Source: a virus. From it: DNA of 64,000 bases. The notes below the pieces were generated by a model. That model saw only the letters and a program-made list of their open reading frames with translations. It had not been told where the DNA came from and did not search any database. The DNA is taken from IMG/VR virus record IMGVR_UViG_3300020204_000006; one strand, 5' to 3'. Of this stretch, positions 1-64,000 are shown piece by piece. The translations under genes were made by a program, and so were the position numbers. Numbering within the stretch: the first letter of the stretch is position 1; every line of letters starts with the position of its first letter.

Positions 1-960
1 AGTGGCACCTATGTGATTCCTGATGGCGCTCGTCGTCTTTGGATCACGCTTTGGGGCGCAGGCTCCGGCGGTGGTGGTGGTGCTAGACAGGGTACTGGTG
101 TTGCTGCTTATGGTGGCGGCGGCGGAGGTGGAGGCATGGTAAACATGGCTTATTATTTTGTTGAGTCTTTGGGGTTGGCAGGAGAAAGTTATGCAGCTGG
201 CTCTCCGACCGTGCGTGGTGGAAGTCGTGGAAAAACTTTAACGGTGGTGATAGGGGCAGGCGGTTCGGGTGGAAACGGAGGCGCAAGTGATACTTCAAGC
301 GGATCAGATGGAGGCAGAGGTGGCGATTCTTGGGTGAGCGTTACAGGATTTACTTTTTCAGCAAATGGTATGATTTCTGCTTATGGTGGTGCTAATTATA
401 CTAATCCTTTTGGCAGAGGTGGGTCTACAACTTCTGGTTCTGGAGGCACTCCTGCATCTGCGTCGAATGGCGCGTTGATAAACGGAGTGCCAAGCGCACA
501 GACATTAACAACATATTCTTGGAACGGAACAAATAGCGCAATTACAACTCTAACTGCTCAAACTGTTTATAGTATTGGTAATAATGGAGGTACTGCTGGG
601 GGTGGCATATCAACCGGAAATGCAGGACAAGCCGGTGGAAATATTGCATATGGAACTGCTCAGACAATCACAGTTGTTTCAAACCCTCTCTTGAGCACAG
701 CGGGTGCTGCCATTATAAAAACTGGTGGGGCAGCAAACAGTGCAGCTCCTCCATTTAATCCAATTGGTATTCATGCGGCTTATAGTAATGGATTTGGAGG
801 TGTTGGAGGCGGAGCCGGAACCAGTACAAGTGGAGCAAACGGAGAAAACGGTTGGCGAGGCGGCGGTGGTGGTGGTGGTGGAGCATCAAGAAACGGACAA
901 ACTGCTGGCAATGGTGGTAGTGGTGGAAATGGCTATTGTTTAATAGTTGCATTGAGGTAA
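1..960 (+). CDS. Glycine-rich tail fibre/whisker-like protein, paralogue 1 (5' truncated by window edge)
   Basis: Frame is open from base 1 (SGTYVIPDGARRLWITLWGAGSGGGGG), matching the EFDxSGTxxIP..GAGGxGGGG start of the next two genes; C-terminal GWRGGGGGGGGASRNG motif shared with them. Confidence 0.7.
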   Translation, partial: SGTYVIPDGARRLWITLWGAGSGGGGGARQGTGVAAYGGGGGGGGMVNMAYYFVESLGLAGESYAAGSPTVRGGSRGKTLTVVIGAGGSGGNGGASDTSSGSDGGRGGDSWVSVTGFTFSANGMISAYGGANYTNPFGRGGSTTSGSGGTPASASNGALINGVPSAQTLTTYSWNGTNSAITTLTAQTVYSIGNNGGTAGGGISTGNAGQAGGNIAYGTAQTITVVSNPLLSTAGAAIIKTGGAANSAAPPFNPIGIHAAYSNGFGGVGGGAGTSTSGANGENGWRGGGGGGGGASRNGQTAGNGGSGGNGYCLIVALR

Positions 961-963
961 TTT

Positions 964-1941
964 ATGAATCATGGTTTTTTTAGTTTTCCAAGTTTGCTGA
1001 AAGACGATCCCTCCATCAAACTCCAAGAGTTTGATACAAGTGGAACCTTTGTTATACCGTCTTTTGCCAGAAGGCTATATGTGCTTTTGGTTGGTGCTGG
1101 TGGTTCTGGTGGTGGAGGTCCAAGAGTTACTAGCGGCTCAAGCAGTTGCGGCGGTAGTGGTGGCGCTGGTGGAAGATATTTTATAGATGATTTTTCTTTA
1201 GATATGGTTTTTTGCAAACCTGGTATGACTTTATCTGTTGTTATTGGAGCCGGAGGCTCAGGTGCTGGAACTGGTGCAACTGCGGATGGAACAAATGGTC
1301 TTGGCGGCAGCTCAGGTGGAAATTCCTCAATCACCATAACAGGGAAACGTGGCAACATGTTTGTTGCTTACGGCGGCGCTGCTGGTGCTGGCGGGACAAA
1401 TTCAACCAGTTCAACGGGAGCGGCTGGTGGCACCAGCTGGTGTTTTTCTGGAGTTTCTGGTACTGGTCACGGTGGAGGAAATGGTGCTGACACAAATTTT
1501 CCACAGGGACCAGGAGCCACTCCAAATCCTGCCAGTAGCACAGGATTATGGAATTGGCAATCAAATGGTGGATGTGGCGGCGGCGGTGTCAACACATCCA
1601 ACACTGCATCTAGCGGTGGAGCCATCACAGCTGGATCAGCAGTCTGCAATAATTATGCCACCATATATGGTGGAGGTAATAACGTTATACAGCCCGGTCA
1701 ACCAAACACTGTTGCAGTCAGTTTTGGATCTGGTGATTCTTATGGGTTTACATTGGCCGGTGCCTATACTCCGGGACTTGGAGGAGTTGGCGGCGGTGGC
1801 GGAGCAACGACTGCCGGTGGAAGAGGGAGGCACGGATGGAGAGGTGGCGGCGGTGGCGGTGGTGGCGGCGCAAGAAATGGGTTTAATGGTGGTGACGGCG
1901 GTAATGGTGGTGATGGGTACTGTGTTTTAATTGCTTATTGA
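964..1941 (+). CDS. Glycine-rich tail fibre/whisker-like protein, paralogue 2
   Basis: MNHGFFSFPS...EFDTSGTFVIP...VGAGGSGGGG start; VVIGAGGSG; C-terminal GWRGGGGGGGGGARNG..GGDGYCVLIAY. Confidence 0.75.
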   Translation: MNHGFFSFPSLLKDDPSIKLQEFDTSGTFVIPSFARRLYVLLVGAGGSGGGGPRVTSGSSSCGGSGGAGGRYFIDDFSLDMVFCKPGMTLSVVIGAGGSGAGTGATADGTNGLGGSSGGNSSITITGKRGNMFVAYGGAAGAGGTNSTSSTGAAGGTSWCFSGVSGTGHGGGNGADTNFPQGPGATPNPASSTGLWNWQSNGGCGGGGVNTSNTASSGGAITAGSAVCNNYATIYGGGNNVIQPGQPNTVAVSFGSGDSYGFTLAGAYTPGLGGVGGGGGATTAGGRGRHGWRGGGGGGGGGARNGFNGGDGGNGGDGYCVLIAY

Positions 1942-1950
1942 GGAACATTC

Positions 1951-2871
1951 ATGAACAATGGTTTTTTCAACTTCCCATCTGTAAACGATCCTGCTCTTTC
2001 GGATATTAAAGAGTTTGATGTTAGCGGTACTTACAGAATACCAGCAGGAACTTCATTGATATATGTTTTTGCAGTTGGCGCTGGTGGAGGCGGTGGATCA
2101 GGAAGAAGAAGAGCGACGGGGAGTGTTCAATCCTGCTTTGGTGGAGGGTCGGGCGCAGGCGGATCCGTGGTTCAAATGGTGTATTTAATACAACAAATTC
2201 CAGGAGATTTGTTGTATATTGAAATAGGTGCGGGTGGAAATGGTGGGGCTGGCAGAACAACGGACGGTACGAATGGCGCCGCAGGGACTGTCGGTGGTGG
2301 CACTTCTGTCAATTTAGATTCCTCTGGAAATTATAAACTATTGAGGGCCGTTGGTGGTGGCCCCGGGGGTGGTGGCAGCATCTCATTTGGAGTTGCTGGA
2401 ACAAGTCGTCTGAACGTTCAATACGGATATCATAGCGCCAGCCAGAGTGCAGGTTCTGGCGGAGTAACCACTGGTACTAACACTTTATCGGTGGCTCAGT
2501 ATTTTGCAAAAGGTGGTGCTGGTGGCGCTGGTCTCAGTGGCGCGTCTACTTATGGAACTGGAGGAAACATTGGCATCTCTTCATCTTTGGTTCTGGGAAA
2601 TCCTGACTATTCAATTGGCACTTTGCTTGCTGGAATGGCTGCCGATGCTGGAACTGCTGCTCCAAGCTCGACCGGATATTTTTTGCTCCCATATACTGGT
2701 GGCTTGGGTGGACCCGGCGGCGCTGGAGGAAACACCGTTGCGGCTTCAGCAGGAGGTGCTGGCTGGAGGGGCGGCGGTGGCGGCGGCGGTGGTGCGTCAA
2801 GAGATGGAGTAAATAGTGGAGCTGGAGGTAGAGGCGGAGATGGTTATGTTGCAATATTTTGTTACAAATAA
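1951..2871 (+). CDS. Glycine-rich tail fibre/whisker-like protein, paralogue 3
   Basis: GAGG SD upstream; MNNGFFNFPS...EFDVSGTYRIP; same C-terminal GWRGGGGGGGGASRDG motif. Confidence 0.75.
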   Translation: MNNGFFNFPSVNDPALSDIKEFDVSGTYRIPAGTSLIYVFAVGAGGGGGSGRRRATGSVQSCFGGGSGAGGSVVQMVYLIQQIPGDLLYIEIGAGGNGGAGRTTDGTNGAAGTVGGGTSVNLDSSGNYKLLRAVGGGPGGGGSISFGVAGTSRLNVQYGYHSASQSAGSGGVTTGTNTLSVAQYFAKGGAGGAGLSGASTYGTGGNIGISSSLVLGNPDYSIGTLLAGMAADAGTAAPSSTGYFLLPYTGGLGGPGGAGGNTVAASAGGAGWRGGGGGGGGASRDGVNSGAGGRGGDGYVAIFCYK

Positions 2872-2889
2872 ATAAAAAGGAGGAAAATT

Positions 2890-3072
2890 ATGAGTACAAG
2901 ATGGGCACTGATAAACGCAGACAATTTGGTAGAAAACATTGTGGTATGGGATGGTCAAGGAGAAATATTTGCTGGTAGAACAGTAGTCCAATTAAGTGAT
3001 GGAGAATGGTGTAATATAGGGGCAAGTTATGACGCCAACGGCAATCCTAAGTTTATTGAATTGCAAGAATAA
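2890..3072 (+). CDS. Small protein typical of those following Gly-rich fibre genes (putative fibre chaperone/tip)
   Basis: AGGAGG SD; WALINADNLVENIVVWDG...CNIGASYD pattern; position immediately after the fibre genes. Confidence 0.6.
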   Translation: MSTRWALINADNLVENIVVWDGQGEIFAGRTVVQLSDGEWCNIGASYDANGNPKFIELQE

Positions 3073-3626
3073 TGAAAAGAATAAAAATAGACATACCTGA
3101 GCAAGAAACTGAAAATTGGTATATAAAGAAAGTTTCTGGTGATTCATCAACAATATATTCAATGGCTATAGGTAGACCATGTCTAGGTAAAGAAGAACCT
3201 AATGATGAGTATACTTTTCTTTGTCAAAAAAATCCAAACTCAATAGTTATGGCAGATACTTATCATGAATATTCTGAGCATAATCATTTATGGATAAATG
3301 CCTCAGGGCATGTTTTAATTGGAGGTCTTGGTCTTGGTCTTGTTAATAAATTTTTGTTAGATTCCGATTTAGTTGATCATGTTACAATTATTGAAAAAAA
3401 TCAAGAAGTAATAGACATGGTTTGGCCTCATTGCCCTAAGAGTAGTAAATTTACTTTAATTAAAGCAGACATAGAAAAATATGATCCAGATACTTGTTGG
3501 GACTATGCGTGGTTTGACACTTATATATATGGAAATTCTCTTACTCATACTGAGTATAAAAACATGATAAAAAATATATATTGTGAATTTTGCGAATCAA
3601 TAAATTTTTGGGAAAGTATGCCTTGA
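3072..3626 (+). CDS. Spermidine-synthase-like class I SAM-dependent methyltransferase fold protein
   Basis: VLIGGLGLG (motif I), VTIIEKNQEVI, LIKADI, WFDTY. Confidence 0.7.
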   Translation: MKRIKIDIPEQETENWYIKKVSGDSSTIYSMAIGRPCLGKEEPNDEYTFLCQKNPNSIVMADTYHEYSEHNHLWINASGHVLIGGLGLGLVNKFLLDSDLVDHVTIIEKNQEVIDMVWPHCPKSSKFTLIKADIEKYDPDTCWDYAWFDTYIYGNSLTHTEYKNMIKNIYCEFCESINFWESMP

Positions 3627-4150
3627 AAAAACTTTCTATTTACTCAAATCCATCTAGAGATGGATATCCTAATACTACAAGAAGATTTGAACTTATAAAA
3701 AAAATAGAAAACTTTAATACAATATTTGATTTTGGTTCTGGTCCATGTTCTTTGCTAAAATGGATTGTAGATAATAAAATAGATTGTTCTTATGAGGCTT
3801 ATGATTTGAGGATAGATTCTCTTGAAAATTATTGTGATTGTGTGATACATTATGATATCCCACTAGACAAAAAATATGATCTTGTTTGTATTCTTGGTGT
3901 CAGCGGATTAAATACAGAGTCTGACGTAGAAACAAGCAAAAAAGTATTTTTAAAAACTTTTAAAAAAGCTTGTAGTCTTTCATCGAAATATGTTTTGTTT
4001 AACGTGTCTTTTCAAGATAAATATCCTAATTATATAGTTAATTATACTAAAGATGAAATTTTATCAATTTTAAGTGACAATAACTTAAAAGTAATTTTTC
4101 ACGACATAGATGAGTCTTTTAAGGAAAATATATACATGTGTGTTCTTTGA
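3590..4150 (+). CDS. Class I SAM-dependent methyltransferase (real start probably TTG at 3623)
   Basis: IFDFGSGPCSLL motif I, YEAYDL, KYDLVCILGV; TTG at 3623 overlaps the upstream TGA stop. Confidence 0.7.
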   Translation: MRINKFLGKYALKKLSIYSNPSRDGYPNTTRRFELIKKIENFNTIFDFGSGPCSLLKWIVDNKIDCSYEAYDLRIDSLENYCDCVIHYDIPLDKKYDLVCILGVSGLNTESDVETSKKVFLKTFKKACSLSSKYVLFNVSFQDKYPNYIVNYTKDEILSILSDNNLKVIFHDIDESFKENIYMCVL

Positions 4151-4172
4151 TTTTTTTTAACGATATATTAGT

Positions 4173-4853
4173 ATGAGAAAAAAATCAGCTACAAAAAAAA
4201 TTAGAAAAATACTTATAGCAACGCCATCATATGATGGTAGACTTGATGCAAGATACTGTAATAGTATTCTCTATACCGAAAGATTGTGTGCAAAGAATAA
4301 TATAGAAATATCTCCAGTCTATTTGTGTTTTGATGCGATAATTTCCAAAACAAGAAATGACTTATTTTGCTATGGGTATGAAAATAATTTTGATGACATA
4401 TTTTATATAGATGCCGATATTTCATGGACTCCGGAACAATTTCTAAAAATAGTTAACCATCCTTTTGATTTTGTTGGTGGTATTTATCAAAAAAAGCAAG
4501 ATAATATTGATTATCCAGTTAATATTATTCCTGAACAAAAAGTTGATGAAAACGGGATTATGGAAGTTTCAACTATTCCAACTGGTTTTCTTAAATTGAG
4601 CAGAAATGCTATTGAAATGCTTTGGGAAAAATCTTTACCGTATACTATATCTAAAGACTCAAAAATAACAAAATTGGTTTTTGAAACTGGTATTATAGGT
4701 GGTAGGTTTATGAGTGAAGATATTGTATTATGTCTTAAGTGGAGGGAATTAAAACAAAAAATATACCTTGACACTACTGTAACTGTTGCGCACAGTGGGC
4801 ATAAAACTTGGCAAGGTGATTTTTCTTCTCATTTAAGAGATATTATTAAATAA
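4173..4853 (+). CDS. GT-A fold (GT2-like) glycosyltransferase
   Basis: ILIATPSYDG start, RNDL, YIDADISW (DxD), TGFLKL, SEDIVLC, final AHSG. Confidence 0.75.
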   Translation: MRKKSATKKIRKILIATPSYDGRLDARYCNSILYTERLCAKNNIEISPVYLCFDAIISKTRNDLFCYGYENNFDDIFYIDADISWTPEQFLKIVNHPFDFVGGIYQKKQDNIDYPVNIIPEQKVDENGIMEVSTIPTGFLKLSRNAIEMLWEKSLPYTISKDSKITKLVFETGIIGGRFMSEDIVLCLKWRELKQKIYLDTTVTVAHSGHKTWQGDFSSHLRDIIK

Positions 4854-4855
4854 TA

Positions 4856-6193
4856 ATGGTTTATAATGCACAAAAAACTTTTGATAACGGATTTGTTGTA
4901 GGTTATAATTTTAGTGGAGCTGAGTCTGCTGCCTCTGGTGTTCGCGCTGGTTCTTTTGGCTTAGACAATCAGTCTTTTACTTGGGCCACTTTTGTAACAG
5001 GATCTAATCCAACCATGCAGGAATATTGGTCTATCAAAAGATGGTATCAGTGGGGCTGTAGAAAGTTTTGGTTGCATTCTCCTTTTGGTAGGCCAAATTC
5101 TTCTTCTCCCTTAGAACCAGGACAATATCAGCCCGATCAATATCTAAACGCACTAAATGGACTAACTTATGGAGGATTAGTTTCCAATAATCCATGCCCA
5201 TGGATGACTAAAGATTTCATACAGGTTTGGAGGGCATTGTCAACTGGTAAAAAAGGAAATCTATCTGATTCTATATGGAATTCTTGGACCAACCCATCTA
5301 CTGGTTGGTTTGACCCATCAGACCCAATAAGCGTTACTGGTTATGTCGGTTCCATATGGGGCCCTATGGGTTCAAGATTTTCTTCCTATTTTGAAAAGAA
5401 CCAATATGAAGCTATCGATAGATTAAAAGATTCTTATATGCCATTGATTAAATCTGGTATGAAAATTGGAATAGATGCTTTAGAAGCTATGCCTGGTCCA
5501 ATTCCTGGTATTCATGTCCCGCTTTCAACTCTTGGAAAAAAGTCACAAATAATGTGGTGGCATTTTTTTTCGTGGCTTTGTGACCAAGTTGGCAAGAAAA
5601 ATATTTATGTTGAGGCTTATCCAAGAAAGAAACTGTACAATGGGGTATATTATAATAACCCTTATATCGGTTGCAGTGTTGCTACGGACGATGCATTGTA
5701 TTCTCAGGATTATGGATTATACAATCATTCTGATTCTGAGCTTGGTAAGGTTTATGTTCTTAAATCTTTTTGGAACAGTCCTCCCGTAACCAGAAAGCAG
5801 GACGGTTCTGCCGCAAAACACAATTTTTTATTAGCTTATGAAAATGCTCAGTGGCCCAATGATGGAGATGGTTTTTTGGATGGATACTGGTATGTTCAGC
5901 AGGTTCCTGCGAACGGATATGGTGCAGTTTGCAACTATGCTTCGTATGCATATATACTTAATGAGGACTTTCAGTCATGGGATCCAGCACCAGAAAGAGA
6001 TATATCTGTTCCTCAAGTTTTAGTTAGTCATGCAGATTTACAGGACTATAGTGTCGCTTCTGGTTTTAATACCGCTCTAAATAATGAATTGTTTTTGAAT
6101 AAGTTTCCTACAAGTGCTAGATTTGTAGATTATTTACAATACACATACGATGAAAAAAACTATGATCCAACAGTTTCTTCTGGTGATTTTTAA
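4856..6193 (+). CDS. Hypothetical protein, 445 aa, aromatic-rich
   Basis: Long ORF tightly packed between neighbours; no motif recognised. Confidence 0.75.
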   Translation: MVYNAQKTFDNGFVVGYNFSGAESAASGVRAGSFGLDNQSFTWATFVTGSNPTMQEYWSIKRWYQWGCRKFWLHSPFGRPNSSSPLEPGQYQPDQYLNALNGLTYGGLVSNNPCPWMTKDFIQVWRALSTGKKGNLSDSIWNSWTNPSTGWFDPSDPISVTGYVGSIWGPMGSRFSSYFEKNQYEAIDRLKDSYMPLIKSGMKIGIDALEAMPGPIPGIHVPLSTLGKKSQIMWWHFFSWLCDQVGKKNIYVEAYPRKKLYNGVYYNNPYIGCSVATDDALYSQDYGLYNHSDSELGKVYVLKSFWNSPPVTRKQDGSAAKHNFLLAYENAQWPNDGDGFLDGYWYVQQVPANGYGAVCNYASYAYILNEDFQSWDPAPERDISVPQVLVSHADLQDYSVASGFNTALNNELFLNKFPTSARFVDYLQYTYDEKNYDPTVSSGDF

Positions 6194-6202
6194 ATTTGAT
6201 TG

Positions 6203-6231
6203 AAGGTAAATTTAGTATTTCTTAATTAATA
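6203..6231 (+). promoter_or_regulatory. Candidate phage promoter AAGG-N19-TTAATA upstream of the terminase operon
   Basis: Intergenic TGAAGGTAAA...TTAATAAAT; the same two boxes recur at 13218-13253 and (AAGG/TTAATA) on the minus strand at 28030-28060. Confidence 0.3.
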
Positions 6232-6239
6232 AATTATAG

Positions 6240-6581
6240 ATGGAGAAGTATATTCTTATTTTCCAAGAAAAATCTAGGGTAAAATTTTCTTCTATAAAAA
6301 AATTCGTAAAAGATAAATACGGTTTATCTATTGATACTGTTTATTTGAAAGAATTGAAGAAAATAAGGCCTTTGGAGTTTATATGCATATCTTCTTTGGA
6401 AGAAAGATATGCAAGATACTTTATGTCATCTTTTGATGACAGTCAGTTTTTGTACTGGAAGGTTAATTACTCAGGAAAATTGATTGAAACTAGTAGCGCG
6501 GAAACTTCTTATTTAATAGGTGGATCAATATGTCTTACCGATATAATGAAATTAATGAAAATGGAATATAAAAATGGCTAA
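6240..6581 (+). CDS. Hypothetical protein directly upstream of and overlapping terL (small terminase not demonstrable)
   Basis: 113-aa ORF overlapping the terL start; position only. Confidence 0.65.
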   Translation: MEKYILIFQEKSRVKFSSIKKFVKDKYGLSIDTVYLKELKKIRPLEFICISSLEERYARYFMSSFDDSQFLYWKVNYSGKLIETSSAETSYLIGGSICLTDIMKLMKMEYKNG

Positions 6582-8457
6582 GGCTGGAAGAAGATCAGAA
6601 CTAACTAACGTTTTTGACGACTTAAAAAAGTCTATTAGCGATTCTTCAGTGGAATCATTTTCTTCTGCTTCTGGTATACCAAGTATTATTGACTTTATAG
6701 AAAACAAAGATTGGCTTGGTCTGCCTCACAGAGAAAATCCAATTAATCTTTATCCTATGCAAAAAATAGTTCTTAAAAGTTTTTATAAAAACTCTATAGG
6801 GAACGAGAATCTTGTATTATCTGATGATGAAATAGATATATGTAAAAAACACGGACTTGATGATGATGAAAATGGAAATCTTCTTAGTAAGATGGAGTCA
6901 AATGAGACTTTCAGAGAATTAATTCTTGTTTGGGGTAGGCGCAGTGGGAAAGATTTTGTAATTAGTATTCTTGCTTGCTATGAGGCTGCAAAATTACTTG
7001 AAGCTCCTGGTGGAGATCCTTATAGACTTTATAAATTAGGAACTGGTGCACCATTTACAATTATAACTATAGCAAACAGTTCAGATCAGGCAAAAATTCT
7101 TTTTGATGAAATAAAAGATAAAATTATAAACTCTCCTTATTTTAAGGATAAGTTTTATCCAGAAGCTATTCTTGCAGACCAGATAAGGCTTTTGACTCCC
7201 GCAGACAAAAAGAAAAATGAAGAGCTCGAGGCAAAAGGTCTCCCTAAAAGTCTTGGATCTGTAATTATAAAGTGCGGTCACTCAAATTCTGATTCACTTG
7301 CAGGTATATCTTGTTACACTCTTCTTTTTGATGAGATTGGCTTATATAAACAAACTGCTGGCTCTTCTGGCGGAGAAAGTTTATATAGAACTCTTACTCC
7401 TGCAACAACTACATACATAAGAGAAGTTGAATCAGTTGATAGAAATGGTAATAAATTATTAAAAACAGTTTATGATGGCAAGGTGATATGCATATCTTCA
7501 CCAAGAGGTAAGGATGGTGTTTTTTACGAGTTATTCAGGACGACTCCTCAAGTTAAAGACAGATTGGCTTGTAAATTGCCAACGTGGGCAGTTAATCCAA
7601 AGCAAAAAAGAGATCAATTAAGATCTATGTTCTCTCAAATGACTGAAGAAGAATTTAATATGGAATTTGGCGCTGAGTTTTCTGGGGTTTCAGGTCATAC
7701 ATTCTTTAATAGAGATGTTGTTGAAAAATGTTTTTATCTTAACATGAAGATGAAGGATTATGGAGAACCCGGATTTAGATATTTTTGCCATTTAGATCCT
7801 GCTACTTCTTCTCATAATTATGCACTTTCTGTTGTTCACAAAGAAAACTTTATTAATGAAACAAACGGTAAGGTTGACTGGAGAATAATTGTTGATCATG
7901 TTCACTATTGGACTCCAAGTCAAGACAAACCAATAGTCACAGAAGAGATAGATAGTTATATAATATCTTTAAACAGAAAATTCTTTTTAAGTTTAGTGAC
8001 TTTTGACCAATGGAATTCTGCATCTAGTATAAAAAATTTACAAAAACATGGGATTCCAAGCAAACTTACAAGATTTACAAAAAGATATAAAATAATATTA
8101 TATGATAATTTTTATGATCTTGCATGTAGTGGTAGGCTTGCCATCCCTCATCATGAATTATTAAAAAACGAGATGTTGTTTTTGCAGAGAAAATATATGC
8201 CTAATGGATATAGAGTGTACGCAAAAAAAGATGGCTTTGTAAGAACTGATGACCTTTGTGACTCTTTGGCTGGGGCTTGTTATACTGCGGTGTACCACGA
8301 AGCTGAAAAGCTTCCATCTGGCAGATTAGCAAAGATGGCAATTATTCCTGGACAAAATGAGGTTATTTGGAGAGGAATGCAGGGACAGGTGATGGGAGTT
8401 GGCAACGGATCTTCAATAGTAAATAATATTGAAAAGAGGACACCATTTAAATTTTGA
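6574..8457 (+). CDS. terL: Terminase large subunit
   Basis: Walker A VWGRRSGKD, Walker B LLFDEIG, motif III ISSP, RNase H-like nuclease HLDPA, TFDQWNS, DDLCDSLAG. Confidence 0.93.
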   Translation: MAKAGRRSELTNVFDDLKKSISDSSVESFSSASGIPSIIDFIENKDWLGLPHRENPINLYPMQKIVLKSFYKNSIGNENLVLSDDEIDICKKHGLDDDENGNLLSKMESNETFRELILVWGRRSGKDFVISILACYEAAKLLEAPGGDPYRLYKLGTGAPFTIITIANSSDQAKILFDEIKDKIINSPYFKDKFYPEAILADQIRLLTPADKKKNEELEAKGLPKSLGSVIIKCGHSNSDSLAGISCYTLLFDEIGLYKQTAGSSGGESLYRTLTPATTTYIREVESVDRNGNKLLKTVYDGKVICISSPRGKDGVFYELFRTTPQVKDRLACKLPTWAVNPKQKRDQLRSMFSQMTEEEFNMEFGAEFSGVSGHTFFNRDVVEKCFYLNMKMKDYGEPGFRYFCHLDPATSSHNYALSVVHKENFINETNGKVDWRIIVDHVHYWTPSQDKPIVTEEIDSYIISLNRKFFLSLVTFDQWNSASSIKNLQKHGIPSKLTRFTKRYKIILYDNFYDLACSGRLAIPHHELLKNEMLFLQRKYMPNGYRVYAKKDGFVRTDDLCDSLAGACYTAVYHEAEKLPSGRLAKMAIIPGQNEVIWRGMQGQVMGVGNGSSIVNNIEKRTPFKF

Positions 8458-8487
8458 TAATAATATATAGATAAAAGAGAGGTAACA

Positions 8488-9273
8488 ATGTTTAATATTT
8501 TTTCATTTTTCAAAAAAGCAAGCAAAGAAAGCAAGGTTCCATCTAATTTTGAGACTATAGAATCTAATCTCAGAAAAGATGTTGACAAGGATGCCGCTCC
8601 TGATTACCACGTAACCTTAAATAAGAATCTATCAGAATCTAGGGGTAAAGATGCTGAGGATCTTAACATAATGGAAAAGGTCATGTCAAAAACAAGAAAA
8701 GACAGTAATCAAATGGTAATTGAAGGTCAAATTGAAGATTCTATTAAGAGAAATGCTGGAGAGGATCTTCAGGTTCCTTTAGTTAACGTTATGTCATTGG
8801 AAAATGACAGAAGAAACAATGAACTTTTCTCAAATGCAATGAAAGGCATGAAAAAAGATGAAAGTCTGTTTAAAAAATACGTTAATAAACAATTGAGCAG
8901 AGAGCCTCACATGGTTCAGACCAATATTAGATCTGATAGATCTGAACTTCCTAATAATACTGAAAGAATAAAAGATAAGGGTTTCATTCCAACTGATTAT
9001 TCTGACTTTCAACAAAACAACAATGATATTTCCTCAAGGAAGTCAATTGAGCTTGAAAAGATAGCAAGTAGTTTGGAAAAAGTTTGCAAATTAGATGAAA
9101 TAATTCTTACTGAAATGGTAAATGCAAAAACAAGCGGAAAGTCTATAGATGACGATTTGATTAGACACGCAGAATTAAAAAAGAAAGAAATTCTCAGTAA
9201 AATAATTGTATCTAGTGAAGATCATCAAGATGATCACGATATAAACTTAGACGTTATTATGGGTAAGTTTTAA
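8488..9273 (+). CDS. Hypothetical protein (putative internal head protein)
   Basis: GAGGT SD; charged; KKAS and KIASS motifs. Confidence 0.7.
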   Translation: MFNIFSFFKKASKESKVPSNFETIESNLRKDVDKDAAPDYHVTLNKNLSESRGKDAEDLNIMEKVMSKTRKDSNQMVIEGQIEDSIKRNAGEDLQVPLVNVMSLENDRRNNELFSNAMKGMKKDESLFKKYVNKQLSREPHMVQTNIRSDRSELPNNTERIKDKGFIPTDYSDFQQNNNDISSRKSIELEKIASSLEKVCKLDEIILTEMVNAKTSGKSIDDDLIRHAELKKKEILSKIIVSSEDHQDDHDINLDVIMGKF

Positions 9274-9284
9274 AATTCACCATA

Positions 9285-9785
9285 ATGAAAAAAATAGAAT
9301 CATCTAGTTATAAAATTGCTAGAAGGGGCGAAGATCCTCCATCTGCTTTTCAGCAACCTTATGACAGGCCAGATCCATACAAAAGGTACCGTGGCACCAA
9401 TAGTGGCAAAGGTTACAATTTGACAACTTTATTTTCAGGTCCTCTTGCAGGAGAGCCAGAGTCTCTTGGTTGGTCTGCTGTTTCTCCAACGAAATCTGTA
9501 CAGGAAGGTTTTAATACTAAAACACATCCTCTTTCTGAAAATGGAGATCCAGATCAGCCTTTTAATGTGGATGAAGAAACAGATTCTTCTTCAACTCAGT
9601 ATGGTGATGGAGATTACAGTGTTGGTTTTTTTGAAGATTCTAGTCCTTTGTCGAGAAATAATCAGACATTTAATAAAATGCCAGGTAGACAAACGCTTGA
9701 ACATCAATTAAAAAACAAAAGGAATACTAATGAAAATAAAAGTCAACGATTCCCTCAAGGGAGAACTGTACATAAGCTGTCTTGA
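9285..9785 (+). CDS. Hypothetical protein
   Basis: 166-aa ORF with normal composition; 56-nt overlap with the next gene. Confidence 0.65.
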   Translation: MKKIESSSYKIARRGEDPPSAFQQPYDRPDPYKRYRGTNSGKGYNLTTLFSGPLAGEPESLGWSAVSPTKSVQEGFNTKTHPLSENGDPDQPFNVDEETDSSSTQYGDGDYSVGFFEDSSPLSRNNQTFNKMPGRQTLEHQLKNKRNTNENKSQRFPQGRTVHKLS

Positions 9786-10353
9786 TCTTTCATTGAGGAA
9801 GGGTCAAATTCTAGACATAGAAAAAGATCATCTTGCTCATCATGATATTGTTTGGGCTATCAATAAAGGGTATATCTCCTTAGTTGATGGCGAAGTTTCG
9901 TCAATCATGGACGGTAAGGTTGAATTGAAAAATATATCAAACAGAACTCTTATACTTCCAGATAGTGATAGGGCATTGTCTCCTGGCTCATCTGTTTTTG
10001 TAGATTCTTCTTTGCTTTCTAGGCAGGGATACGAATACCTTATAAATAAAAAACTTTTACAAATTTTCTCTCATACTGTTGATACTGTTGTGGTAAAAGA
10101 TCCAAAAGTAGAAAACAAACCTAGTGTAAAAAAGAAAACTTCAAAAAAGGTAGTTAAAAAGGTTTCTGTTTCAAATGATTCTTCAAGCGAGGACATGGAA
10201 ATTTCTGATGTAACAGTAACTGTGCAACCCGTTACTACAAAGAAAGCAGATGCTAAGCCCTACAATCCTAATTCCAGAAAAACAAAGGAAGATAATGCAA
10301 AATCAAATAATTTACCTCAGAACTCTGAGGTGGTTATAAATGATCAAAATTAG
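9730..10353 (+). CDS. Hypothetical protein with two copies of a ~55-aa domain and a Lys/Ser-rich tail
   Basis: Internal repeat (LDLSLRKGQILDI...AINKGYISLV / SDRALSPGSSVFV...LINKKLLQIF) resembling the N-terminus of 37354..37872. Confidence 0.7.
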   Translation: MKIKVNDSLKGELYISCLDLSLRKGQILDIEKDHLAHHDIVWAINKGYISLVDGEVSSIMDGKVELKNISNRTLILPDSDRALSPGSSVFVDSSLLSRQGYEYLINKKLLQIFSHTVDTVVVKDPKVENKPSVKKKTSKKVVKKVSVSNDSSSEDMEISDVTVTVQPVTTKKADAKPYNPNSRKTKEDNAKSNNLPQNSEVVINDQN

Positions 10354-10480
10354 TAGTGAAGCTTCCAAAAAATTTAAGAAAACAAAAAAGAAGAATACTT
10401 CTGTATTAAGGAGATATTTTTCTCTTTTGTATCCTAAAGACTATGTTAATGTTTTAGTGCCTGAAGATAATAAGCAATGA
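10340..10480 (+). CDS. 46-aa protein not in the ORF track (MIKISSEASKKFKKTKKKNTSVLRRYFSLLYPKDYVNVLVPEDNKQ)
   Basis: Fills the gap exactly, overlaps both neighbours (ATGA coupling at 10477); C-terminus resembles the end of 13270..14085 (FRKYWSNIWPKEFIDAVL). Confidence 0.65.
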   Translation: MIKISSEASKKFKKTKKKNTSVLRRYFSLLYPKDYVNVLVPEDNKQ

Positions 10481-11238
10481 CCGAATCTATACACAAAGAA
10501 TTATTAGCTCGAGGTTTTAGGTATGACAATGGTAATATATTGTCAACATTAAACAACACTATATATAGTATTGAATACTTTCAGCATAACATAAAGCAAT
10601 CTGAAGATTCTTTTAAAAAAGATATAGTATCTTGTTGGGATGAAATTTTTAAACTAGATAATTCTTTTTCATATAAAGGCAAAGCAGACAAAGATTTGAT
10701 GAATATTGTTGTTTACATGGGAAATAAGATACAAAGAAGAATATCATGTGGCTTTTATGGAAAAAACAAAAGTAAAATCACTTCTTATGTTAATAAATTA
10801 TTTTCATATAACTCAATAAATTATTTCAACAATTCAAAATGTAATATTTTTATAAAAAACTTTAATTGCATTTTGAGATGTGAAATATCTATGTTGAATT
10901 TATTTATTATAAATCGTCTCGTATCTAATCTTTCTAAGGATATTAAAAAGGTAAGTTATAGTTATAATCAGGGTGTAGAGGGTCCTTGGAGTCATCTTGA
11001 TCTACCTATGCAAGAAAGAGTTTTTGAGTGGAAAGATGTTGATGAGGAAACAATGGGAAGGCAAGACGACAAACAGCATCAAAGAAGATATCTTATGGGT
11101 CTTGAAGACTATGATTCAACAGATGGCTTTAAAGAAGGTTTTTACTACAGAGATCTTGCTTTAGAGCCATTTTTGTTTGAAGATGCTGCAGAGGAATCTC
11201 CATATCCCTATAGAAGTGTTCTTTGGAGTCAACCATGA
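10477..11238 (+). CDS. Hypothetical protein
   Basis: 253-aa ORF, ATGA-coupled on both sides; aromatic C-terminal region. Confidence 0.7.
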   Translation: MTESIHKELLARGFRYDNGNILSTLNNTIYSIEYFQHNIKQSEDSFKKDIVSCWDEIFKLDNSFSYKGKADKDLMNIVVYMGNKIQRRISCGFYGKNKSKITSYVNKLFSYNSINYFNNSKCNIFIKNFNCILRCEISMLNLFIINRLVSNLSKDIKKVSYSYNQGVEGPWSHLDLPMQERVFEWKDVDEETMGRQDDKQHQRRYLMGLEDYDSTDGFKEGFYYRDLALEPFLFEDAAEESPYPYRSVLWSQP

Positions 11239-11561
11239 ATAAGCACTCTCAGCTTCAAAGTTTATTTTCTCGTTCAATTCAAGACGATTTCATAAAAATG
11301 AGTCTTGCGTCGGATTTATTAAAAATAGTTGAGTCTCCTGTGAAGACTTCTTCAAATTCTTTCAGTAAGCCAATGAGTGTTGCTTTTGAAAACATAAAAA
11401 ATTTACAAAGAATGGGTCTTATTTCATTATCATTTAACAATGAAATTAAAATAACAGAGTCTGGAAGAAAAATTCTTGAGTATTTTATACTTAATAATGA
11501 TGACTGTACTTTAAAAGATAATCCCAAAAATTATTCTTCTAGATCGATAAGAAGAATATGA
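11235..11561 (+). CDS. Hypothetical protein, possible winged-helix C-terminus (track start 11223; ATGA-coupled start 11235 preferred)
   Basis: NLQRMGLISL..EIKITESGRKIL resembles a wHTH recognition helix plus wing. Confidence 0.55.
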   Translation: MNKHSQLQSLFSRSIQDDFIKMSLASDLLKIVESPVKTSSNSFSKPMSVAFENIKNLQRMGLISLSFNNEIKITESGRKILEYFILNNDDCTLKDNPKNYSSRSIRRI

Positions 11562-11761
11562 TTGTGGTAAGAAAAATTAATAATAAAAACACAGACTTAT
11601 TAGGTATAGTTAAAAGAATTAAAAAAAGTTTTGATGTAGAAATAGAGGATAATAATTTATACTCTTACTCTATTAAAATTTATAGTAATAAAGATGATTT
11701 AGAGGCTATTTGCTCATTACTTTATAATAATAAAACTAAGTATGAAGTTATTGAAGAATAA
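11558..11761 (+). CDS. Hypothetical protein, 67 aa
   Basis: ATGA overlap with the upstream gene; overlaps the downstream gene. Confidence 0.6.
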   Translation: MIVVRKINNKNTDLLGIVKRIKKSFDVEIEDNNLYSYSIKIYSNKDDLEAICSLLYNNKTKYEVIEE

Positions 11762-12647
11762 AATTCCAATATTAGTTGAAATTGCAGATTCTAATTTTAA
11801 GAGGCAGAATGGTCTTATGTTCAGAAAAAGCATACCTGATAACTATGGTATGTTATTTTCTTTTGATGAACCTCAGGTTTTAAAATTTTGGGGTATGAAT
11901 ACATTTGTCCCACTTGATATATGTTTTCTAGATGAAAATTTTGTTGTTAAATCTATATCATCTATAAAACCACATGATTTAAATTCCATATCATCTGATT
12001 GTCCTTGCAAGTTTGCTCTTGAGACAAATCTTGGTTTTCTTGATAAATATGGTATAAAAAATGGCACAAAATTAAAATTATGGAAAGATGGTCCTTCTTC
12101 TTTTATGGATTTAGACTTTGAAAAAACTGCTCAATCTGAAAACAAAAAAGATGAAACTGGAAAAAAAGTTGAAGAAAATAAAAAAGAAGAAATTTCAAAA
12201 TTAGTAGAAGAAAAAAACAACAAACCGGATGTAGAGACCAGCAACATACCTGAAGAAGATTTTGATGACACGCCAGACTCAAAATTACTTGTTGATAATG
12301 AGAATTCAACAAAACCAGATGTTCAGAGGCAGACAACCGAAAAAATAATAGAAGAGAATGATACAAATAAATTAAAAAAATATCCTAAATTTTCATCATT
12401 TTTTGAAGCATTAAGATGGTCTTATTCAAATGGAGAAGTTATAAGAATATTTTATAAAACTTTAAATGGCAACAGGATAGTCAGGGATGTTGAGCCGCAT
12501 GGTCTTTTTAAGTCTAGAAAAAGCGGCAGACAAGTATTGGTAACTTTTGATAGAAATGTTAATCAGCCAAGAAGTTATATTGCTATGAATGTAAATCAAT
12601 ATTCCTTTATTGGAAGGAAATACCAGAAAAAATTTATATTTACTTAA
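11742..12647 (+). CDS. DUF192-family domain fused via an acidic linker to a WYL-like domain
   Basis: VEIAD..KRQNGLMFRKS...GMLF.F...KFWGMNTFVPLDICF (DUF192); C-terminal IRIFYKTLNGNRIVRDVEPHGL...VLVTFDRNVNQPRSY (WYL pattern). Confidence 0.7.
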   Translation: MKLLKNKIPILVEIADSNFKRQNGLMFRKSIPDNYGMLFSFDEPQVLKFWGMNTFVPLDICFLDENFVVKSISSIKPHDLNSISSDCPCKFALETNLGFLDKYGIKNGTKLKLWKDGPSSFMDLDFEKTAQSENKKDETGKKVEENKKEEISKLVEEKNNKPDVETSNIPEEDFDDTPDSKLLVDNENSTKPDVQRQTTEKIIEENDTNKLKKYPKFSSFFEALRWSYSNGEVIRIFYKTLNGNRIVRDVEPHGLFKSRKSGRQVLVTFDRNVNQPRSYIAMNVNQYSFIGRKYQKKFIFT

Positions 12648-12648
12648 T

Positions 12649-13233
12649 ATGAACGATCTTATAAGAAACTTAATATTTGCATCAAAAATGGCAGAAATAT
12701 CTAGCAATAGGGATATTTCAGGTATTTTACTTGAAGCTTCAGAAAATTTACACATGGTTAAAACAGCGCAATATGCTGGTTTTCAGGGTACTGCTGTAAG
12801 AAATGGTAGATGTTTTTCAAATTGTATAAGAATGAAGAAACATGCCAAGCCTGATTTAAAAGATCAGGAAGTTTGGTCGGAATGTCACAAAGAATGGATA
12901 ACCAGTCTGTATTCTTCTGAAGGAAATGAATTTGATAAATACGCTAGTTCTGACGCAAACGACAATCTTAAAAATGAAATAAGGAACAAGGTTGCTTCAG
13001 GTATGGATATCGGAGAATCTGCTTGGAAAAGTATACTGGAGCAAAATTTTAGTATCTCTCATGAGATATCAAGAAATTCTAAAATAATTAGAGATTGTGC
13101 ATCAAAACTTGCCAGTTCTGGTAATTCAGACTTGGTTAATGAAATTAACAAAATAGCTGATCAATTGGATATTGAGGCAGAAAAAGAATTTAATTTTGTA
13201 ATTTCTGAAGTATTTGGTGAAGGTAAAATATAA
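12649..13233 (+). CDS. Hypothetical protein (track start 12610; ATG 12649 preferred)
   Basis: ATG two bases after the upstream stop; RNGRCFSNC core; several KxAS/KxAQ motifs. Confidence 0.7.
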   Translation: MNDLIRNLIFASKMAEISSNRDISGILLEASENLHMVKTAQYAGFQGTAVRNGRCFSNCIRMKKHAKPDLKDQEVWSECHKEWITSLYSSEGNEFDKYASSDANDNLKNEIRNKVASGMDIGESAWKSILEQNFSISHEISRNSKIIRDCASKLASSGNSDLVNEINKIADQLDIEAEKEFNFVISEVFGEGKI

Positions 13234-13250
13234 AATTATGATTATTAATA
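13220..13250 (+). promoter_or_regulatory. Candidate phage promoter AAGG-N21-TTAATA followed by AAGGAG SD
   Basis: Shares TGAAGGTAAA and TTAATAAAT with 6201-6234. Confidence 0.3.
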
Positions 13251-13269
13251 AATAAAGGAGATCATCACT

Positions 13270-14085
13270 ATGGAATTTTTTACAAATCGTATCGTTGTTA
13301 ATGGGCCAAAAAAGAGTTTTGCAGACATCATAAATGAAGTTTCTAATAAGGGCATGAAGAAGAAGGCATCTAAGGACGCTGAATTGTCCGAAGGAGAAAA
13401 GGCTCAATTAACTCCGGCTCAAGAAAAACTTCCAGAAAATCTTGCCAAGGCCATAGCCAAGTCAAATAAGAAAAAGAAGGTTAAAGGTAAAGGCAAAAAA
13501 GGCAAAAAGAAAGCAGGTTCTGTTGATTCCGTTAAGATCTCTTCTATAACTCCTAACGAAGACGGTACGGTAACTTTGGATATTGATGAAAAAGTTCTTG
13601 CTACAAAAGTTGCTGAAGAAGAAGATTGTTTGAAGTCATCTGATGATGAAATGGATGAAATGGATGAGGATGGTGATGAGGATGGTGATGAGGATGAAGG
13701 CGAAGATGAAGAAACTGATGATGGTGAAGAAACTGATGAGGATGAGGATGAGGATGAGGATGAGGATGAGGATGAGGATGAGGATGAGGATGAAAGCGAA
13801 GATGAAGAGGACTCAGACAGCGAAGGCTCATCTTACGTAGCATCTCTTGAGGCTTTTGAAAAAGAAATGGGATGGGATAAGGAAGCCGCATCTGACATGA
13901 AACAAGCAATTGAAGGTGATAAATGCGGATGCGGCACAAACTATGCAGAGTCAAAAGAGGCCTCTTCCGTTCAGTTTGTCAAAATTGCCAACTTAACAGA
14001 CAAGCAAAAAGGCGTATTTAGAAAATATTGGTCCAATATTTGGCCAAAGGAATTTATTGATGCTGTGTTAGACACAGAAAATTGA
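13270..14085 (+). CDS. Protein with Lys-rich N-part and long Asp/Glu tract (putative internal head protein)
   Basis: AAGGAG SD; KKKKVKGKGKKGKKK followed by a (DE)n tract; aromatic C-terminal motif. Confidence 0.8.
   Translation: MEFFTNRIVVNGPKKSFADIINEVSNKGMKKKASKDAELSEGEKAQLTPAQEKLPENLAKAIAKSNKKKKVKGKGKKGKKKAGSVDSVKISSITPNEDGTVTLDIDEKVLATKVAEEEDCLKSSDDEMDEMDEDGDEDGDEDEGEDEETDDGEETDEDEDEDEDEDEDEDEDEDESEDEEDSDSEGSSYVASLEAFEKEMGWDKEAASDMKQAIEGDKCGCGTNYAESKEASSVQFVKIANLTDKQKGVFRKYWSNIWPKEFIDAVLDTEN
13735..13788 (+). repeat. (GATGAG)9 perfect in-frame hexanucleotide microsatellite encoding Asp-Glu
   Basis: Nine identical units counted, then GATGAA. Confidence 0.95.
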
Positions 14086-14086
14086 T

Positions 14087-14677
14087 ATGAAATTTTTTCC
14101 ATCAGGTAGACTGCATAAAATGCAGTCACAAATATTCAGAAACGCTCAGCTGGATCAGATTTTTTCTGGTCCCGCTGACGTTTCTAAGCAGGCTTCACCA
14201 GTAGATCCACCAAAAACAGACCCACCCCCACCAGAAACTATGCCACCACTAAAAAATCTAAAAGATCTTGTTAAGCAAGAACTGATTGAAACATTTGGTG
14301 TTCCAGAAAGACTCCTTAATTCTAAGTCTGGTTGGTATTCAGAAAAAACAGATTTTTCTACAGGTGAAGATTCTGGATTTTTCTTGATACCAACTTTTTC
14401 TGGAGAGAATGAGTTTTCAAAGGAAGACTTAAAAAAATTCATTCAAAAAATTAAAAAAAGTCATCCTGATCTTGCTTTTGCAGCAGAATTAATTGATGGT
14501 AACTATAAAGTTTCATTTAAAACTGTAAAGCAACAGGATCCGGTAACATCTGGTTCTAGCTTCGACAATCTTCCTTCTGTTAATAAAAAAGCAAGCAGCA
14601 ATAATGATGAAATTTTTGCTGATCTTATAAATTCTAGACGTGAATATCTTTATAGAAAACTACGAGGCATTGAATGA
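14087..14677 (+). CDS. Hypothetical protein
   Basis: 196-aa ORF 1 nt after the upstream stop; ATGA-coupled downstream. Confidence 0.7.
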   Translation: MKFFPSGRLHKMQSQIFRNAQLDQIFSGPADVSKQASPVDPPKTDPPPPETMPPLKNLKDLVKQELIETFGVPERLLNSKSGWYSEKTDFSTGEDSGFFLIPTFSGENEFSKEDLKKFIQKIKKSHPDLAFAAELIDGNYKVSFKTVKQQDPVTSGSSFDNLPSVNKKASSNNDEIFADLINSRREYLYRKLRGIE

Positions 14678-15273
14678 GAATATTTAAAAACAAAGATAAT
14701 TTTTCAAGTTCTATCTTTGGTTCTTCTGAAAAAAACGATACAGACAAAACAGTAAGTCCTAGCGAAGGTTTGTGGTCTAATTTTTTTAACAAAAAAAGTG
14801 AAGTTCTTGAAAATAGTCTTTTGCCAAATGCAAAAACAGTTTCTGGTAAACAGATGCCAGCTTCTGAGGGTTCGGGTTCTGCTCTTTTAAATTCTTCAAA
14901 ACTTGCTGGTTCTGATTTGTTCAATAAAAAAGTTTCAGATAAAACAAAGCAAGAAAGAACACAGGAAAAGCAAGAGCTTAAAAATAAATTGAGTTCTTTA
15001 GATAGAGAATACAGAGTTAAAACAACAGACGATACTCTAATACCAAAAATAAATAGCGTGTCTAAGTGTTCAAGTTCAGAGTCTGGCAAAACTTCTTCTC
15101 CTAAAAATTCAGTATCTATTTTTGATGATAATCCATTTGACGGTGTAAAAGATAGGGAGAAGATATCTAAAGCTCCAAGAGAAAAAAATCAATCAAAAAT
15201 GACTCCAGTTAAAACATCTGAAATTCTAGATAAGGTGTTTGATTCATTGAAGGGTAAGGAAAAAAATGCATAA
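14674..15273 (+). CDS. Hypothetical Ser/Lys-rich protein
   Basis: 199-aa ORF, overlap-coupled both sides. Confidence 0.7.
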   Translation: MRIFKNKDNFSSSIFGSSEKNDTDKTVSPSEGLWSNFFNKKSEVLENSLLPNAKTVSGKQMPASEGSGSALLNSSKLAGSDLFNKKVSDKTKQERTQEKQELKNKLSSLDREYRVKTTDDTLIPKINSVSKCSSSESGKTSSPKNSVSIFDDNPFDGVKDREKISKAPREKNQSKMTPVKTSEILDKVFDSLKGKEKNA

Positions 15274-16306
15274 GCCATCTAATTTTTTTAGTCTGGCTAA
15301 ATTTTCTCAGCTTTCAACGCAGAATTTATCTAGTCCGGTTTTTGAAAACGCAGAAAGTAGCACAGCCCCTGTTGAACAAAAATCTGAATCATCTCTTCCT
15401 GTTTTTGATGCAGGTGATTTTGACGGACAAAATATGCTTGAATCTGAAGGTTCTGATTCAAAAAATCTAAATTTTAATAACCACTTAGAGTTTTATAATT
15501 TTCTCAAAGATATTTTTGAAAAAAATAATAACGATTCAGCTGCTGCCTTTGACGAATCTTGGAATGGGATTCTTGCCCCCTTTCTTGGAGACTCTTCTGG
15601 GGCTTCCCAGGTTGAGGACGGGCTTAAAAGGTTTTTTAGCTCAGAAATAGAAAGCGAAGATGCGGTTGATCTTGTAAATGACATATTTTCTATATATTCA
15701 AGTTCTATAGGACCGGAGATTGAGCCAATCATGACACAAAAACAATCAAATGAAATTATAAACGATATGATAAAGAGATCAAGAGAATCTATTTCTATTA
15801 TAAGTGATTATATTTGCGATAATCTTGTTGGCAATTGCGACACAAGTAATAATTCTTCTATGAAGAAAGAAGCTCAACACAAAGGAATGGAGAATATTTA
15901 TTACTTTGGTCCAGAATCAGTTAGTGTAAGTCCTTTTACTAATGACATACAGTCTGGTCTTCATAGGGTTGAGCAGAATAAAGGTTTTGGACTTGTTTTA
16001 GATGACATTAAGGACTTGGATTATGAAGCCATATGGCGTCAAAATGTTATGGATAAATATACGCAGCCATATAGGGATGAAAATGGCAATTATGTTGGTG
16101 GTTATTTAAATAAAAGATTTGAAATTAATAGAAACATTGATCCAATAAATAATATGCAACTTCCTCCTGGTGTTCGCAACAGGCCTTATGTTCCAGAGCT
16201 TGGATTAACAGAAGCTCGTATGGAAGTTGCAAGAGGAAACAAAGATAAGTTATCAGATCCTTTTAGTTTGTCCAGTGTTGATTTGAATTTAAAAAAAAAG
16301 ATATAA
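15266..16306 (+). CDS. Hypothetical protein ending on a slippery A9 run
   Basis: 346-aa ORF; last codons TTA AAA AAA AAG ATA TAA. Confidence 0.75.
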   Translation: MHKPSNFFSLAKFSQLSTQNLSSPVFENAESSTAPVEQKSESSLPVFDAGDFDGQNMLESEGSDSKNLNFNNHLEFYNFLKDIFEKNNNDSAAAFDESWNGILAPFLGDSSGASQVEDGLKRFFSSEIESEDAVDLVNDIFSIYSSSIGPEIEPIMTQKQSNEIINDMIKRSRESISIISDYICDNLVGNCDTSNNSSMKKEAQHKGMENIYYFGPESVSVSPFTNDIQSGLHRVEQNKGFGLVLDDIKDLDYEAIWRQNVMDKYTQPYRDENGNYVGGYLNKRFEINRNIDPINNMQLPPGVRNRPYVPELGLTEARMEVARGNKDKLSDPFSLSSVDLNLKKKI

Positions 16307-16320
16307 CTAAGTCTGCCCAG

Positions 16321-16524
16321 TTGGATCTTTCTGGTTATGATTCTTATAAGGGCAGATCAAAATCGAACAATACTTACAAAAACTTAAAAAGAGTTTGTCC
16401 TATTTGCAACAGTGATAATTCTGCAGATACGTCGAAAAATAACAACAAGTGTGTTAATTGTGGAGCCTCTTTAAGAGGCGTTCCTTCTCAATTTGTATTT
16501 GCGATAGGTAAGAAAAAACAGTAA
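16321..16524 (+). CDS. Zinc-ribbon protein/domain, possibly the -1 frame extension of 15266..16306
   Basis: CPIC...CVNC; TTG start without SD; frame is open from 16282 across the A9 run. Confidence 0.6.
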   Translation: MDLSGYDSYKGRSKSNNTYKNLKRVCPICNSDNSADTSKNNNKCVNCGASLRGVPSQFVFAIGKKKQ

Positions 16525-16530
16525 AAATAA

Positions 16531-18810
16531 ATGGCAAAGAAAACAGAACAACAAATTAGTAGTGATTCGCTTAAGGACCAGAAAATGATTAATTCTGCCG
16601 TTGTAAATATGCCTCTAACAAAAGCTGCTCAGTATATGGGCGGTAGTGCATCTACCATATTTACTCAGCCCATGTTCTTTTCTCCGCTTCACACGCCTCA
16701 AAGTTGGCAAATTGCAAGCAAGAGAAAAGAAGTCTACCAGTGGTCTAGGTTCTATTATGAAAATGAACCAAAAGCTGCGGCAGGAATAGACTTTTACGCA
16801 GGCTTCCCAATGAATGGTTTTACTTTGGAATGCAAGGACAAAAAAGTACTTGCATTCTATGAGCATTTAATAGATAAAATAAATTTGAGTTATTGGTTTA
16901 GAAAAATATCTCACGAATATTTTTTACTTGGAGATGTGTTTGTTTTTACTGAAGTTGACTGTCCTCATTGCGGTGGTCATGGCGTTTTACCGGATGGCCG
17001 TCAGTGCAACCATCCTGATGGTACATTCAAGAGAATTCTTATTTTAAATCCTGATTTCATAGAAGTAAATAATTCTCAGCTTGCAGAAAAACCAACAATT
17101 GCTCTTATTCCTGATGATGATTTAAAGAAAGTTGTTCAACACAAAAAGCCCAAAGAAGTATATGAGAATATACCTCAAAACGTAAAAGACATGATATCTT
17201 CTGGCGCTGCCATACCTCTTTCATCAAGATGTGTGTCTCATTTGAGACACAAAGGCTCTCCTTACGGAGTCTATGGAGAGAGTCTTCTAAGAAGACTGTT
17301 TATGGTAATAGCATATAAAACCAAGCTGATGACAGCTAATTGGATAATGGCTGAAAGGCACATTCTTCCAATAAGAATAGCAAAAGTTGGAAATGATAAT
17401 CGTCCAGCTAGCGAATACGACATAGCTGATGTTCAGAGTCAACTTGCCTCTGTTGCAAATGACCCAAACTTGACAATAGTTACTCATCATGCTTTTGAAT
17501 TAATACACGAAGGTGCTACTGGAAAGATTCACGATATTGCTTCTCAGCTTGAGTACGTTGGTAAAGAAATGCTTGATGGACTGATGTTGAATCAGGGTCT
17601 TCTTAATGGTGAGCTTGCCGGGTACAGTAGCGTTGCCATAGGCGCAGAAACCATGATACGTAGACTTGAAACTTGGCGTCAAGAGCTTGCTGAATGGTGT
17701 GAGAAAAATATATTTCTTCCTATAGCACAGATGCAGGGTTTTGTTGATGTTTCTAAGTCTGAAATGATTAACGAAACAGTTTATCTTTATCCCAAGGTAA
17801 AGTGGAACGATCTCAAGCTCAGAGACAATAGTCAGTATTTGCAGAGTCTTTCGCAGCTTCACGACAAGGGTATAATATCAACACAAAAACTACTACAAGA
17901 ATTTAATATAGATTACGATCAAGAGATTAATAGAATAAGAGAAGAACAAATAGTCAGTGGTAAGGGAGGTCTTGTTCAGCAAGGGGCTGGTGGCGGTGGT
18001 GGTGGATTAGATCTTGGTATGGGCGGCGGTGGCCTTGATCTTGGTTTAGGTGGTGGAGGCGCACCTGGAGGAATGCCAGGAGATATGGGTCTTGGTGGAT
18101 TGGACATGGGAGGTGGCGCTCCGATGGGAGGTGCTCCCGCAGGAGGTGCTCCCGCAGGAGGTGCTCCCGTAGGAGGTGCTCCCGTAGGAGGTGCTCCCGT
18201 AGGAGGTGCAGTTGCTTCTCAAGAAGAATCTTTAAATTTGATAAAAGAAGCTCAGCAGCAACAGGGTATTAATCCAGATTTTAGAGTTTATAAAAAAGGT
18301 AAACAACCTAAAAAGGAAAACATAAAAGACCAGAAGGATCAAAAGCTTGCTCCAATATATTTGACAAAACCTGAACAAAAATTATATAATATAATTTCTT
18401 CTTTAAAATTGCCCTATAGAGTATTTGCTCAATACAAACAGGCAATACCAGGCCAAACGAATCCCTATCTTTTAGATTTTGCTATTCCTGACCTTGGTTT
18501 AAACCTAGAGGCTGATGGTGATTTTTGGCATTCTGATCCAGAAAGTATACAAAGAGATAAGGAAAGAGACTATAGACTCGCATCTATGGGGTGGAGAGTA
18601 ATTAGATTAAGAGAGGACGCACTTAATAATAGGGCAGATGTTTGCGAAACTATCATTAGAAATAATATACAAGATATTATTAATGAGAAAATGAAAAAAA
18701 GGTCTAATTCAGATGAAAATGAAATTATTATTAAGATATCATCCAATGATATGAAGGATGATATAGTAATAATTAAGAATTCTTTTGAATATGATCAAAA
18801 TAGCGGCTAA
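16531..18810 (+). CDS. Portal protein with Zn-finger-like insertion, Gly/Pro linker and C-terminal DUF559/Vsr-like endonuclease domain
   Basis: Position between terL block and protease/capsid; portal-like features (GDVFVF, ILILNP, PYGVYGESLL, PIRIAKVG, ISTQKLLQEFNIDYDQE); C-terminus PEQKLY..YLLDFAI..LEADGDFWH..RDKERDYRL..GWRVIRL. Confidence 0.85.
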   Translation: MAKKTEQQISSDSLKDQKMINSAVVNMPLTKAAQYMGGSASTIFTQPMFFSPLHTPQSWQIASKRKEVYQWSRFYYENEPKAAAGIDFYAGFPMNGFTLECKDKKVLAFYEHLIDKINLSYWFRKISHEYFLLGDVFVFTEVDCPHCGGHGVLPDGRQCNHPDGTFKRILILNPDFIEVNNSQLAEKPTIALIPDDDLKKVVQHKKPKEVYENIPQNVKDMISSGAAIPLSSRCVSHLRHKGSPYGVYGESLLRRLFMVIAYKTKLMTANWIMAERHILPIRIAKVGNDNRPASEYDIADVQSQLASVANDPNLTIVTHHAFELIHEGATGKIHDIASQLEYVGKEMLDGLMLNQGLLNGELAGYSSVAIGAETMIRRLETWRQELAEWCEKNIFLPIAQMQGFVDVSKSEMINETVYLYPKVKWNDLKLRDNSQYLQSLSQLHDKGIISTQKLLQEFNIDYDQEINRIREEQIVSGKGGLVQQGAGGGGGGLDLGMGGGGLDLGLGGGGAPGGMPGDMGLGGLDMGGGAPMGGAPAGGAPAGGAPVGGAPVGGAPVGGAVASQEESLNLIKEAQQQQGINPDFRVYKKGKQPKKENIKDQKDQKLAPIYLTKPEQKLYNIISSLKLPYRVFAQYKQAIPGQTNPYLLDFAIPDLGLNLEADGDFWHSDPESIQRDKERDYRLASMGWRVIRLREDALNNRADVCETIIRNNIQDIINEKMKKRSNSDENEIIIKISSNDMKDDIVIIKNSFEYDQNSG
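18127..18201 (+). repeat. 5 x 15-nt tandem repeat GGAGGTGCTCCCG(C/T)A encoding GGAP(A/V)
   Basis: Two units with GCA, three with GTA, in frame in the portal linker. Confidence 0.95.
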
Positions 18811-19204
18811 AAGAATTAAGGACAGAAACATTTCATGGAAAGAGATGTATTCTGAAAGAACACAGCCATTAAAAAATAGATATGAATCTGAATTGGGCAA
18901 TGGCTCCTATTACAGATGGGAGGGTCACGACTACACAACAAATAGTGATTATTATGTTGTTTGTTCTCCAGCAAGAACTAAGAATCTTGATAAGATGTAT
19001 TTTGCTGGGATTAAAAAACTTCCGCCAATATACAAAAGAAGTATCACAAAAGTTTATAGTCCCTACGGAAAATATTTTCAAAATATTGTTTCAGCATTGA
19101 CTTATCTAAATAAAAAATATAATGTACCGTTTCCAAAAAATCAATTTAATTATACTATTCTTCATCTTCAAAATGTGGAAATTCCAAGAACTGTAAAGGC
19201 GTAA
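18785..19204 (+). CDS. Hypothetical basic, aromatic-rich protein
   Basis: 139-aa ORF between portal and protease genes. Confidence 0.7.
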   Translation: MNMIKIAAKRIKDRNISWKEMYSERTQPLKNRYESELGNGSYYRWEGHDYTTNSDYYVVCSPARTKNLDKMYFAGIKKLPPIYKRSITKVYSPYGKYFQNIVSALTYLNKKYNVPFPKNQFNYTILHLQNVEIPRTVKA

Positions 19205-19214
19205 CGAATGGAAA

Positions 19215-19324
19215 AAAGATCAATTAATTTTAATCCTTCTTAAATTGGAGTCCTCAATGTGCCTCAGCAAAAGATCAATTAATTTTAATCCTTCTCAAAT
19301 TGGAGTCCTCAATGTGCCTCAGCA
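19215..19324 (+). repeat. 55-nt tandem direct duplication with one mismatch (19215-19269 / 19270-19324)
   Basis: AAAGATCAATTAATTTTAATCCTTCT(T/C)AAATTGGAGTCCTCAATGTGCCTCAGCA occurs twice head-to-tail. Confidence 0.97.
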
Positions 19325-22300
19325 TTGGGAAGAGTTTAATTTAAATTCAATAATAAAGTCTGCAGCACTAAATGAAGAAAACAAAAATGGATCTTTTGAG
19401 GATTTTGATCTCAAAGAAGCAATAAATAAAAATCCAGAACATCTTTTTGTAAAAGTTTTTGCAATAAAAGAAAATGAGATGAATGACAACGGAGATTTCT
19501 TTTCAAAAGAAGAGCTTCAAAAAGCCGCAAAAACATTTATTGGTGTTCCTGTTTTCGTAAATCATCAAAATGATGATATAGAAAAAGCAAGAGGCAAAGT
19601 TGTTCACGCATGGTACGATGAGTCAAAAGGCGGTATTTACACCATAAACATGGTTGATAAAATTGCCTATCCAAGACTTGCTCGTGGCATAGAAACTGGT
19701 GTTATAACAGGTACTTCAATGGGCTGCAGTGTTCAGCATTCTATTTGTAGTGTTTGTCACAATCAGGCTTCTACCGCTAAAGATTTTTGTTCTCATATAA
19801 AAGAGAGAAAGAAAAAGAAGTTTTCTGGTGAATGTGAATGCGAATATCATAAAAATGGCAATTATGACGTGTGTCCATTATGTGGCGGGAAAAAAGGTGA
19901 AAAGAAAAAGATAAAGCATAAAGACCAAACTATATATGAGCACAACTATGGTGTTAAGTTTATAGAAGACAGTTTTGTTGTAAATCCTGCATGTCATGAT
20001 TGTCTTGTGGCTGAAATCCTAAATTCAGACGGCATTAATAAAAAGGTTGCAGAACTTTCTGAATCTATAACAAAACTAGCATCTAGCGTTCCTGTAAACG
20101 AGCAGAGTCATATTTGCGAAAATGGGATGTGTTCTTTAAGAAAGGTTGCTGGAGTTTCGGAAATAAACGAGTTAAATCAGGCTATGAATTTAATGGAGAG
20201 AGTTGCTCGTTCACTTATGGCCCAAAAAGAAAGAGTTAGCCTAGAATATGTTAGTGATATTGTTAAAACATTGGCCGATGTTCAAAAAATATCAGACGAA
20301 CTTATAGAAATGGGTTATGCCAAATTGCCAAGTCCAAGTGTTCATGATGCAAGCGTTGGCACTAGTTCTGCTGCATCTCCAATAAATAAAGAAAGAATAG
20401 GGCAACTTTCTCCATCTCCCGCTGCAATGCAAACATTTCCTCAGCCTGCAATTCAGCAGGCAATTCAGCCAAAACCATCTCCTCAGCCTGCTCCTAATAC
20501 TGTATCTCCTATGGAAACATCATATGGAGATGATGTTGGAAGGGTTGTAAAACCAAATATTTCTCCAAAAGGTGCTAATTCAAGGGAGGAATTTACAAAA
20601 ATATCAGAAAATTTAATTAACAGTCTACAGTCTGTTTATTCTAATGGGAATCTAATAAAAAATCAAATAACAAATATGTCAGATCAAATCTTAAATAACA
20701 AAATCGTCCAAATAGACAGAGATAATCTATCTGTTATTATTTCTGCTGATGGCGATGGTGAAATAAAAATTGCTGAATGCAGAGACGGAAAAATTATGAA
20801 GTTGTCTGATATAGACTTATTTGATTCTGAAATGCAGGATCTCATAAGGGGCAATTCTGCTAAGGCAGCAGAATTGATTATTGAATCGATGATAGGTAAC
20901 AAACAGGAGATTAAGGAATCCATGGAAAACAATGAAAATATAAAAATAGCTCAGTCAAAAGATACTATTACCGAAAATCAGCTTAATGGCTCTGACCTAA
21001 AGCTCCATCCAAGATGGAAAGAGGGAGAGCATTACACTGCCATTACCGAAAGTTCTGAGCAGCTTGGAGCAAAGTCTCCTAAGTCCAAAGATGTTTCCAG
21101 TGATTCTCCACAGGTTAGAAAAGGAACATATTCTGAAATTACCGAGCTACAGCTTGCTAACAACAAGAATGGTTTCCTTGCTCGTTGGGGAGATTTTCCA
21201 ACCGTTATTACCGAGGGTCAATGGACAGAAATGTCTAGAGAAGTCTTTGCAAAAATGCCTTCTGATTGGACTAGTTACGTCCAAACAGGTCAACTTGATT
21301 CCTTAAGAGACTCTCATAGCTGGAAAGAGCCAACTGTTGTCACCGAATCTCAATTAAGAGGCTCTTCCAAGAAAACTGCATCTTCTGTAAATGAAATGCT
21401 TAAGTCTGCATCCGAAGCTGTTGTTGATTCAATCGTAACTTATGGTCTTTCTGGAGAACAACTTAAGAGAGTTGTTGCTTTTGTAAAAAGCAATCCACAC
21501 AATCACCTCAAAGCTTCTTATATGACTCTTGTAAATTCTGCTCCATGGACAGTTGATATGAGACAGGATGTAAATGCCAAAAATAGATTCTTTAAGAAGG
21601 CCAGCTCATCAGATATGGATCCTGTTGATTCTTTCATAGGTGCCATGTCTGACAATATCGGTTCTCACAGGGCAGAAGATTTTATAGATGCTGTTAGTTT
21701 CATAGTAAATGACAGTAGTGCTTGGAAGGTTGCAAACGACAAGGCCGAAGAAAGAGTTGCTAGCATTAACAGTGAAGATGAAATATCTTCCAAAGAAGAT
21801 ATCTTTAGAAAGGCATTTGCAGAAAATGAGCTTCCAGAAGATGGAATGTTTAAGGTTTGCTGCACAATCAAGGATGATATTGGAATAGATCCATCTGACA
21901 ATAAGAATTTCTTGAAAGCCGTATTTGCTTTTGCTCAAGATTCAGTATCTGACAGATTTGGAGATATAGACATAATACCAGTAAATGTTGATATAGATGA
22001 GGAGAACGGTCTTGTTGAATGCACTGCCAAGCAGGCATCAATGCTTGATGATTCCGAGCTTGAAGCTTGGAATAAGGTCGCTTCTTCCTTAAATGAAGAA
22101 TCATCAGAGTCTGAAGATTCTGACATGGTAAGAACTGCTTCTTCTGATAACTCAAACTCAAGAAGAGCTCGTATACTTGATGAGCTTGATAGGCTTGAAA
22201 AGCAGGCTCAGCTTGCTGGTGGTCAGATGCCAACGGCTCTAAATCCAGCTGGTATGGGTGCTGGAATGCAAATTCCTGGTGCTGGTGCTCCTGCTGGCGC

Positions 22301-25007
22301 ACCTCCAATTGAATCCTTAACAGCTGGTTCTCCTGCTGGTGGTGCTGCAGATCCACTTTCCGGTTTAGACATGGGCATGGATGATAAAAAGTCTGATGAC
22401 GAAGAAGAAAAAGCCAAGCCTGGTGCAGGGTACCCCATGCCTGCTGCAGCTGTTTGCGTAATTTGTGGAAACAATGATGTTGATGTTGGTGGTGGTAAGG
22501 CTAACTGCAAAGGTCCAGGATGCGGAGCCAACTATACAATTAAGGTTGTTCCAGATGCATCTTTGCTTGACAAGATAATGGATGGGGACATTGATGATAG
22601 CGATACTAAGCCAAATTCTTCTTCTGACGTTGAAAAGGGTCTTGGAGGAGAAGGTCCTGCTGGTCCAGCTCCTGCAATGCCTCCAATGGCAGCTACTGCA
22701 AAGCTTAAGGTTGACACTCTCAACAAAATAGCTAAAAAGACTCCATTTGGTTCAATAAGTCCAGTTACTGGTAGTAATAATACCATGAAGGTTGGTGGAA
22801 GTACGTGGAAGTGCCTTGACAGTGGTCAAGAATACATAGTCCGTGTTGCTGCCGATTCAAAAGATCCCAAATCTGTTTGGGCTCAGTGGGAATGGATACC
22901 TGAATTTAAGCGCGTTGAATGCTCTTCTTGCTCTAGGAAAAAGGCAAACTTTGTCAATAATCTTGGAAAAATGGGTATTAGTGAAAGCACATTTGATTCC
23001 ATGAATCTTAATGACAAATCTTCTGTTATACTTGCAATGAAGGAAAAGGGACTTTTGAATGAAACAAAAGTAGCATTCAATTCAGAAGACTCAAAGAATG
23101 TTCTTGGTCTATTCAAGGCAGCTTTCTCCACAGGAAATAAATTCCCAATGGAAACATGCCTTGAAAAACTTGCAAGAAGATTTGGCGAGGATGCAGTATC
23201 TATGAGTGGACCATGTGAGGGTAAGAATCTTGCTGATTGCGTTTGCTCTAGTCTTGCTAATGAAAAAATGTATTCAACAGGTCTTGCGAATAAGATTGCT
23301 TCTATATGGGTTGAAAAAGAAGCTGGTTCTGAATGTATAGAAGATTTTGTAAGAGAGGGAATGACAATAAAGCAAGCTTCTGCTTCTTGTGAGCAACTTA
23401 GAAACAAGTATATATCTGAAGAGGAGTTACTTGCTGAGGAACTTACAAGAGTCGCTACCGGAGACATGATGGTTGCCGAAGATGCTGTAGCAGAATCAGA
23501 CCCTTTTAGCTCAGAAATGGGATCTTCAATGGATTCTGATATGTCATCTTCTGACGAACAGAATTCTGGTTCTGTTGATCTTGACATTCATATGTCAGAC
23601 GCCTCACTTGAAAATCTAGAGAAGAGCCTTAAGGAAGTTCTTGATGCATTAGCTCCTCTAACAGATGGTTCTGACGATGGATCAAAAACAGAAGATGTTT
23701 CTGAAAATACTTCAGAAGAATCTGAGCATGTTGAAGACTCTATGGACTCAGAAGAAGATGATTCTATAATGGATGAAATCCCTGATGCAAATGCAAATAA
23801 TGAAGAAATGATGTCAGAAGACAAGGATGCTGCTATGTTAAAGCATGCTCCAGAAAGTATGGTCAAGGAAGAGGGAGAATATGCAATGAAAGAGTCAGAG
23901 TCACTTGGCGAATCTCTTAAGAGAGGTCGCATTGTGGGCGTAAACAAGATTAACCTTGATGTTTCCAAGCTTGCTCAGGCATTGAGCAAATCTGCTGGCG
24001 ATAAGAAGGTTCAACTTTCTAACGCTCAGGATCAATCTGAAATAGGAACTATTTCTTCTGGTAAGGCTCTTAAATCTGAGCATGGAGAAGGCTTTGATGC
24101 AAAGGGTCCCAAAGTTCCTGGTGGTCATGGCAAGGCTCTAAAGTCAGAGCATGGTGATGGCTTTGACGATACTGCTTACCCTGAAGTTCCTGTTAATGGT
24201 CCAGCCTTGGAGGGCGAGTCTGAATATAAGCCTGAAAAGGGTAATATGATGACTGGCGGTCAAAACGGAAGTGGTTCTTCTTCAACTGGCAAGTACCAGA
24301 TGACAAGAAGTGCTTTTGAAGAAAGTCTTGCTAAGCTTGCCAAGGAGATGTCTCTTTCTGTAAATATAGTACAGGAAGATCCATCTATACAGCCAGTAAA
24401 GGGCAAGGACTCATTGACCGTAGATGGATTTGATCCAGTTGAAAATGGTGGCAAGCCTCTCTCAAGTGAGCATGGCGAAGGTTTCAATGCAGAAACCCCA
24501 TCAATTCCAGCTGGTGAAGGTTCTATGGGTCACGAAAAGGAAATGGGATTAACTCCAGAAAAACAAGAACAAATAACCGGTGGTCAGCTTGGGGCTGGCT
24601 CATCGACTAAGAAGAGTAATAAACCGAAGACTGCAACTGCTTCTAGCAGTAAAGAGTCCAACGAGTCAAGCAAAGATGCCGCAATTAAGCTTGCAGGTAA
24701 AATGGTAGAGAGTAAAATAATCTCTTCCAATGATCTTCCAAGTAAGATTGCTGAACTTGAGAGATATGAAGTATCTCAGATCAGAGACATTGAAAAAGCA
24801 ATGTTTAGGCAGGCTAGCGTGGCTCAAAAGGGACTTGTGACGGCTTCCAAGGGCGTAGAGCGTCCTCTGGTTATCGGTGAGACAAGTAGCAACAGGAACG
24901 GTTATACGGATCTCCGTTCAAAAATATCTTCTCTATTCAGTCTGCAACATCAGGTAGATGCTGCAGAGGAGACAGATAATGTTCAGATTAGGAAAACGTT
25001 TAAATAA
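19245..25007 (+). CDS. Very large prohead protease/scaffold-like head protein (start uncertain: ATG 19257, or ATG 19208 if the duplication is an artefact)
   Basis: N-terminal NDNGDFF..FIGVPVFVNH..ARGKVV..ARGIETGVITGTSMG resembles HK97/assemblin-type prohead proteases (His and Ser motifs); long acidic and Cys-cluster regions; gene order portal-protease-decoration-capsid. Confidence 0.7.
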   Translation: MESSMCLSKRSINFNPSQIGVLNVPQHWEEFNLNSIIKSAALNEENKNGSFEDFDLKEAINKNPEHLFVKVFAIKENEMNDNGDFFSKEELQKAAKTFIGVPVFVNHQNDDIEKARGKVVHAWYDESKGGIYTINMVDKIAYPRLARGIETGVITGTSMGCSVQHSICSVCHNQASTAKDFCSHIKERKKKKFSGECECEYHKNGNYDVCPLCGGKKGEKKKIKHKDQTIYEHNYGVKFIEDSFVVNPACHDCLVAEILNSDGINKKVAELSESITKLASSVPVNEQSHICENGMCSLRKVAGVSEINELNQAMNLMERVARSLMAQKERVSLEYVSDIVKTLADVQKISDELIEMGYAKLPSPSVHDASVGTSSAASPINKERIGQLSPSPAAMQTFPQPAIQQAIQPKPSPQPAPNTVSPMETSYGDDVGRVVKPNISPKGANSREEFTKISENLINSLQSVYSNGNLIKNQITNMSDQILNNKIVQIDRDNLSVIISADGDGEIKIAECRDGKIMKLSDIDLFDSEMQDLIRGNSAKAAELIIESMIGNKQEIKESMENNENIKIAQSKDTITENQLNGSDLKLHPRWKEGEHYTAITESSEQLGAKSPKSKDVSSDSPQVRKGTYSEITELQLANNKNGFLARWGDFPTVITEGQWTEMSREVFAKMPSDWTSYVQTGQLDSLRDSHSWKEPTVVTESQLRGSSKKTASSVNEMLKSASEAVVDSIVTYGLSGEQLKRVVAFVKSNPHNHLKASYMTLVNSAPWTVDMRQDVNAKNRFFKKASSSDMDPVDSFIGAMSDNIGSHRAEDFIDAVSFIVNDSSAWKVANDKAEERVASINSEDEISSKEDIFRKAFAENELPEDGMFKVCCTIKDDIGIDPSDNKNFLKAVFAFAQDSVSDRFGDIDIIPVNVDIDEENGLVECTAKQASMLDDSELEAWNKVASSLNEESSESEDSDMVRTASSDNSNSRRARILDELDRLEKQAQLAGGQMPTALNPAGMGAGMQIPGAGAPAGAPPIESLTAGSPAGGAADPLSGLDMGMDDKKSDDEEEKAKPGAGYPMPAAAVCVICGNNDVDVGGGKANCKGPGCGANYTIKVVPDASLLDKIMDGDIDDSDTKPNSSSDVEKGLGGEGPAGPAPAMPPMAATAKLKVDTLNKIAKKTPFGSISPVTGSNNTMKVGGSTWKCLDSGQEYIVRVAADSKDPKSVWAQWEWIPEFKRVECSSCSRKKANFVNNLGKMGISESTFDSMNLNDKSSVILAMKEKGLLNETKVAFNSEDSKNVLGLFKAAFSTGNKFPMETCLEKLARRFGEDAVSMSGPCEGKNLADCVCSSLANEKMYSTGLANKIASIWVEKEAGSECIEDFVREGMTIKQASASCEQLRNKYISEEELLAEELTRVATGDMMVAEDAVAESDPFSSEMGSSMDSDMSSSDEQNSGSVDLDIHMSDASLENLEKSLKEVLDALAPLTDGSDDGSKTEDVSENTSEESEHVEDSMDSEEDDSIMDEIPDANANNEEMMSEDKDAAMLKHAPESMVKEEGEYAMKESESLGESLKRGRIVGVNKINLDVSKLAQALSKSAGDKKVQLSNAQDQSEIGTISSGKALKSEHGEGFDAKGPKVPGGHGKALKSEHGDGFDDTAYPEVPVNGPALEGESEYKPEKGNMMTGGQNGSGSSSTGKYQMTRSAFEESLAKLAKEMSLSVNIVQEDPSIQPVKGKDSLTVDGFDPVENGGKPLSSEHGEGFNAETPSIPAGEGSMGHEKEMGLTPEKQEQITGGQLGAGSSTKKSNKPKTATASSSKESNESSKDAAIKLAGKMVESKIISSNDLPSKIAELERYEVSQIRDIEKAMFRQASVAQKGLVTASKGVERPLVIGETSSNRNGYTDLRSKISSLFSLQHQVDAAEETDNVQIRKTFK

Positions 25008-25030
25008 TTTAATTTGAAAGGAATTAAATC

Positions 25031-25609
25031 ATGGCTTTAATTGAAGTATATCACACCATTGCCAGTAACTTTTTAGTTGATAGCAACTCTGCTACAATTA
25101 AGGAAGGAATGGGCGTAGAGCTCGTTCCAGGAGACAATGTTCCTGCAGTAAAAAGAAAGGCAACTGGAGCGAACGTATGCATAGGAATAGCTGGAGACAG
25201 TAAGTCTTCAACTGGTCCTAACAAGCCCTATGGCGCTAGCGTTGTTGTTAGCGGCACAGGAACAGTTGTCGCCACTCAGAATCGTGTTAGTGACATGTTC
25301 AATGAAACAACTGCTTCTGGCAGGGTAACTGTGTATCACGGCGTAGGTGAGTTCTTCACCGACCAATGGGACACAACACTTGCCACTGGTTCTTGGCAAG
25401 TTGGTGGTGCTCTGTACGTAAACGCTTCTGGTCTCATAACTGCGACAAGTAGTGGAAACCAGATCGGTCGTTTGCTTGCAGCTCCTGCTCCATATCCAAG
25501 CGGCGTTCCTGGTGGTTTTGACGATCCAGATTCACGCGTGGACAGCACTGTTGTAGATGGAAGTACCTCGTTGGGATCTTTCATACATTTTGCAATGAAC
25601 GTTCAGTAA
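25031..25609 (+). CDS. Head decoration/cement protein (putative)
   Basis: AAGGA SD; small beta-rich Gly/Ala/Thr protein directly before the major capsid gene; same high-expression codon style. Confidence 0.6.
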   Translation: MALIEVYHTIASNFLVDSNSATIKEGMGVELVPGDNVPAVKRKATGANVCIGIAGDSKSSTGPNKPYGASVVVSGTGTVVATQNRVSDMFNETTASGRVTVYHGVGEFFTDQWDTTLATGSWQVGGALYVNASGLITATSSGNQIGRLLAAPAPYPSGVPGGFDDPDSRVDSTVVDGSTSLGSFIHFAMNVQ

Positions 25610-25647
25610 TTGTTAATATTATTTGAATTAGCAAGAATATTAACAAT
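25609..25647. other. Perfect 12-bp inverted repeat (ATTGTTAATATT / AATATTAACAAT, 15-nt loop) between decoration and capsid genes
   Basis: Read directly; ends just before the capsid SD (GGAAAGGA). Confidence 0.8.
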
Positions 25648-25668
25648 AATAGGAAAGGAACATTAAAT

Positions 25669-26541
25669 ATGTCTTATAACAAAGATGGTTTAACTCACAA
25701 TGAAAAGGAAGCAGTGATTGCTCAAGCACTCTCCACTGAGGAGGGCCGCGTGGCTCTTGCTCAGGCAATGGTTGAGCCAATTCGTCGTTCTCTTGAATAT
25801 CAGGCCATTGGTCGTAAGCTCCTCATGGTTGATGAGCTTCCCCAGGGTGCATTGCCCCGCTACGAGCGCGATGTTGCTTCTATAGCAACAGTAGTAGCTC
25901 GTCAGGGAGCAGTTCCTGATCAAATCCAAGAGGGTGAAGAAGTGCTCGTCCCAACCTTCGAAATCGCTGCTCACCCAACGATTCGTCTCTCTGAAATCAA
26001 GGCTCGTCGTTTCTACATTGTAGACCGCGCTCAGATCAAGGCCAAAGAGGCTATTCAGAAGGAAGAGGACAAGAACATCTTTGCAGCTCTTATCTTTGCT
26101 GCAGAGAATCGTGGCGATCAGGTTGTTGAAACAACCGCTGATCTCACCACGACTGCCCTCAATACTGCCTACAGATTCGTGGAGGAGCATGATCTTGTTG
26201 CAAGCAAGGTTGTCTGCCATCCCAAGCAGTATGCTACAATCAGAACCTTTGGAAAAGATTTCTACGATGAGGCAACAACTCGTGAAATCCTTACAACTGG
26301 TCTGTATGGCCACCTTTGGACAGCTGACATACACGTTAGTAGTCAGTTGAACTCTGTCAAGGTCATAGTCACTTCTAGCCCAGACACCGTTGGTGCCTTC
26401 CCAATTCGTCAGGACATTACTGTCCTTCCCGCAGACGATCCAAAGAAGCTACGCCTCGGCTGGGTCATCTATGAGGAAGTCGGAATCGTTGTAATGAATG
26501 ATTACGCTCTCTCTCTCATCCAAGTTGGTGGAACCACCTAA
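25669..26541 (+). CDS. Major capsid protein, HK97 fold (short, encapsulin-like size)
   Basis: Strong SD, strongest codon bias in the window, follows protease and decoration genes, ends at a strong terminator; MVEPIRRSLEYQAIGRKLLMVDELPQG..YERD, FEIAAHP, GWVIYEEVGIVV resemble HK97-type capsids. Confidence 0.85.
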   Translation: MSYNKDGLTHNEKEAVIAQALSTEEGRVALAQAMVEPIRRSLEYQAIGRKLLMVDELPQGALPRYERDVASIATVVARQGAVPDQIQEGEEVLVPTFEIAAHPTIRLSEIKARRFYIVDRAQIKAKEAIQKEEDKNIFAALIFAAENRGDQVVETTADLTTTALNTAYRFVEEHDLVASKVVCHPKQYATIRTFGKDFYDEATTREILTTGLYGHLWTADIHVSSQLNSVKVIVTSSPDTVGAFPIRQDITVLPADDPKKLRLGWVIYEEVGIVVMNDYALSLIQVGGTT

Positions 26542-26569
26542 TATCTCCTGATATCAGGTGTCAAAAAAT

Positions 26570-26604
26570 GGATCCGGTCCTCGAAAGAGGGCCGGATTCT
26601 TTTT
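26570..26604 (+). terminator. Rho-independent terminator of the head operon
   Basis: 13-bp stem GGATCCGGTCCTC / GAGGGCCGGATTC (two G-U pairs), GAAA loop, TTTTT tail. Confidence 0.9.
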
Positions 26605-26612
26605 ATTTAAAT

Positions 26613-26635
26613 AAAAAAAGCCATATTTCTATGGC
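26613..26635 (-). terminator. Rho-independent terminator for the minus-strand gene 26661..28004
   Basis: Minus strand reads GCCATA-GAAA-TATGGC-TTTTTTT. Confidence 0.7.
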
Positions 26636-26660
26636 GATTTTTATTTTTTATAAGCTTACA

Positions 26661-28004
26661 TTACTTGTTGTGTGCTATTTCTAGAAGAACTTTTTTGGCT
26701 TTTTCAAAGTTTCTTTCTAACACGAGACTAATAAATTCATGGACTTTATCATCATTTGTACTCTGAGAAAGATAATTAAAAACTCTTGTAAATGAAAGAT
26801 TTTCATTATTTGTCCATTTAACGAACTCTTCCACTCTTTTGTGCATTTCTGGTCCAGCATGCCATGATAGAAGTTCATGAGCGTGGTCATCAGTAGCAGA
26901 ATGTATTTTTACATTTTGTTTGTCATCATATTGTGAAAGTTGAGTTAACGATATAAACTCAAGAAGACCTCTTGCGCACTCGTAGACAAGCATTGGAAAA
27001 CAAACTGCTCTTGCTTTTATTATATATTTTCCCTTTTTTTGCCCTTCTGGTCTTTTTACTTCACTTGACCCAACCGCACCGCTAGCAGCGGCACCTGATT
27101 TTATAATATTTGCCCAATTTTCAGTAAAATAAACTGCATGATTCCCAGCTCCCATTTTTTTATAAAGAATTAATAATGGAGCCGGTAAATTTCTTATCAT
27201 ATCTTCCGTCCATTCCCAGCAATTTTTATATAAATTCATAGATGCACCTTGATTTAATGCATTTAGTGTTATCCTTCTATGAACTCCAGAAGTGGTGTCT
27301 TTTTCTTCATTATTTTCATCTCCGAACATTTCTTCCAGGTTTATTTCTGGTTTTTCATCTTTTTGAGGCATTTTCATGTTTGGGTTTTTTACTCTGTTGA
27401 CTTCAATTTGTCCAGGTAAAACTATTTTCGCATCCCATTCTATCATATTTGAATATCTATCGCAATCTAAATGAGAGCACACGCAGTTAATCGCTGCTTT
27501 TTCTAATTGAGGTCTATATTGGCCTTCCATGTTTATTATCTGGTAAGCAATATTTGCCATTTCTTGCATTGATGTTCCCGCTTCTGCTTTTTCAGCCTCA
27601 GCTATTGCCCTATGGCTTGCGGGGTGCAGCAATGTTTCTCCCCAAGCCTTTGATGAAAATATGGGATGTGTTGAAACAGTGCTTGTTGGATCTGCATTTA
27701 TTTCTTCATAATGATCTCTTATACCAGCGTGTGTTTTATCATGCCAAGCTAACTTAAATAAATTTGAGTTATTATAACCAGATGTTTTTATTTCTAGGTT
27801 TCTTGAGTTTTTTGGCCCTGGTATAGTTTCTGGTATTGTTGGTGTGTCTGGAGTTGGCCACTCATCTGGTTTTGTACCTGGTTCTGTACCTGGTTCTGTA
27901 CCTGGTTCTGTTTTTGGTGGAGCTACCGGAGCTGGAGCAGGTGCCGCAGGACCTAATTGGGTTCGAGCATCTTTTTCGTGAAATAAATTAAATAAGTTTT
28001 CCAT
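26661..28004 (-). CDS. Hypothetical protein, 447 aa, only substantial minus-strand gene; Pro-rich N-terminus
   Basis: GAGGT SD on the minus strand; own terminator; no + strand gene overlaps it. Confidence 0.85.
   Translation of the reverse strand: MENLFNLFHEKDARTQLGPAAPAPAPVAPPKTEPGTEPGTEPGTKPDEWPTPDTPTIPETIPGPKNSRNLEIKTSGYNNSNLFKLAWHDKTHAGIRDHYEEINADPTSTVSTHPIFSSKAWGETLLHPASHRAIAEAEKAEAGTSMQEMANIAYQIINMEGQYRPQLEKAAINCVCSHLDCDRYSNMIEWDAKIVLPGQIEVNRVKNPNMKMPQKDEKPEINLEEMFGDENNEEKDTTSGVHRRITLNALNQGASMNLYKNCWEWTEDMIRNLPAPLLILYKKMGAGNHAVYFTENWANIIKSGAAASGAVGSSEVKRPEGQKKGKYIIKARAVCFPMLVYECARGLLEFISLTQLSQYDDKQNVKIHSATDDHAHELLSWHAGPEMHKRVEEFVKWTNNENLSFTRVFNYLSQSTNDDKVHEFISLVLERNFEKAKKVLLEIAHNK
27873..27908 (-). 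repeat. 3 x 12-nt tandem repeat encoding (EPGT)n in the N-terminus of 26661..28004
   Basis: + strand TGTACCTGGTTC three times. Confidence 0.9.
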
Positions 28005-28029
28005 AATTACCTCAAATTTATTGGTATGA

Positions 28030-28060
28030 TATTAATACTGTTATCAGAGGAGAAAACCTT
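28030..28060 (-). promoter_or_regulatory. Candidate promoter AAGG-N21-TTAATA for the minus-strand gene; adjacent 12-bp palindrome CTTTTATAAAAG (28058-28069)
   Basis: Divergent intergenic region; same box pair as at 6203 and 13220. Confidence 0.3.
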
Positions 28061-28078
28061 TTATAAAAGTATTTTAAC

Positions 28079-28234
28079 ATGAAGAGAATATTAATGAAAT
28101 ACGTTTTTTCTAAAAAGTATAAAGAATATAAAGTCAATCCGTGGGCTGTGTGTACTAATTCTGTTGGAAGAGAAGACAAGAAAAAGTACGAGAGATGTGT
28201 TAAAAAAGTTAAAAAGTCCAAATCTAACAAATAG
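28079..28234 (+). CDS. 51-aa basic protein not in the ORF track (MKRILMKYVFSKKYKEYKVNPWAVCTNSVGREDKKKYERCVKKVKKSKSNK)
   Basis: Fills the gap before 28259; NPWAVC...ERCV two-cysteine motif; co-oriented with the downstream operon. Confidence 0.65.
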   Translation: MKRILMKYVFSKKYKEYKVNPWAVCTNSVGREDKKKYERCVKKVKKSKSNK

Positions 28235-28258
28235 TATATATAAAGTCGATAATTCAGT

Positions 28259-29620
28259 ATGATTATAAAAAATCTACTGGACATGGACCTTGCATTAGTC
28301 GAGTCCAATTTTACACTTAAACCAGGGCAAAATAAATGCCCTGATTTTTTACTTTTTAAACATAAAAATTTATTAGATCTTCATAAATTAAAAAAAATTG
28401 AAATAGTACCAGAAGAATTTGATAAAGAAGAGATTAAAAACTTAATAAGTAATACAAAGGTAATTGGTCAAAAAAACAGTCCTTCTTTTAATTCTGTTAC
28501 TGATAAATTTGATGTATCAATAAGGGGTCAATTCTATGATTATAGTGGTTATGCAAAAGTCAACAGGATGGCCGTTTCTTGTATAAAAAATACATTTAAT
28601 GTAGCAATAGATCCAATAGATGGTGGTAATAAAAATTTATCTGGATCTGATTTAGAATGGTTTAATGGAATTAATGTTTCTTCACGTGCTGACTGTAAAA
28701 TAGACAGCATAGTCCCTAGTAATACCTATGCAAGTCATGGTAAATTTAATAAAAGAATTCTTTACACAACAATAGAAACTTCAACTGTAAATAAAGATAT
28801 TGTAAAAATAATTAATTCATACGATCACATATGGACTACCAGTAATTTTTGTAAAAATGCAATGCTTTCTAGTGGCATATCCAGAAATATAGAAATTATA
28901 CCAGGTGCTATAAATATTTCTGATTATGAAAATATTATTCCATTTACCATGAAAAGCCAGTTAAAGCCGTTTGTATTTATAAGTGTTTTTAATTGGAACT
29001 ACAGAAAAGCACCAGAAGTTTTGATTAAATCTTATATAAGAGAGTTTTCATCAAAAGATGATGTATCCTTAATACTTATTTGCAGGTCTGACAAGAATTG
29101 CAATAATCCTAAGGACATTAAAAATAAAGTAGATCAAATTATAAAATCAGAATCAAAAGGAGATCTAACGCCTCATATAGTCAGATACTCTAACCCTCTT
29201 TCTGAAATTGATCTAAGAAGGCTTTATAAAACCTGTAACGTTTATGTTCAGCCTTCTCGAGGCGAGGGATATGGACTTCCTTATTTAGAGGCCTCTATGG
29301 TTGGTTTGCCAGTAATATCAACCAAGTGGGGTGGTCAATTAGATTTTTTAGACGACAAAAATTCAACTCTAGTTGAAATAGATAGGCTTGAACAACTTTC
29401 TGACTCTACAGGAAAAACTGGAGTTTATTTTTGGGATTCTGAATCTATGCCTTATTTAATGTCAAATGATTTTATTAGTAATTTTGGTTTGGCGATGAGA
29501 TATAACTACAATAATTATAACAAGTGTGTAAATAGGGCAAAAATGGTAAAAGAAAAAATATTAAAAAATCATAGTATGGAAAGTGTTTCTTTACTATTAA
29601 AAGAGGCAATACTAAAATGA
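28259..29620 (+). CDS. GT-B fold (GT4-like) glycosyltransferase with N-terminal extension
   Basis: GQFYDYSGYAKVNR, FISVFNWNYRKAPE, VQPSRGEGYGLPYLEASMVGLPVIST (ExxG..E motif). Confidence 0.88.
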   Translation: MIIKNLLDMDLALVESNFTLKPGQNKCPDFLLFKHKNLLDLHKLKKIEIVPEEFDKEEIKNLISNTKVIGQKNSPSFNSVTDKFDVSIRGQFYDYSGYAKVNRMAVSCIKNTFNVAIDPIDGGNKNLSGSDLEWFNGINVSSRADCKIDSIVPSNTYASHGKFNKRILYTTIETSTVNKDIVKIINSYDHIWTTSNFCKNAMLSSGISRNIEIIPGAINISDYENIIPFTMKSQLKPFVFISVFNWNYRKAPEVLIKSYIREFSSKDDVSLILICRSDKNCNNPKDIKNKVDQIIKSESKGDLTPHIVRYSNPLSEIDLRRLYKTCNVYVQPSRGEGYGLPYLEASMVGLPVISTKWGGQLDFLDDKNSTLVEIDRLEQLSDSTGKTGVYFWDSESMPYLMSNDFISNFGLAMRYNYNNYNKCVNRAKMVKEKILKNHSMESVSLLLKEAILK

Positions 29621-30150
29621 AAATATTCAAAGAAAACGGTTTTGTTTTTATAATAGATGATGGAAATTTTTTCAAAATGACAGAACAAGATTTCGTTAAT
29701 TCTTGTAAAAAATTTAGCGGAGTTGAATTTGAAGAGTTAGTTTCATCTTCTCAAAAGATAAACACCATGGTTAACAAAGTTAGCAATGATGAATTAAAAT
29801 GGATAAGGATGCCAAGAAAATCTTGTCTTATAATAGAAGATGTTGATCCTGTAATAAGATTTAATGGTATTTATGATGTTAAAAGCGTAGATTCCATAAT
29901 AAAAACTTACGGAAAAATACCTGATCAAATAAATATGTATGTATCGATGGGTAAACTTGAAATGATAACAGACGATGCTGCAAAGTCTATTTTGATAGAA
30001 AAAGAAAATTTTCATAAAGAAAAACCAAAAACAAAAAAAGAAATTAAAAGGAGAGATGGAGTTTCGGTTTCTGATGAATCTGATGACGAATTTGAATCTG
30101 ATTCAATGGAAGACAGATTAATAAGAAATGCAAAGAGAATTAATATATGA
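29617..30150 (+). CDS. Hypothetical protein
   Basis: 177-aa ORF, ATGA-coupled both sides. Confidence 0.7.
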   Translation: MKIFKENGFVFIIDDGNFFKMTEQDFVNSCKKFSGVEFEELVSSSQKINTMVNKVSNDELKWIRMPRKSCLIIEDVDPVIRFNGIYDVKSVDSIIKTYGKIPDQINMYVSMGKLEMITDDAAKSILIEKENFHKEKPKTKKEIKRRDGVSVSDESDDEFESDSMEDRLIRNAKRINI

Positions 30151-30878
30151 TAAATGTCATACTTTCACCCACAGAAAATGATGTTTTGTTTTTTGCAAGA
30201 CATTTTATGATTTCTAATATAGTTTTGAATCCTGATTATCAAATCCATGTTGTTGAAAATGATTCTTATAGAGCAGATTTTCTTTCAAGTGTTTTTGGTA
30301 AAAAGATATCTTTAACAGATTTTTTCCCTTCAATAAAAGACCAGGAATATCTTTGCGTAAATTTTTGTTATGAAAATTGTATTAGTTTTTCAGGGCAGTC
30401 TAAAGTATTTAACTTTTTTTCTACAAATAATAAGTCGCTGTCGCCATGCGAATGGTCTAAAGATTTATACGATTGTATTTTTGAAAGAAGCACAGAAAAA
30501 AATCTCATAGAAATTTTTTGTTCTTCTTTTGCTTCTGTTTTTGGCTATAGTCCATTAAAAAACAGTTGGTCTTCGCTTAATCGACCTTCAATTTTGAGAA
30601 AATCAAACATATCTCAAAACGGCATTGCAGTGAGAAATGATGACGTAAGAATGATTATAAAGAGTAGTTTTTTTTCTGAGGATTCTAGGCTTTGGCACAT
30701 ACCAATCAAAAAAGATTTAAGTAAGAGATTTTTTGAAGTTAATGCTTGCGAAAATATAGTCACTGATGATTCTTTTTATGCCATGGTCTGTCTTGTGCTG
30801 GGCAAGAGAACTATTGTTCTTAGAGACAGTTTTACTTACTGTATAAATGATCCTTCAATAGAGTACATAGGGGTATAA
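30147..30878 (+). CDS. Hypothetical protein, possibly a degenerate GT-B (GT9-like) fold
   Basis: C-terminal ACENIVTDDSFYAMVCLVLGKRTIVL resembles the V-x-x-D-S...A-A-L-G-x-P-T-V-x-L pattern. Confidence 0.55.
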   Translation: MINVILSPTENDVLFFARHFMISNIVLNPDYQIHVVENDSYRADFLSSVFGKKISLTDFFPSIKDQEYLCVNFCYENCISFSGQSKVFNFFSTNNKSLSPCEWSKDLYDCIFERSTEKNLIEIFCSSFASVFGYSPLKNSWSSLNRPSILRKSNISQNGIAVRNDDVRMIIKSSFFSEDSRLWHIPIKKDLSKRFFEVNACENIVTDDSFYAMVCLVLGKRTIVLRDSFTYCINDPSIEYIGV

Positions 30879-30880
30879 AA

Positions 30881-31729
30881 TTGGAATACAAAAGCCCATC
30901 CATAAGAACAAAAAAAATAAATGACAGTTTTTACATAGATGATCTTAGCAAACCAAGAGTATACGAACCGCTTGATTTTGGATTTAATGTAGAATCATGT
31001 ATGCCAAGCGGATTGAATATAGCTATACTGGATTCTGGCCTGCCTAATCATAAGGATTTTTCCAATATCAAGGATGCTTCTCACGCATACTCTATAGACC
31101 TCCTGAATGTTAGATCTGATGTATTTGACAATACCGGTCACTCAACTGCAGTATCTGGTCTTATAGCATCTAGTAATCCATCTAGCCTGTACGGCCTTGC
31201 ACCAAATTGTAATTTCTTTTTTGGTAAAATACTTGATGATGAAAACAAGGGAGACATAAATAGTCTTGTTTCTGGTCTTCTTTGGAGTTTGGCGAAAAAC
31301 GTTGATATTATTATAATATCAAGCTACTCAGATTTTGATTCAAATATATTAAAAGATTGTATTAAAAAATGTTACAATTCAAATATATGTGTATTTGCTT
31401 CTAGGTTTTCCAATAAAATAGAAAGAAATGAATACCCGAGTACATATGACGAAGTTTTTAAATGTTCTGTAGGCGATAAGTTTGAAAAAAGTAGCATCAG
31501 CGACCTTGCAAAAAACATGTATCATATATGCTATAAAAATGTGCCATTTATAACATCTTATAGAAATGATAAATATCTTAAATTTTATGGATCCAGTGCA
31601 GTTTCTGCCATTTGTGGTGGTGTTGCAGCTCATTTAATATATAAATTAAAAAATGAAAATAAAAAGTTTTCTGTAAATAATATATATAGTACTCTTATAA
31701 ATAGCTTCAATACATCACATGAATTTTAA
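30881..31729 (+). CDS. Subtilisin-like serine peptidase (S8)
   Basis: Catalytic triad motifs IAILDSG (Asp), GHSTAVSGLIA (His), YGSSAVSAICGGVAA (Ser); TTG start. Confidence 0.8.
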   Translation: MEYKSPSIRTKKINDSFYIDDLSKPRVYEPLDFGFNVESCMPSGLNIAILDSGLPNHKDFSNIKDASHAYSIDLLNVRSDVFDNTGHSTAVSGLIASSNPSSLYGLAPNCNFFFGKILDDENKGDINSLVSGLLWSLAKNVDIIIISSYSDFDSNILKDCIKKCYNSNICVFASRFSNKIERNEYPSTYDEVFKCSVGDKFEKSSISDLAKNMYHICYKNVPFITSYRNDKYLKFYGSSAVSAICGGVAAHLIYKLKNENKKFSVNNIYSTLINSFNTSHEF

Positions 31730-32600
31730 AATTTATTTTACAGCAAATGATATTTCAAAAAAGTACTACGGGATAGTTTTTAATGAATCTCGTAAAGTTT
31801 TTGATTTCAATTCTAAAATATTTGTCTCTCCGGTTTCGGCATCAACTAATTATCACAAATATTTTTCATATCAATCTATAAAAAACTTTGAATTAGATTT
31901 GAATGCTTTTTCTTTTGTTGAGGGGAAATACGCTATAAATATAATGTCTCATGAGTCTTCGTCATCTGTCTCATATGAAAATGACACTTTAGAAACTGTT
32001 ATTGAAGGTATTTGGAACCCTTCTTTAAAAGACTTTGTTGACTCCAGAAATATAAATAATTATTACACTGGCAGATTAAGTACTTTTAATCCAAGAGCAG
32101 AAACTGTTGTCGCATCAAATTTTTCAGACGAATTTGCAAAAAAATCCTATGAGTTATTATCTAAGACATTTAATGCAAAAAACTTTTTTATTAATCTTTC
32201 ATCATCAGACAGTTCAAAATTTGGATTTTCTAATCTTGCCATCAAAGAAAACGGTATTTCTTTAGACATTTTTTCTGGTTGGACTGGCATAGATTATAAT
32301 AAAAATTATAATGTTCTTTTTAGAGACGGATTGTATGAAAAGCCATTTTTTTCATCTATTATAAAATTTAATTCAAATTCTATATCTTCATTAGAAAACT
32401 CTTTAATATCAAATTTGCTTAGTGGTGATTTCTCTTTAATAGTTCAGGATGCTAATGGGAAGGAAATAGTTAGAGGTTCAACAAGACAATCTGGACAGTC
32501 TTATTCTGTTGTTCCCAAGCCAGATTTATCTGGTGGTATATCTGTTGCCATTAAAAGAGGATCTATTTCTCAAAGGATTTCTATAAGAGGAGTGCAATAA
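31719..32600 (+). CDS. Hypothetical beta-rich protein (probable virion protein)
   Basis: 293-aa ORF, overlap-coupled. Confidence 0.7.
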   Translation: MNFKIYFTANDISKKYYGIVFNESRKVFDFNSKIFVSPVSASTNYHKYFSYQSIKNFELDLNAFSFVEGKYAINIMSHESSSSVSYENDTLETVIEGIWNPSLKDFVDSRNINNYYTGRLSTFNPRAETVVASNFSDEFAKKSYELLSKTFNAKNFFINLSSSDSSKFGFSNLAIKENGISLDIFSGWTGIDYNKNYNVLFRDGLYEKPFFSSIIKFNSNSISSLENSLISNLLSGDFSLIVQDANGKEIVRGSTRQSGQSYSVVPKPDLSGGISVAIKRGSISQRISIRGVQ

Positions 32601-32606
32601 TAAATT

Positions 32607-33605
32607 ATGGCAATTAGATCTATACCAGATAAAGTTGGAAATTTTTCACAAGGAACTTCCAATGCAATTTTTTTGAAAACATATTCTCCCACTGGAGAAG
32701 CTGAGGACATACAGAGTCCAAGTATAACTATAACTGATTCATCTAATGATGAGATAGTTCATGCATCAGCTACAAAAGCTGGTGATGGGTTTTATTTTTA
32801 TGAATGGGTAATTGCCAGAGATCAGCAAGAGGGAGAATATTCGATAGAGTGGAGTTATTTAAGTGACGGTAATGTTTCTTATGTTTATCAGACTGCAGTA
32901 GTAACAAACGCACCTTCTATATCAAATGCATACTTTGGTTTTGTTGCAGATTTAAAGACTAGCCTAGAATACCATTTAAGGGCTCCCATGAATATACCTG
33001 TTTATAAAGAAGAGGGCAGGCCTGTTGATAATTATACTACTTATAAATTTGCTTTTCCTAGATGGAATCAGTATCAGGGAGTAAAAGTTTATAGGAATCA
33101 AGAATTAATTCAAGATGGATTTTCTATAGATTTTTTTCATGGTAAAATAATATTTGATGTTCCAAATACAGAATATGATATTGTAAACTGTGATTATAAT
33201 TTTAGGTGGTTCTCTGATCCACAACTTATGGTTTTTCTTAATAATGGCGTACAAAGAATGAATATGTATCCGCCTGTTTGTTATCATTCCCTTGAAAGAA
33301 TGCCATCTAGATTTATTCCTATAGTTATATATTCGGCTGTTGTTGATGCTTTGCGCGAAATGATGTTATCGATACAGTTTCAGGAGCCTCAGCTTATTTT
33401 TGGATCTATAGAAAGATCTCAAAGTGTATTTGGTAATTTTGATACTTTAAAGAAAAATTACGAAGAAACCCTTAAGGGTATGTTGGATGCAAAAAAGTTT
33501 GGACCATATACTGGTCTTACTAGAATGGTCGTTGTTCCTGAGTATACTTTGCCAGGTGGTCGAAGTAGATATTTCAGATATTTATTTACAGGGTCTAACG
33601 TATGA
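32607..33605 (+). CDS. Putative neck/head-tail adaptor with N-terminal Ig-like domain
   Basis: N-terminal beta-sandwich pattern (PSITITD..GFYFYEW..GEYSIEW); C-terminal helical QLMVFLNNGVQRMNMYPP..IVIYSAVVDAL typical of adaptor proteins. Confidence 0.55.
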   Translation: MAIRSIPDKVGNFSQGTSNAIFLKTYSPTGEAEDIQSPSITITDSSNDEIVHASATKAGDGFYFYEWVIARDQQEGEYSIEWSYLSDGNVSYVYQTAVVTNAPSISNAYFGFVADLKTSLEYHLRAPMNIPVYKEEGRPVDNYTTYKFAFPRWNQYQGVKVYRNQELIQDGFSIDFFHGKIIFDVPNTEYDIVNCDYNFRWFSDPQLMVFLNNGVQRMNMYPPVCYHSLERMPSRFIPIVIYSAVVDALREMMLSIQFQEPQLIFGSIERSQSVFGNFDTLKKNYEETLKGMLDAKKFGPYTGLTRMVVVPEYTLPGGRSRYFRYLFTGSNV

Positions 33606-33892
33606 TTGATAAAAATAAATTAAGATTGGCTATTATGGATCCCAAGGTTACTTTTTTTGTTTTACCAAAAAGTTCTTTAATAGAAATGATAGTAAGAGGT
33701 GAAAACAATATAGTAAACAGCTTGCCTCTTGACTTAAAGACTGTTTTCCTTTCTAAAAAAGGTTTGGCAATAGAAAATGCTATGGTCGAAAAATATATTA
33801 ATGATACAATTGACGAAAAGCACAAGCTAATATTAGATAATTGTGAAATTAGAGTATTTCAAAAGACCGTAGAAGTTTCTGGAAAAAAATGA
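33602..33892 (+). CDS. Hypothetical protein
   Basis: 96-aa ORF, ATGA-coupled. Confidence 0.65.
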   Translation: MIDKNKLRLAIMDPKVTFFVLPKSSLIEMIVRGENNIVNSLPLDLKTVFLSKKGLAIENAMVEKYINDTIDEKHKLILDNCEIRVFQKTVEVSGKK

Positions 33893-34311
33893 CTAATAGA
33901 ACAAAAGAGAATAAAAAATTGGTATTCAAAAATTACGGCGAATATCTTTATATGACAAGAAATTTGAGCAATCATCAAAAGGTTATGATTTTTGACAGTT
34001 TATCTCGAGATGAAAAAAAATCTTTAGAAAAAGCTCTTGTTGAAGAGGGCTGGGATGATTTAATATGGCAGAATGAGATAGACTACAAAATAGATCTTAT
34101 AAAAAAAATATTTGGCAGAGATGTAATAGATCTTAAAATAAAAGTTCTAAAAGGTAAAAAAATTAGAATGAAAACTAGTGTTTGGGAAAGAATAGTTGAA
34201 GAATTCAAGTCGGTCCCAGACTCCATGAAAAATCATATTTTTTCTGGCTTACAGTTCAAGATAGATAGAAATGATTTGCATTTTGGTATACTTCAGAAGG
34301 GAAAAAGATAA
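33889..34311 (+). CDS. Hypothetical protein
   Basis: 140-aa ORF, coupled on both sides. Confidence 0.65.
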   Translation: MTNRTKENKKLVFKNYGEYLYMTRNLSNHQKVMIFDSLSRDEKKSLEKALVEEGWDDLIWQNEIDYKIDLIKKIFGRDVIDLKIKVLKGKKIRMKTSVWERIVEEFKSVPDSMKNHIFSGLQFKIDRNDLHFGILQKGKR

Positions 34312-35024
34312 TGAGTAAAAAAAATAAAAAGTCCGCGTCCAATTCTGGCAATACTCCTGTAAATGGAAGCGGTTGCTATTCTTTTATAACTCCTAAAACT
34401 CAAGAGCAGGCAGATGCACTTAAAACTATAGATACTAATACAATATCATTTTTATATGGTGTTCCTGGAACTGGAAAAACAACTTTGGCTGTTGGATATG
34501 CTCTAAAAGAGCTTGTAAATTCTAAAATATCTAAAGTTATTATTACAAGACCATACGTTTCTGCTGGAGAAAATCTTGGATATCTTCCTGGAAGTTTAGA
34601 AGAAAAATTTGATCCATTTTTTACTCCAGTCCGTATGTGTATGGAAAAGATAATAGGAAAGTCTCAGTTAAATAAATATTTAAATTTGGGCCACATATTG
34701 GTTCTTCCTGTTGCCTATATGAGAGGTGTTACTTTTGAAAATTGCTGTGTCATCATGGACGAAGCCCAAAATTCGTCAATTGAACAGATGCATCTTGTCC
34801 TTACAAGAGTAGGCCAAAAATGCAAACTTATAATAACTGGAGATGAGTTTCAAACAGATATAAGAACTAAAAAAAATGGCCTTTCTGATGCCATATCTAG
34901 GCTTGGTGGTATTGATAGAATTGGTTTTTATGAATTGTCTGCTATGTCTTGCCAAAGAGATCTTTTGGTCGGAGAGATAGACATTAAATATAAAGGACAG
35001 ATAGATAAAAATAAGAATTTATAA
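34311..35024 (+). CDS. phoH: PhoH family ATPase
   Basis: GVPGTGKT Walker A, ITRPYV, LGYLPGSLEEKFDP, YMRGVTF, MDEAQN, TGDEFQTD. Confidence 0.93.
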   Translation: MSKKNKKSASNSGNTPVNGSGCYSFITPKTQEQADALKTIDTNTISFLYGVPGTGKTTLAVGYALKELVNSKISKVIITRPYVSAGENLGYLPGSLEEKFDPFFTPVRMCMEKIIGKSQLNKYLNLGHILVLPVAYMRGVTFENCCVIMDEAQNSSIEQMHLVLTRVGQKCKLIITGDEFQTDIRTKKNGLSDAISRLGGIDRIGFYELSAMSCQRDLLVGEIDIKYKGQIDKNKNL

Positions 35025-35029
35025 GTATT

Positions 35030-37174
35030 ATGAACATAGGTTGTCTATCTAATTCTTTATCAAAAATGGCATCTTTAAATGATGCCCAAAGATTTATATT
35101 TTATAAATATCTTTTAGGTAGCCTATATAGATTTGCTCAGTTTGATGATGATTTTGACGATTCTTCTATCGGTACAGGAACTGTAGATGGTTCTCTTAAA
35201 GGTGATCTTACTCCTGATCTTATAAATAAAGCAGAGCTTATAAAGTCTCTTTCTCTTTCTGGAGATAAGATAGGTTCCGATAGGATTATGAATGAAGTCT
35301 TATCAAGTTCTTTGCTTACAAAAAAACAAAAAAAAGATTTTAAAAAATATGTTATGAGGATTCTTCTTGCTGGTTCTTCTATAGGCGTAGAAGATCAGTC
35401 TAAAGTTCAAGATTCTAACCTTGGATATCAGTCCAAAGATATGTCCAGGTCTTTTTCTTTATTAAAAAGAATAAATAATGAGGTTTCTAGAATTCATCCT
35501 GATATATTTAATATTATTTACAACAAGCAAAATCCATTATATTCAAAATGTAGAAGTGATTTAAGATATGAAAAAAAGCTATCTGAAAAATATTTAGGAA
35601 GTTTGACCGACGTTATCTCGGATGTAGTTTCTGCTCCTGGTTTTACCTATTTTGAGCAGGATCCAAATAGGTTGCAAGAATCTTCTTTTGAGTATTTTTA
35701 TTACAACCCATTCCATATACCCCAAGACGTTAGCAGTACTTTAGCTAACTGTATGGGTTCAAGTAACCCTTCGCCACAAACAGTCTCTAAATGTCTTTGG
35801 AAGAATGCAGACAGGAGATTGATAAGTGACAATTTTACTTCAATAAGAAATGCATGCTTGGAGGAAATGCTTGAAAGAATTATCCGTAAAGAGCCTGCTA
35901 TGATGTGTTTTTTAGTTAGAATGCTTCTTAGGCATACTGATAGAATATTTGCTCAAAAGAAAAGCACTCCAATAAGTTTTGAAACTTTTGAGCAAGTTAA
36001 AAAAAATAAAGAAGATTGTGATTTAATTCATCTTAAATCAGATGTAATAGAAGCATTTACTCCAGATGACAAGGCAGAAGAAGCGAGATTAAATTCAGAA
36101 AAACAAGGTTGTCCTGATTCTTATTTGGTAGAAAAAGGCAAATACGATTCAAGTGAAGACGTCGAGAGAGAAAATAATTTAAAAATAGTTCGTAATTTTT
36201 ATCCTAGTTTCATAGCGCATTTAGAAAGAAAAAAATCAGAACTTGATTTGCTTTTTAGTTACATAATAAACTCAGCTTCTGATGAATCTGTTTACGGAAA
36301 TTTAAAAGATATTTGCAATGATATTAAAAATGATTTAATTGGTGTTATTGATGAAGAGATAGATGCTGTAAAACTAGATATGGATAAGAGTTCATACGGT
36401 ATTGCTGTTTCCATAATAAAGAAGATGCAGATATCTGGTAGTGCAGACTTTATTTCTGAAATTAGAAAAAAGAGCTTTGAATTTAAGGTTAGAATAAAGG
36501 ATCCTGATTCTATTTCAGATCGTGATATTGATATTATATCAGGTATAGATATTTCACTAATGCCATCTTATAATGTTTCTATTGAGGGTGTTCCAGGCTG
36601 GTCAAAAGAAGGTGGTTATGGAAAAATACAGGTTATTAAACAGCAATTTGATATGGCTTACGAAGAATTTTTAAGAGGGTCTATAGCGCGTCTTTCAACA
36701 ATGATGTCCAATCCTGATACTAGAAAAAGAATAATAGGTTGGTATAAAACTGGTACAAGAGGTATAAAGATAAACCCTGTAACTAAAAAAAGATCGATAT
36801 CATCTGATGAAATATATGAGCAATTTTTGAAGGGTTCTTTGACTGGAGATTCACTTAAATCTTATCTTTCAGGCCTTATAACCAGCCGTTCCGGAAATGA
36901 AAATTTAAAACTTTTTCTTGATAAGGTTTCAATTGGTAAGAATTTTGGACAGCAAGTAAAAGAGCTGTCATCTTTTAGGGAAAATTTTAGGTCACTGATA
37001 TCAAAAATATCTAAAGATGCAGAAATGCCACCTTCTGTGGTTGAATCTGGAATGACATTGTTTTCAACTCAAATTTCTTCTGAAGAAAATAAAAAAGAAG
37101 AAAAAACTGCTTGTTTTGATTTTATGTCTCAAGGCTTTTTAATAAAAATGGCTTCATACATAAGGAGCAGGTGA
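35030..37174 (+). CDS. Hypothetical protein, 714 aa
   Basis: Long ORF; KMAS at both ends and RFAQ near the N-terminus; no family recognised. Confidence 0.8.
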   Translation: MNIGCLSNSLSKMASLNDAQRFIFYKYLLGSLYRFAQFDDDFDDSSIGTGTVDGSLKGDLTPDLINKAELIKSLSLSGDKIGSDRIMNEVLSSSLLTKKQKKDFKKYVMRILLAGSSIGVEDQSKVQDSNLGYQSKDMSRSFSLLKRINNEVSRIHPDIFNIIYNKQNPLYSKCRSDLRYEKKLSEKYLGSLTDVISDVVSAPGFTYFEQDPNRLQESSFEYFYYNPFHIPQDVSSTLANCMGSSNPSPQTVSKCLWKNADRRLISDNFTSIRNACLEEMLERIIRKEPAMMCFLVRMLLRHTDRIFAQKKSTPISFETFEQVKKNKEDCDLIHLKSDVIEAFTPDDKAEEARLNSEKQGCPDSYLVEKGKYDSSEDVERENNLKIVRNFYPSFIAHLERKKSELDLLFSYIINSASDESVYGNLKDICNDIKNDLIGVIDEEIDAVKLDMDKSSYGIAVSIIKKMQISGSADFISEIRKKSFEFKVRIKDPDSISDRDIDIISGIDISLMPSYNVSIEGVPGWSKEGGYGKIQVIKQQFDMAYEEFLRGSIARLSTMMSNPDTRKRIIGWYKTGTRGIKINPVTKKRSISSDEIYEQFLKGSLTGDSLKSYLSGLITSRSGNENLKLFLDKVSIGKNFGQQVKELSSFRENFRSLISKISKDAEMPPSVVESGMTLFSTQISSEENKKEEKTACFDFMSQGFLIKMASYIRSR

Positions 37175-37177
37175 TAT

Positions 37178-37354
37178 ATGGTTTTTGTTTGTGTTTGTGA
37201 AAAATGTCATGAACACAGTAGAGATAAAAATCTATCAATAGAGATAAATTTTAGCGACAAGGTAATTTATTTTAAGTGTACTAAATGTGGTCATCTTAAT
37301 TCCATAGAACTAGATAAAAAAAATTTTAAATTACCAAAAGGCAAAGTAATATAA
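37178..37354 (+). CDS. 58-aa zinc-ribbon protein not in the ORF track
   Basis: AGGAG/AGGTG upstream; MVFVCVCEKC...FKCTKCGHLN; TAATG overlap with the next gene. Confidence 0.75.
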   Translation: MVFVCVCEKCHEHSRDKNLSIEINFSDKVIYFKCTKCGHLNSIELDKKNFKLPKGKVI

Positions 37355-37872
37355 TGTTTTCAATACAAAATAAAAGTGGTAAATACATATCGATAAGCGA
37401 TCTTGGTCTGGTGCTTGCTCCAAAACAGTGCATAGATCTTGATAGAGTTGTTGATAGACATGTTTCTGATTCATCTTCGTGTTTAAAAAAAGCAGTAGAG
37501 ACAAGCATGGTAAAAATATTAAGAAAAGATATTGAGTTAAAAAATATTATAGTTGAAAAAAGAGAAAAGATAGATATAAATTCTGATGAAATTAAAAAAG
37601 AACTAGACTCTTTTAAAAAAGATATAATATCTATTCTTTCAGAAAATCTTAAAAATAATAAAACAGTTGTAATACAACAGGTTTTAGAGAATTCTTCTAA
37701 TTCTGTAGAGACGGATGAAACTCATGCCGATTCTTCTGTTCTCTCTAAACTTCATGAAAAAACCATGGAAAAGATGTTAAAAAATACAGAAATGAACATA
37801 TCCAATTCGTCTAAAGAGGTTAATAATTCTAGTTTGCAAAATAAACTTGATGAGCTTGAGGGCTTGTTGTAA
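37354..37872 (+). CDS. Hypothetical protein: N-terminal domain shared with 9730..10353, coiled-coil C-terminus
   Basis: IQNKSGKYISISDLGLVLAPKQCIDL...LKKAVETSMVKIL; ends LQNKLDELEGLL. Confidence 0.7.
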   Translation: MFSIQNKSGKYISISDLGLVLAPKQCIDLDRVVDRHVSDSSSCLKKAVETSMVKILRKDIELKNIIVEKREKIDINSDEIKKELDSFKKDIISILSENLKNNKTVVIQQVLENSSNSVETDETHADSSVLSKLHEKTMEKMLKNTEMNISNSSKEVNNSSLQNKLDELEGLL

Positions 37873-37886
37873 TAAAGGAGAAAATT

Positions 37887-38939
37887 ATGCCATATTCTGG
37901 TTTTGATGTAGGAACAATGTTTTGTCAATGTGCAAAAATAGACAGTAAAAACAAAACTAATATTTCTGTATCAAGAAATTCTTTTGTTGAAATAGAGAAC
38001 GACGGTTCTGATTTAGAAGAAATTTTAAAAAGAAATAGTTGGCAATATGTAAATGATGGTGGAAAGTATTATGTTATAGGAGACGATAGCCTTCAAGTTG
38101 TCAAGCTTTTTCCTAACAAGCTTGATCTTCGTCGTCCCATGCAGGATGGCGTTTTAAATAAGAATGAAGAAAAAAAGAATATAGTTCTTGGAAAAATTAT
38201 TGAAGGCTTACTTGGTAAAGCGCCTAATCAAAATTCTGTTGTTGCTACTTGTATAAGCTCTCCTTGTGTTGATGATTCGCTTAATAGCGAATTTCACGCA
38301 CTTAGATTGAAAAGCATGTTTACTAGACTTGGATGGAAGGTAAAGGTAATAGAGGAAGGTCTAGCTGTAATACTTAATGAAAGACCATCGTGCAAAGATA
38401 ATCTTGGGAATGAGATACCCTATTCTGGAATAGGCATATCTTTTGGTGGAGGAAGAGTTAATTGCGTCTTGGCGTATAAGGGTCTTCAAATAATTGGAAT
38501 GTCTGTTAGTAGATCTGGTGATTGGATTGACAAGCAGGTTTCTTCTCAAACTGGAGCTCCCATTTCTCAAATATTGAGAAAAAAAGAATTTGAGTTAGAT
38601 TTTGAAAACTTGAATGAGGATGATGATATTATATTTGGTCTTTCTACTTATTATGATGTTATGCTAAAGCATGTTTTTGGTCTTTTCGCTAAAAAATTTG
38701 TTGAGGTAAAAACTGAATTTGATATGCCTCTAGATATAGTTGTTGCTGGAGGCACTGCTATGCCAAACGGTTTTGAAACTAGGGTGTCCGATGTTGTGTC
38801 TGGTATGACTCTTCCTTTCAAGATAGGCAATATAAAAAAGAGTCAAGATCCAAGAAATTCAGTTGTTCTTGGATTGCTTGTTCAGGCTGGAATATCTCAA
38901 AGAAAACTTGATAAGGGTCTTTCGGAGGACAGTATCTAA
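37887..38939 (+). CDS. Actin-fold ATPase (MreB/ParM/FtsA-like)
   Basis: AAGGAG SD; phosphate-1 GFDVGT, connect-1 IEEGLAVI, phosphate-2 ISFGGGRVN, adenosine VVAGGTAMPNGF, terminal SVVLGLL. Confidence 0.8.
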   Translation: MPYSGFDVGTMFCQCAKIDSKNKTNISVSRNSFVEIENDGSDLEEILKRNSWQYVNDGGKYYVIGDDSLQVVKLFPNKLDLRRPMQDGVLNKNEEKKNIVLGKIIEGLLGKAPNQNSVVATCISSPCVDDSLNSEFHALRLKSMFTRLGWKVKVIEEGLAVILNERPSCKDNLGNEIPYSGIGISFGGGRVNCVLAYKGLQIIGMSVSRSGDWIDKQVSSQTGAPISQILRKKEFELDFENLNEDDDIIFGLSTYYDVMLKHVFGLFAKKFVEVKTEFDMPLDIVVAGGTAMPNGFETRVSDVVSGMTLPFKIGNIKKSQDPRNSVVLGLLVQAGISQRKLDKGLSEDSI

Positions 38940-39670
38940 TGGGATATTGCAATAGAACGCTTGTTGAAAGAATAATAGCACAATCTATGACAAGTGCTAC
39001 TATATCCAGCACAAATCATCCTCAAAAAGGCTTGTTGAGAGATTTCGGAAATCAGTTAAATACAAACGTAATATCTCTCGACACACTTAATGAGCACATA
39101 TCCATTGCTGATCAATTTATAAACAGCGTACTTAGTGAAATGTATAAAGTTCCATTAAAAGAGTTTTCTGATTTTGATGTTGATCTTGGTTTAGATATAG
39201 ATGAATACTCTTCTCATATTGTGTTGAGTCGTCCTTGTGCTAATGTATTTAATCCAGGTGACATTATTTTTATAACTAACGGCAATCAGTCGGATAGGTG
39301 TATCGTGTCTTCATATATAAACGAAAACACATTAACTGTTGATCAGCTGCCTTCTGGAAATTATTCTTCATCTGATACAAGAATATTAAGAATAAAATTT
39401 CCTGAACCAATATCAATTACTTCTGCTCGTCTGACTGTATCTTCTATTTATGATAGATATTATTTATCTCAAAGTCAGCTTCAGGGAAATGAATTTTCCA
39501 AAAAAATGAGAGAGCTTGCTAGAGTTGATCTTAATAATATTATTCATGGAAGAGTCATACTTCATGGCCAGCAAAGAATAGGAATGCGCTTTGCTAATCC
39601 AAATCTCAAGGACAGGTATAATCTTCCTTCTGGTGATAGTGATTCAACAAGAGACATTCCAGAAATTTAA
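38939..39670 (+). CDS. Head-tail connector (Mu gp36/DUF1320-like) with inserted beta domain
   Basis: MGYC..LVERII; ISIADQFINSVLSEMYKVPL; PEPISITSARLTVSSIY; MRELARVDLNNI. Confidence 0.6.
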   Translation: MGYCNRTLVERIIAQSMTSATISSTNHPQKGLLRDFGNQLNTNVISLDTLNEHISIADQFINSVLSEMYKVPLKEFSDFDVDLGLDIDEYSSHIVLSRPCANVFNPGDIIFITNGNQSDRCIVSSYINENTLTVDQLPSGNYSSSDTRILRIKFPEPISITSARLTVSSIYDRYYLSQSQLQGNEFSKKMRELARVDLNNIIHGRVILHGQQRIGMRFANPNLKDRYNLPSGDSDSTRDIPEI

Positions 39671-39676
39671 TTTTTA

Positions 39677-40573
39677 ATGGAACAAATACTAGATAGCTTA
39701 AAAAAAATTATTTATAGATGGCTTAATACTGAAACTGCAATTACCGAAAATCTGTCATCGGGATCAACTTTAATAAAAGTTGACAGGGCAACCAGATTTA
39801 TGCCTGGTGATGAAATTGCAATTACTGATGGAACAGAATTTGAATTCCCACTTGTAATTCATTCAATAATAGATGAAAATAATATTTTGTTAAAAAGTGA
39901 AACAAAATTTAGTTGGAGTTCTTCAAATGCGTATGTTAAAAAGACAATAGCTGGTCAATTAATCCAGGGTATTTATGTTGGTGACGTTAGCTCAATACCT
40001 AAATTTCCTGCTGTTTTAATAAATGGCGTAAGTAGGTCTAGCGAATGGACTACTCTTGAGAGTACTACAGAAAAATATGAAATTTCTATAACATGTTACG
40101 TTGAAGGCGCAACACAGGAGGACGGTTATAGGTCTCTTTTGAGAATGTCAAATATTATAGATAGGGGTCTTAAGAGGAACGTATTTCCTGTTGTTGGAGA
40201 AATTGGTCCAATCGACGTTATAGATTCTGTTGATATTGGTGATTATTTTATAAGAGTTGATGATACTGATGGTATGGTTAAAAATCAACTTCTAATTATA
40301 GAAGATAAATTCAAAGCTGAGGATGTATCAATAGAAGAAGTAATAGATAGTCAGACAATTAAATTACACAAAAAAGTATTTAATGATTATCCTCTAATAA
40401 ATGATCCCAGGGTTTTAATAGTTAGTAGATTTTTATATAATAGCTGGCCGAAAAATATTAGTTACACTACTGTCCAGAAGGATACACTTCTTAAGGGTGC
40501 AACTATAAACTGGAGCGCAGAGGAGATACAGCTTCAGGGTAGAATCGGATGGGTTGATACTCCTAGGGATTAA
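39677..40573 (+). CDS. Putative tail terminator/tail completion protein with two inserted beta domains
   Basis: YVGDVSSIPKFPAVLING..YEISITCYV; position between connector and tail tube. Confidence 0.5.
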   Translation: MEQILDSLKKIIYRWLNTETAITENLSSGSTLIKVDRATRFMPGDEIAITDGTEFEFPLVIHSIIDENNILLKSETKFSWSSSNAYVKKTIAGQLIQGIYVGDVSSIPKFPAVLINGVSRSSEWTTLESTTEKYEISITCYVEGATQEDGYRSLLRMSNIIDRGLKRNVFPVVGEIGPIDVIDSVDIGDYFIRVDDTDGMVKNQLLIIEDKFKAEDVSIEEVIDSQTIKLHKKVFNDYPLINDPRVLIVSRFLYNSWPKNISYTTVQKDTLLKGATINWSAEEIQLQGRIGWVDTPRD

Positions 40574-40577
40574 TACT

Positions 40578-41675
40578 ATGAAAACATTGGTAATTGGAGA
40601 GTGTCCTTGGAGAAAAAATCCATTTGGATACTTGGTTAGAAAACTTGTTCATTCTTTAAGTAAGAATTCAGATGTCGTTCTTCTTGCAGAAGGTCATGAT
40701 GCATCTCTTTTTGGTGATGGTCAAAAAAGCCTGATAAAAAATGAAGATTTTCATGAAATAGAAGTAATTGGTATAAATAATGATGTTTCAAAATCTTCTA
40801 TTATTTTGTATGAAATATATAAAGCTTGGAATTTTGATATTATAATTACCGTTGGGCATCTTGCTAAATTTGAATGGGTTGATGCTTTTTTTAATTTTTC
40901 TCAAAGTGATGCAAGATGGGGAGCTATAGTACCAGAAAATTTTCAAAATAATTATGTTATAAGTGAAAATCTGGATTCAATATGTTCTTTTAATGTATCT
41001 ACAAATTTTAATGAAGTTGACAATTTTAGTATATATCCTGAGCTTATTTGGGGCGAAGATTTTTCGTATGAAAATTCCATCAGTTCTAACTCTGTTTATA
41101 AAATAGGACTAATTGGAGAAAATACAATATTGTCAAATTTTCACATATGTGAAAGTTTAAAAAAAGATTTTAATTTTACTTATTTTTCATCCGTTAATCA
41201 AAGAAGTTATTATTCAGAAGAGCAATTAAAAGGAATGGGAGTGTCAATATACCCTGGCTTTAGAATGCATAATTTTTGGGACAATGATAGTGCATTCATA
41301 GATTTTGTAAATTCAAATGACGGTTTTATAATTTTAGATGATGTTCCTGATTTTGGTTATTATTCTTACGTTATATCTAAGACAAATAAGCCATTAATAT
41401 CCTCCTGTTCAAGGTTAAAATGTGGAATAAAACATGCATATGTTTCTGCCATTACTTTGCCATCAAATAACGTTTATCTTGATAAATATCATATATTTAA
41501 TAATACTTCTGAAATAATTCTTAATTTTGATATAAAATATGTAAAATCTGAGTCAGAATTTAGTTTAAAAAAAGGGGATTGTATAAATACTGTTGAATTA
41601 TTTATTGATATGCAGAGTAAATTATTTACAAAAGCTAAAAGGATAAAGGAATTAAGGTTGGAAATACATAAATAA
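40578..41675 (+). CDS. Hypothetical protein, possibly degenerate GT4-like fold (track start 40554; ATG 40578 preferred)
   Basis: MKTLVIGECPW..PFGYLVRKLVHSL..DVVLL resembles a GT-B N-terminus; no intact ExxG..E motif. Confidence 0.55.
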   Translation: MKTLVIGECPWRKNPFGYLVRKLVHSLSKNSDVVLLAEGHDASLFGDGQKSLIKNEDFHEIEVIGINNDVSKSSIILYEIYKAWNFDIIITVGHLAKFEWVDAFFNFSQSDARWGAIVPENFQNNYVISENLDSICSFNVSTNFNEVDNFSIYPELIWGEDFSYENSISSNSVYKIGLIGENTILSNFHICESLKKDFNFTYFSSVNQRSYYSEEQLKGMGVSIYPGFRMHNFWDNDSAFIDFVNSNDGFIILDDVPDFGYYSYVISKTNKPLISSCSRLKCGIKHAYVSAITLPSNNVYLDKYHIFNNTSEIILNFDIKYVKSESEFSLKKGDCINTVELFIDMQSKLFTKAKRIKELRLEIHK

Positions 41676-41692
41676 TTCAACGGGAGAGCAAA

Positions 41693-42061
41693 ATGGCAGT
41701 ATTAGAAGCACAAATTTATCTAACAATAGCAAATAACATAGCGACAGCAAGAGACAATATTGTTTCGGTTGTTGACAATTTTTATAGTAATGTTTATGAG
41801 ATAGTTTTGCTAGACGACATACAGCAGACTCTTGATCTGCTCGAGCCAATGTATAGTGCATATACTGTTTCTGATACAAGCTTGAGAACAATTACTCTTT
41901 ATCAGACTGCTATTTCTGCACTTAATAATCATATTCTGACAAGAGGTGGGTATTCTAATATAAACCAGTATCTTGCTGCAGAGGGTATAGATGTTCCTCA
42001 AACGTTCGCAGATTTGTCAAGTTTAGCTGGGTTCCCCATCGATGCATCTAATATTTCATAA
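41693..42061 (+). CDS. Hypothetical helical protein upstream of the tail tube
   Basis: GGAG SD; 122-aa ORF. Confidence 0.7.
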   Translation: MAVLEAQIYLTIANNIATARDNIVSVVDNFYSNVYEIVLLDDIQQTLDLLEPMYSAYTVSDTSLRTITLYQTAISALNNHILTRGGYSNINQYLAAEGIDVPQTFADLSSLAGFPIDASNIS

Positions 42062-42081
42062 AATCAATTCAGAGGTAAATC

Positions 42082-43125
42082 ATGGCAGGTGATTCATTCG
42101 GCATTCCATCGTCGTTAACATATCCTGGATACGCAGGATTCAGTGGTATTGTTGACTACAATAATACCACATTTAGAGTTGAAAACTGTAGCGTCAAGGC
42201 CCAGCAGAATATAGAGCCCATAGAGGACGTTGACGGTGCAGCTTCTCATGGTCGTTTTTTACTTGCCCCCTTAACCATATCTGGTGATGTAAATTTTAAA
42301 TTTGACATATTCTCAACTGGTAGTGGAGATGGTGGCAATGGATATCAGGCTGCTTTACAATTTTTAGAAGACGCTTATGGAAGAGATGCCGAAACAGGTA
42401 ATTTGCGTGCTCGTCTTATTAATAGAATTTTGAATGTCAGATATCACGGTGGTTTTAATTACGAATATCACGGTATATTAATTAACACTCTAAGAATGAG
42501 CATATCTGCTGGTCAGGCAGTGGAAATAAGTGCTAATCTTAAAGGTATTTCTAGAACAAAAAATAATACTGCTCAATCCAAGAATGTTGAGTCTGCTGGT
42601 ATGCTTGCCCCAGTTCGTGTTGCAACTTACAATGACGTTCAAATGGTTTTAGAGGACAATCAATCAGATTCTCCAAGTCAGATTTTTGATTCTTCTTGTT
42701 TTCTTGTTAGAGACTTTAACATGTCTATAGATAATGGGGTGCAAGATATACATACACTCGGTGGAAGACTTCGTCCATATGATCTTGTTGCTGGTAAAAG
42801 AAAGGTTAGTGGTTCATTTAAGCTTTTAAGTAATCCAGGAACAAACGCTCTAAGACAATACATACAGGACCACGAAAAGAGAGCTGTATCTAGACTTAAA
42901 ATGACATTAAATCTTAACAAGGGAATTACTGGTTTTCAGCCTTTTATGATTTTGCCAGGTGTCGTTCCGTCTCTTGAAGATGTAACAGTAACTCCATCAA
43001 ATGTTGTAGAACTTTCATTTAATTACCAGGCTTTCGGTGCAGACAATCATACAAGCCCATTCCAGAACGTAACTTTTCCTGATGTATCAGAAGAAAAGGG
43101 CTATTTCCCATTCCCAGGAATTTGA
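42082..43125 (+). CDS. Major tail tube protein
   Basis: GAGGT SD; beta-rich; FNMSIDNGVQDIHTLG..YDLVAGKRKVSGSF motif; precedes chaperones and tape measure. Confidence 0.75.
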   Translation: MAGDSFGIPSSLTYPGYAGFSGIVDYNNTTFRVENCSVKAQQNIEPIEDVDGAASHGRFLLAPLTISGDVNFKFDIFSTGSGDGGNGYQAALQFLEDAYGRDAETGNLRARLINRILNVRYHGGFNYEYHGILINTLRMSISAGQAVEISANLKGISRTKNNTAQSKNVESAGMLAPVRVATYNDVQMVLEDNQSDSPSQIFDSSCFLVRDFNMSIDNGVQDIHTLGGRLRPYDLVAGKRKVSGSFKLLSNPGTNALRQYIQDHEKRAVSRLKMTLNLNKGITGFQPFMILPGVVPSLEDVTVTPSNVVELSFNYQAFGADNHTSPFQNVTFPDVSEEKGYFPFPGI

Positions 43126-43140
43126 CGACATATACTTTAT

Positions 43141-43719
43141 ATGTCGGATTCCTCTGAAGATGTTATAGTTATCCCTGTACTTATCAACAAAGAAAATGAT
43201 TTTTTTGTTATAAATTGTTATTGGAAAAAAATAGATACAGATATTGTTAGGAAGTATTACTCTAGTAATAAAAAATTTTGTTATATTGAATGTAAGATAA
43301 AAATTGACTCTGAATCTTTTGAATTATTTTGTATCAAAAATTTTTTTGTAAAAGCTATTATAAATGGAGAAGATTCAGAGATAAGCTCTAGTAACTTCTT
43401 AAAATTAGATCCAATGATTGGTAAAAGTATAATGCAATCTTATGTAGATTATTTCAATAGTGTTGATAAAGATCAGAGTGGAAGCAATTATTCTAAATTA
43501 ATAGATTCAATAAAAGGTAAATTTTCTTCTGATGTAGATATATTTACAAAAATATGTTATTTATCTGTCTCTACAGGAATGAGAATTGATTATTTGGAGT
43601 CTCTTGATTCCATACTTGTAGATAAATTATATGATATATCTCTTATAAAAGAAAACTTTAAAAATATAGACATTATAAATGCCATGAGTATCATGGCTGG
43701 TGGTAAATCGGTACTTTAA
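43141..43719 (+). CDS. Putative tail assembly chaperone
   Basis: Between tube and tape measure; ICYLSVSTGMRIDYLESL resembles gpT-like C-termini. Confidence 0.45.
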   Translation: MSDSSEDVIVIPVLINKENDFFVINCYWKKIDTDIVRKYYSSNKKFCYIECKIKIDSESFELFCIKNFFVKAIINGEDSEISSSNFLKLDPMIGKSIMQSYVDYFNSVDKDQSGSNYSKLIDSIKGKFSSDVDIFTKICYLSVSTGMRIDYLESLDSILVDKLYDISLIKENFKNIDIINAMSIMAGGKSVL

Positions 43720-43730
43720 AAGGAGGTAAA

Positions 43731-44114
43731 ATGAAGCTTTTTATTAGTGAAAATGATAATATGGATGCAAGTTTGTATGTGGGCTACAAAGATGGTAAGT
43801 TATTTGTTTTTGATACAGATCAGGAGGCAAAAACTTTCTTTAATAAAGACAAATTCTCAAAAATAGACTTTTCTTTTAAAAAGTTAGATTTTGGTTCTTC
43901 TAGAAAGATACAAGAGAAAAGTATAGTTAATAGAGATGGTAATATGACTTTTGATATACTTTCATTTAGATATGAAAGGCTTATTAGTAGTATTAAATCA
44001 TGGAGTATTGCAGACGAAAATGGCAATCCTGTGCCAGTAAATAAGGAAAATATAGATAAAATGGAGCCTGTTTTGGCAAATGCCATACTAGGTTTATGCG
44101 ACAAATTAATGTAA
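43731..44114 (+). CDS. Tail assembly chaperone (gpG-like)
   Basis: AGGAGG SD; SIKSWSIADENGNPVPVNKENIDKMEPVLANAI motif; directly before tape measure. Confidence 0.65.
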   Translation: MKLFISENDNMDASLYVGYKDGKLFVFDTDQEAKTFFNKDKFSKIDFSFKKLDFGSSRKIQEKSIVNRDGNMTFDILSFRYERLISSIKSWSIADENGNPVPVNKENIDKMEPVLANAILGLCDKLM

Positions 44115-44136
44115 TTAAGTATTAAGGAGTTTTACC

Positions 44137-47031
44137 TTGGCTGAATTCGGAGAAGAATTAATTAAATTCTTAAATAGTATTGGCGTTAATATTACTCAGT
44201 TTGACAAGCTTGTGCAAACTGCTCAGCAATTTAACGTAGTGCTTATAGATTTAGAAAGAACTGGTAATCTATATGGCAAAAGCCTTAAAACAGTAAGAGA
44301 CGAACTAAACGCAATTTCAGTAAATTTTGCAACTACACAAAATGTAGCAAAGCAATATTATCAGCTACTTCACGAGCTTCAGGGTATTGCAATTAAAGAT
44401 TCTAAAGACCAGCTTGCTGTTCTTCAGCTTGTGCGTGATGCATATGGTCCTGATGAGCAGCAAATGCAACAGGGTATTCAACTTCTGCAAAAATTAATAT
44501 CATCTAATTCTGATCAGCAAAATCAAATAGTCAGGATTATACAGCTTAAAAAAATGGCAATGGATGGAGACAAAGGTGCAATAAAGCTTCTTGAGGAGCA
44601 GGGTGATAGACTGGCAAGAAATGCTAGTCTATTTGCATTACTTGGAAATGAATCTGGTAAAACTCGTGAAGAGATAGGTGCAATGATGCAGTTTGCCAAA
44701 GCACAAACTGAAGAAGATCCACTTGGAGAAATTGCAAGAAAATTCAATCAAGCTCAAATGCAAATAAGAAATACTCCAGCAGTTTTTCAGAATATGATTG
44801 CTCAAATAGATAGTGAAAAGGGAAAAATTACTCAAGTAATGCAGGGTATACAGTCCGTTTTTTCCGGCGCTGGTGCCGCAATAAATGAAACCATTTTGAA
44901 TATGTATGGTGAATCTGGTGTTGGAAAAGCAGGAGAAACAGCTGAAGAAAAAGCAGAACGCGAATCAAAGCTTTCGGCATCTCTTATAGGAGGCTCTAAA
45001 AAACTTCAAATGGATGCTGCCTCTAAAGTTTCTGCTTTAGAGACTTCAACTTTAAGTGGTAATTTAGATGAGGCAAAGGCAGCTAAGGATTCCTTGGACG
45101 CTTTCGTTGAAGAGCAAAAAAAATCAATAATAGAACAACTAAAAAATAAATTAACTGCGATTGGTATGGATGAAAAACTTGCTCAAGACCAAGCAGAACA
45201 AGATGCTCAAAAAATAGTTGAGCTTTCTGGTGTACAGAGATCTGCTTCACTTGTCACAAAGTTTGAAGAGCAAAAAAAGTATGCTCAAGAACAACTTCCT
45301 GAGCTCAGCAGACAAATAGAAGAAAAAAAGAAAGAACTGGCTGCCATTCAGGCAAATGTAGAAGAAAATAAAATGGGAGGTTTATATAATCCACAAGCCC
45401 AAGCCCAAATAAATGAAGATCAAGCAAGAATAGCTGCGCTTTCAGCTGCTATTGAGGCTGCAAAGCAGATTGAAGCCGAACTTGATAAGCAAGCAAAAAT
45501 GGATTTTAGGTCATATACTGAAAGATCAAGAAAACTTCAAGTTGACGATTTGATAATTAAATCCATTCAGGATCAAAATAGAGAGCTTGAGAAGCAATTT
45601 GGCACAATGAGAGGGCTGAATTCTGCAACTGCATCAATATTAAAATTACAGGGAGAACTTGGAGGAGCTTCTGCTTACAGTAATGATGCTGCAAGAACTT
45701 TTAATGAACTTCAAAAACAATCTATGGACTATCTAGGTGGACAAATTGAAGCAAGTAGGCGTTCATACGAAGAGATTTCAAGATTTAATAAGTTGGTTTC
45801 TGAGGCAAAAACTGGAAGTCCAGAATCTGCAAAAATGCTTGCTGAGGAGTCAATTAAAGTAGGTCAGTCTCAAATAGCTGAATTACGAAAATCTCTTCCT
45901 GGTGCAAGTGATGAACAGAAACCTCAGATAGAGGCTAGTATTAAGTACATAGAAGAAAGAATGGCAAGAGCAAATGCCGTTATAGCAGGCGGTGGTAAAG
46001 AGGCCATATCTGAAATGCTTAGAGATACTTCTGAGCTTGTCGATGCTGGAATGAAAAAGGCAGCAGAGGCTGTTGCAAATTCAGTTGAAAATATAAGAAA
46101 ATCTATTGAAAATGCAAGGGCTCCTGCAAAAGAAATTACTTCTCAGCTTCAAGCGCAAAAAGAAGTACTTGATGCACAGGTTAGTATAGCTGATAATCTT
46201 GTTACTGGTCTTGGCGCTTCTGCTGAAATGAGGATGGCTCAAGCTGCAAATAGTATGGAGCAGGCAAAATCCATGCAAAATGAGCTTATTTCCATGCAGC
46301 AACAAAGAGCGGAAGTGGAAAAGAAAATAGCTGAAGGCGGAGACACCGATGGCAGATTAAGAAGAGAAGTAATGGACATAAGGAGGCAAGAAAATAGTCT
46401 TGCCGCCCAGATACTTCAGAAGCAAAAGGAAAGTTTAGATTCGGTTAAAATGCTTCGTGAGGGTTATTTGAATGCTATAAGCGCAATGGAGTCTGGAAGT
46501 GGAGTTTTTATGGAAATGGTTGTTACTCAGGAAAAAGGCCTTGGCTCTTTAATTAGAAATATTAGAGAAGTTCCTAGAGTTCTTAATACTGGTACGACCG
46601 TTGGTCCAGGAGCAGAAAAAGGTGTTTTTGGTATTGGTGGTCTCATGGGCGGAACAACTGGAGCCAGAGGTGAGTATGACAATAATCTTATGATAAATTC
46701 TGCCCAAGATTTGTCAAAAACGACTCAAATGCTTTCTGCTGCCGTTGAGCGTTTTTCTTCTGCTCTTCCTAATATGAGTGCTTTAGGTTTTGAGGGCAAT
46801 AAATTCCAGGGTGCTTTCGTGGCTGGTGAAACAGGACCCACAACGGCCCTAGGTGCTCGTCAGGCTTCTTCTGCTATGCAGTCTGCTGATCTGGCTTCCT
46901 CTTTTAAGGATGCCCTTGGAGACCAAATGCGTCCACTTGCTGAAGTATTTAAAAATGGGCTTGAGACTGTGTTTAAAAGTGCTTTTGATGAATTCAGGAA
47001 AGAAATATCGGATATGATAGGGAGCAGATAA
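44137..47031 (+). CDS. Tail tape measure protein
   Basis: TTG start with AAGGAG SD; 964 aa, Ala/Gln/Glu/Lys-rich helical, almost no Cys/Trp; canonical position. Confidence 0.85.
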   Translation: MAEFGEELIKFLNSIGVNITQFDKLVQTAQQFNVVLIDLERTGNLYGKSLKTVRDELNAISVNFATTQNVAKQYYQLLHELQGIAIKDSKDQLAVLQLVRDAYGPDEQQMQQGIQLLQKLISSNSDQQNQIVRIIQLKKMAMDGDKGAIKLLEEQGDRLARNASLFALLGNESGKTREEIGAMMQFAKAQTEEDPLGEIARKFNQAQMQIRNTPAVFQNMIAQIDSEKGKITQVMQGIQSVFSGAGAAINETILNMYGESGVGKAGETAEEKAERESKLSASLIGGSKKLQMDAASKVSALETSTLSGNLDEAKAAKDSLDAFVEEQKKSIIEQLKNKLTAIGMDEKLAQDQAEQDAQKIVELSGVQRSASLVTKFEEQKKYAQEQLPELSRQIEEKKKELAAIQANVEENKMGGLYNPQAQAQINEDQARIAALSAAIEAAKQIEAELDKQAKMDFRSYTERSRKLQVDDLIIKSIQDQNRELEKQFGTMRGLNSATASILKLQGELGGASAYSNDAARTFNELQKQSMDYLGGQIEASRRSYEEISRFNKLVSEAKTGSPESAKMLAEESIKVGQSQIAELRKSLPGASDEQKPQIEASIKYIEERMARANAVIAGGGKEAISEMLRDTSELVDAGMKKAAEAVANSVENIRKSIENARAPAKEITSQLQAQKEVLDAQVSIADNLVTGLGASAEMRMAQAANSMEQAKSMQNELISMQQQRAEVEKKIAEGGDTDGRLRREVMDIRRQENSLAAQILQKQKESLDSVKMLREGYLNAISAMESGSGVFMEMVVTQEKGLGSLIRNIREVPRVLNTGTTVGPGAEKGVFGIGGLMGGTTGARGEYDNNLMINSAQDLSKTTQMLSAAVERFSSALPNMSALGFEGNKFQGAFVAGETGPTTALGARQASSAMQSADLASSFKDALGDQMRPLAEVFKNGLETVFKSAFDEFRKEISDMIGSR

Positions 47032-50000
47032 TGCCCTCCAACATAAGGTCTGGATATACTGCTTTCAATAATAAAGATGTTTTACCCCAAGGCTTTATAG
47101 ATCAGTATGTTACAAAAAACTTTCAAGACGTTGCACTGAATCCCAAGGGTGCATTTTTTGAAGAGCTTTTTAATGGACCTGTTCCTGCAGAAGGTTATTC
47201 TGGAAATGTTTATGGAAAACCTATGCCATGGTTTAGGATAACTTATATATCTTCTGCTGAAGATATTGGTACGACTGATTTTAATGAAGATGATCCAACA
47301 GATCCTTATCCATACAAACAATATTTTATATTTGTTGATTACGAATATTTCGATTCTCAGGGTGTTGCTTTAGGTAAAAAAGTTACAACAAAATTTACTG
47401 TAAATATTGTTAGGGAAGAAGAAAGACTTCAGCCAAATACGGATACTGTAAAATGGATGCTTGACGATGAAGCTCAGGTTTATTTTGATATTTATCCAGC
47501 TTCTAATTCAAGTATCTCCGTAGAAGATCAATCTAAAGTAATAGGTATAGAATATTTTGATCCTTATTTTACATCAAAAATTGTCAGACTTCTTCCAGCT
47601 TCTTCAATGGGAGTGATAGTTGATTACTATTACAATTTAAATGTCCCGTTGCTTCCACAAAATGATCTTAGTTCTTTTATAGGTAGTCCTTTAGGCGGAG
47701 GATTAATATCTGGCATAGCTTCTGATATAGCATCTTTCAATTCATTGATTGGGGCTAATATGAGTAGGCCCGTAAATTACAAATGGGGTTTGCAATTGGT
47801 TAATGCAAAAACAGTTGTTAATAAAGAAATTACTATAACTCCTCAGGTTTTTTCAACTAGGGGTTCTTTAGTGGATGGAGTTGAAATATTCTATATTCCT
47901 ATTTTAAGCTCAGATAAAGGCATAACTAAAATACTTTGTGCTTCCAAAGATAGAGTAAACTTCAATCAATCTGATTTAAAAGTTCTTGGCAAGGGTTTTA
48001 TTGAAGGAGGTTTGGGAAACGACGGTAATTCACCAGACGGTGTTAATGAGCAAAAATTAAAAGATGCAAAACCGTTAGGTTTTGCCATAGTTCAAAATAG
48101 AGAGTTAAAAAAGAAATATAAATCTGGCTCATCAAGTGAGAATTTTCCACAGACTGGTCCCAATTCTCAGTACATGATTAATTCACCTCTTTTTGTTTTT
48201 AACGAAGATTCTGTTGCTAACGGAATTTATATATTTGCTCCCAAAAATTTCTTAAGGAGCGGTGATACAATATTTGTTACTTATGGGCAAGTTGATAAGC
48301 ATGAGCTTAGGCATGTGGGCCAAAAAAGACATATATATTTTCAGCAAAGTGGAGTAAGTGATTTTGAAATCGTCTCAAGTAATGAGGGTCAGTATGAATT
48401 TAAAAAGTTTTCTTTTGATGTTCTTTCTATTCAATTAGAAAATAACATATTTATTAGAAATATTTCTGGTAAAAATGTAGATCCTGCTGATTCTAGTAGT
48501 TCTAGTAGTTCTAGTTATAATTCAAATTTTAATTATAAGGGCTATGATTCTGCTGATTTTAGTAGAGGAGCGGATTCTTCTGTTGCTACTCATTTAGACT
48601 GGCTTTCCGATAATCCAGAAAATCGCATTTCTTCTTCATCATCTTCATCTAAAAATTTGGCAAAATTTAATTGTTATAGACTTACTAAGGTTAAATTGAA
48701 TCCATCTCTTTATCCATCTTATCTTCCAGCAAATGGGTATTTTGTTGCAAGTTCAATTGGAGTTCGTGCACAGAGTATAGATTATGGTCCGGGTATATAT
48801 CATATTGATTCATTTGGAAATGCTAAACTTCTTTTGTCTGGTTCTCTTGTAAGAGATCAGGAATGGTGGAGATCTAGTTTTGATTCATTGGGAGTTCATG
48901 ATGTTTTTTCTTTTTCCGAAAGAAGTCAACTGGAATTTGTTTACGATGTAAGTCAGCTTACAAATTCATATGTTGTAGATGACAGAAAAATACCTTATGA
49001 AATAAATTTTGCCAAAGCCCTTTCTTCTGTTTCTAAATTTAGTGCAAATTGCGGAGAAAATCAGGGCGCATCTTATTTTTGGATTTCTCCAAATACATCC
49101 AATACTGAATCTAGCAATACTGGAGTTGGTATTTGTATATTAGATTTTATAAACATAAATTCACTTCGTACTAAGATAGCAGGTACTGATGTTTTTTTTA
49201 GTTTAAATTGCAGAAAATATATAGATGCATCTAATTCTGTTTTTGACTTTTCTAGTACTACTAATTTTGTGTGGGGATTTAATCTGATAGAATCTATACC
49301 AGGCCAATTTGGTGGAGCTTCTGCATTTACTTCTCAATTATACTATTTGTATTATAATCCAATAGATCTTAATAAGAACGGCAGGATAATATGGGAGGGC
49401 ATAGGTCCAGGTGTTAGTGAAAATACTATTATAAAAGTAACAACTAGGGGGGCTTTGGCTCCATCCATAGGGGGTCATTTTGAAACTTCAAATTTAATTA
49501 ATGGGGCAGTTATTGTCCCATCTGAATCTGATTCTTCACTAAGATTATTTAAATGCAGATCAATGGTTGCTTCTGATCCAAAGGGTGATACTAAAAATGC
49601 AAGACTTTCTTTTCCGGATTCTTCATACATGGAATCTGACTTTCTAAATTCTTTTTCCGACTCAAGACCATCAATATATAAATGGATGCCCATAGATGAT
49701 GCTCCATTTTACAGCAAAGGAAGAAGAATTATGCCTAAATATTATGAGTATCCCAAGCTGAATCACTCAAATTATATATCAAAAAAAATATATGGAGATT
49801 TAAGAGAATTTTCTTCCTTTAGATCAAAGGCTCAAAAGTACAGATATGGCTTTCTTAGTGGTTCTGATCAATCCGGATGGAATAGCAAAGAATCTACCAT
49901 ACAGACAAAAAATCACTTAGAAATTTTGGTAGAATTTGATAGTAGGATAGAACACATGGAGGCTACGTTAAAATTTTCAAAATTAAATTTAAATATAGGA

Positions 50001-51641
50001 TATGTGCATGTTTATTTTGATGACGATGACGACAAGTCAAACGCACTTTTTGTTCCATGTAAATCTTTAAATTCCATTGACGGATATTTTATTAAATTTG
50101 ATTTTTTTGCAAACTATAATAAAAGAATTAAAATATTGGTTCCCGGAGACGATCTTTCTCCTTCTTCTATAGTAAATATGGAGCATGTAACTTCTTTAAT
50201 TGATGAGTCTAATTACGTTGAGTATAGACCAATATTTCTCACTTCAGAAAATTTTGATATTAGTTTTTCAAAAACCGGATCTTCTATTATGTTTTTTACT
50301 GATACAAAAGAAGCAACTTTGGATGCTTGTGTATTTAACAATCATGATGAAATGCCAAGAATTGTAAGATCTGTTTTTCAGTCTTTTGGAGATGAGAAAG
50401 TTTCTTTTATATGTTGCAGAAATTCACCAAGACAAAATAATATTTTTGTTATGTTTCAGCTTGATGATACCATATTATTGAAAACTTTTGATCCTAATTC
50501 TTTGCTTTATTCTGAATTTGATTTAATGCCAGTAGTGAGTTATAATGCTTTTGCATATGCAGACATATCAATATCTGCTAATTCTGAAAAAAGAATTGTA
50601 TCACTTAGTCCTGAAAATTATTCAAAATTTCAAAATGATTTTGCTGGGATAACTATTAAAAATAAAAACTATTGTAATAGTTTTAGGATATCTCCAGCAC
50701 AATTTGTGCATGGAAATTGTAAAACAGAATTATCTTCTTTTATTTATGCTGAAGCAAATGGCGAATATTCATTTAGGAAATTAGCAAATCAATATTCTGT
50801 TCAGTCTGGGTTGAATCAGGCTTCAGCAGATTATTCTCGATCATCTGATGTAAATGTAAGATACCTTAAAAACAATGATACTTTTTACCCAAGATTTTCT
50901 GATTCTGCTTCTAACATAAAATTTAATAGAATGTTAAATTCTCAAAGATTTTCATTTGAAATACTTAATGATAGTTCAATCGTTCTTTTTATGTGCAATT
51001 CTGGTAGTTTATTTGTTAAAATTGGAAGTCAAGGTGGAGCTTTTAGAGATATAACTTCAGATATTTATAAGTTTTCAGATTCAGTTTTCGATGAATTTGG
51101 TCTTATCCCGTTTAGACCTGTTAAATTCAAAAAATCAGAAAAGGGTTCAAAATACACTCTTGAAAATAATAGTCAAAATGAAATAAAATCTTATTTATTG
51201 CAATCTGCTCCTGAAATAGAATTTGTGTCTTCTGTTTATGATGACTATTCCAATACTTTGTATTTATTTTACATAATAGAAAATAAACTTTTTTATCAGT
51301 ATTTTAGTGGATATTCTTTATTAAATAAAAATTTTATAAATTCTATGACTACAGATAACGATTTTAATGAAAAATCTTTACCGGTATATGTGTGCGGTTC
51401 TTTAGGGGAATTGCAAGACGTAATTTATACAGAAGAATGTTATTTTATAAACCCATATATTGATTATAAAGATTCTATTATAAATTTCCCTATATCAAAT
51501 TCTCCACCTGTAGGGGTTGTTATGCCCAATGGATGGGTAAGAGTTTATGTAAAAGACGAAAATGATTATTTAAGATCTTTCAGTATTAAGGGTAATAGTG
51601 TTATTCCTGATACATTTTTTTCAACAAGTAGTGCTTTATGA
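47031..51641 (+). CDS. Large tail-tip/baseplate structural protein, 1536 aa
   Basis: Follows tape measure; beta-rich Ser/Phe/Asn composition; poly-Ser tracts. Confidence 0.7.
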   Translation: MPSNIRSGYTAFNNKDVLPQGFIDQYVTKNFQDVALNPKGAFFEELFNGPVPAEGYSGNVYGKPMPWFRITYISSAEDIGTTDFNEDDPTDPYPYKQYFIFVDYEYFDSQGVALGKKVTTKFTVNIVREEERLQPNTDTVKWMLDDEAQVYFDIYPASNSSISVEDQSKVIGIEYFDPYFTSKIVRLLPASSMGVIVDYYYNLNVPLLPQNDLSSFIGSPLGGGLISGIASDIASFNSLIGANMSRPVNYKWGLQLVNAKTVVNKEITITPQVFSTRGSLVDGVEIFYIPILSSDKGITKILCASKDRVNFNQSDLKVLGKGFIEGGLGNDGNSPDGVNEQKLKDAKPLGFAIVQNRELKKKYKSGSSSENFPQTGPNSQYMINSPLFVFNEDSVANGIYIFAPKNFLRSGDTIFVTYGQVDKHELRHVGQKRHIYFQQSGVSDFEIVSSNEGQYEFKKFSFDVLSIQLENNIFIRNISGKNVDPADSSSSSSSSYNSNFNYKGYDSADFSRGADSSVATHLDWLSDNPENRISSSSSSSKNLAKFNCYRLTKVKLNPSLYPSYLPANGYFVASSIGVRAQSIDYGPGIYHIDSFGNAKLLLSGSLVRDQEWWRSSFDSLGVHDVFSFSERSQLEFVYDVSQLTNSYVVDDRKIPYEINFAKALSSVSKFSANCGENQGASYFWISPNTSNTESSNTGVGICILDFININSLRTKIAGTDVFFSLNCRKYIDASNSVFDFSSTTNFVWGFNLIESIPGQFGGASAFTSQLYYLYYNPIDLNKNGRIIWEGIGPGVSENTIIKVTTRGALAPSIGGHFETSNLINGAVIVPSESDSSLRLFKCRSMVASDPKGDTKNARLSFPDSSYMESDFLNSFSDSRPSIYKWMPIDDAPFYSKGRRIMPKYYEYPKLNHSNYISKKIYGDLREFSSFRSKAQKYRYGFLSGSDQSGWNSKESTIQTKNHLEILVEFDSRIEHMEATLKFSKLNLNIGYVHVYFDDDDDKSNALFVPCKSLNSIDGYFIKFDFFANYNKRIKILVPGDDLSPSSIVNMEHVTSLIDESNYVEYRPIFLTSENFDISFSKTGSSIMFFTDTKEATLDACVFNNHDEMPRIVRSVFQSFGDEKVSFICCRNSPRQNNIFVMFQLDDTILLKTFDPNSLLYSEFDLMPVVSYNAFAYADISISANSEKRIVSLSPENYSKFQNDFAGITIKNKNYCNSFRISPAQFVHGNCKTELSSFIYAEANGEYSFRKLANQYSVQSGLNQASADYSRSSDVNVRYLKNNDTFYPRFSDSASNIKFNRMLNSQRFSFEILNDSSIVLFMCNSGSLFVKIGSQGGAFRDITSDIYKFSDSVFDEFGLIPFRPVKFKKSEKGSKYTLENNSQNEIKSYLLQSAPEIEFVSSVYDDYSNTLYLFYIIENKLFYQYFSGYSLLNKNFINSMTTDNDFNEKSLPVYVCGSLGELQDVIYTEECYFINPYIDYKDSIINFPISNSPPVGVVMPNGWVRVYVKDENDYLRSFSIKGNSVIPDTFFSTSSAL

Positions 51642-54600
51642 GTAAATCTTCAAGAGAAAAGTCAGCTCCATTCAATTTTGGATATGTAACTTCTGAGGTA
51701 GTGATTTTTCCCACTGCCTATAGTTCATATCCTTTGAAATCTAGAAATAGGCAATTTAACGAAATGTTTTTTAATGAAGTAACCATTAAAAACATGAACG
51801 CCGTTTCTGGTAAAGAAAATTTAGAAATGGTGTCAGATGGAATTGCTGGTTCTTCATATGGAGTTACTTTAAGTCCTAAATTTTCATTTGTTGATACAAA
51901 TTTTAATATAAATCGCAATTATACTGAATGGAATAGTTCTCAGGGTAAAAATAGTGTTTTACCTGCATCTGGCAATTTATCTACTAACTTGACTGCAAAG
52001 TATTGGCATAATTCCTGGATGCCCACTAATTCTATATTTACCAGTTCTGCTCAGGATCCAAATTCTAAAAATATTCCTTGGTCAAATATTCCTGAATACT
52101 ACTATGGAACTAATGAAAAAACCATAATAAAAGATAGTCCGGTTGTAAACAATTTTTTAAGGTCTTTAAATCCAAAATTTTTAATTTTTCCTAAAAAAAT
52201 AGTAAGTCCAGATCCTGAAAAAGAGAATACCGCTCATTTGGATGTAACTTTCATAGGAAATGACAATACATACTTTGGAGATTTTATTAAGAATATTCCT
52301 GAAAAAATATTAAATGTAGTTTCTTCTTCTGGTGAGGAAACTGTAGGACCAGAAAAACAATTCCCTGGAGCTAAAAATGGGTCTAAATTTAAGGTTGTAA
52401 AAAATTTACCACCTGGTGTTCACTGTGGTCTTAGAAAACAATTCGAAAATTTTCATGGGCAAGATTTTGTTTATACCTTTGAAAAGCTTTCTTTTGATCA
52501 TTCTTTACCTAATAACAGTGTAAAAGACAGTATAAACTTTTATTTTAATTTGAGTAGCGAACATTCTGCTTTAGATCCAATTGGCATTTCAGGTGCAGAT
52601 GTGCTATCTGGAGAAGATGTTAATGTAAGTAACAATTATGGCATGCTGAACACGTATGATAAAAAGTCTGAAACTTGGAGTAATAATGGCTTTTATCTTG
52701 GCAGCCAGCCATATATAGTTTTAGAGCTTCCAAATCAAAGCCCAAATAATGTAAATGAATATGATAGTTTGTATATTATAGTTCCTAAAAACGGCAATGT
52801 AGTTGCAGTAAATTGCTCTAAAAAAATCAGGCAAATAACTGTTCCCTCTAAAGACAATTCAGATAATTTTTCAAAATACATAATAAAGCCGCCTTTTCGT
52901 ATGTCAAAAATTATATATGATTTCGGTTTTTCTGGTAGCGAATTGTTGTCTCAGCAAAATTTTTCAATAAAGATTCAGCATTTAATGGGTTCTTTACAGA
53001 TTTCTTTTAGTGGTGGGAGATCTTATATTGTAAGTGAAGAATCGTATAACATGAAAGCTCTTAATCAAGAAATTTTTGAGCAACTTGAAGATAGTGGAGG
53101 TTTCATATATAAAATAGACCAAACAAATGAATCGTCTTTTATTCCTGAAAAAGATGGAATTATGTTACATGGTAGACCTAGAGTTTTTTGGGGTAATTCA
53201 CAGTATGCAGTTAATGTGTCTCCAATAGAATATCATTCTCAGGCAAAAATAAAACCCAACTATCCTATTTCAATTTTAGGCAGATTTGGATCTACTCAAG
53301 TAGATGATGGCAATGGTGGCAAGACTGATGATGGCGGATTGCAAGAAGCTGAAAAAAATCTTTTTCTTTTACTTAGAAATAGGATAGAGCCGACCTCCGA
53401 AGAGGATGGATTTTCAGATGATCTTATAACTCAGTATTTTGACGATTTTAGAAGATTTGTTTTTAAAAATCAATCTTTACTCTATGGTGAAATATTAAGT
53501 GGTAAATTAGTGGAAACAAAAGCAACTATCATGCCAGCAAGGTTTAGCAATTATATTCCTGGATGCTGTCTTGGAGAAACTGACGGCAGAAGTGGATCTG
53601 GACAGTTTAGATTTAAATATAAATATTTCAATAGTTTATCTAAAAATGCCAGTCTTTCTGGCGGTATATCTATATCCAAAAATGAAGTTAAAAAAAGGGG
53701 TACCAATTCAGAATCTAATTTAGACAATTTCTCATTTGGAGTTTTTGTGGAATTCACATTAAAAAGTGGCCCCATAGAGCTTTTGCATCCTTTCTTTCCT
53801 AATCAAAGTCCGTATTTTGGTTCGTTTATAAGGCCTGTTATGTTTGGGTATTCTTCTTTGGTAAGAGAAGACAACAATCCTGCTGTTAATGTTTCCCCAA
53901 AAAACATATCAAACTTGGTCCAATCTTATAAAGAAACTTGGTCAAAAGAAGGTAACAGCTTTATAAGGCATAATGCAAGCCTTATTCTTTATGTTCCAAA
54001 AAATCTCTCCATGAGAGATCTTGTTTCTGGAAGAAGAGTTAATTCTTCTGCATCTAGGACTACCAGATTTGGAGATGCAGTCAGTTTTGATAACGATGTT
54101 AGAAAATTTATTATGTCTCTTCAGGATAAAGCATTTTATGTTCGCGTATACCTTGGAAGATGTTTAAATAACCCTGAAGATGATGACTCTTCTTCAGTTT
54201 ATGATATATTACATCCAGATTTTGACGGTGGAGCAACTAATTTAATAGGAGGTCAATCTTCTTCAAATAAGTTTAAATATCTTGCCTTTACAGGCATTTG
54301 CAATCAAGTTAATTTCACCATGAAGCCTAGTCACATAGAAGTTACTATGGAACTTGAAGATTATTCTAGAATACTAGACGATACAAAATTTTTAAACCCT
54401 CCTTTTTATGACGCTGTACGTGACTATGATGCTATATACGACGTATTATCGTGTGCTGGATTAAGAGAAGGCTCTGGTGCTTCTAATGGATTTCTTCCAA
54501 TGGATTTTTTAAAGTACATGACTTCTCAAGATACTACAAGTGGTGATAGAAAATATATGTTTTTCAATGATAGAACTGTTGTTTACGCAAATTATGTTTT

Positions 54601-55477
54601 ACCTGGAAATTATGATCCTTTAAACAATCCTAGATTTAAGCCTAATTTTGGTGATAGTCATTTACAATTTATTAAAAAAATAGCTGATGTATCAGGTAAA
54701 ACATTTTATTTTGATAATGCTGGCATAGCTAGATTTGAAATTTCTCCAGATGAAATAGAGTACTTTTCTAATAATAATTCTACTTCTAGTGGTGACTCTT
54801 CTGGCTCTCCATCTAGTTCTGATCCTGCAATAAAATTTCAACACTTAGACGCATTAAACGAAATTCACGATTTTTACACATCGGTTGATTACAATAAATT
54901 TTCAGATACTGGTAAATTTAAAATATGGAATGTGATTGATACTGATAGCTTTCAATTTAATAAGAAAGTGTCTGATATATACAATGAAATACGAGTTGTT
55001 ACTACAACTCCAGACATGAAGCTTCTTTTAGCTGGTCATTTAAATGTAAACTCGATATATGACCCTTCTTCTCCTGGATTCCTAGGCTACAGGAAAATGT
55101 TTTTACAAAAAGATGGTGTTTTTGGTTCGAAGGAAGCTTTGCAGAAAATAGTCAATAGATACACCATGTTTTTTAATCCACCTTTGTTTTGTAGCTTTAG
55201 TATTCCTGGTAGAAATGGAGTAATGCCAAATCAGTATTTTAGACTGCATTATGGATCTAGTTTTAAAAGGGGAGAAAACGGGAAAGTTGAAAATGGAGAT
55301 AATGGCAAGCCGATAATTGAGCCATTGTATATACTTGGTATAATAACCGAGGTTAGTAATGAAATAGATAAAAAATCAAACAGGTGGAGTACTAGAATAT
55401 CTGGTAGATATATGTATCCTGGTGAAATAATAACGTTCAACAATGGAGAAGATACAACATTGCCAGTTCCAGTTTAA
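51638..55477 (+). CDS. Tail-tip hub/Tal-like protein, 1279 aa
   Basis: C-terminal third resembles hub proteins (VTMELEDYSRIL, FIKKIADVSGKTFYFDNAGIARF, IYNEIRVVT, SFSIPGRNGVMP..IITEVSNEI..WSTRISG). Confidence 0.6.
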   Translation: MSKSSREKSAPFNFGYVTSEVVIFPTAYSSYPLKSRNRQFNEMFFNEVTIKNMNAVSGKENLEMVSDGIAGSSYGVTLSPKFSFVDTNFNINRNYTEWNSSQGKNSVLPASGNLSTNLTAKYWHNSWMPTNSIFTSSAQDPNSKNIPWSNIPEYYYGTNEKTIIKDSPVVNNFLRSLNPKFLIFPKKIVSPDPEKENTAHLDVTFIGNDNTYFGDFIKNIPEKILNVVSSSGEETVGPEKQFPGAKNGSKFKVVKNLPPGVHCGLRKQFENFHGQDFVYTFEKLSFDHSLPNNSVKDSINFYFNLSSEHSALDPIGISGADVLSGEDVNVSNNYGMLNTYDKKSETWSNNGFYLGSQPYIVLELPNQSPNNVNEYDSLYIIVPKNGNVVAVNCSKKIRQITVPSKDNSDNFSKYIIKPPFRMSKIIYDFGFSGSELLSQQNFSIKIQHLMGSLQISFSGGRSYIVSEESYNMKALNQEIFEQLEDSGGFIYKIDQTNESSFIPEKDGIMLHGRPRVFWGNSQYAVNVSPIEYHSQAKIKPNYPISILGRFGSTQVDDGNGGKTDDGGLQEAEKNLFLLLRNRIEPTSEEDGFSDDLITQYFDDFRRFVFKNQSLLYGEILSGKLVETKATIMPARFSNYIPGCCLGETDGRSGSGQFRFKYKYFNSLSKNASLSGGISISKNEVKKRGTNSESNLDNFSFGVFVEFTLKSGPIELLHPFFPNQSPYFGSFIRPVMFGYSSLVREDNNPAVNVSPKNISNLVQSYKETWSKEGNSFIRHNASLILYVPKNLSMRDLVSGRRVNSSASRTTRFGDAVSFDNDVRKFIMSLQDKAFYVRVYLGRCLNNPEDDDSSSVYDILHPDFDGGATNLIGGQSSSNKFKYLAFTGICNQVNFTMKPSHIEVTMELEDYSRILDDTKFLNPPFYDAVRDYDAIYDVLSCAGLREGSGASNGFLPMDFLKYMTSQDTTSGDRKYMFFNDRTVVYANYVLPGNYDPLNNPRFKPNFGDSHLQFIKKIADVSGKTFYFDNAGIARFEISPDEIEYFSNNNSTSSGDSSGSPSSSDPAIKFQHLDALNEIHDFYTSVDYNKFSDTGKFKIWNVIDTDSFQFNKKVSDIYNEIRVVTTTPDMKLLLAGHLNVNSIYDPSSPGFLGYRKMFLQKDGVFGSKEALQKIVNRYTMFFNPPLFCSFSIPGRNGVMPNQYFRLHYGSSFKRGENGKVENGDNGKPIIEPLYILGIITEVSNEIDKKSNRWSTRISGRYMYPGEIITFNNGEDTTLPVPV

Positions 55478-55492
55478 TAGAATTTATAATTT

Positions 55493-55708
55493 ATGAATGA
55501 GCAACAAAAAAATCAAAGCAATTTGCTTCAAAAAAGAATATCAGATGTAATTGACCAGGAAATAACATCTCGTTTGACTGGATCTGATTTTTTTAAGAGA
55601 AAGCAAGAAGGTTTTATGGGAAATGCAGGAGAGAGTTTTGGAGATTTACCGGAGGCAACAAGAACCAGCGCTGTTTTTGGCATGAGGTCTGGTTATGTTG
55701 ACAAATAA
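55493..55708 (+). CDS. Hypothetical protein, 71 aa
   Basis: Fills the gap between two large tail genes. Confidence 0.6.
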   Translation: MNEQQKNQSNLLQKRISDVIDQEITSRLTGSDFFKRKQEGFMGNAGESFGDLPEATRTSAVFGMRSGYVDK

Positions 55709-55710
55709 AA

Positions 55711-58700
55711 ATGGCAGGAAGAACACCTAATTTTGGGCTTGGTTATTTCGATTTTAAGGACTCTTTGGATTCCTCTTTGTCTGTTGATCTTGAAGTTGAT
55801 AGATTTTCTACAATTGATTCTCAGCTTTTTGGACTTTATTCAATATTTGGTAATGGCATAGTTGAGGGCCTTATAGTATCCATATCTAGTGATTCTCAAA
55901 ATCCGTTTTCTTTGAATGTTTCTCCTGGAATTTATTTTATAAATGGTAAATCAACACAATTAGATTTTGTAAAAAATATTCCTGAAATTTCATCTAATTC
56001 TATATTCTATGTGTATGCTGGTTTTACAAGAACATTAAATTCTCCGATAGTCGCAAGTGTATTTACTAGTAATTTTTCCTCCGTAGAGGGTGCTGTTAGG
56101 CTTGCTCAGGTTAAAACTGGCAATAGTACAATTACGTCAATAGATTTATCATATAGGCAAGAAATTAGCTTTAGGCAGCTAATTATAGAAGAAATAGCAA
56201 AGCACAAGCACAGAGGGGATCCTGACAAAATAGACCTTCTTAGAGAAGTCAAGAATTCATTGCCTGGTGCTAGAATTTCTGATTTGGACACTGCAAAAAT
56301 CAAAAGAGGCGTCTTCAAAAAAGAAAGAATTCCAAAGCTTGATCACAATGATCTAATGAATAAGGGATTTATAAATCACGCAGGACTAGAAACTTTTGTT
56401 AGAACTATGCCAGATAGGAATAGGCAATTGCTTGGAGAGGTTGCTGCAGTTAATTTAATGAGACAAAGTTTTGTTTCAGTGAAAAATGATAGAAGTATTG
56501 CTAATGAAATGGTTAATAGTATTATTGTTTCTCCTGGTCATACAGATAATTCGATAATTGATCTTGAAAATTCTACAGCTGTAATAAATTTTGATAGTGG
56601 TTGTATAACAGGTATACCAGAGGAAGTAAATACGATAAGCTCAATAAAGTATACTACTCTTGGTGCCTTACAGTCCTACACTCAAATAAACAATATAACT
56701 TTTTCCAGGGGCAGTCCAATACCGCCAGTTGGGTCTGGAGATATATCTCCTCCTCCTCTTGATGATTCTTCTTCTGAGGTAGAGGCATACATAACTCCAA
56801 TAAGTTCATCTTCAAACTTTTTTGGAGGTACATCTGGAGATGGCGATGGTTCTGGTGGTTCTGGTGGCGGAGGTGTAAGATTTAAAGATAGTTTTGAAAA
56901 TGCTAATTCTGATGGCACTGCATATCCTGGACTATTCGTGGAAACTCAAGCGATACCATCATCTACAACTTTTGGAGCTTCTCCAGACAATACTTTAAGA
57001 ACTGATGGTATTTATTCAGTTAAATTTAGAGGAGGCAAAAAAGAAAAACTTATTTTCAAAAGAAGTGTTCTTATTAATAAAAACTGGTCAAATTATGCAT
57101 CAATAAACATTGATGTTCGTTGCAAATCCGTAGAACATCCTGCAGTGTATTTTTACTTTTATAATAAAAATGAAGCTGGCCAATTAGAGCAAAGTGATAC
57201 GTATGTTTTACTTTCTCAAAATGAAATAACTTCAAACGGAAACTCTTCTATGCAAGATTTTGCAGAAAAAAGTTTTGAAATAGCATCTTCTGATAGAAAC
57301 AATGTTGACTCTATTGTTTTTGAAGTCGCAGACATAGAAACTGATTTTGTTTTTAATATAGATGATATATTCGTTAGCGGTTTCTTATCTGGTGGCGGTC
57401 CTGATGGTGGTACTACTATTGTAACACAGAGTTACAATAGTGATGGTCTTCTCATATATAGATATGAATCACCAAATCTTATAAATTTAAATTCTATATC
57501 TTTTGATACAGTAGTGCCAGATGGTACTTCTATAGAGTTTAGATGGAGAGCTGGCAATAATGTTCTTTCTATTGCATCTGAGCAATTTTCTGATCCAGTT
57601 TTGTCAGAGCAAAGTATTCTTGCCGTTGGAAGAGTCTTTGATATACAAATATCTTTTAAGGCAAAAGAAGATACCGAAAATCAAGATGTTTTTATAGACA
57701 CTCCCGTCTTAAAGGGATTCACTCTTCAAATATCAAGCTCTGGTGAATTTGCAGGTTTTAATGTTGCAAAAGTTAATCAGTGGATGAATGGTAAGGGTGA
57801 TAACGTAAAAATAGAGCCTACTTTATTTGATTTGGGTGATTTGACAATAAAAACTCCACTTGAAATTAATAACTTTTTTTATGCAACAGAAAACTCAGTG
57901 CAAAAATCATTGCCCAATTTTATGTCATATTTTGGCTATAGTGGAACTAATTTGCCAATTAGCCCCATTCAAGCTTTAGAAATAGACGCTACTGATGGAA
58001 GAGTCGGATTAGATACTCCGACTTCTGCAGTCAGACTTTCAAACAAAAACATGATTATATGCGATACCTATAATGATAGAGTAATTGAGATAGATAAATC
58101 AGGAAATCTTATTAGGGGTTTTGGGTCTCACAATGTTGCTTCCAGCGCCAGTAACGTTGGTTTTTTCCCGATGTCTGCAATTTTTAATCCAAGAACAAAA
58201 ATACTTCAAATAGTATTTAATTCAGATTTTAATGTAGATCCAAATACTTTTGAATTAAACTCAATTAAACTATATTCAAATAATATTACTTCTAGTCTTT
58301 CTGCTCTTGATTCTGTAGAAGCAACTGGTATTACTAAAAAAATATTAAGTATAAAGCTTAGTCCTGGAAAAATCGACTTTATAAATAGTACTACTTCTGA
58401 TGTTTTTGTAAAATTAACACCTGCTGGTTTTGGGCAAACTGGTGGCTTTTCCAACAATGAGACTTTTAGGAGGCTTTATTCTTTGGATGGTCTTAAGCTT
58501 TTTGTTGGAGATTTTACCTATGTTAGCAACATAAGGCATCCTATAAATGCAATAAAAAGTTATAATAATAAAATTTGGATTTGCAATTCTAATATTCTTT
58601 TTGATAGAATCAGAGCTGGTTTAAGAAATGACAATGATGAATTTTTTGTTGCAAGAAATTCTCAGTTAAAATTTAACTTAGTAGTTTCAGTTGATCCTTC

Positions 58701-59547
58701 TTTGGCTGGTCAAGATTATCAAATCACTTTTATAAATGATCAGTCTGCTGCTGGTTCTTCTTATCAGCCTGTGTTAATAACAGGACCGATTGTGTATAAT
58801 GAACAGGTTTCTGTCGCAACTAAATCCAGAACAATAGCAGAAGTTACTACAACTCCTACCAATGCAGCTTATGTTATAAATCCAGAAGGAACAACATTTC
58901 TTTTTACTTTTAAAATTAAAGTAGAAGTCAGGAATCAACAAACTAATCAATATGAAGAGATCGCACAAAGTCCATTTTTTGTACAGAAAAGAATAACAGT
59001 TCTTGAAAATGTTCAAGCTGGATCTGACGCTGTTCCGTCCGTGCCTTCTGTAATACTATTAAATCCAGAAACAAACCAAATTGATTTTAACTATGGCAAT
59101 CAGACAAGTTTTACTTTTTCTGATTATACCTTGGGGTCAATACAAGAAATAGATAGGGAGTTAATACTCATAGGGGGTTTGCAGAGATTTTCTTCAGATC
59201 AATCTCCACCAGTTGAAATAGATGACCCTGATTCTTTTAAGGGTCAGGCTATAGAAAAACTTAAAGATTATCGTGGCAGGGTTGGTATATACAATCTTTC
59301 AACAAATTCTTTTGTATATAGTTATGATTCGTCTGATGGTGTTTATGTTAGTGACGTATCTAGAATAAATGGAGGTCAGCTTTCTGGATCTTATTTAATA
59401 GTAGAAAGCTCCATAATGTCTAATGGCGGTAGAGTTATAGTTATAGATCCATTTAACAATATTATAAGAGAAATAAACACCGGAGAATATACGATAATAA
59501 ATGATGCAAGGCTGCTTGCTAATGGCAATTTCTTGCTCAGTACATGA
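55711..59547 (+). CDS. Tail fibre/receptor-binding-like protein with putative carbohydrate-binding jelly-roll and beta-propeller repeats
   Basis: DLDTAKIKRGVFKKERIPKLDH fibre motif; NWSNYASINIDV..VDSIVFEV..FNIDDIFV (CBM-like); NMIICDTYNDRVIEIDKSG and similar NHL-like repeats. Confidence 0.6.
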   Translation: MAGRTPNFGLGYFDFKDSLDSSLSVDLEVDRFSTIDSQLFGLYSIFGNGIVEGLIVSISSDSQNPFSLNVSPGIYFINGKSTQLDFVKNIPEISSNSIFYVYAGFTRTLNSPIVASVFTSNFSSVEGAVRLAQVKTGNSTITSIDLSYRQEISFRQLIIEEIAKHKHRGDPDKIDLLREVKNSLPGARISDLDTAKIKRGVFKKERIPKLDHNDLMNKGFINHAGLETFVRTMPDRNRQLLGEVAAVNLMRQSFVSVKNDRSIANEMVNSIIVSPGHTDNSIIDLENSTAVINFDSGCITGIPEEVNTISSIKYTTLGALQSYTQINNITFSRGSPIPPVGSGDISPPPLDDSSSEVEAYITPISSSSNFFGGTSGDGDGSGGSGGGGVRFKDSFENANSDGTAYPGLFVETQAIPSSTTFGASPDNTLRTDGIYSVKFRGGKKEKLIFKRSVLINKNWSNYASINIDVRCKSVEHPAVYFYFYNKNEAGQLEQSDTYVLLSQNEITSNGNSSMQDFAEKSFEIASSDRNNVDSIVFEVADIETDFVFNIDDIFVSGFLSGGGPDGGTTIVTQSYNSDGLLIYRYESPNLINLNSISFDTVVPDGTSIEFRWRAGNNVLSIASEQFSDPVLSEQSILAVGRVFDIQISFKAKEDTENQDVFIDTPVLKGFTLQISSSGEFAGFNVAKVNQWMNGKGDNVKIEPTLFDLGDLTIKTPLEINNFFYATENSVQKSLPNFMSYFGYSGTNLPISPIQALEIDATDGRVGLDTPTSAVRLSNKNMIICDTYNDRVIEIDKSGNLIRGFGSHNVASSASNVGFFPMSAIFNPRTKILQIVFNSDFNVDPNTFELNSIKLYSNNITSSLSALDSVEATGITKKILSIKLSPGKIDFINSTTSDVFVKLTPAGFGQTGGFSNNETFRRLYSLDGLKLFVGDFTYVSNIRHPINAIKSYNNKIWICNSNILFDRIRAGLRNDNDEFFVARNSQLKFNLVVSVDPSLAGQDYQITFINDQSAAGSSYQPVLITGPIVYNEQVSVATKSRTIAEVTTTPTNAAYVINPEGTTFLFTFKIKVEVRNQQTNQYEEIAQSPFFVQKRITVLENVQAGSDAVPSVPSVILLNPETNQIDFNYGNQTSFTFSDYTLGSIQEIDRELILIGGLQRFSSDQSPPVEIDDPDSFKGQAIEKLKDYRGRVGIYNLSTNSFVYSYDSSDGVYVSDVSRINGGQLSGSYLIVESSIMSNGGRVIVIDPFNNIIREINTGEYTIINDARLLANGNFLLST

Positions 59548-60623
59548 AAACAAATCTAGATATTATATATTCTTGTTTCTTAACTAATTCTGGTTACACT
59601 CGAGCATCTTTGGGTTACATAAGATCTCTTGGATTACTTGGCAATAATGTTTATATAAATTGTGTACATAAATATCCTCAGGGTAATTCTTTTACAAAAG
59701 ATGAATTGTTTATTATAAACAAAACTTGTAGTATAGGCAAAATGGAGGGAGATGTTCTTATAGAACACGTAATCCCCAACAGATGGAGAAAATTATTAAA
59801 TGGTACCAGAAGGTATTGCGTGGCTGTATTTGAGAACGAAAAAGTAGATGATTTTTGGGTTGAATCTATAAACAGAGTTATGCATGGAGTAATATATCCC
59901 TGCAGTTGGAATAAAAAAATATTTGAAAATTGTGGTGTTAATAAGCCTGGTTTTGTAGTACCTCATTTTTTAGATGAACTTGTTTGGAAAAAACAAATTA
60001 TTACAGATTCTTTTTTTAACAAATTTTCTTTTTGTGCTATTGCGACTTGGAGAGAAAGAAAAAATTGGTCTACTTTATTTAAATCCTTTGAATTATTAAA
60101 AAATAAGCATGATTTTGTTTTAGGTATAAAAACAGATAAGTATTTTGAGCTTATTAATTATGTAAAAGAAAATCATCCAAGTATATTTTCCAATATTATT
60201 TTAGAGACTAATGAACTTGACGACCACGGTATGGTAAAAATGATGTCTAAATTTGACGTTATAGTGAATTTTTCTTTAGGAGAGGCATTTTGTATGCCTC
60301 TACTTCAGGGTTTATTCCTTGGTAAGCCATTTATTTCTACTGACATAGAGGGAGTGAAAGATTTTGCATCGCCCGAATATGGGGTTTTTATACCTTCTAA
60401 TGGAGATTTAAGAAAAGACAGACTTGATAGCTATGGTCAGTTTAGAAATAAAATTTGGCCATATTTTGATCCAGAGTCTTCTTGCAGGGCATTATTAGAA
60501 ATAATTGAAAAATATAATTACTATAAATCAAATATAGAGAAAGATCAAGATAGGTTTTTTAAAAAATTTGGTTTAAACAATAGTATAAGTAACAATTACT
60601 GGGACCCGGTTTTTAATACATGA
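59544..60623 (+). CDS. GT4-like glycosyltransferase
   Basis: SGYTRAS, FCAIATWRERKNW, VNFSLGEAFCMPLLQGLFLGKPFIST. Confidence 0.82.
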   Translation: MKTNLDIIYSCFLTNSGYTRASLGYIRSLGLLGNNVYINCVHKYPQGNSFTKDELFIINKTCSIGKMEGDVLIEHVIPNRWRKLLNGTRRYCVAVFENEKVDDFWVESINRVMHGVIYPCSWNKKIFENCGVNKPGFVVPHFLDELVWKKQIITDSFFNKFSFCAIATWRERKNWSTLFKSFELLKNKHDFVLGIKTDKYFELINYVKENHPSIFSNIILETNELDDHGMVKMMSKFDVIVNFSLGEAFCMPLLQGLFLGKPFISTDIEGVKDFASPEYGVFIPSNGDLRKDRLDSYGQFRNKIWPYFDPESSCRALLEIIEKYNYYKSNIEKDQDRFFKKFGLNNSISNNYWDPVFNT

Positions 60624-63600
60624 TAAAAGCACAATTTGTCCTTAAAAATTATTCCATAAAAAATGATTCAATTCATTTAAGTTTTGAATTGAATGATTGT
60701 ATTATTGACGGGAATTATTCTGTTTCTTTTGAAGATGCTGAATCTAGTGAATCAATAAATTTTGTTGATTTTGATGGCAATAAAAAAAATATTGTTAATT
60801 TATTAAGAAATCAAAATGCTTTTCAGGGTACCATTCTTTATCCCATATCAAAAATGGGCAAAAAGAGTAATATAACATTATTCTGTAAAATACTATCAGA
60901 TAGTGGACAAAGCTTAGTTCTTGGTTCGAATATTGATGTAGTTAAAAATTCATCAAAAAATAGATCTATATATCTTGATCCTCCATTTGTTCAAGATCAT
61001 TCAAATATAAATATTTATGCAGATGGTATTCCTGATGGCAATGCTATTATAGAAATAGCAAATAAAAAATTTAAATCTAAAGTTTCTAATGGTCAATTAA
61101 ATTTTAATATTGATACTAGAACAATTCTTAAAGATAGTGACTTCTATGGTAAGACTTTAAGAAAAATGCCATTAGAAGTAAAAATTGGTGCTAATAATTT
61201 TTATGGTGAACTTGGTGTTGTCCCTAAAAGTCTTAGATCACTACAGGCAACAAATGATCCTCAAAGACCAGAGTGTGTAATAATCGATACTAGACCTGCT
61301 CAGGATCAAAGTTTTAAGTTTGAACCTATAAGCTTAGACTGTTTTCAGGAGCCAATAATAGGTCCTCTATATCAGACTGATACACAAAAATTTTCTCCTC
61401 AACTGACATCTCTTGATTCTAATTTTAAAAATTGTCATCAGGGTTTTATATCTGATTCTTCAACTCTTCTTTCTGCAATAAAAATAATTGGTACTCACGC
61501 TTCTTCAAACGTAGACAAAGAAATAGTTGATTCTGGTTTTGATTTTTACACTGTGGCCTCTGTTATTGTTTCTGATGATTCGGTACCAGTTGATGTCGCT
61601 TCTACAGTTCCAGTAGTTAAATTAGTTAAGCATCATAGCTCTACAAATTTTGATTTAACTTTTAAATTAAGAGGCGTTATAGAAAAGCCTTATTTTTATT
61701 ATCATTCTATTTATGTACCTAATAATTCTACTTTAGCGGCAACAGATAGGGGTAGCGTAGTTTTTAGGTTTCCTAATGGCAACGAGATAGCTAAAAACTT
61801 TGTATTCGGCTCTACTGATATATATTCAGTGCTAAACAAGATTAAAAATTTGATTGAAACTGATGCAGCTCTTATAAAAAATGAAATAGTTTCTGAAATA
61901 ATAAATACTGGATCTAGACAGGAATTGATAGTAAAATCAAATTTAGAATTTTCTATATACAAGGGTCAGGTTTCGTCTGAATCTAATTCTAATAAAATAC
62001 AAGTTGAGCTTAATACGAATAGGGCCCTGAGGTTATTCGTTACTGACTGCGCAGACAGAGATGTTTTGCAGTCTATATCCAAAGTTGTATTTAATACCGA
62101 GCCTTTTAAGGGCGCTATAGCGAATGTCATATCTGCTGATTCAAATTATATATCAATTGATTTCAACCCTGGATTTAATAAGCCTAATGGTTTCTTTATT
62201 TCTGACACTACATATTGCGTAGAGTTTTTTGGGGTAAAATCTACAGAAAGAAATCTTGTTCCTGAAACTTTGACATTTAACAGGATGATTTCCAAAGATG
62301 GCAGCTACATACCGACTATAAATCCTGTTGTTTCTCAAAATGGTAGAGTTTTTTGTCAGGCTGAGATAAACGGCAAATATCAAATATTTATTGATAATTA
62401 TCCCAATTGGACACAGATTACTTTTGATGGGGAGAATAGAAATCCTCATGTTATAAGTGATAAAAATGGAAACATTCATTTGTTTTTTGAGAGTGACAGA
62501 ACCGGTGAGTCTCAAATATATTATTCATGCATAGGATATGGAAGCTTCCAGTATAATGATTCTGCTCTAAATAGTTTTAGTGTAGAGCTTTCAAAAGTTT
62601 CCGAAACAGATAAATATTTCACAAGAATTGCAAAAGACATTAGGCCATTTTTTATTCTTAATGAAAGTTTTGGTATTGAAATTTTTCCTTCCGGTATTCT
62701 TTCTATAAACTCTCCTCAGCTAATACAAAATTTATATTCAGTATATTGTTTAAATGAGTTTTCCGGTCTAAGTCCAGACAATTTTCAAATAAATTATCCA
62801 GAGGGTGTTATTGCTGGTCTATCTAGTATTGTTACAATAGGCCTTGGTCAGCAAATATCAGTTCAAACTATTGTTGTATCTAAGGGTATCTCAAATCAGG
62901 GTGCAACATCTTTTGATGTTGATTTTTCTGCAAGTTTTAACGGAAAGATAAAAGCAGTTATTTATAATATAGATGATTCTATTTCTGGTCAAAATAAATT
63001 TAAGGTATTTGGTAGATCTGATTTTGTAAATTACAATCAGGATGGTCTTGGTTTTGATATCCCGAGTATGAATGATATTGCTTTTGAGGTTGTAAATAAT
63101 GACTCTTCTAATACTTCAAAAATTAATATAGCAGGAACATTTGAGGGATTATCAAGCGATATAGATATATTTATAATTAAGGTAATATTGGAAAATGTTG
63201 GTAGTGAAAATACTGCTACCTCTGCAAATTTAGTTGCCAGTCAAAACTCCTTAGGCAATCAAATATCCAATACAAATTGCATAGTTGCAGTTAACCCAAG
63301 TGAAGATTTTGGTGCTTTTAGATACCCTGTATATAGAGATACAAATGATACTTTGTTTGATGGGATTTATAGTAGTCTAAATTTGGGATACGAGTTTAAT
63401 TTTTCTCTTATTGGCAACTCATCTTCAAATGGATATAATATATCTGGTTTTGAAGAGTTTACCCAGATAAGTTTTTCTCTGTCTAATTTCTTTTCTTCTC
63501 CATCTTCATTTGATGATTTTGTTTTTGGTACTAAGCTTTTAAGTAGGTCTTTTGGTACTTTTAAAGTAAATCCCAAAAATGTTGATTACTTAAATTCTGA

Positions 63601-64000
63601 AATATCTCCAGTTTTTGAATTTTCAGGTAAGAAAAAGTTTGTTTCTGGATATTCAGTTGGCGACGGATTAAGATCTTACGGTATTTTAATAAATTGTAAA
63701 AACATAGATCAGTCAAGTGGTTTAGTAGTGCAGGGAACAATAGAATTCGACGAACCAATAGTAGACATAATTTTTGATAAACAAGAAATTGAAACTTTTG
63801 AGCAAGATGGTTTTTACGGAGAGACCATAGACCAAGATTACAATTATGATAATTCTTGTCTTGTAAAAGTTGTATTTTCGGAAGATAAAAAATCTATAAG
63901 GATCCTTGCCAAGTTTAGTGAAAACCCATGTTTCTTTGTTGTTAAAATTGGAGATATAGATGCAAAAAGCAAATTCCTCATAAAAACAAATAATCAAATA
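60620..64000 (+). CDS. Large virion/tail protein, over 1127 aa, 3' truncated; not in the ORF track
   Basis: ATGA overlap at 60620; frame open wherever read (start, ~61200, ~62400, ~63600, end); WTQITFDGENRNPHVISDKNGNIHLFFESDRTGESQIYY propeller-like repeat. Confidence 0.8.
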   Translation, partial: MIKAQFVLKNYSIKNDSIHLSFELNDCIIDGNYSVSFEDAESSESINFVDFDGNKKNIVNLLRNQNAFQGTILYPISKMGKKSNITLFCKILSDSGQSLVLGSNIDVVKNSSKNRSIYLDPPFVQDHSNINIYADGIPDGNAIIEIANKKFKSKVSNGQLNFNIDTRTILKDSDFYGKTLRKMPLEVKIGANNFYGELGVVPKSLRSLQATNDPQRPECVIIDTRPAQDQSFKFEPISLDCFQEPIIGPLYQTDTQKFSPQLTSLDSNFKNCHQGFISDSSTLLSAIKIIGTHASSNVDKEIVDSGFDFYTVASVIVSDDSVPVDVASTVPVVKLVKHHSSTNFDLTFKLRGVIEKPYFYYHSIYVPNNSTLAATDRGSVVFRFPNGNEIAKNFVFGSTDIYSVLNKIKNLIETDAALIKNEIVSEIINTGSRQELIVKSNLEFSIYKGQVSSESNSNKIQVELNTNRALRLFVTDCADRDVLQSISKVVFNTEPFKGAIANVISADSNYISIDFNPGFNKPNGFFISDTTYCVEFFGVKSTERNLVPETLTFNRMISKDGSYIPTINPVVSQNGRVFCQAEINGKYQIFIDNYPNWTQITFDGENRNPHVISDKNGNIHLFFESDRTGESQIYYSCIGYGSFQYNDSALNSFSVELSKVSETDKYFTRIAKDIRPFFILNESFGIEIFPSGILSINSPQLIQNLYSVYCLNEFSGLSPDNFQINYPEGVIAGLSSIVTIGLGQQISVQTIVVSKGISNQGATSFDVDFSASFNGKIKAVIYNIDDSISGQNKFKVFGRSDFVNYNQDGLGFDIPSMNDIAFEVVNNDSSNTSKINIAGTFEGLSSDIDIFIIKVILENVGSENTATSANLVASQNSLGNQISNTNCIVAVNPSEDFGAFRYPVYRDTNDTLFDGIYSSLNLGYEFNFSLIGNSSSNGYNISGFEEFTQISFSLSNFFSSPSSFDDFVFGTKLLSRSFGTFKVNPKNVDYLNSEISPVFEFSGKKKFVSGYSVGDGLRSYGILINCKNIDQSSGLVVQGTIEFDEPIVDIIFDKQEIETFEQDGFYGETIDQDYNYDNSCLVKVVFSEDKKSIRILAKFSENPCFFVVKIGDIDAKSKFLIKTNNQI

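Follow-up and report, generated by a model that had tools for sequence, protein, structure and literature searches.

Recoding in phage structural genes is established for the tail chaperones and for a few capsid genes. The lambda G/GT tail assembly chaperone and T7 10A/10B each give a short and a C-terminally extended protein in a fixed ratio, and both use slippery heptamers. In the E. coli dnaX and IS3 cassettes, the stimulators are an upstream Shine-Dalgarno (SD)-like element and a downstream stem-loop at a distance of 5-9 nt.

Two products can also arise when RNA polymerase slips on a homopolymer. The hybrid within RNA polymerase is 9-10 bp long. According to published reports, slippage works efficiently where 9 A/T stand in a row and adds one or more A's, in diminishing proportion (PMC5009743). 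Transcriptional slippage on a 9-base A/T run underlies the tau and gamma products of Thermus thermophilus dnaX (PMC5009743). In Citrobacter rodentium, an A11 run before the stop codon of tssM1 leads to two length variants through transcriptional slippage, both of which are needed (PMC4256274).

We analyzed a 64-kb stretch of DNA from a huge lake phage (hereafter the window), in which the feature of interest is the end of the gene directly 5′ of the portal gene. This gene ends on a run of nine A's (A9), which is very probably a genuine two-product recoding site, whether the slip is transcriptional or ribosomal. As to the mechanism, we lean toward slippage by RNA polymerase, which the comparison of related sequences makes the somewhat likelier reading.

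The site resembles Thermus dnaX in having a run of 9, two predicted products with a common N-terminus and stops near the run in the short-form frames, and in that no RNA structure appears to be needed. It differs in that the Thermus gene encodes a clamp-loader subunit and the gene here an unrelated phage head-block protein, in that the shifted product in most loci here would be the long form and not the short one, and in that the case for slippage is built on sequence. With C. rodentium tssM1 and Yersinia tssM it shares a poly-A run directly 5′ of the zero-frame stop, where an extra A restores a C-terminal domain, and tssM likewise concerns a large assembled machine, one related to phage structures. 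Both tssM forms and their ratio are needed, and we propose the same logic here. The gene families are different, and slippage in tssM rescues an interrupted gene in a few strains, whereas the split layout here looks like the ancestral majority state over hundreds of lineages.

As in the E. coli dnaX/IS3 cassettes, A_AAA_AAG lies in phase in the window and the direction is −1. However, we see no conservation of the stimulators of those cassettes (in the window, 10 nt separate the hairpin from the heptamer), the run always exceeds the heptamer, and the +1 and in-frame layouts found in related loci do not fit a cassette of this kind. The likeness to lambda G/GT and T7 10A/10B is that of a phage structural gene for which a fixed ratio of short to C-terminally extended protein is proposed. 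Unlike the lambda G/GT-type genes, which lie between tail tube and tape measure, the gene here adjoins the portal gene on its upstream side; it has a homopolymer of at least 9 where lambda G/GT and T7 10A/10B have heptamers, and we found no sequence similarity to them.

The features of the window are listed here by position and strand.

15266..16306, + strand: zero-frame ORF of 346 aa (predicted short product), ending ..VDLNLKKKI and then a stop
16291..16299, + strand: A9 run, the putative slip site, with T on its 5′ flank and G on its 3′ flank
16288..16300, + strand: two in-phase heptamers, T_TTA_AAA (16288-16294) and A_AAA_AAG (16294-16300)
16300..16524, + strand: −1 frame extension of 74 codons plus stop, starting DITKSAQLDLSG and ending ..QFVFAIGKKKQ and then the stop
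16321..16323, + strand: TTG, the mechanical start of a 67-aa ORF; read here as Leu within the extension and not as a start
16311..16357, + strand: local hairpin (GTCTGCCC / GGGCAGAT), 10 nt past the heptamer; present in the window, not a conserved element
16531..18810, + strand: portal gene with a C-terminal DUF559-like nuclease domain, directly 3′; context, outside the recoding site

The 346-aa ORF ends with T TTA AAA AAA AAG ATA TAA. A preliminary description of this DNA had reported this ending, two in-phase heptamers and a −1 frame open from 16282, and all three were found where it had placed them. The −1 frame has no stop from 16282 until 16522-16524 and reads FEFKKKDITKSAQLDLSG..CPIC..CVNC (in a longer excerpt, ..KKKDITKSAQLDLSG..CPIC..CVNC). 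The A9 run (16291-16299) specifies KKK in both frames. Of the two heptamers, only A_AAA_AAG sits entirely inside the conserved run plus its G. T_TTA_AAA, also in phase in the window, is not conserved: it is C_TTA_AAA in one relative (L088) and GAT GTA AAA in another (L086). The product sizes given in the preliminary description, 346 and about 419 aa, also agree with our computation, in which residues 1-345 and the 74-codon extension make up a 419-aa long product.

We propose that standard decoding yields the 346-aa protein, with its stop two codons past the run, and that a fraction of expression proceeds as if the run held one A more, so that the reading would continue in the −1 frame. The long product would then consist of residues 1-345 and a 74-aa tail with a C4 zinc ribbon. 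The likeliest mechanism is that RNA polymerase stutters on the nine-T template run, which would produce mixed mRNAs (A9, A10, A11 and so on), each translated normally; ribosomes may add to this by a −1 slip of tRNA-Lys on A_AAA_AAG. We infer that both products are made and that the slip takes place at transcription; the run, the frame layout and the tail themselves are conserved across the sequences that we compared.

The A9 run is the sole A9/T9 run on either strand of the 64 kb. In dinucleotide shuffles of the window, 17.6 ± 6.6 such runs are expected and at least one was present in 100/100 shuffles, so the run goes beyond what chance would provide in an AT-rich genome.

The run is also a 9-base homopolymer in which one more A would join the frames, and the preliminary description had offered, as its alternative, a one-base assembly error in a single 419-aa gene, the true sequence being A10. 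The stretch is contained in 20 lake-water metagenome runs. Contigs of ~4.4 kb from four of these runs reproduced A9, not A10, with 0 differences and 0 gaps over 16000-16800; the window itself may come from one of these four samples, and minority variants do not show in contigs. We reject a homopolymer error in assembly or sequencing because of these four assemblies, and the comparison with other loci is the stronger argument. About 65 diverged loci, each assembled independently, show the identical split, and in 132 of 186 family representatives the protein terminates within 10 aa of KKK. An error of this kind is practically out of the question.

Homologues of the 346-aa protein number 39 in a clustered protein collection, an exhaustive profile search returned 355 clusters at 50% identity, and 80 loci in IMG/VR carry the homologous gene. 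Among the carriers are several phage genomes of 461-548 kb that are complete or nearly so. We compared five close relatives of the window at the DNA level, and the wider comparison comprised 78 non-duplicate loci with 30-95% protein identity.

An unbroken A run stands at the homologous KKK in 77 of the 78 loci (A9 in 29, A10 in 41 and A11 in 7), and it is never shorter than 9. Its 5′ base is T or C, and its 3′ base is G in 70 of the 78. In the protein alignment (A1), K343 and K344 are almost invariant. Homologous extensions come after the run in other loci as well: one frame past it is open for 70-250 codons, nearly always with a CxxC..CxxC pair (71/78 loci), and the other two frames are shut within 0-6 codons (median stop distance 0-3, whichever of three frame layouts the locus has). 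In 34 loci, a TAA formed by the preceding T and the first two A's of the run shuts the continuing frame, which confines the frame overlap to the run.

The codons and the surrounding sequence both indicate that the A's themselves are retained. Elsewhere in these loci, KKK is coded entirely by AAA in 3/160 cases (1.9%), where codon use predicts 28%; at this site the figure is 100%. The spectrum of A/T runs in the loci drops steadily to 65 runs at length 8, and runs of length 9, 10 and 11 then number 38, 43 and 7, almost all of them being this site. In a complete relative of 498,568 bp the site is the genome's sole A9/T9 run, a 494-kb and a 334-kb record have three each, and such runs are rare in four complete or near-complete relatives of 461-548 kb. 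The comparative evidence is unusually clean: in as much as half a megabase of genome, no other long A run is tolerated. As judged from these comparisons, the run is kept beyond what the protein sequence requires. Homologues had been proposed as a check, and they are split at the same point, with the run kept, over ~78 diverged loci. The main claim of the preliminary description, that a programmed shift or slippage on A9 joins the 346-aa ORF to the zinc-ribbon frame, thus gains strong support from the comparison.

The loci fall into three layouts according to the frame that continues past the run. It is the −1 frame in about 65 loci, the window and its clade included, as well as L061 and L076 (both A10); it is in frame with the upstream ORF in 11; and it is the +1 frame in 2 (L090 and L091, both A10), with a third +1 case (P0009) deduced from a protein tail alone, KKKRAE followed by the stop. 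The in-frame loci have a fused ORF, keep A10 or A11 and show the exact Thermus dnaX layout (L029, L044, L070 and others). Besides the 132 family representatives that end no more than 10 residues from KKK, 39 of the 186 have KKK followed by an in-frame zinc ribbon, 4 are fused without KKK and 11 are of other kinds, mostly fragments. The run lies in different phases, from 0 to 2, with respect to the frame upstream. Only the A9, phase-2 class (21 loci) has A_AAA_AAG in phase; the other −1 loci have A_AAA_AAA. To place the in-frame state on a tree built from the conserved domain takes 9 changes, of which well-supported branches force no fewer than 4.

Since the long form needs no shift in the in-frame loci, the run there must serve to make the short form. 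In terms of inserted A's, the long form would come from +1 A in the −1 layout, from 0 or +3 in the in-frame layout and from +2 in the +1 layout. The in-frame and +1 layouts could partly stem from assembly or from variation within populations.

Close relatives can differ by one A in the run, as do L022 (A10, −1) and L044 (A11, in frame), whose junctions are almost identical, and the in-frame layouts are scattered across the tree. Both observations would fit phase variation at the DNA level, in which the run is a contingency tract and each genome encodes either the short or the fused protein, without recoding. We consider this very unlikely. The layout is stable at 60-95% identity in the window clade, in L003/4/7/10, in L005-L015 and in L067-L079. 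Only A9 was seen in four independent assemblies (as contigs, which drop minority variants), and no fused form of the window clade is on record. We looked for fused long forms that carry the zinc-ribbon tail of the window itself and found none, a result of little weight by itself. The downstream frame of the split genomes is, moreover, under coding constraint, though phase variation would leave it silent in most genomes.

A two-product site could also be dispensed with if KKK were simply a conserved C-terminus and the zinc ribbon a separate gene, translated from TTG 16321 or by translational coupling. The window does contain a 67-aa ORF with a TTG start, and a gene caller predicted a 65-aa gene in L084. 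However, this TTG lacks an SD, as the preliminary description had noted (there is no GGAG-like motif upstream), and it is CTA (Leu) in L084 and L088. In 21 of the 64 out-of-frame zinc-ribbon loci, no ATG, GTG or TTG follows the run before the first CxxC is reached; 37 have no ATG ahead of the zinc ribbon, and a start codon with an SD-like motif is present in only 6. Independent initiation of the zinc ribbon, which had been named as a finding that would speak against recoding, is rejected because many loci lack a start codon and because the TTG is CTA in close relatives; the start-codon counts over the 64 loci exclude it as a general mechanism.

The protein sequence across this segment tells against a separate gene as well. 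Between the window, L084 and L088, the changes 5′ of TTG 16321 are synonymous in the −1 frame (AAG/AAA, GCC/GCA, TTG/CTA). A K.AQL motif, conserved at the protein level, often precedes the zinc ribbon in the continuing frame and stands ahead of any start. In the fused in-frame homologues both parts form one protein, and the difference in all-AAA coding of KKK between this site and the rest of the loci is a further argument against an ordinary C-terminus. We therefore regard a separate gene as highly improbable.

A purely ribosomal −1 frameshift of the dnaX/IS3 type, acting on a faithful A9 mRNA, is a more substantial alternative, and we consider it possible, though on the unlikely side. Two tRNA-Lys would slip back on A_AAA_AAG (or A_AAA_AAA), with a hairpin or pseudoknot helping. 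In E. coli, no heptamer is more prone to shifting than A_AAA_AAG (PMC5009743). The window and the 21 loci of the A9, phase-2 class have it in phase, the other −1 loci have A_AAA_AAA in phase, and the −1 layout predominates (about 65/78 loci). In the window, RNAfold predicts an 8-bp outer stem from 16311, with a dG of −16.9 kcal/mol and a z of −2.2, which begins 10 nt past the heptamer. Over the loci, the 70-nt stretches 3′ of the run are slightly more structured than controls (mean z −0.81 vs −0.15), with z below −2 in 21% of the downstream stretches and in 8% of the controls.

The preliminary description had proposed a stem-loop and a pseudoknot here. Their pairings exist in the window, TCTGCCC (16312-16318) with GGGCAGA (16350-16356) and ATAACT (16303-16308) with GGTTAT (16333-16338), but a conserved stimulator they are not. 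Across six close relatives, 66.7% of the cells in the stem and pseudoknot are paired, and shuffles give 64.2%. There is no covariation, and L088, whose protein identity is 87%, has a broken stem. The regions downstream of the run in 76 loci share neither a structure nor a spacing, and many loci have no downstream structure at all (dG 0 to −5, with inconsistent spacing). An SD-like GGAG/GAGG/AGGA at 4-20 nt upstream occurs in only 4/78 loci, and none is present in the window.

Other properties of the run itself are at odds with a purely ribosomal shift. Seven bases suffice for a heptamer, yet the run never falls below 9; a +1 or −2 change is required in two sequenced loci and in the third case, the one deduced from a protein tail; and the run is kept in eleven in-frame loci. 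If the ribosomal shift were of low efficiency, the repeated flips of layout would invert the product ratio. The minimum run of 9, the variable phase, the three layouts and their repeated flips all favor slippage by RNA polymerase. For the same reasons (a run of at least 9, a phase that varies, and in-frame and +1 layouts that keep the run), slippage on the A9 run fits better than a −1 shift stimulated by structure. A ribosomal contribution in the window is nevertheless quite possible, since in the window clade the run is in the A_AAA_AAG phase and a fairly stable hairpin follows 10 nt on. Explanations other than transcriptional slippage and a ribosomal shift are, even taken together, improbable.

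As for the polymerase that would slip, a search of five large relatives for the canonical RNA polymerase beta subunit (PF00562) gave no match, and divergent phage RNA polymerases could escape it. A search of four complete or near-complete relatives for a T7-type RNA polymerase (PF00940), run with no positive control, gave no match.

The 346-aa protein matched no Pfam family and no PHROG family, and tblastn against 50,697 phage records found no match. Against PDB sequences nothing was better than E 0.09, and Foldseek searches of PDB and BFVD with models of the protein gave nothing below E 1. AlphaFold modeled the whole protein at a pLDDT of 56, and the conserved half, with 80 sequences, at a pLDDT of 69.5 and a pTM of 0.34. 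A Cj0814-family look-alike in the ESM Atlas (score 0.92, 153 shared features) is a weak match within the range of chance matches and was discarded, as was gp11 of phage G, the gene 5′ of its portal, as a homologue (hhalign probability 0.1). We found no relative among 185,579 GTDB species genomes, and hence no cultured host or prophage. It is the C-terminal half of the protein that is conserved, with the motifs EQNKGFG, WRxNVMDKY and GNYVGGY..RFE.

In the window, the zinc-ribbon extension (CPIC..CVNC, 16396-16461) has the characteristic two CxxC knuckles ~15-20 residues apart. Its best Pfam match is PF08271 (E 0.0012), at 18.8 bits against a cut-off of 29, and the zinc-ribbon matches of the longer C-terminal tails of relatives are all sub-threshold in Pfam as well. 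The long forms finish with a conserved C-terminal ..DLAIDG-like motif immediately 5′ of the portal gene. The portal gene itself matches phrog_16240 (1.9e-45) and PF06074 (4.4e-08), and the nearest cultured relative of its product is the portal of Bacillus phage G (28.7% identity). Because the 346-aa gene sits in the head block directly 5′ of the portal gene, its protein may be head- or portal-associated, with a set fraction of copies bearing the zinc-ribbon tail; the slip would then set the ratio of tail-less to zinc-ribbon-tailed protein.

The class of mechanism is known; the gene family and its position are new to the literature that we searched, in which we found no paper on this family, its position or its slip site. 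A large undescribed family adjoining the portal of huge phages would thereby be added to the recoded phage structural genes. More tentatively, programmed transcriptional slippage may here be met for the first time in a structural (head-block) gene of tailed dsDNA phages, at a site long kept in >300 lineages, mostly of huge phages, as a ratio-setting device that could work in any of the three layouts, with the zinc-ribbon/..DLAIDG tail as a portal or prohead docking module on a set fraction of copies; as a whole, this picture has somewhat less than an even chance of being right. If it is true, the layout can flip in evolution without the loss of either product. The −1, in-frame and +1 layouts, side by side, amount to a natural experiment on product ratios set by slippage.

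Where a genome avoids long homopolymers, a single exception is a simple, general flag for recoding sites. Annotations are wrong at this one: gene callers give either a spurious 67-aa gene with a TTG start or a gap of 220 nt; in 5/8 loci, from four of the five close relatives, a stretch of ~220 nt was left unannotated.

Runs of nine A or T residues are very rare in the four large phage genome records that underlie the relative loci L020, L032, L038 and L040 (G001-G004; 461-548 kb, complete or near-complete), which contain between 1 and about 15 each. No canonical RNAP beta-subunit domain was detectable in these same four records. Two metagenomic relatives have a second A9 run about 60 nt 3′ of the first (L086:2627-2635 and L087:2627-2635); it sits within the zinc-ribbon frame (..GRSKKNN..) and is confined to one close clade.

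Each of the four lake runs contained 31-base unitigs that differ from window positions 16282-16312 at three bases; their depth was 260-380x, compared to approximately 20x for the phage contig. These unitigs represent either more abundant relatives that share the slip site or low-complexity k-mers.

From the window and the family protein alignment (A1), we noted three copies of an FNL-K-x-AQ motif in the slip-gene family:

15284-15313, copy 1, close to the N-terminus of the slip-gene protein
15860-15886, copy 2, immediately ahead of the conserved C-terminal half
16270-16320, copy 3, at the slip site

At copy 3, the upstream frame supplies FNLKKK and the continuing frame K.AQL. The head-block proteins adjoining the slip gene carry the motif as well. 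Its possible roles are cleavage by a prohead protease or docking.

At the C-terminus, the tails of the long forms finish with the conserved motif ..[S/C]xDL[A/E/G][I/L][D/N]G-stop, and the portal gene follows directly. This ending was seen in L001:3801-4316, L016, L032, L034, L035 and L062 and in family proteins P0048 and P0181. The short tail of the window ends in ..FVFAIGKKKQ instead.

The window portal (16531-18810) has a DUF559/Vsr-like endonuclease domain at its C-terminus (PF04480, 3.3e-07), preceded by a Gly/Pro-rich linker. Intein-like inserts split the portal genes of two relatives (L001:5634-6653 and L002:4559-6643), and in L001 the slip gene is additionally separated from the portal by an inserted 403-aa transposase- or nuclease-like ORF.

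Follow-up and report, generated by a model that had tools for sequence, protein, structure and literature searches.

A conserved Vsr/EDxHD-type nuclease domain at the C-terminal side of a giant-phage portal protein

The window analysed here is a 64,000-nucleotide stretch of viral DNA (IMG/VR record IMGVR_UViG_3300020204_000006), and its gene at 16531..18810 (like all features described below, on the + strand) encodes, in a single open frame, a 759-aa protein (P0001) in which a portal core is followed by a nuclease domain. A Pfam scan of the whole protein returned only Portal_Mu, DUF559, and MTES_1575. Portal_Mu (PF06074) scored 33.3 bits (cut-off 23.9; E 4e-8) over aa 224-459, and PHROG 16240, annotated as 'portal protein', was matched at aa 5-462 (E 2e-45). 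The core spans aa 1-478 (16531..17964); in the AF2 model (m75d45a33a7d8), aa 1-47 are predicted to be disordered, and the portal fold extends from approx. aa 60 to aa 478, with pLDDT >90 across most of this range and the crown helices at its end. More than 40 solved portals could be aligned with VIA-align to model residues 59-479 (Z 16-20), and the best of these alignments (Z 19-20) extend to the C-terminal ends of the solved chains. The profile, the fold (clip, stem, wing, and crown), and the position within the head module are all those of the portal family; the 759-aa product is a portal protein, and the phage that encodes it is an uncultivated giant from fresh water. Since both domains score above their thresholds in an uninterrupted frame, the portal-nuclease fusion named in the original prediction is real. 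In solved portals, the crown faces the capsid interior. Because the core aligns to the C-terminal ends of the solved chains and the linker starts at aa 479, the nuclease would leave the portal at the crown end, i.e., on the capsid-interior side; the AF2 model, the alignments, and portal topology agree with the placement proposed earlier. A C-terminal extension is also tolerated by the portal of T4, as judged from fusions made to it (PMC9026906).

The nuclease domain, of the Vsr/EDxHD type (DUF559), occupies aa 608-730 (18352..18720), as delimited by Pfam, the AF2 model, Foldseek, and conserved residues. DUF559 (PF04480) is matched at aa 612-710 with 30.6 bits (gathering threshold 20.6), and in a sequence search of the PDB the top match is the homing endonuclease I-Bth0305I (3r3p, E 2.5e-4), with Vsr next. 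The modelled α-β-β-β-α-β core has pLDDT >90, and Foldseek places 3r3p at the top (E 1e-5, TM 0.75 on the target), followed by PvuRts1I and then Vsr (1cw0/1vsr, E 2e-4); 3hrl is also among the top matches. The PHROG matches of this region are the homing-endonuclease families 559 and 3339. Alignments and mapping onto Vsr predict six catalytic codons, namely, E615 (18373-18375), D649 (18475-18477), E660 (18508-18510), D662 (18514-18516), H667 (18529-18531), and D676 (18556-18558). In alignments of 58 and 115 sequences, no variation occurs at E615, D649, E660, H667, G687, or W688, and conservation reaches at least 90-98% at D662, D676, and D680. By sequence match and published assignments (PMC3239194), the six predicted residues correspond, in the same order, to Vsr E25, D51, the F62 position, H64, H69, and D97; E660, at the F62 position, is the acidic residue typical of EDxHD enzymes.

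The EDxHD prototype I-Bth0305I (PMC3239194) shares with the portal nuclease a zinc-less Vsr-like core, the E/D/H/D set (here E615, D649, H667, and D676), and the additional acidic residue that takes the place of Vsr F62. However, I-Bth0305I is intron-encoded, sporadic, and equipped with N-terminal NUMOD/HTH modules, whereas the portal domain is a clade-fixed part of a structural fusion and has no mobile-gene setting; Pfam and the AF2 model reveal no NUMOD or HTH recognition module in the fusion protein, and only the linker and a basic arm lie upstream of the domain. E. coli Vsr (1cw0, 1vsr), a very-short-patch-repair endonuclease, has the same fold, and its E25, D51, H69, D97, and F-W-H segment align with the portal nuclease, yet the score against the Vsr model TIGR00632 (20.4 bits) is below the cut-off of 97.85. 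Furthermore, the portal nuclease has Asp in place of Vsr H64 and Glu in place of F62, and the zinc-binding insert of Vsr (PMC3239194) is absent, the segment between WH667 and RD676 being SDPESIQ, with no Cys/His cluster. As judged from sequence and model, the domain belongs to the Vsr/EDxHD branch of the PD-(D/E)XK fold and is predicted to be catalytically competent, with a single active site. A domesticated homing-endonuclease origin, which had been suggested as an alternative, appears reasonable given that the nearest solved relative, 3r3p, is a homing endonuclease. No second copy of the nuclease domain occurs in the 64,000-nucleotide window. Among the public runs listed as containing the sequence, none was an RNA run.

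The core and the nuclease are joined by a net-acidic linker rich in Gly, Pro, Ala, and Met (aa 479-565, 17965..18225), which is predicted to be disordered (pLDDT <50 at aa 480-565). In relatives, it is typically ~60-120 residues long, and longer in some (median 80 aa, 41% Gly, 79% G/P/A/M, ~5 acidic and <1 basic residue), and a Gly-rich stretch of at least 57 residues is kept in every relative examined. Within the linker, Tandem Repeats Finder detects a 15-bp repeat in 5.5 copies (GGAGGTGCTCCCGTA; 18127..18209; 98% matches), translated as GGAPM followed by five GGAP(A/V) units, exactly as previously described. The linker had also been called expandable. Indeed, a 99%-identical relative (P0002) has one repeat unit fewer; however, in four lake-water runs, the Logan contigs agree perfectly with the flanking sequence and end within the repeat, at 18156-18200, and the unit difference could therefore be an assembly effect. 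Gain and loss of short units during linker evolution is supported. The linker is followed by a short helix, SLNLIKEAQQQ, predicted by DSSP with low confidence (aa 566-576, 18226..18258) and containing a K-x-A-Q motif, and by a basic arm (aa 584-607, beginning FRVYKKGKQPKK; 18280..18351) with nine K/R against three D/E, whose K(K/R)GK-type motif is found in 141 of 156 relatives. Downstream of the nuclease lies a variable tail (aa 731-759, 18721..18807), predicted to be disordered (pLDDT <50 at aa 730-759); across relatives, 55 to 127 aa follow GWRV(I/L)R. All motifs listed in the original prediction (IKEAQ, LDF, EADG, FWH, RD..RD, and GWRVIR) were located. Its interval, 18127-18660, covers the region from the start of the repeat to approx. 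aa 710, but the true feature is wider: the linker begins at 17965, the nuclease fold continues to ~18720, and the gene ends at 18810.

The nuclease is not a peculiarity of this gene. PF04480 is carried by all of the best 120 homologues, and, with a custom HMM, the domain was recovered from practically all complete representatives of the 50% clusters until core identity fell to ~37-40%, beyond which it was no longer found. The clade so defined is a large environmental group of very large phages, with contigs of up to ~548 kb. On a tree built from the core only, presence of the domain is a single change (branch support 100), and the pairwise distances of core and nuclease are correlated (r 0.83, Mantel 0/2000); at the level of sequence, these comparisons demonstrate that the fusion arose once and was then inherited together with the portal core. 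The dN/dS ratio is the same, 0.007, in nuclease and core, compared with 0.15 for the linker, 0.08 for the basic arm, and 0.28 for the C-terminal tail; in these data, which comprise only 7 non-independent pairs from two groups of close relatives, purifying selection on the nuclease is as strong as that on the core. No free-standing close homologue of the nuclease was found, and the six short matches are fragments beginning within the linker or core. Among the sequences collected, P0267 and P0272 are short fragments, and P0174 and P0196 look frameshifted. No record in a collection of 50,697 phage genomes covers at least 80% of the fusion protein, no description of a portal fused to a DUF559, Vsr, or other endonuclease domain was found in the searchable literature, and such a fusion is unmentioned in the jumbo-phage reviews PMC7824862 and PMC13282480.

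Among deposited phage genomes, the best match is gp14, the portal of phage G (Donellivirus gee; Bacillus/Lysinibacillus), which is 28.7% identical over aa 31-473 (E 3e-64) and has the same portal fold. Phage G likewise has, after the core, a low-complexity C-terminal tail that is rich in Gly and Pro and over 100 residues long, but this tail bears no nuclease domain; in the core tree, a single branch divides portals with and without the nuclease, and phage G lies on the side without it. Thus, the tail may have a role of its own, and the nuclease could be mere cargo.

In at least 13 relatives, a LAGLIDADG-bearing intein is inserted exactly between E and x-D-G of the nuclease catalytic motif. As this intein targets the E-x-D-G motif, it provides independent evidence that the catalytic site is not easily changed. 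In the window's own copy, there is no Cys/Ser...HN splice junction and there are no Hint blocks, and the frame runs uninterrupted through E-A-D-G; the domain is therefore not an intein endonuclease, as had been concluded from the missing splice residues. The intein in the catalytic motif of a portal nuclease is new here, as is a conserved 137-aa ORF (18791..19204) overlapping the portal gene at its 3' end. By tblastn, this ORF lies directly 3' of the portal gene in 70 of 80 IMG/VR loci, with identity above that of the nuclease domain. It has no match in Pfam, PHROG, or NCBIfam, and no known immunity-protein family was recognised in these databases; a search of a protein atlas gave sub-threshold leads only (0.88, ASCH-like). 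Its product is possibly a partner of the portal or of the nuclease. The other head genes comprise the terminase large subunit (TerL, 6574..8457; PHROG 2, 9, 17415, and 2699), a 1920-aa protein with an N-terminal head-maturation-protease-like domain (19245..25007; PHROG 2774 and 18299 at aa 63-261), and the major head protein (25669..26541; PHROG 2522, E 3e-60). TerL has no Pfam, NCBIfam, or PDB sequence match, and its Walker A (GRRSGKD), Walker B (LLFDE), and nuclease-type motifs (HLDPATS and TDDLCDS) were assigned by eye.

The explanation that we favour, although as a whole it falls somewhat short of an even chance, is that the nuclease stays tethered to the portal and acts on DNA at the inner portal mouth. 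The domain would stem from a phage homing endonuclease of the EDxHD type, the catalytic module of which became joined to the portal gene at its 3' end and was domesticated there, and each capsid would contain about twelve nuclease domains that remain attached to the portal. With the tether, each domain might extend as far as the axis above the channel, along which all DNA travels, and the basic arm might dock the nuclease on DNA, with the acidic tether holding the rest away. Vsr nicks one strand and is a model for single-strand cleavage. The domain may likewise cut one strand, or it may recognise a particular DNA structure or unmodified DNA, so that the bulk of phage DNA would be spared; it could act either during genome packaging or at the onset of genome exit. 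Staying tethered is favoured over release on the basis of sequence comparisons: no close free-standing form was found, no cleavage motif is common to the clade, and the linker retains its length and composition throughout. A point against the favoured explanation is that a staphylococcal nuclease fusion placed in T4 heads destroyed infectivity (PMC9026906). Since a non-specific nuclease held against packaged DNA kills infectivity, the portal domain would need high selectivity or some form of inhibition. The lack of a recognisable DNA-recognition module, the nuclease-free tail of phage G, and the neighbouring protease gene also count against it.

In the current view, a portal is a passive ring that serves as a channel, sensor, and docking site, and all packaging cuts are assigned to the terminase. 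We know of no studied phage in which the portal has a catalytic role. In the present clade of giant phages, a nuclease on what appears to be the capsid-interior end of the portal is kept as strictly as the portal fold itself. If it is active inside the head, then a nuclease resides beside the genome without destroying it, which implies selectivity or control; its activity might account for the way in which phages package very long genomes, and the fusion would represent a natural stoichiometric route (12 per virion) for placing an enzyme in the capsid.

A narrower form of this idea, which we consider possible but rather doubtful, makes the portal itself an enzyme: twelve tethered nickases at the inner channel mouth would process the genome during packaging. 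By breaking strands, they could relieve torsional stress while a very long genome is being packaged; alternatively, they could cut DNA that lacks a phage mark, which would exclude host or satellite DNA from the capsid. Additional nucleases that work with the portal and terminase in packaging are known, namely, T4 endonuclease VII and the HNH proteins of HK97-type phages. These, however, are separate proteins outside the capsid, whereas the portal nuclease is covalently joined at the interior end. The resolution of branched DNA, which the original prediction had also envisaged, is unlikely from the capsid interior because a branch could presumably not pass the portal channel.

It is on balance unlikely that the portal tail serves only to load exactly twelve nucleases into the prohead, which are then cut free by the protease and ejected with the DNA, so that in the host the domain would attack host, plasmid, or rival-phage DNA or counter defence. 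The nearby gene for the head-maturation-protease-like domain, two genes 3' of the portal gene, makes cleavage of the linker possible, and a long linker that is predicted to be disordered would be accessible to a protease. There are precedents in T4, whose internal proteins, like fusions targeted to the capsid, undergo processing and are then delivered (PMC9026906). In the closest subclade, the K-x-A-Q helix stands between the linker and the nuclease domain, with a T-K/R-x-A-Q of similar type close to the N-terminus of the portal. However, K-x-A-Q, considered here as a candidate cleavage site, is present at the linker/nuclease junction in only 34 of 156 relatives, among which no clade-wide cleavage motif was seen, and a spacer needed merely for cleavage would not have to retain at least 57 Gly-rich residues everywhere. 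The MuF polymorphic toxins provide a further parallel, as these portal-associated proteins of the head interior often end in a C-terminal nuclease and are usually followed by a small gene (PMC5576092), a layout that recurs here with the 137-aa ORF. Nonetheless, MuF toxins are polymorphic and swap domains, whereas the portal nuclease is of one type, fixed, and co-diverging with the portal; Pfam finds no MuF domain in the fusion protein, and the phage is a giant and probably lytic one, in contrast to the temperate MuF phages. Furthermore, the ORF is missing from five divergent lineages that retain the nuclease and matches no known immunity-protein family, and twelve nucleases without a DNA-targeting module would be a weak weapon.

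A selfish or competitive function appears improbable. Here, a homing-derived nuclease would act in the cytoplasm and cut the portal-region DNA of co-infecting relatives, by intronless homing or interference, and the portal would be only a vehicle for expression and a safeguard against loss. Such a function would be consistent with I-Bth0305I being the best match in both sequence and fold and with the PHROG homing-endonuclease families matched. Vsr-like homing endonucleases are common in phage genes, portal inteins included (bioRxiv 10.1101/2025.01.02.630785), and competition between jumbo phages by means of nucleases is documented, according to work cited in PMC13282480. However, homing genes are sporadic, whereas no complete member of the clade lacks the portal nuclease, which arises by a single change on the tree and co-diverges with the core. 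In addition, the recognition module (NUMOD or HTH) is missing, the clade contains no nuclease-less alleles that could serve as homing targets, and purifying selection in the 7 pairs equals that on the essential structural core.

Still less probable is a grip or valve that binds DNA without cutting it; such a device might, for instance, fasten the end that is packaged first or contribute to genome retention, and the 'catalytic' residues would be preserved for a metal-dependent mode of binding. The basic arm and the interior position are compatible with DNA contact, and a permanently active nuclease beside the genome would be dangerous. Nevertheless, the domain has the full Vsr/EDxHD set, with six positions invariant or at least 90% conserved, as expected of an enzyme, and the inteins target the catalytic motif. 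When a nuclease fold is reduced to a binding role, it usually loses some of its catalytic residues.

Finally, the chance that two genes were fused by an error of sequencing or assembly is negligible even though the two parts are joined within a low-complexity repeat at which short-read contigs end, because the same single frame is found in hundreds of independent assemblies (JGI, ENA, NCBI, Tara, and Logan) and, in four runs, the contigs on either side of the repeat show 100% identity with the window. A survey of related portals likewise rules out the stop-codon error that had been raised as an objection, the domain being neither absent nor degenerate in relatives.

The portal gene of the window (16531-18810, + strand) is one open frame of 759 aa, in which Pfam recognizes Portal_Mu (aa 224-459) and, over its gathering score, DUF559 (aa 612-710), with a further MTES_1575 match below its threshold; PHROG 16240 'portal protein' matches aa 5-462 (E 2e-45). 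Every motif quoted in the original prediction of a portal with a tethered Vsr-like endonuclease is found in this frame and, as had been stated, this copy contains no intein. The gene lies within a head module whose members, all on one strand, include TerL (6574-8457), a protein of 1920 aa whose N-terminus resembles head maturation proteases (19245-25007), and the major head protein (25669-26541). The DNA comes from a lake-water metagenome phage present in 20 runs, any of which might be its source. G+C is 0.50 over positions 1-2000; most of the window lies at 0.28-0.40, with values of up to 0.45 at 22-26 kb.

Sequence comparison indicates that the fusion is conserved rather than fortuitous. Searching 5.8 billion proteins yielded 484 matches, and among the matches listed PF04480 and the portal occurred together in 120 of 120; a core-only HMMER scan of 1.84 billion cluster representatives gave 1445 matches, 336 of them below 1e-30. 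An HMM built in this analysis from the relatives' C-terminal domains detects the nuclease in essentially all complete representatives whose core identity is at least about 37-40%, so the survey of related portals bears out the fusion as real. It detects no nuclease in portals more distant than this, which have other tails. Two apparent exceptions, the relatives' portals P0174 and P0196, have frameshift-like ends inside the Gly-rich linker. Both stop soon after the core, where the sequence is rich in Trp and Arg, of the kind that an out-of-frame Gly-codon repeat typically gives; either assembly errors or real linker frameshifts might account for these ends. Nuclease presence requires one change on the core-column tree, on a branch with 100% SH-aLRT, and likewise one on the all-column tree; as the tree is unrooted, one gain and one loss would both be compatible with the distribution. 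Pairwise distances of core and nuclease are correlated (r 0.83; 0 of 2000 Mantel permutations as high). Nei-Gojobori dN/dS, from only seven non-independent pairs, is 0.007 in nuclease and core alike, and rises through the basic arm (0.08) and the linker (0.15) to 0.28 in the C-terminal tail. No free-standing close version of the nuclease was found among 102-326-aa proteins searched with the domain; the six matches comprised fragments starting within core or linker sequence and a chimera from a 977-bp contig. Full-text literature searches and two jumbo-phage reviews yielded no description of a portal-nuclease fusion.

In alignments of 58 and 115 homologues, E615, D649, E660, H667, G687, and W688 are invariant, and D662, D676, R679, and D680 are 90-98% conserved. 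By HMMER alignment to Vsr, with the residue roles of Vsr and I-Bth0305I taken from PMC3239194, the conserved residues correspond to Vsr E25, D51, the F62 position, H64 (here Asp), H69, and D97; EDxHD enzymes carry an extra acidic residue at the F62 position (PMC3239194). A true Vsr was considered and rejected: unlike Vsr, the domain has no zinc insert, and it falls far short of the Vsr NCBIfam model (20.4 vs. 97.85 bits), which argues for a DUF559/EDxHD-like enzyme. Modelled alone, the domain has pLDDT >90 across construct residues 31-150 and an alpha-beta-beta-beta-alpha-beta core topology. Its top Foldseek match is 3r3p, the catalytic domain of the homing endonuclease I-Bth0305I (E 1e-5), followed by PvuRts1I, E. 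coli Vsr (1cw0, 1vsr), and the DUF559 protein 3hrl; a PDB sequence search agrees with this order (3r3p, E 2.5e-4, then Vsr).

Sites intolerant of change are typical places of intein persistence. Relatives P0102, P0107, P0113, P0114, and nine further representatives carry an intein inside the nuclease domain at one shared point (...I-E / C...H-N / C-D-G-x-x-W-H), with the invariant Glu of the catalytic motif on one side and its x-D-G on the other; Pfam finds Intein_splicing and LAGLIDADG_3 there, and DUF559 continues from the very next residue. The intein position thus lends independent support to the importance of the motif. The portal family is itself an intein hot spot, with representatives of up to 3003 aa and up to six core segments. 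Many of those among P0123-P0240 are 1100-3003 aa long with the core in 2-6 matched stretches, implying several inteins within one portal gene.

The full-length AlphaFold2 model, made with 68 homologues, is confident at aa ~60-478 and ~610-730, and pLDDT is <50 at aa 1-47, 480-565, and 730-759. Structural alignment of the core with over 40 solved portals gives Z 16-20, model residues 59-479 extending to the C-terminal ends of the solved chains. In solved portals these ends form the crown, on the side of the capsid interior, and on this model the tether and nuclease should be inside the head.

The sequence separating core from nuclease is rich in Gly, Pro, Ala, and Met, and in the window includes a 15-bp tandem repeat (18127-18209; 5.5 copies, 98% matches) encoding GGAPM and five GGAP(A/V) units. 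Across 119 measurable relatives, median linker length is 80 residues (41% Gly, 79% G/P/A/M, 12% Met), of which about five are acidic and fewer than one is basic; 76 of the 119 lack any Lys or Arg. A basic arm, (K/R)(I/V)x(K/R)(K/R)GK, follows in 141 of 156 relatives (9 K/R vs. 3 D/E at window aa 584-612). Linker units vary by lineage (GGAPA, GGMPGGMDLG, GGDMGG, and others), a pattern that would fit repeated slippage. The proposal that the linker is expandable is sustained in part: a 99%-identical relative has four GGAP(A/V) units vs. five in the window, but because short-read contigs break inside the repeat, this difference may be an assembly effect. Near the portal N-terminus (aa 27-35, window 16600-16640), 116 of 272 collected sequences have a motif, P-(L/I)-T-(K/R)-x-(A/S)-Q, resembling the K-x-A-Q that precedes the nuclease in the closest subclade. 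The protease-scaffold frame (19245-25007) has Ala/Gly/Pro/Met-rich stretches at 22200-22500 and 22900-23000, under the 75% G/P/A/M threshold, with a GLDMGM motif like those of portal linkers.

The best match in 50,697 deposited phage genomes, phage G gp14, covers the core only; its portal has a Gly/Pro-rich tail as here, but no nuclease. In Bacillus phage G gp14 (L001:2839-4782) this tail is low-complexity, Gly/Pro/Ser-rich, and >100 residues long, without a folded domain; a long interior portal tail may therefore predate the nuclease or have outlasted it. In LR745208.1, a 485-kb uncultured phage, the nuclease-less portal adjoins a 427-aa frame (L002:519-1802, minus strand) that by eye resembles IS200/IS605-type TnpB/OrfB.

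A tether of ~80 disordered residues would reach several nanometres (up to ~30 nm at full stretch), so that every one of the twelve domains could get to the channel axis over the crown. The tether, being acidic, would avoid DNA, and the basic arm and nuclease would bind it. T4 is killed within minutes when a non-specific nuclease enclosed alongside its genome is activated (PMC9026906); a resident enzyme would thus have to be selective (for one strand, a structure, or unmodified DNA) or held in check. No clade-wide cleavage site was found among relatives, no free form is known from the searches, and tether length and composition are always kept; we therefore prefer, tentatively and at somewhat short of even odds, a domain that remains tethered and works on DNA at the portal's inner mouth. 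The main rival, in which the maturation protease frees the domain for ejection as an effector, has precedents in T4 internal proteins and MuF nuclease toxins and seems rather unlikely. A cytoplasmic role in homing or competition would be consistent with the domain's ancestry but is at odds with its universal, vertically inherited distribution, and seems improbable. That the domain only binds DNA is more doubtful still, fitting poorly with the complete catalytic set.

Overlapping the portal stop codon is a 137-aa frame (18791-19204), found directly 3' of the portal in 70 of 80 IMG/VR loci and more identical among related loci than the nuclease domain is. It matched no family, and a protein-atlas lead was under the useful range; its product may be a structural protein associated with the portal, or else an inhibitor. 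In five divergent loci the nuclease is retained but this frame is absent, leaving only ~300 nt ahead of the protease gene.
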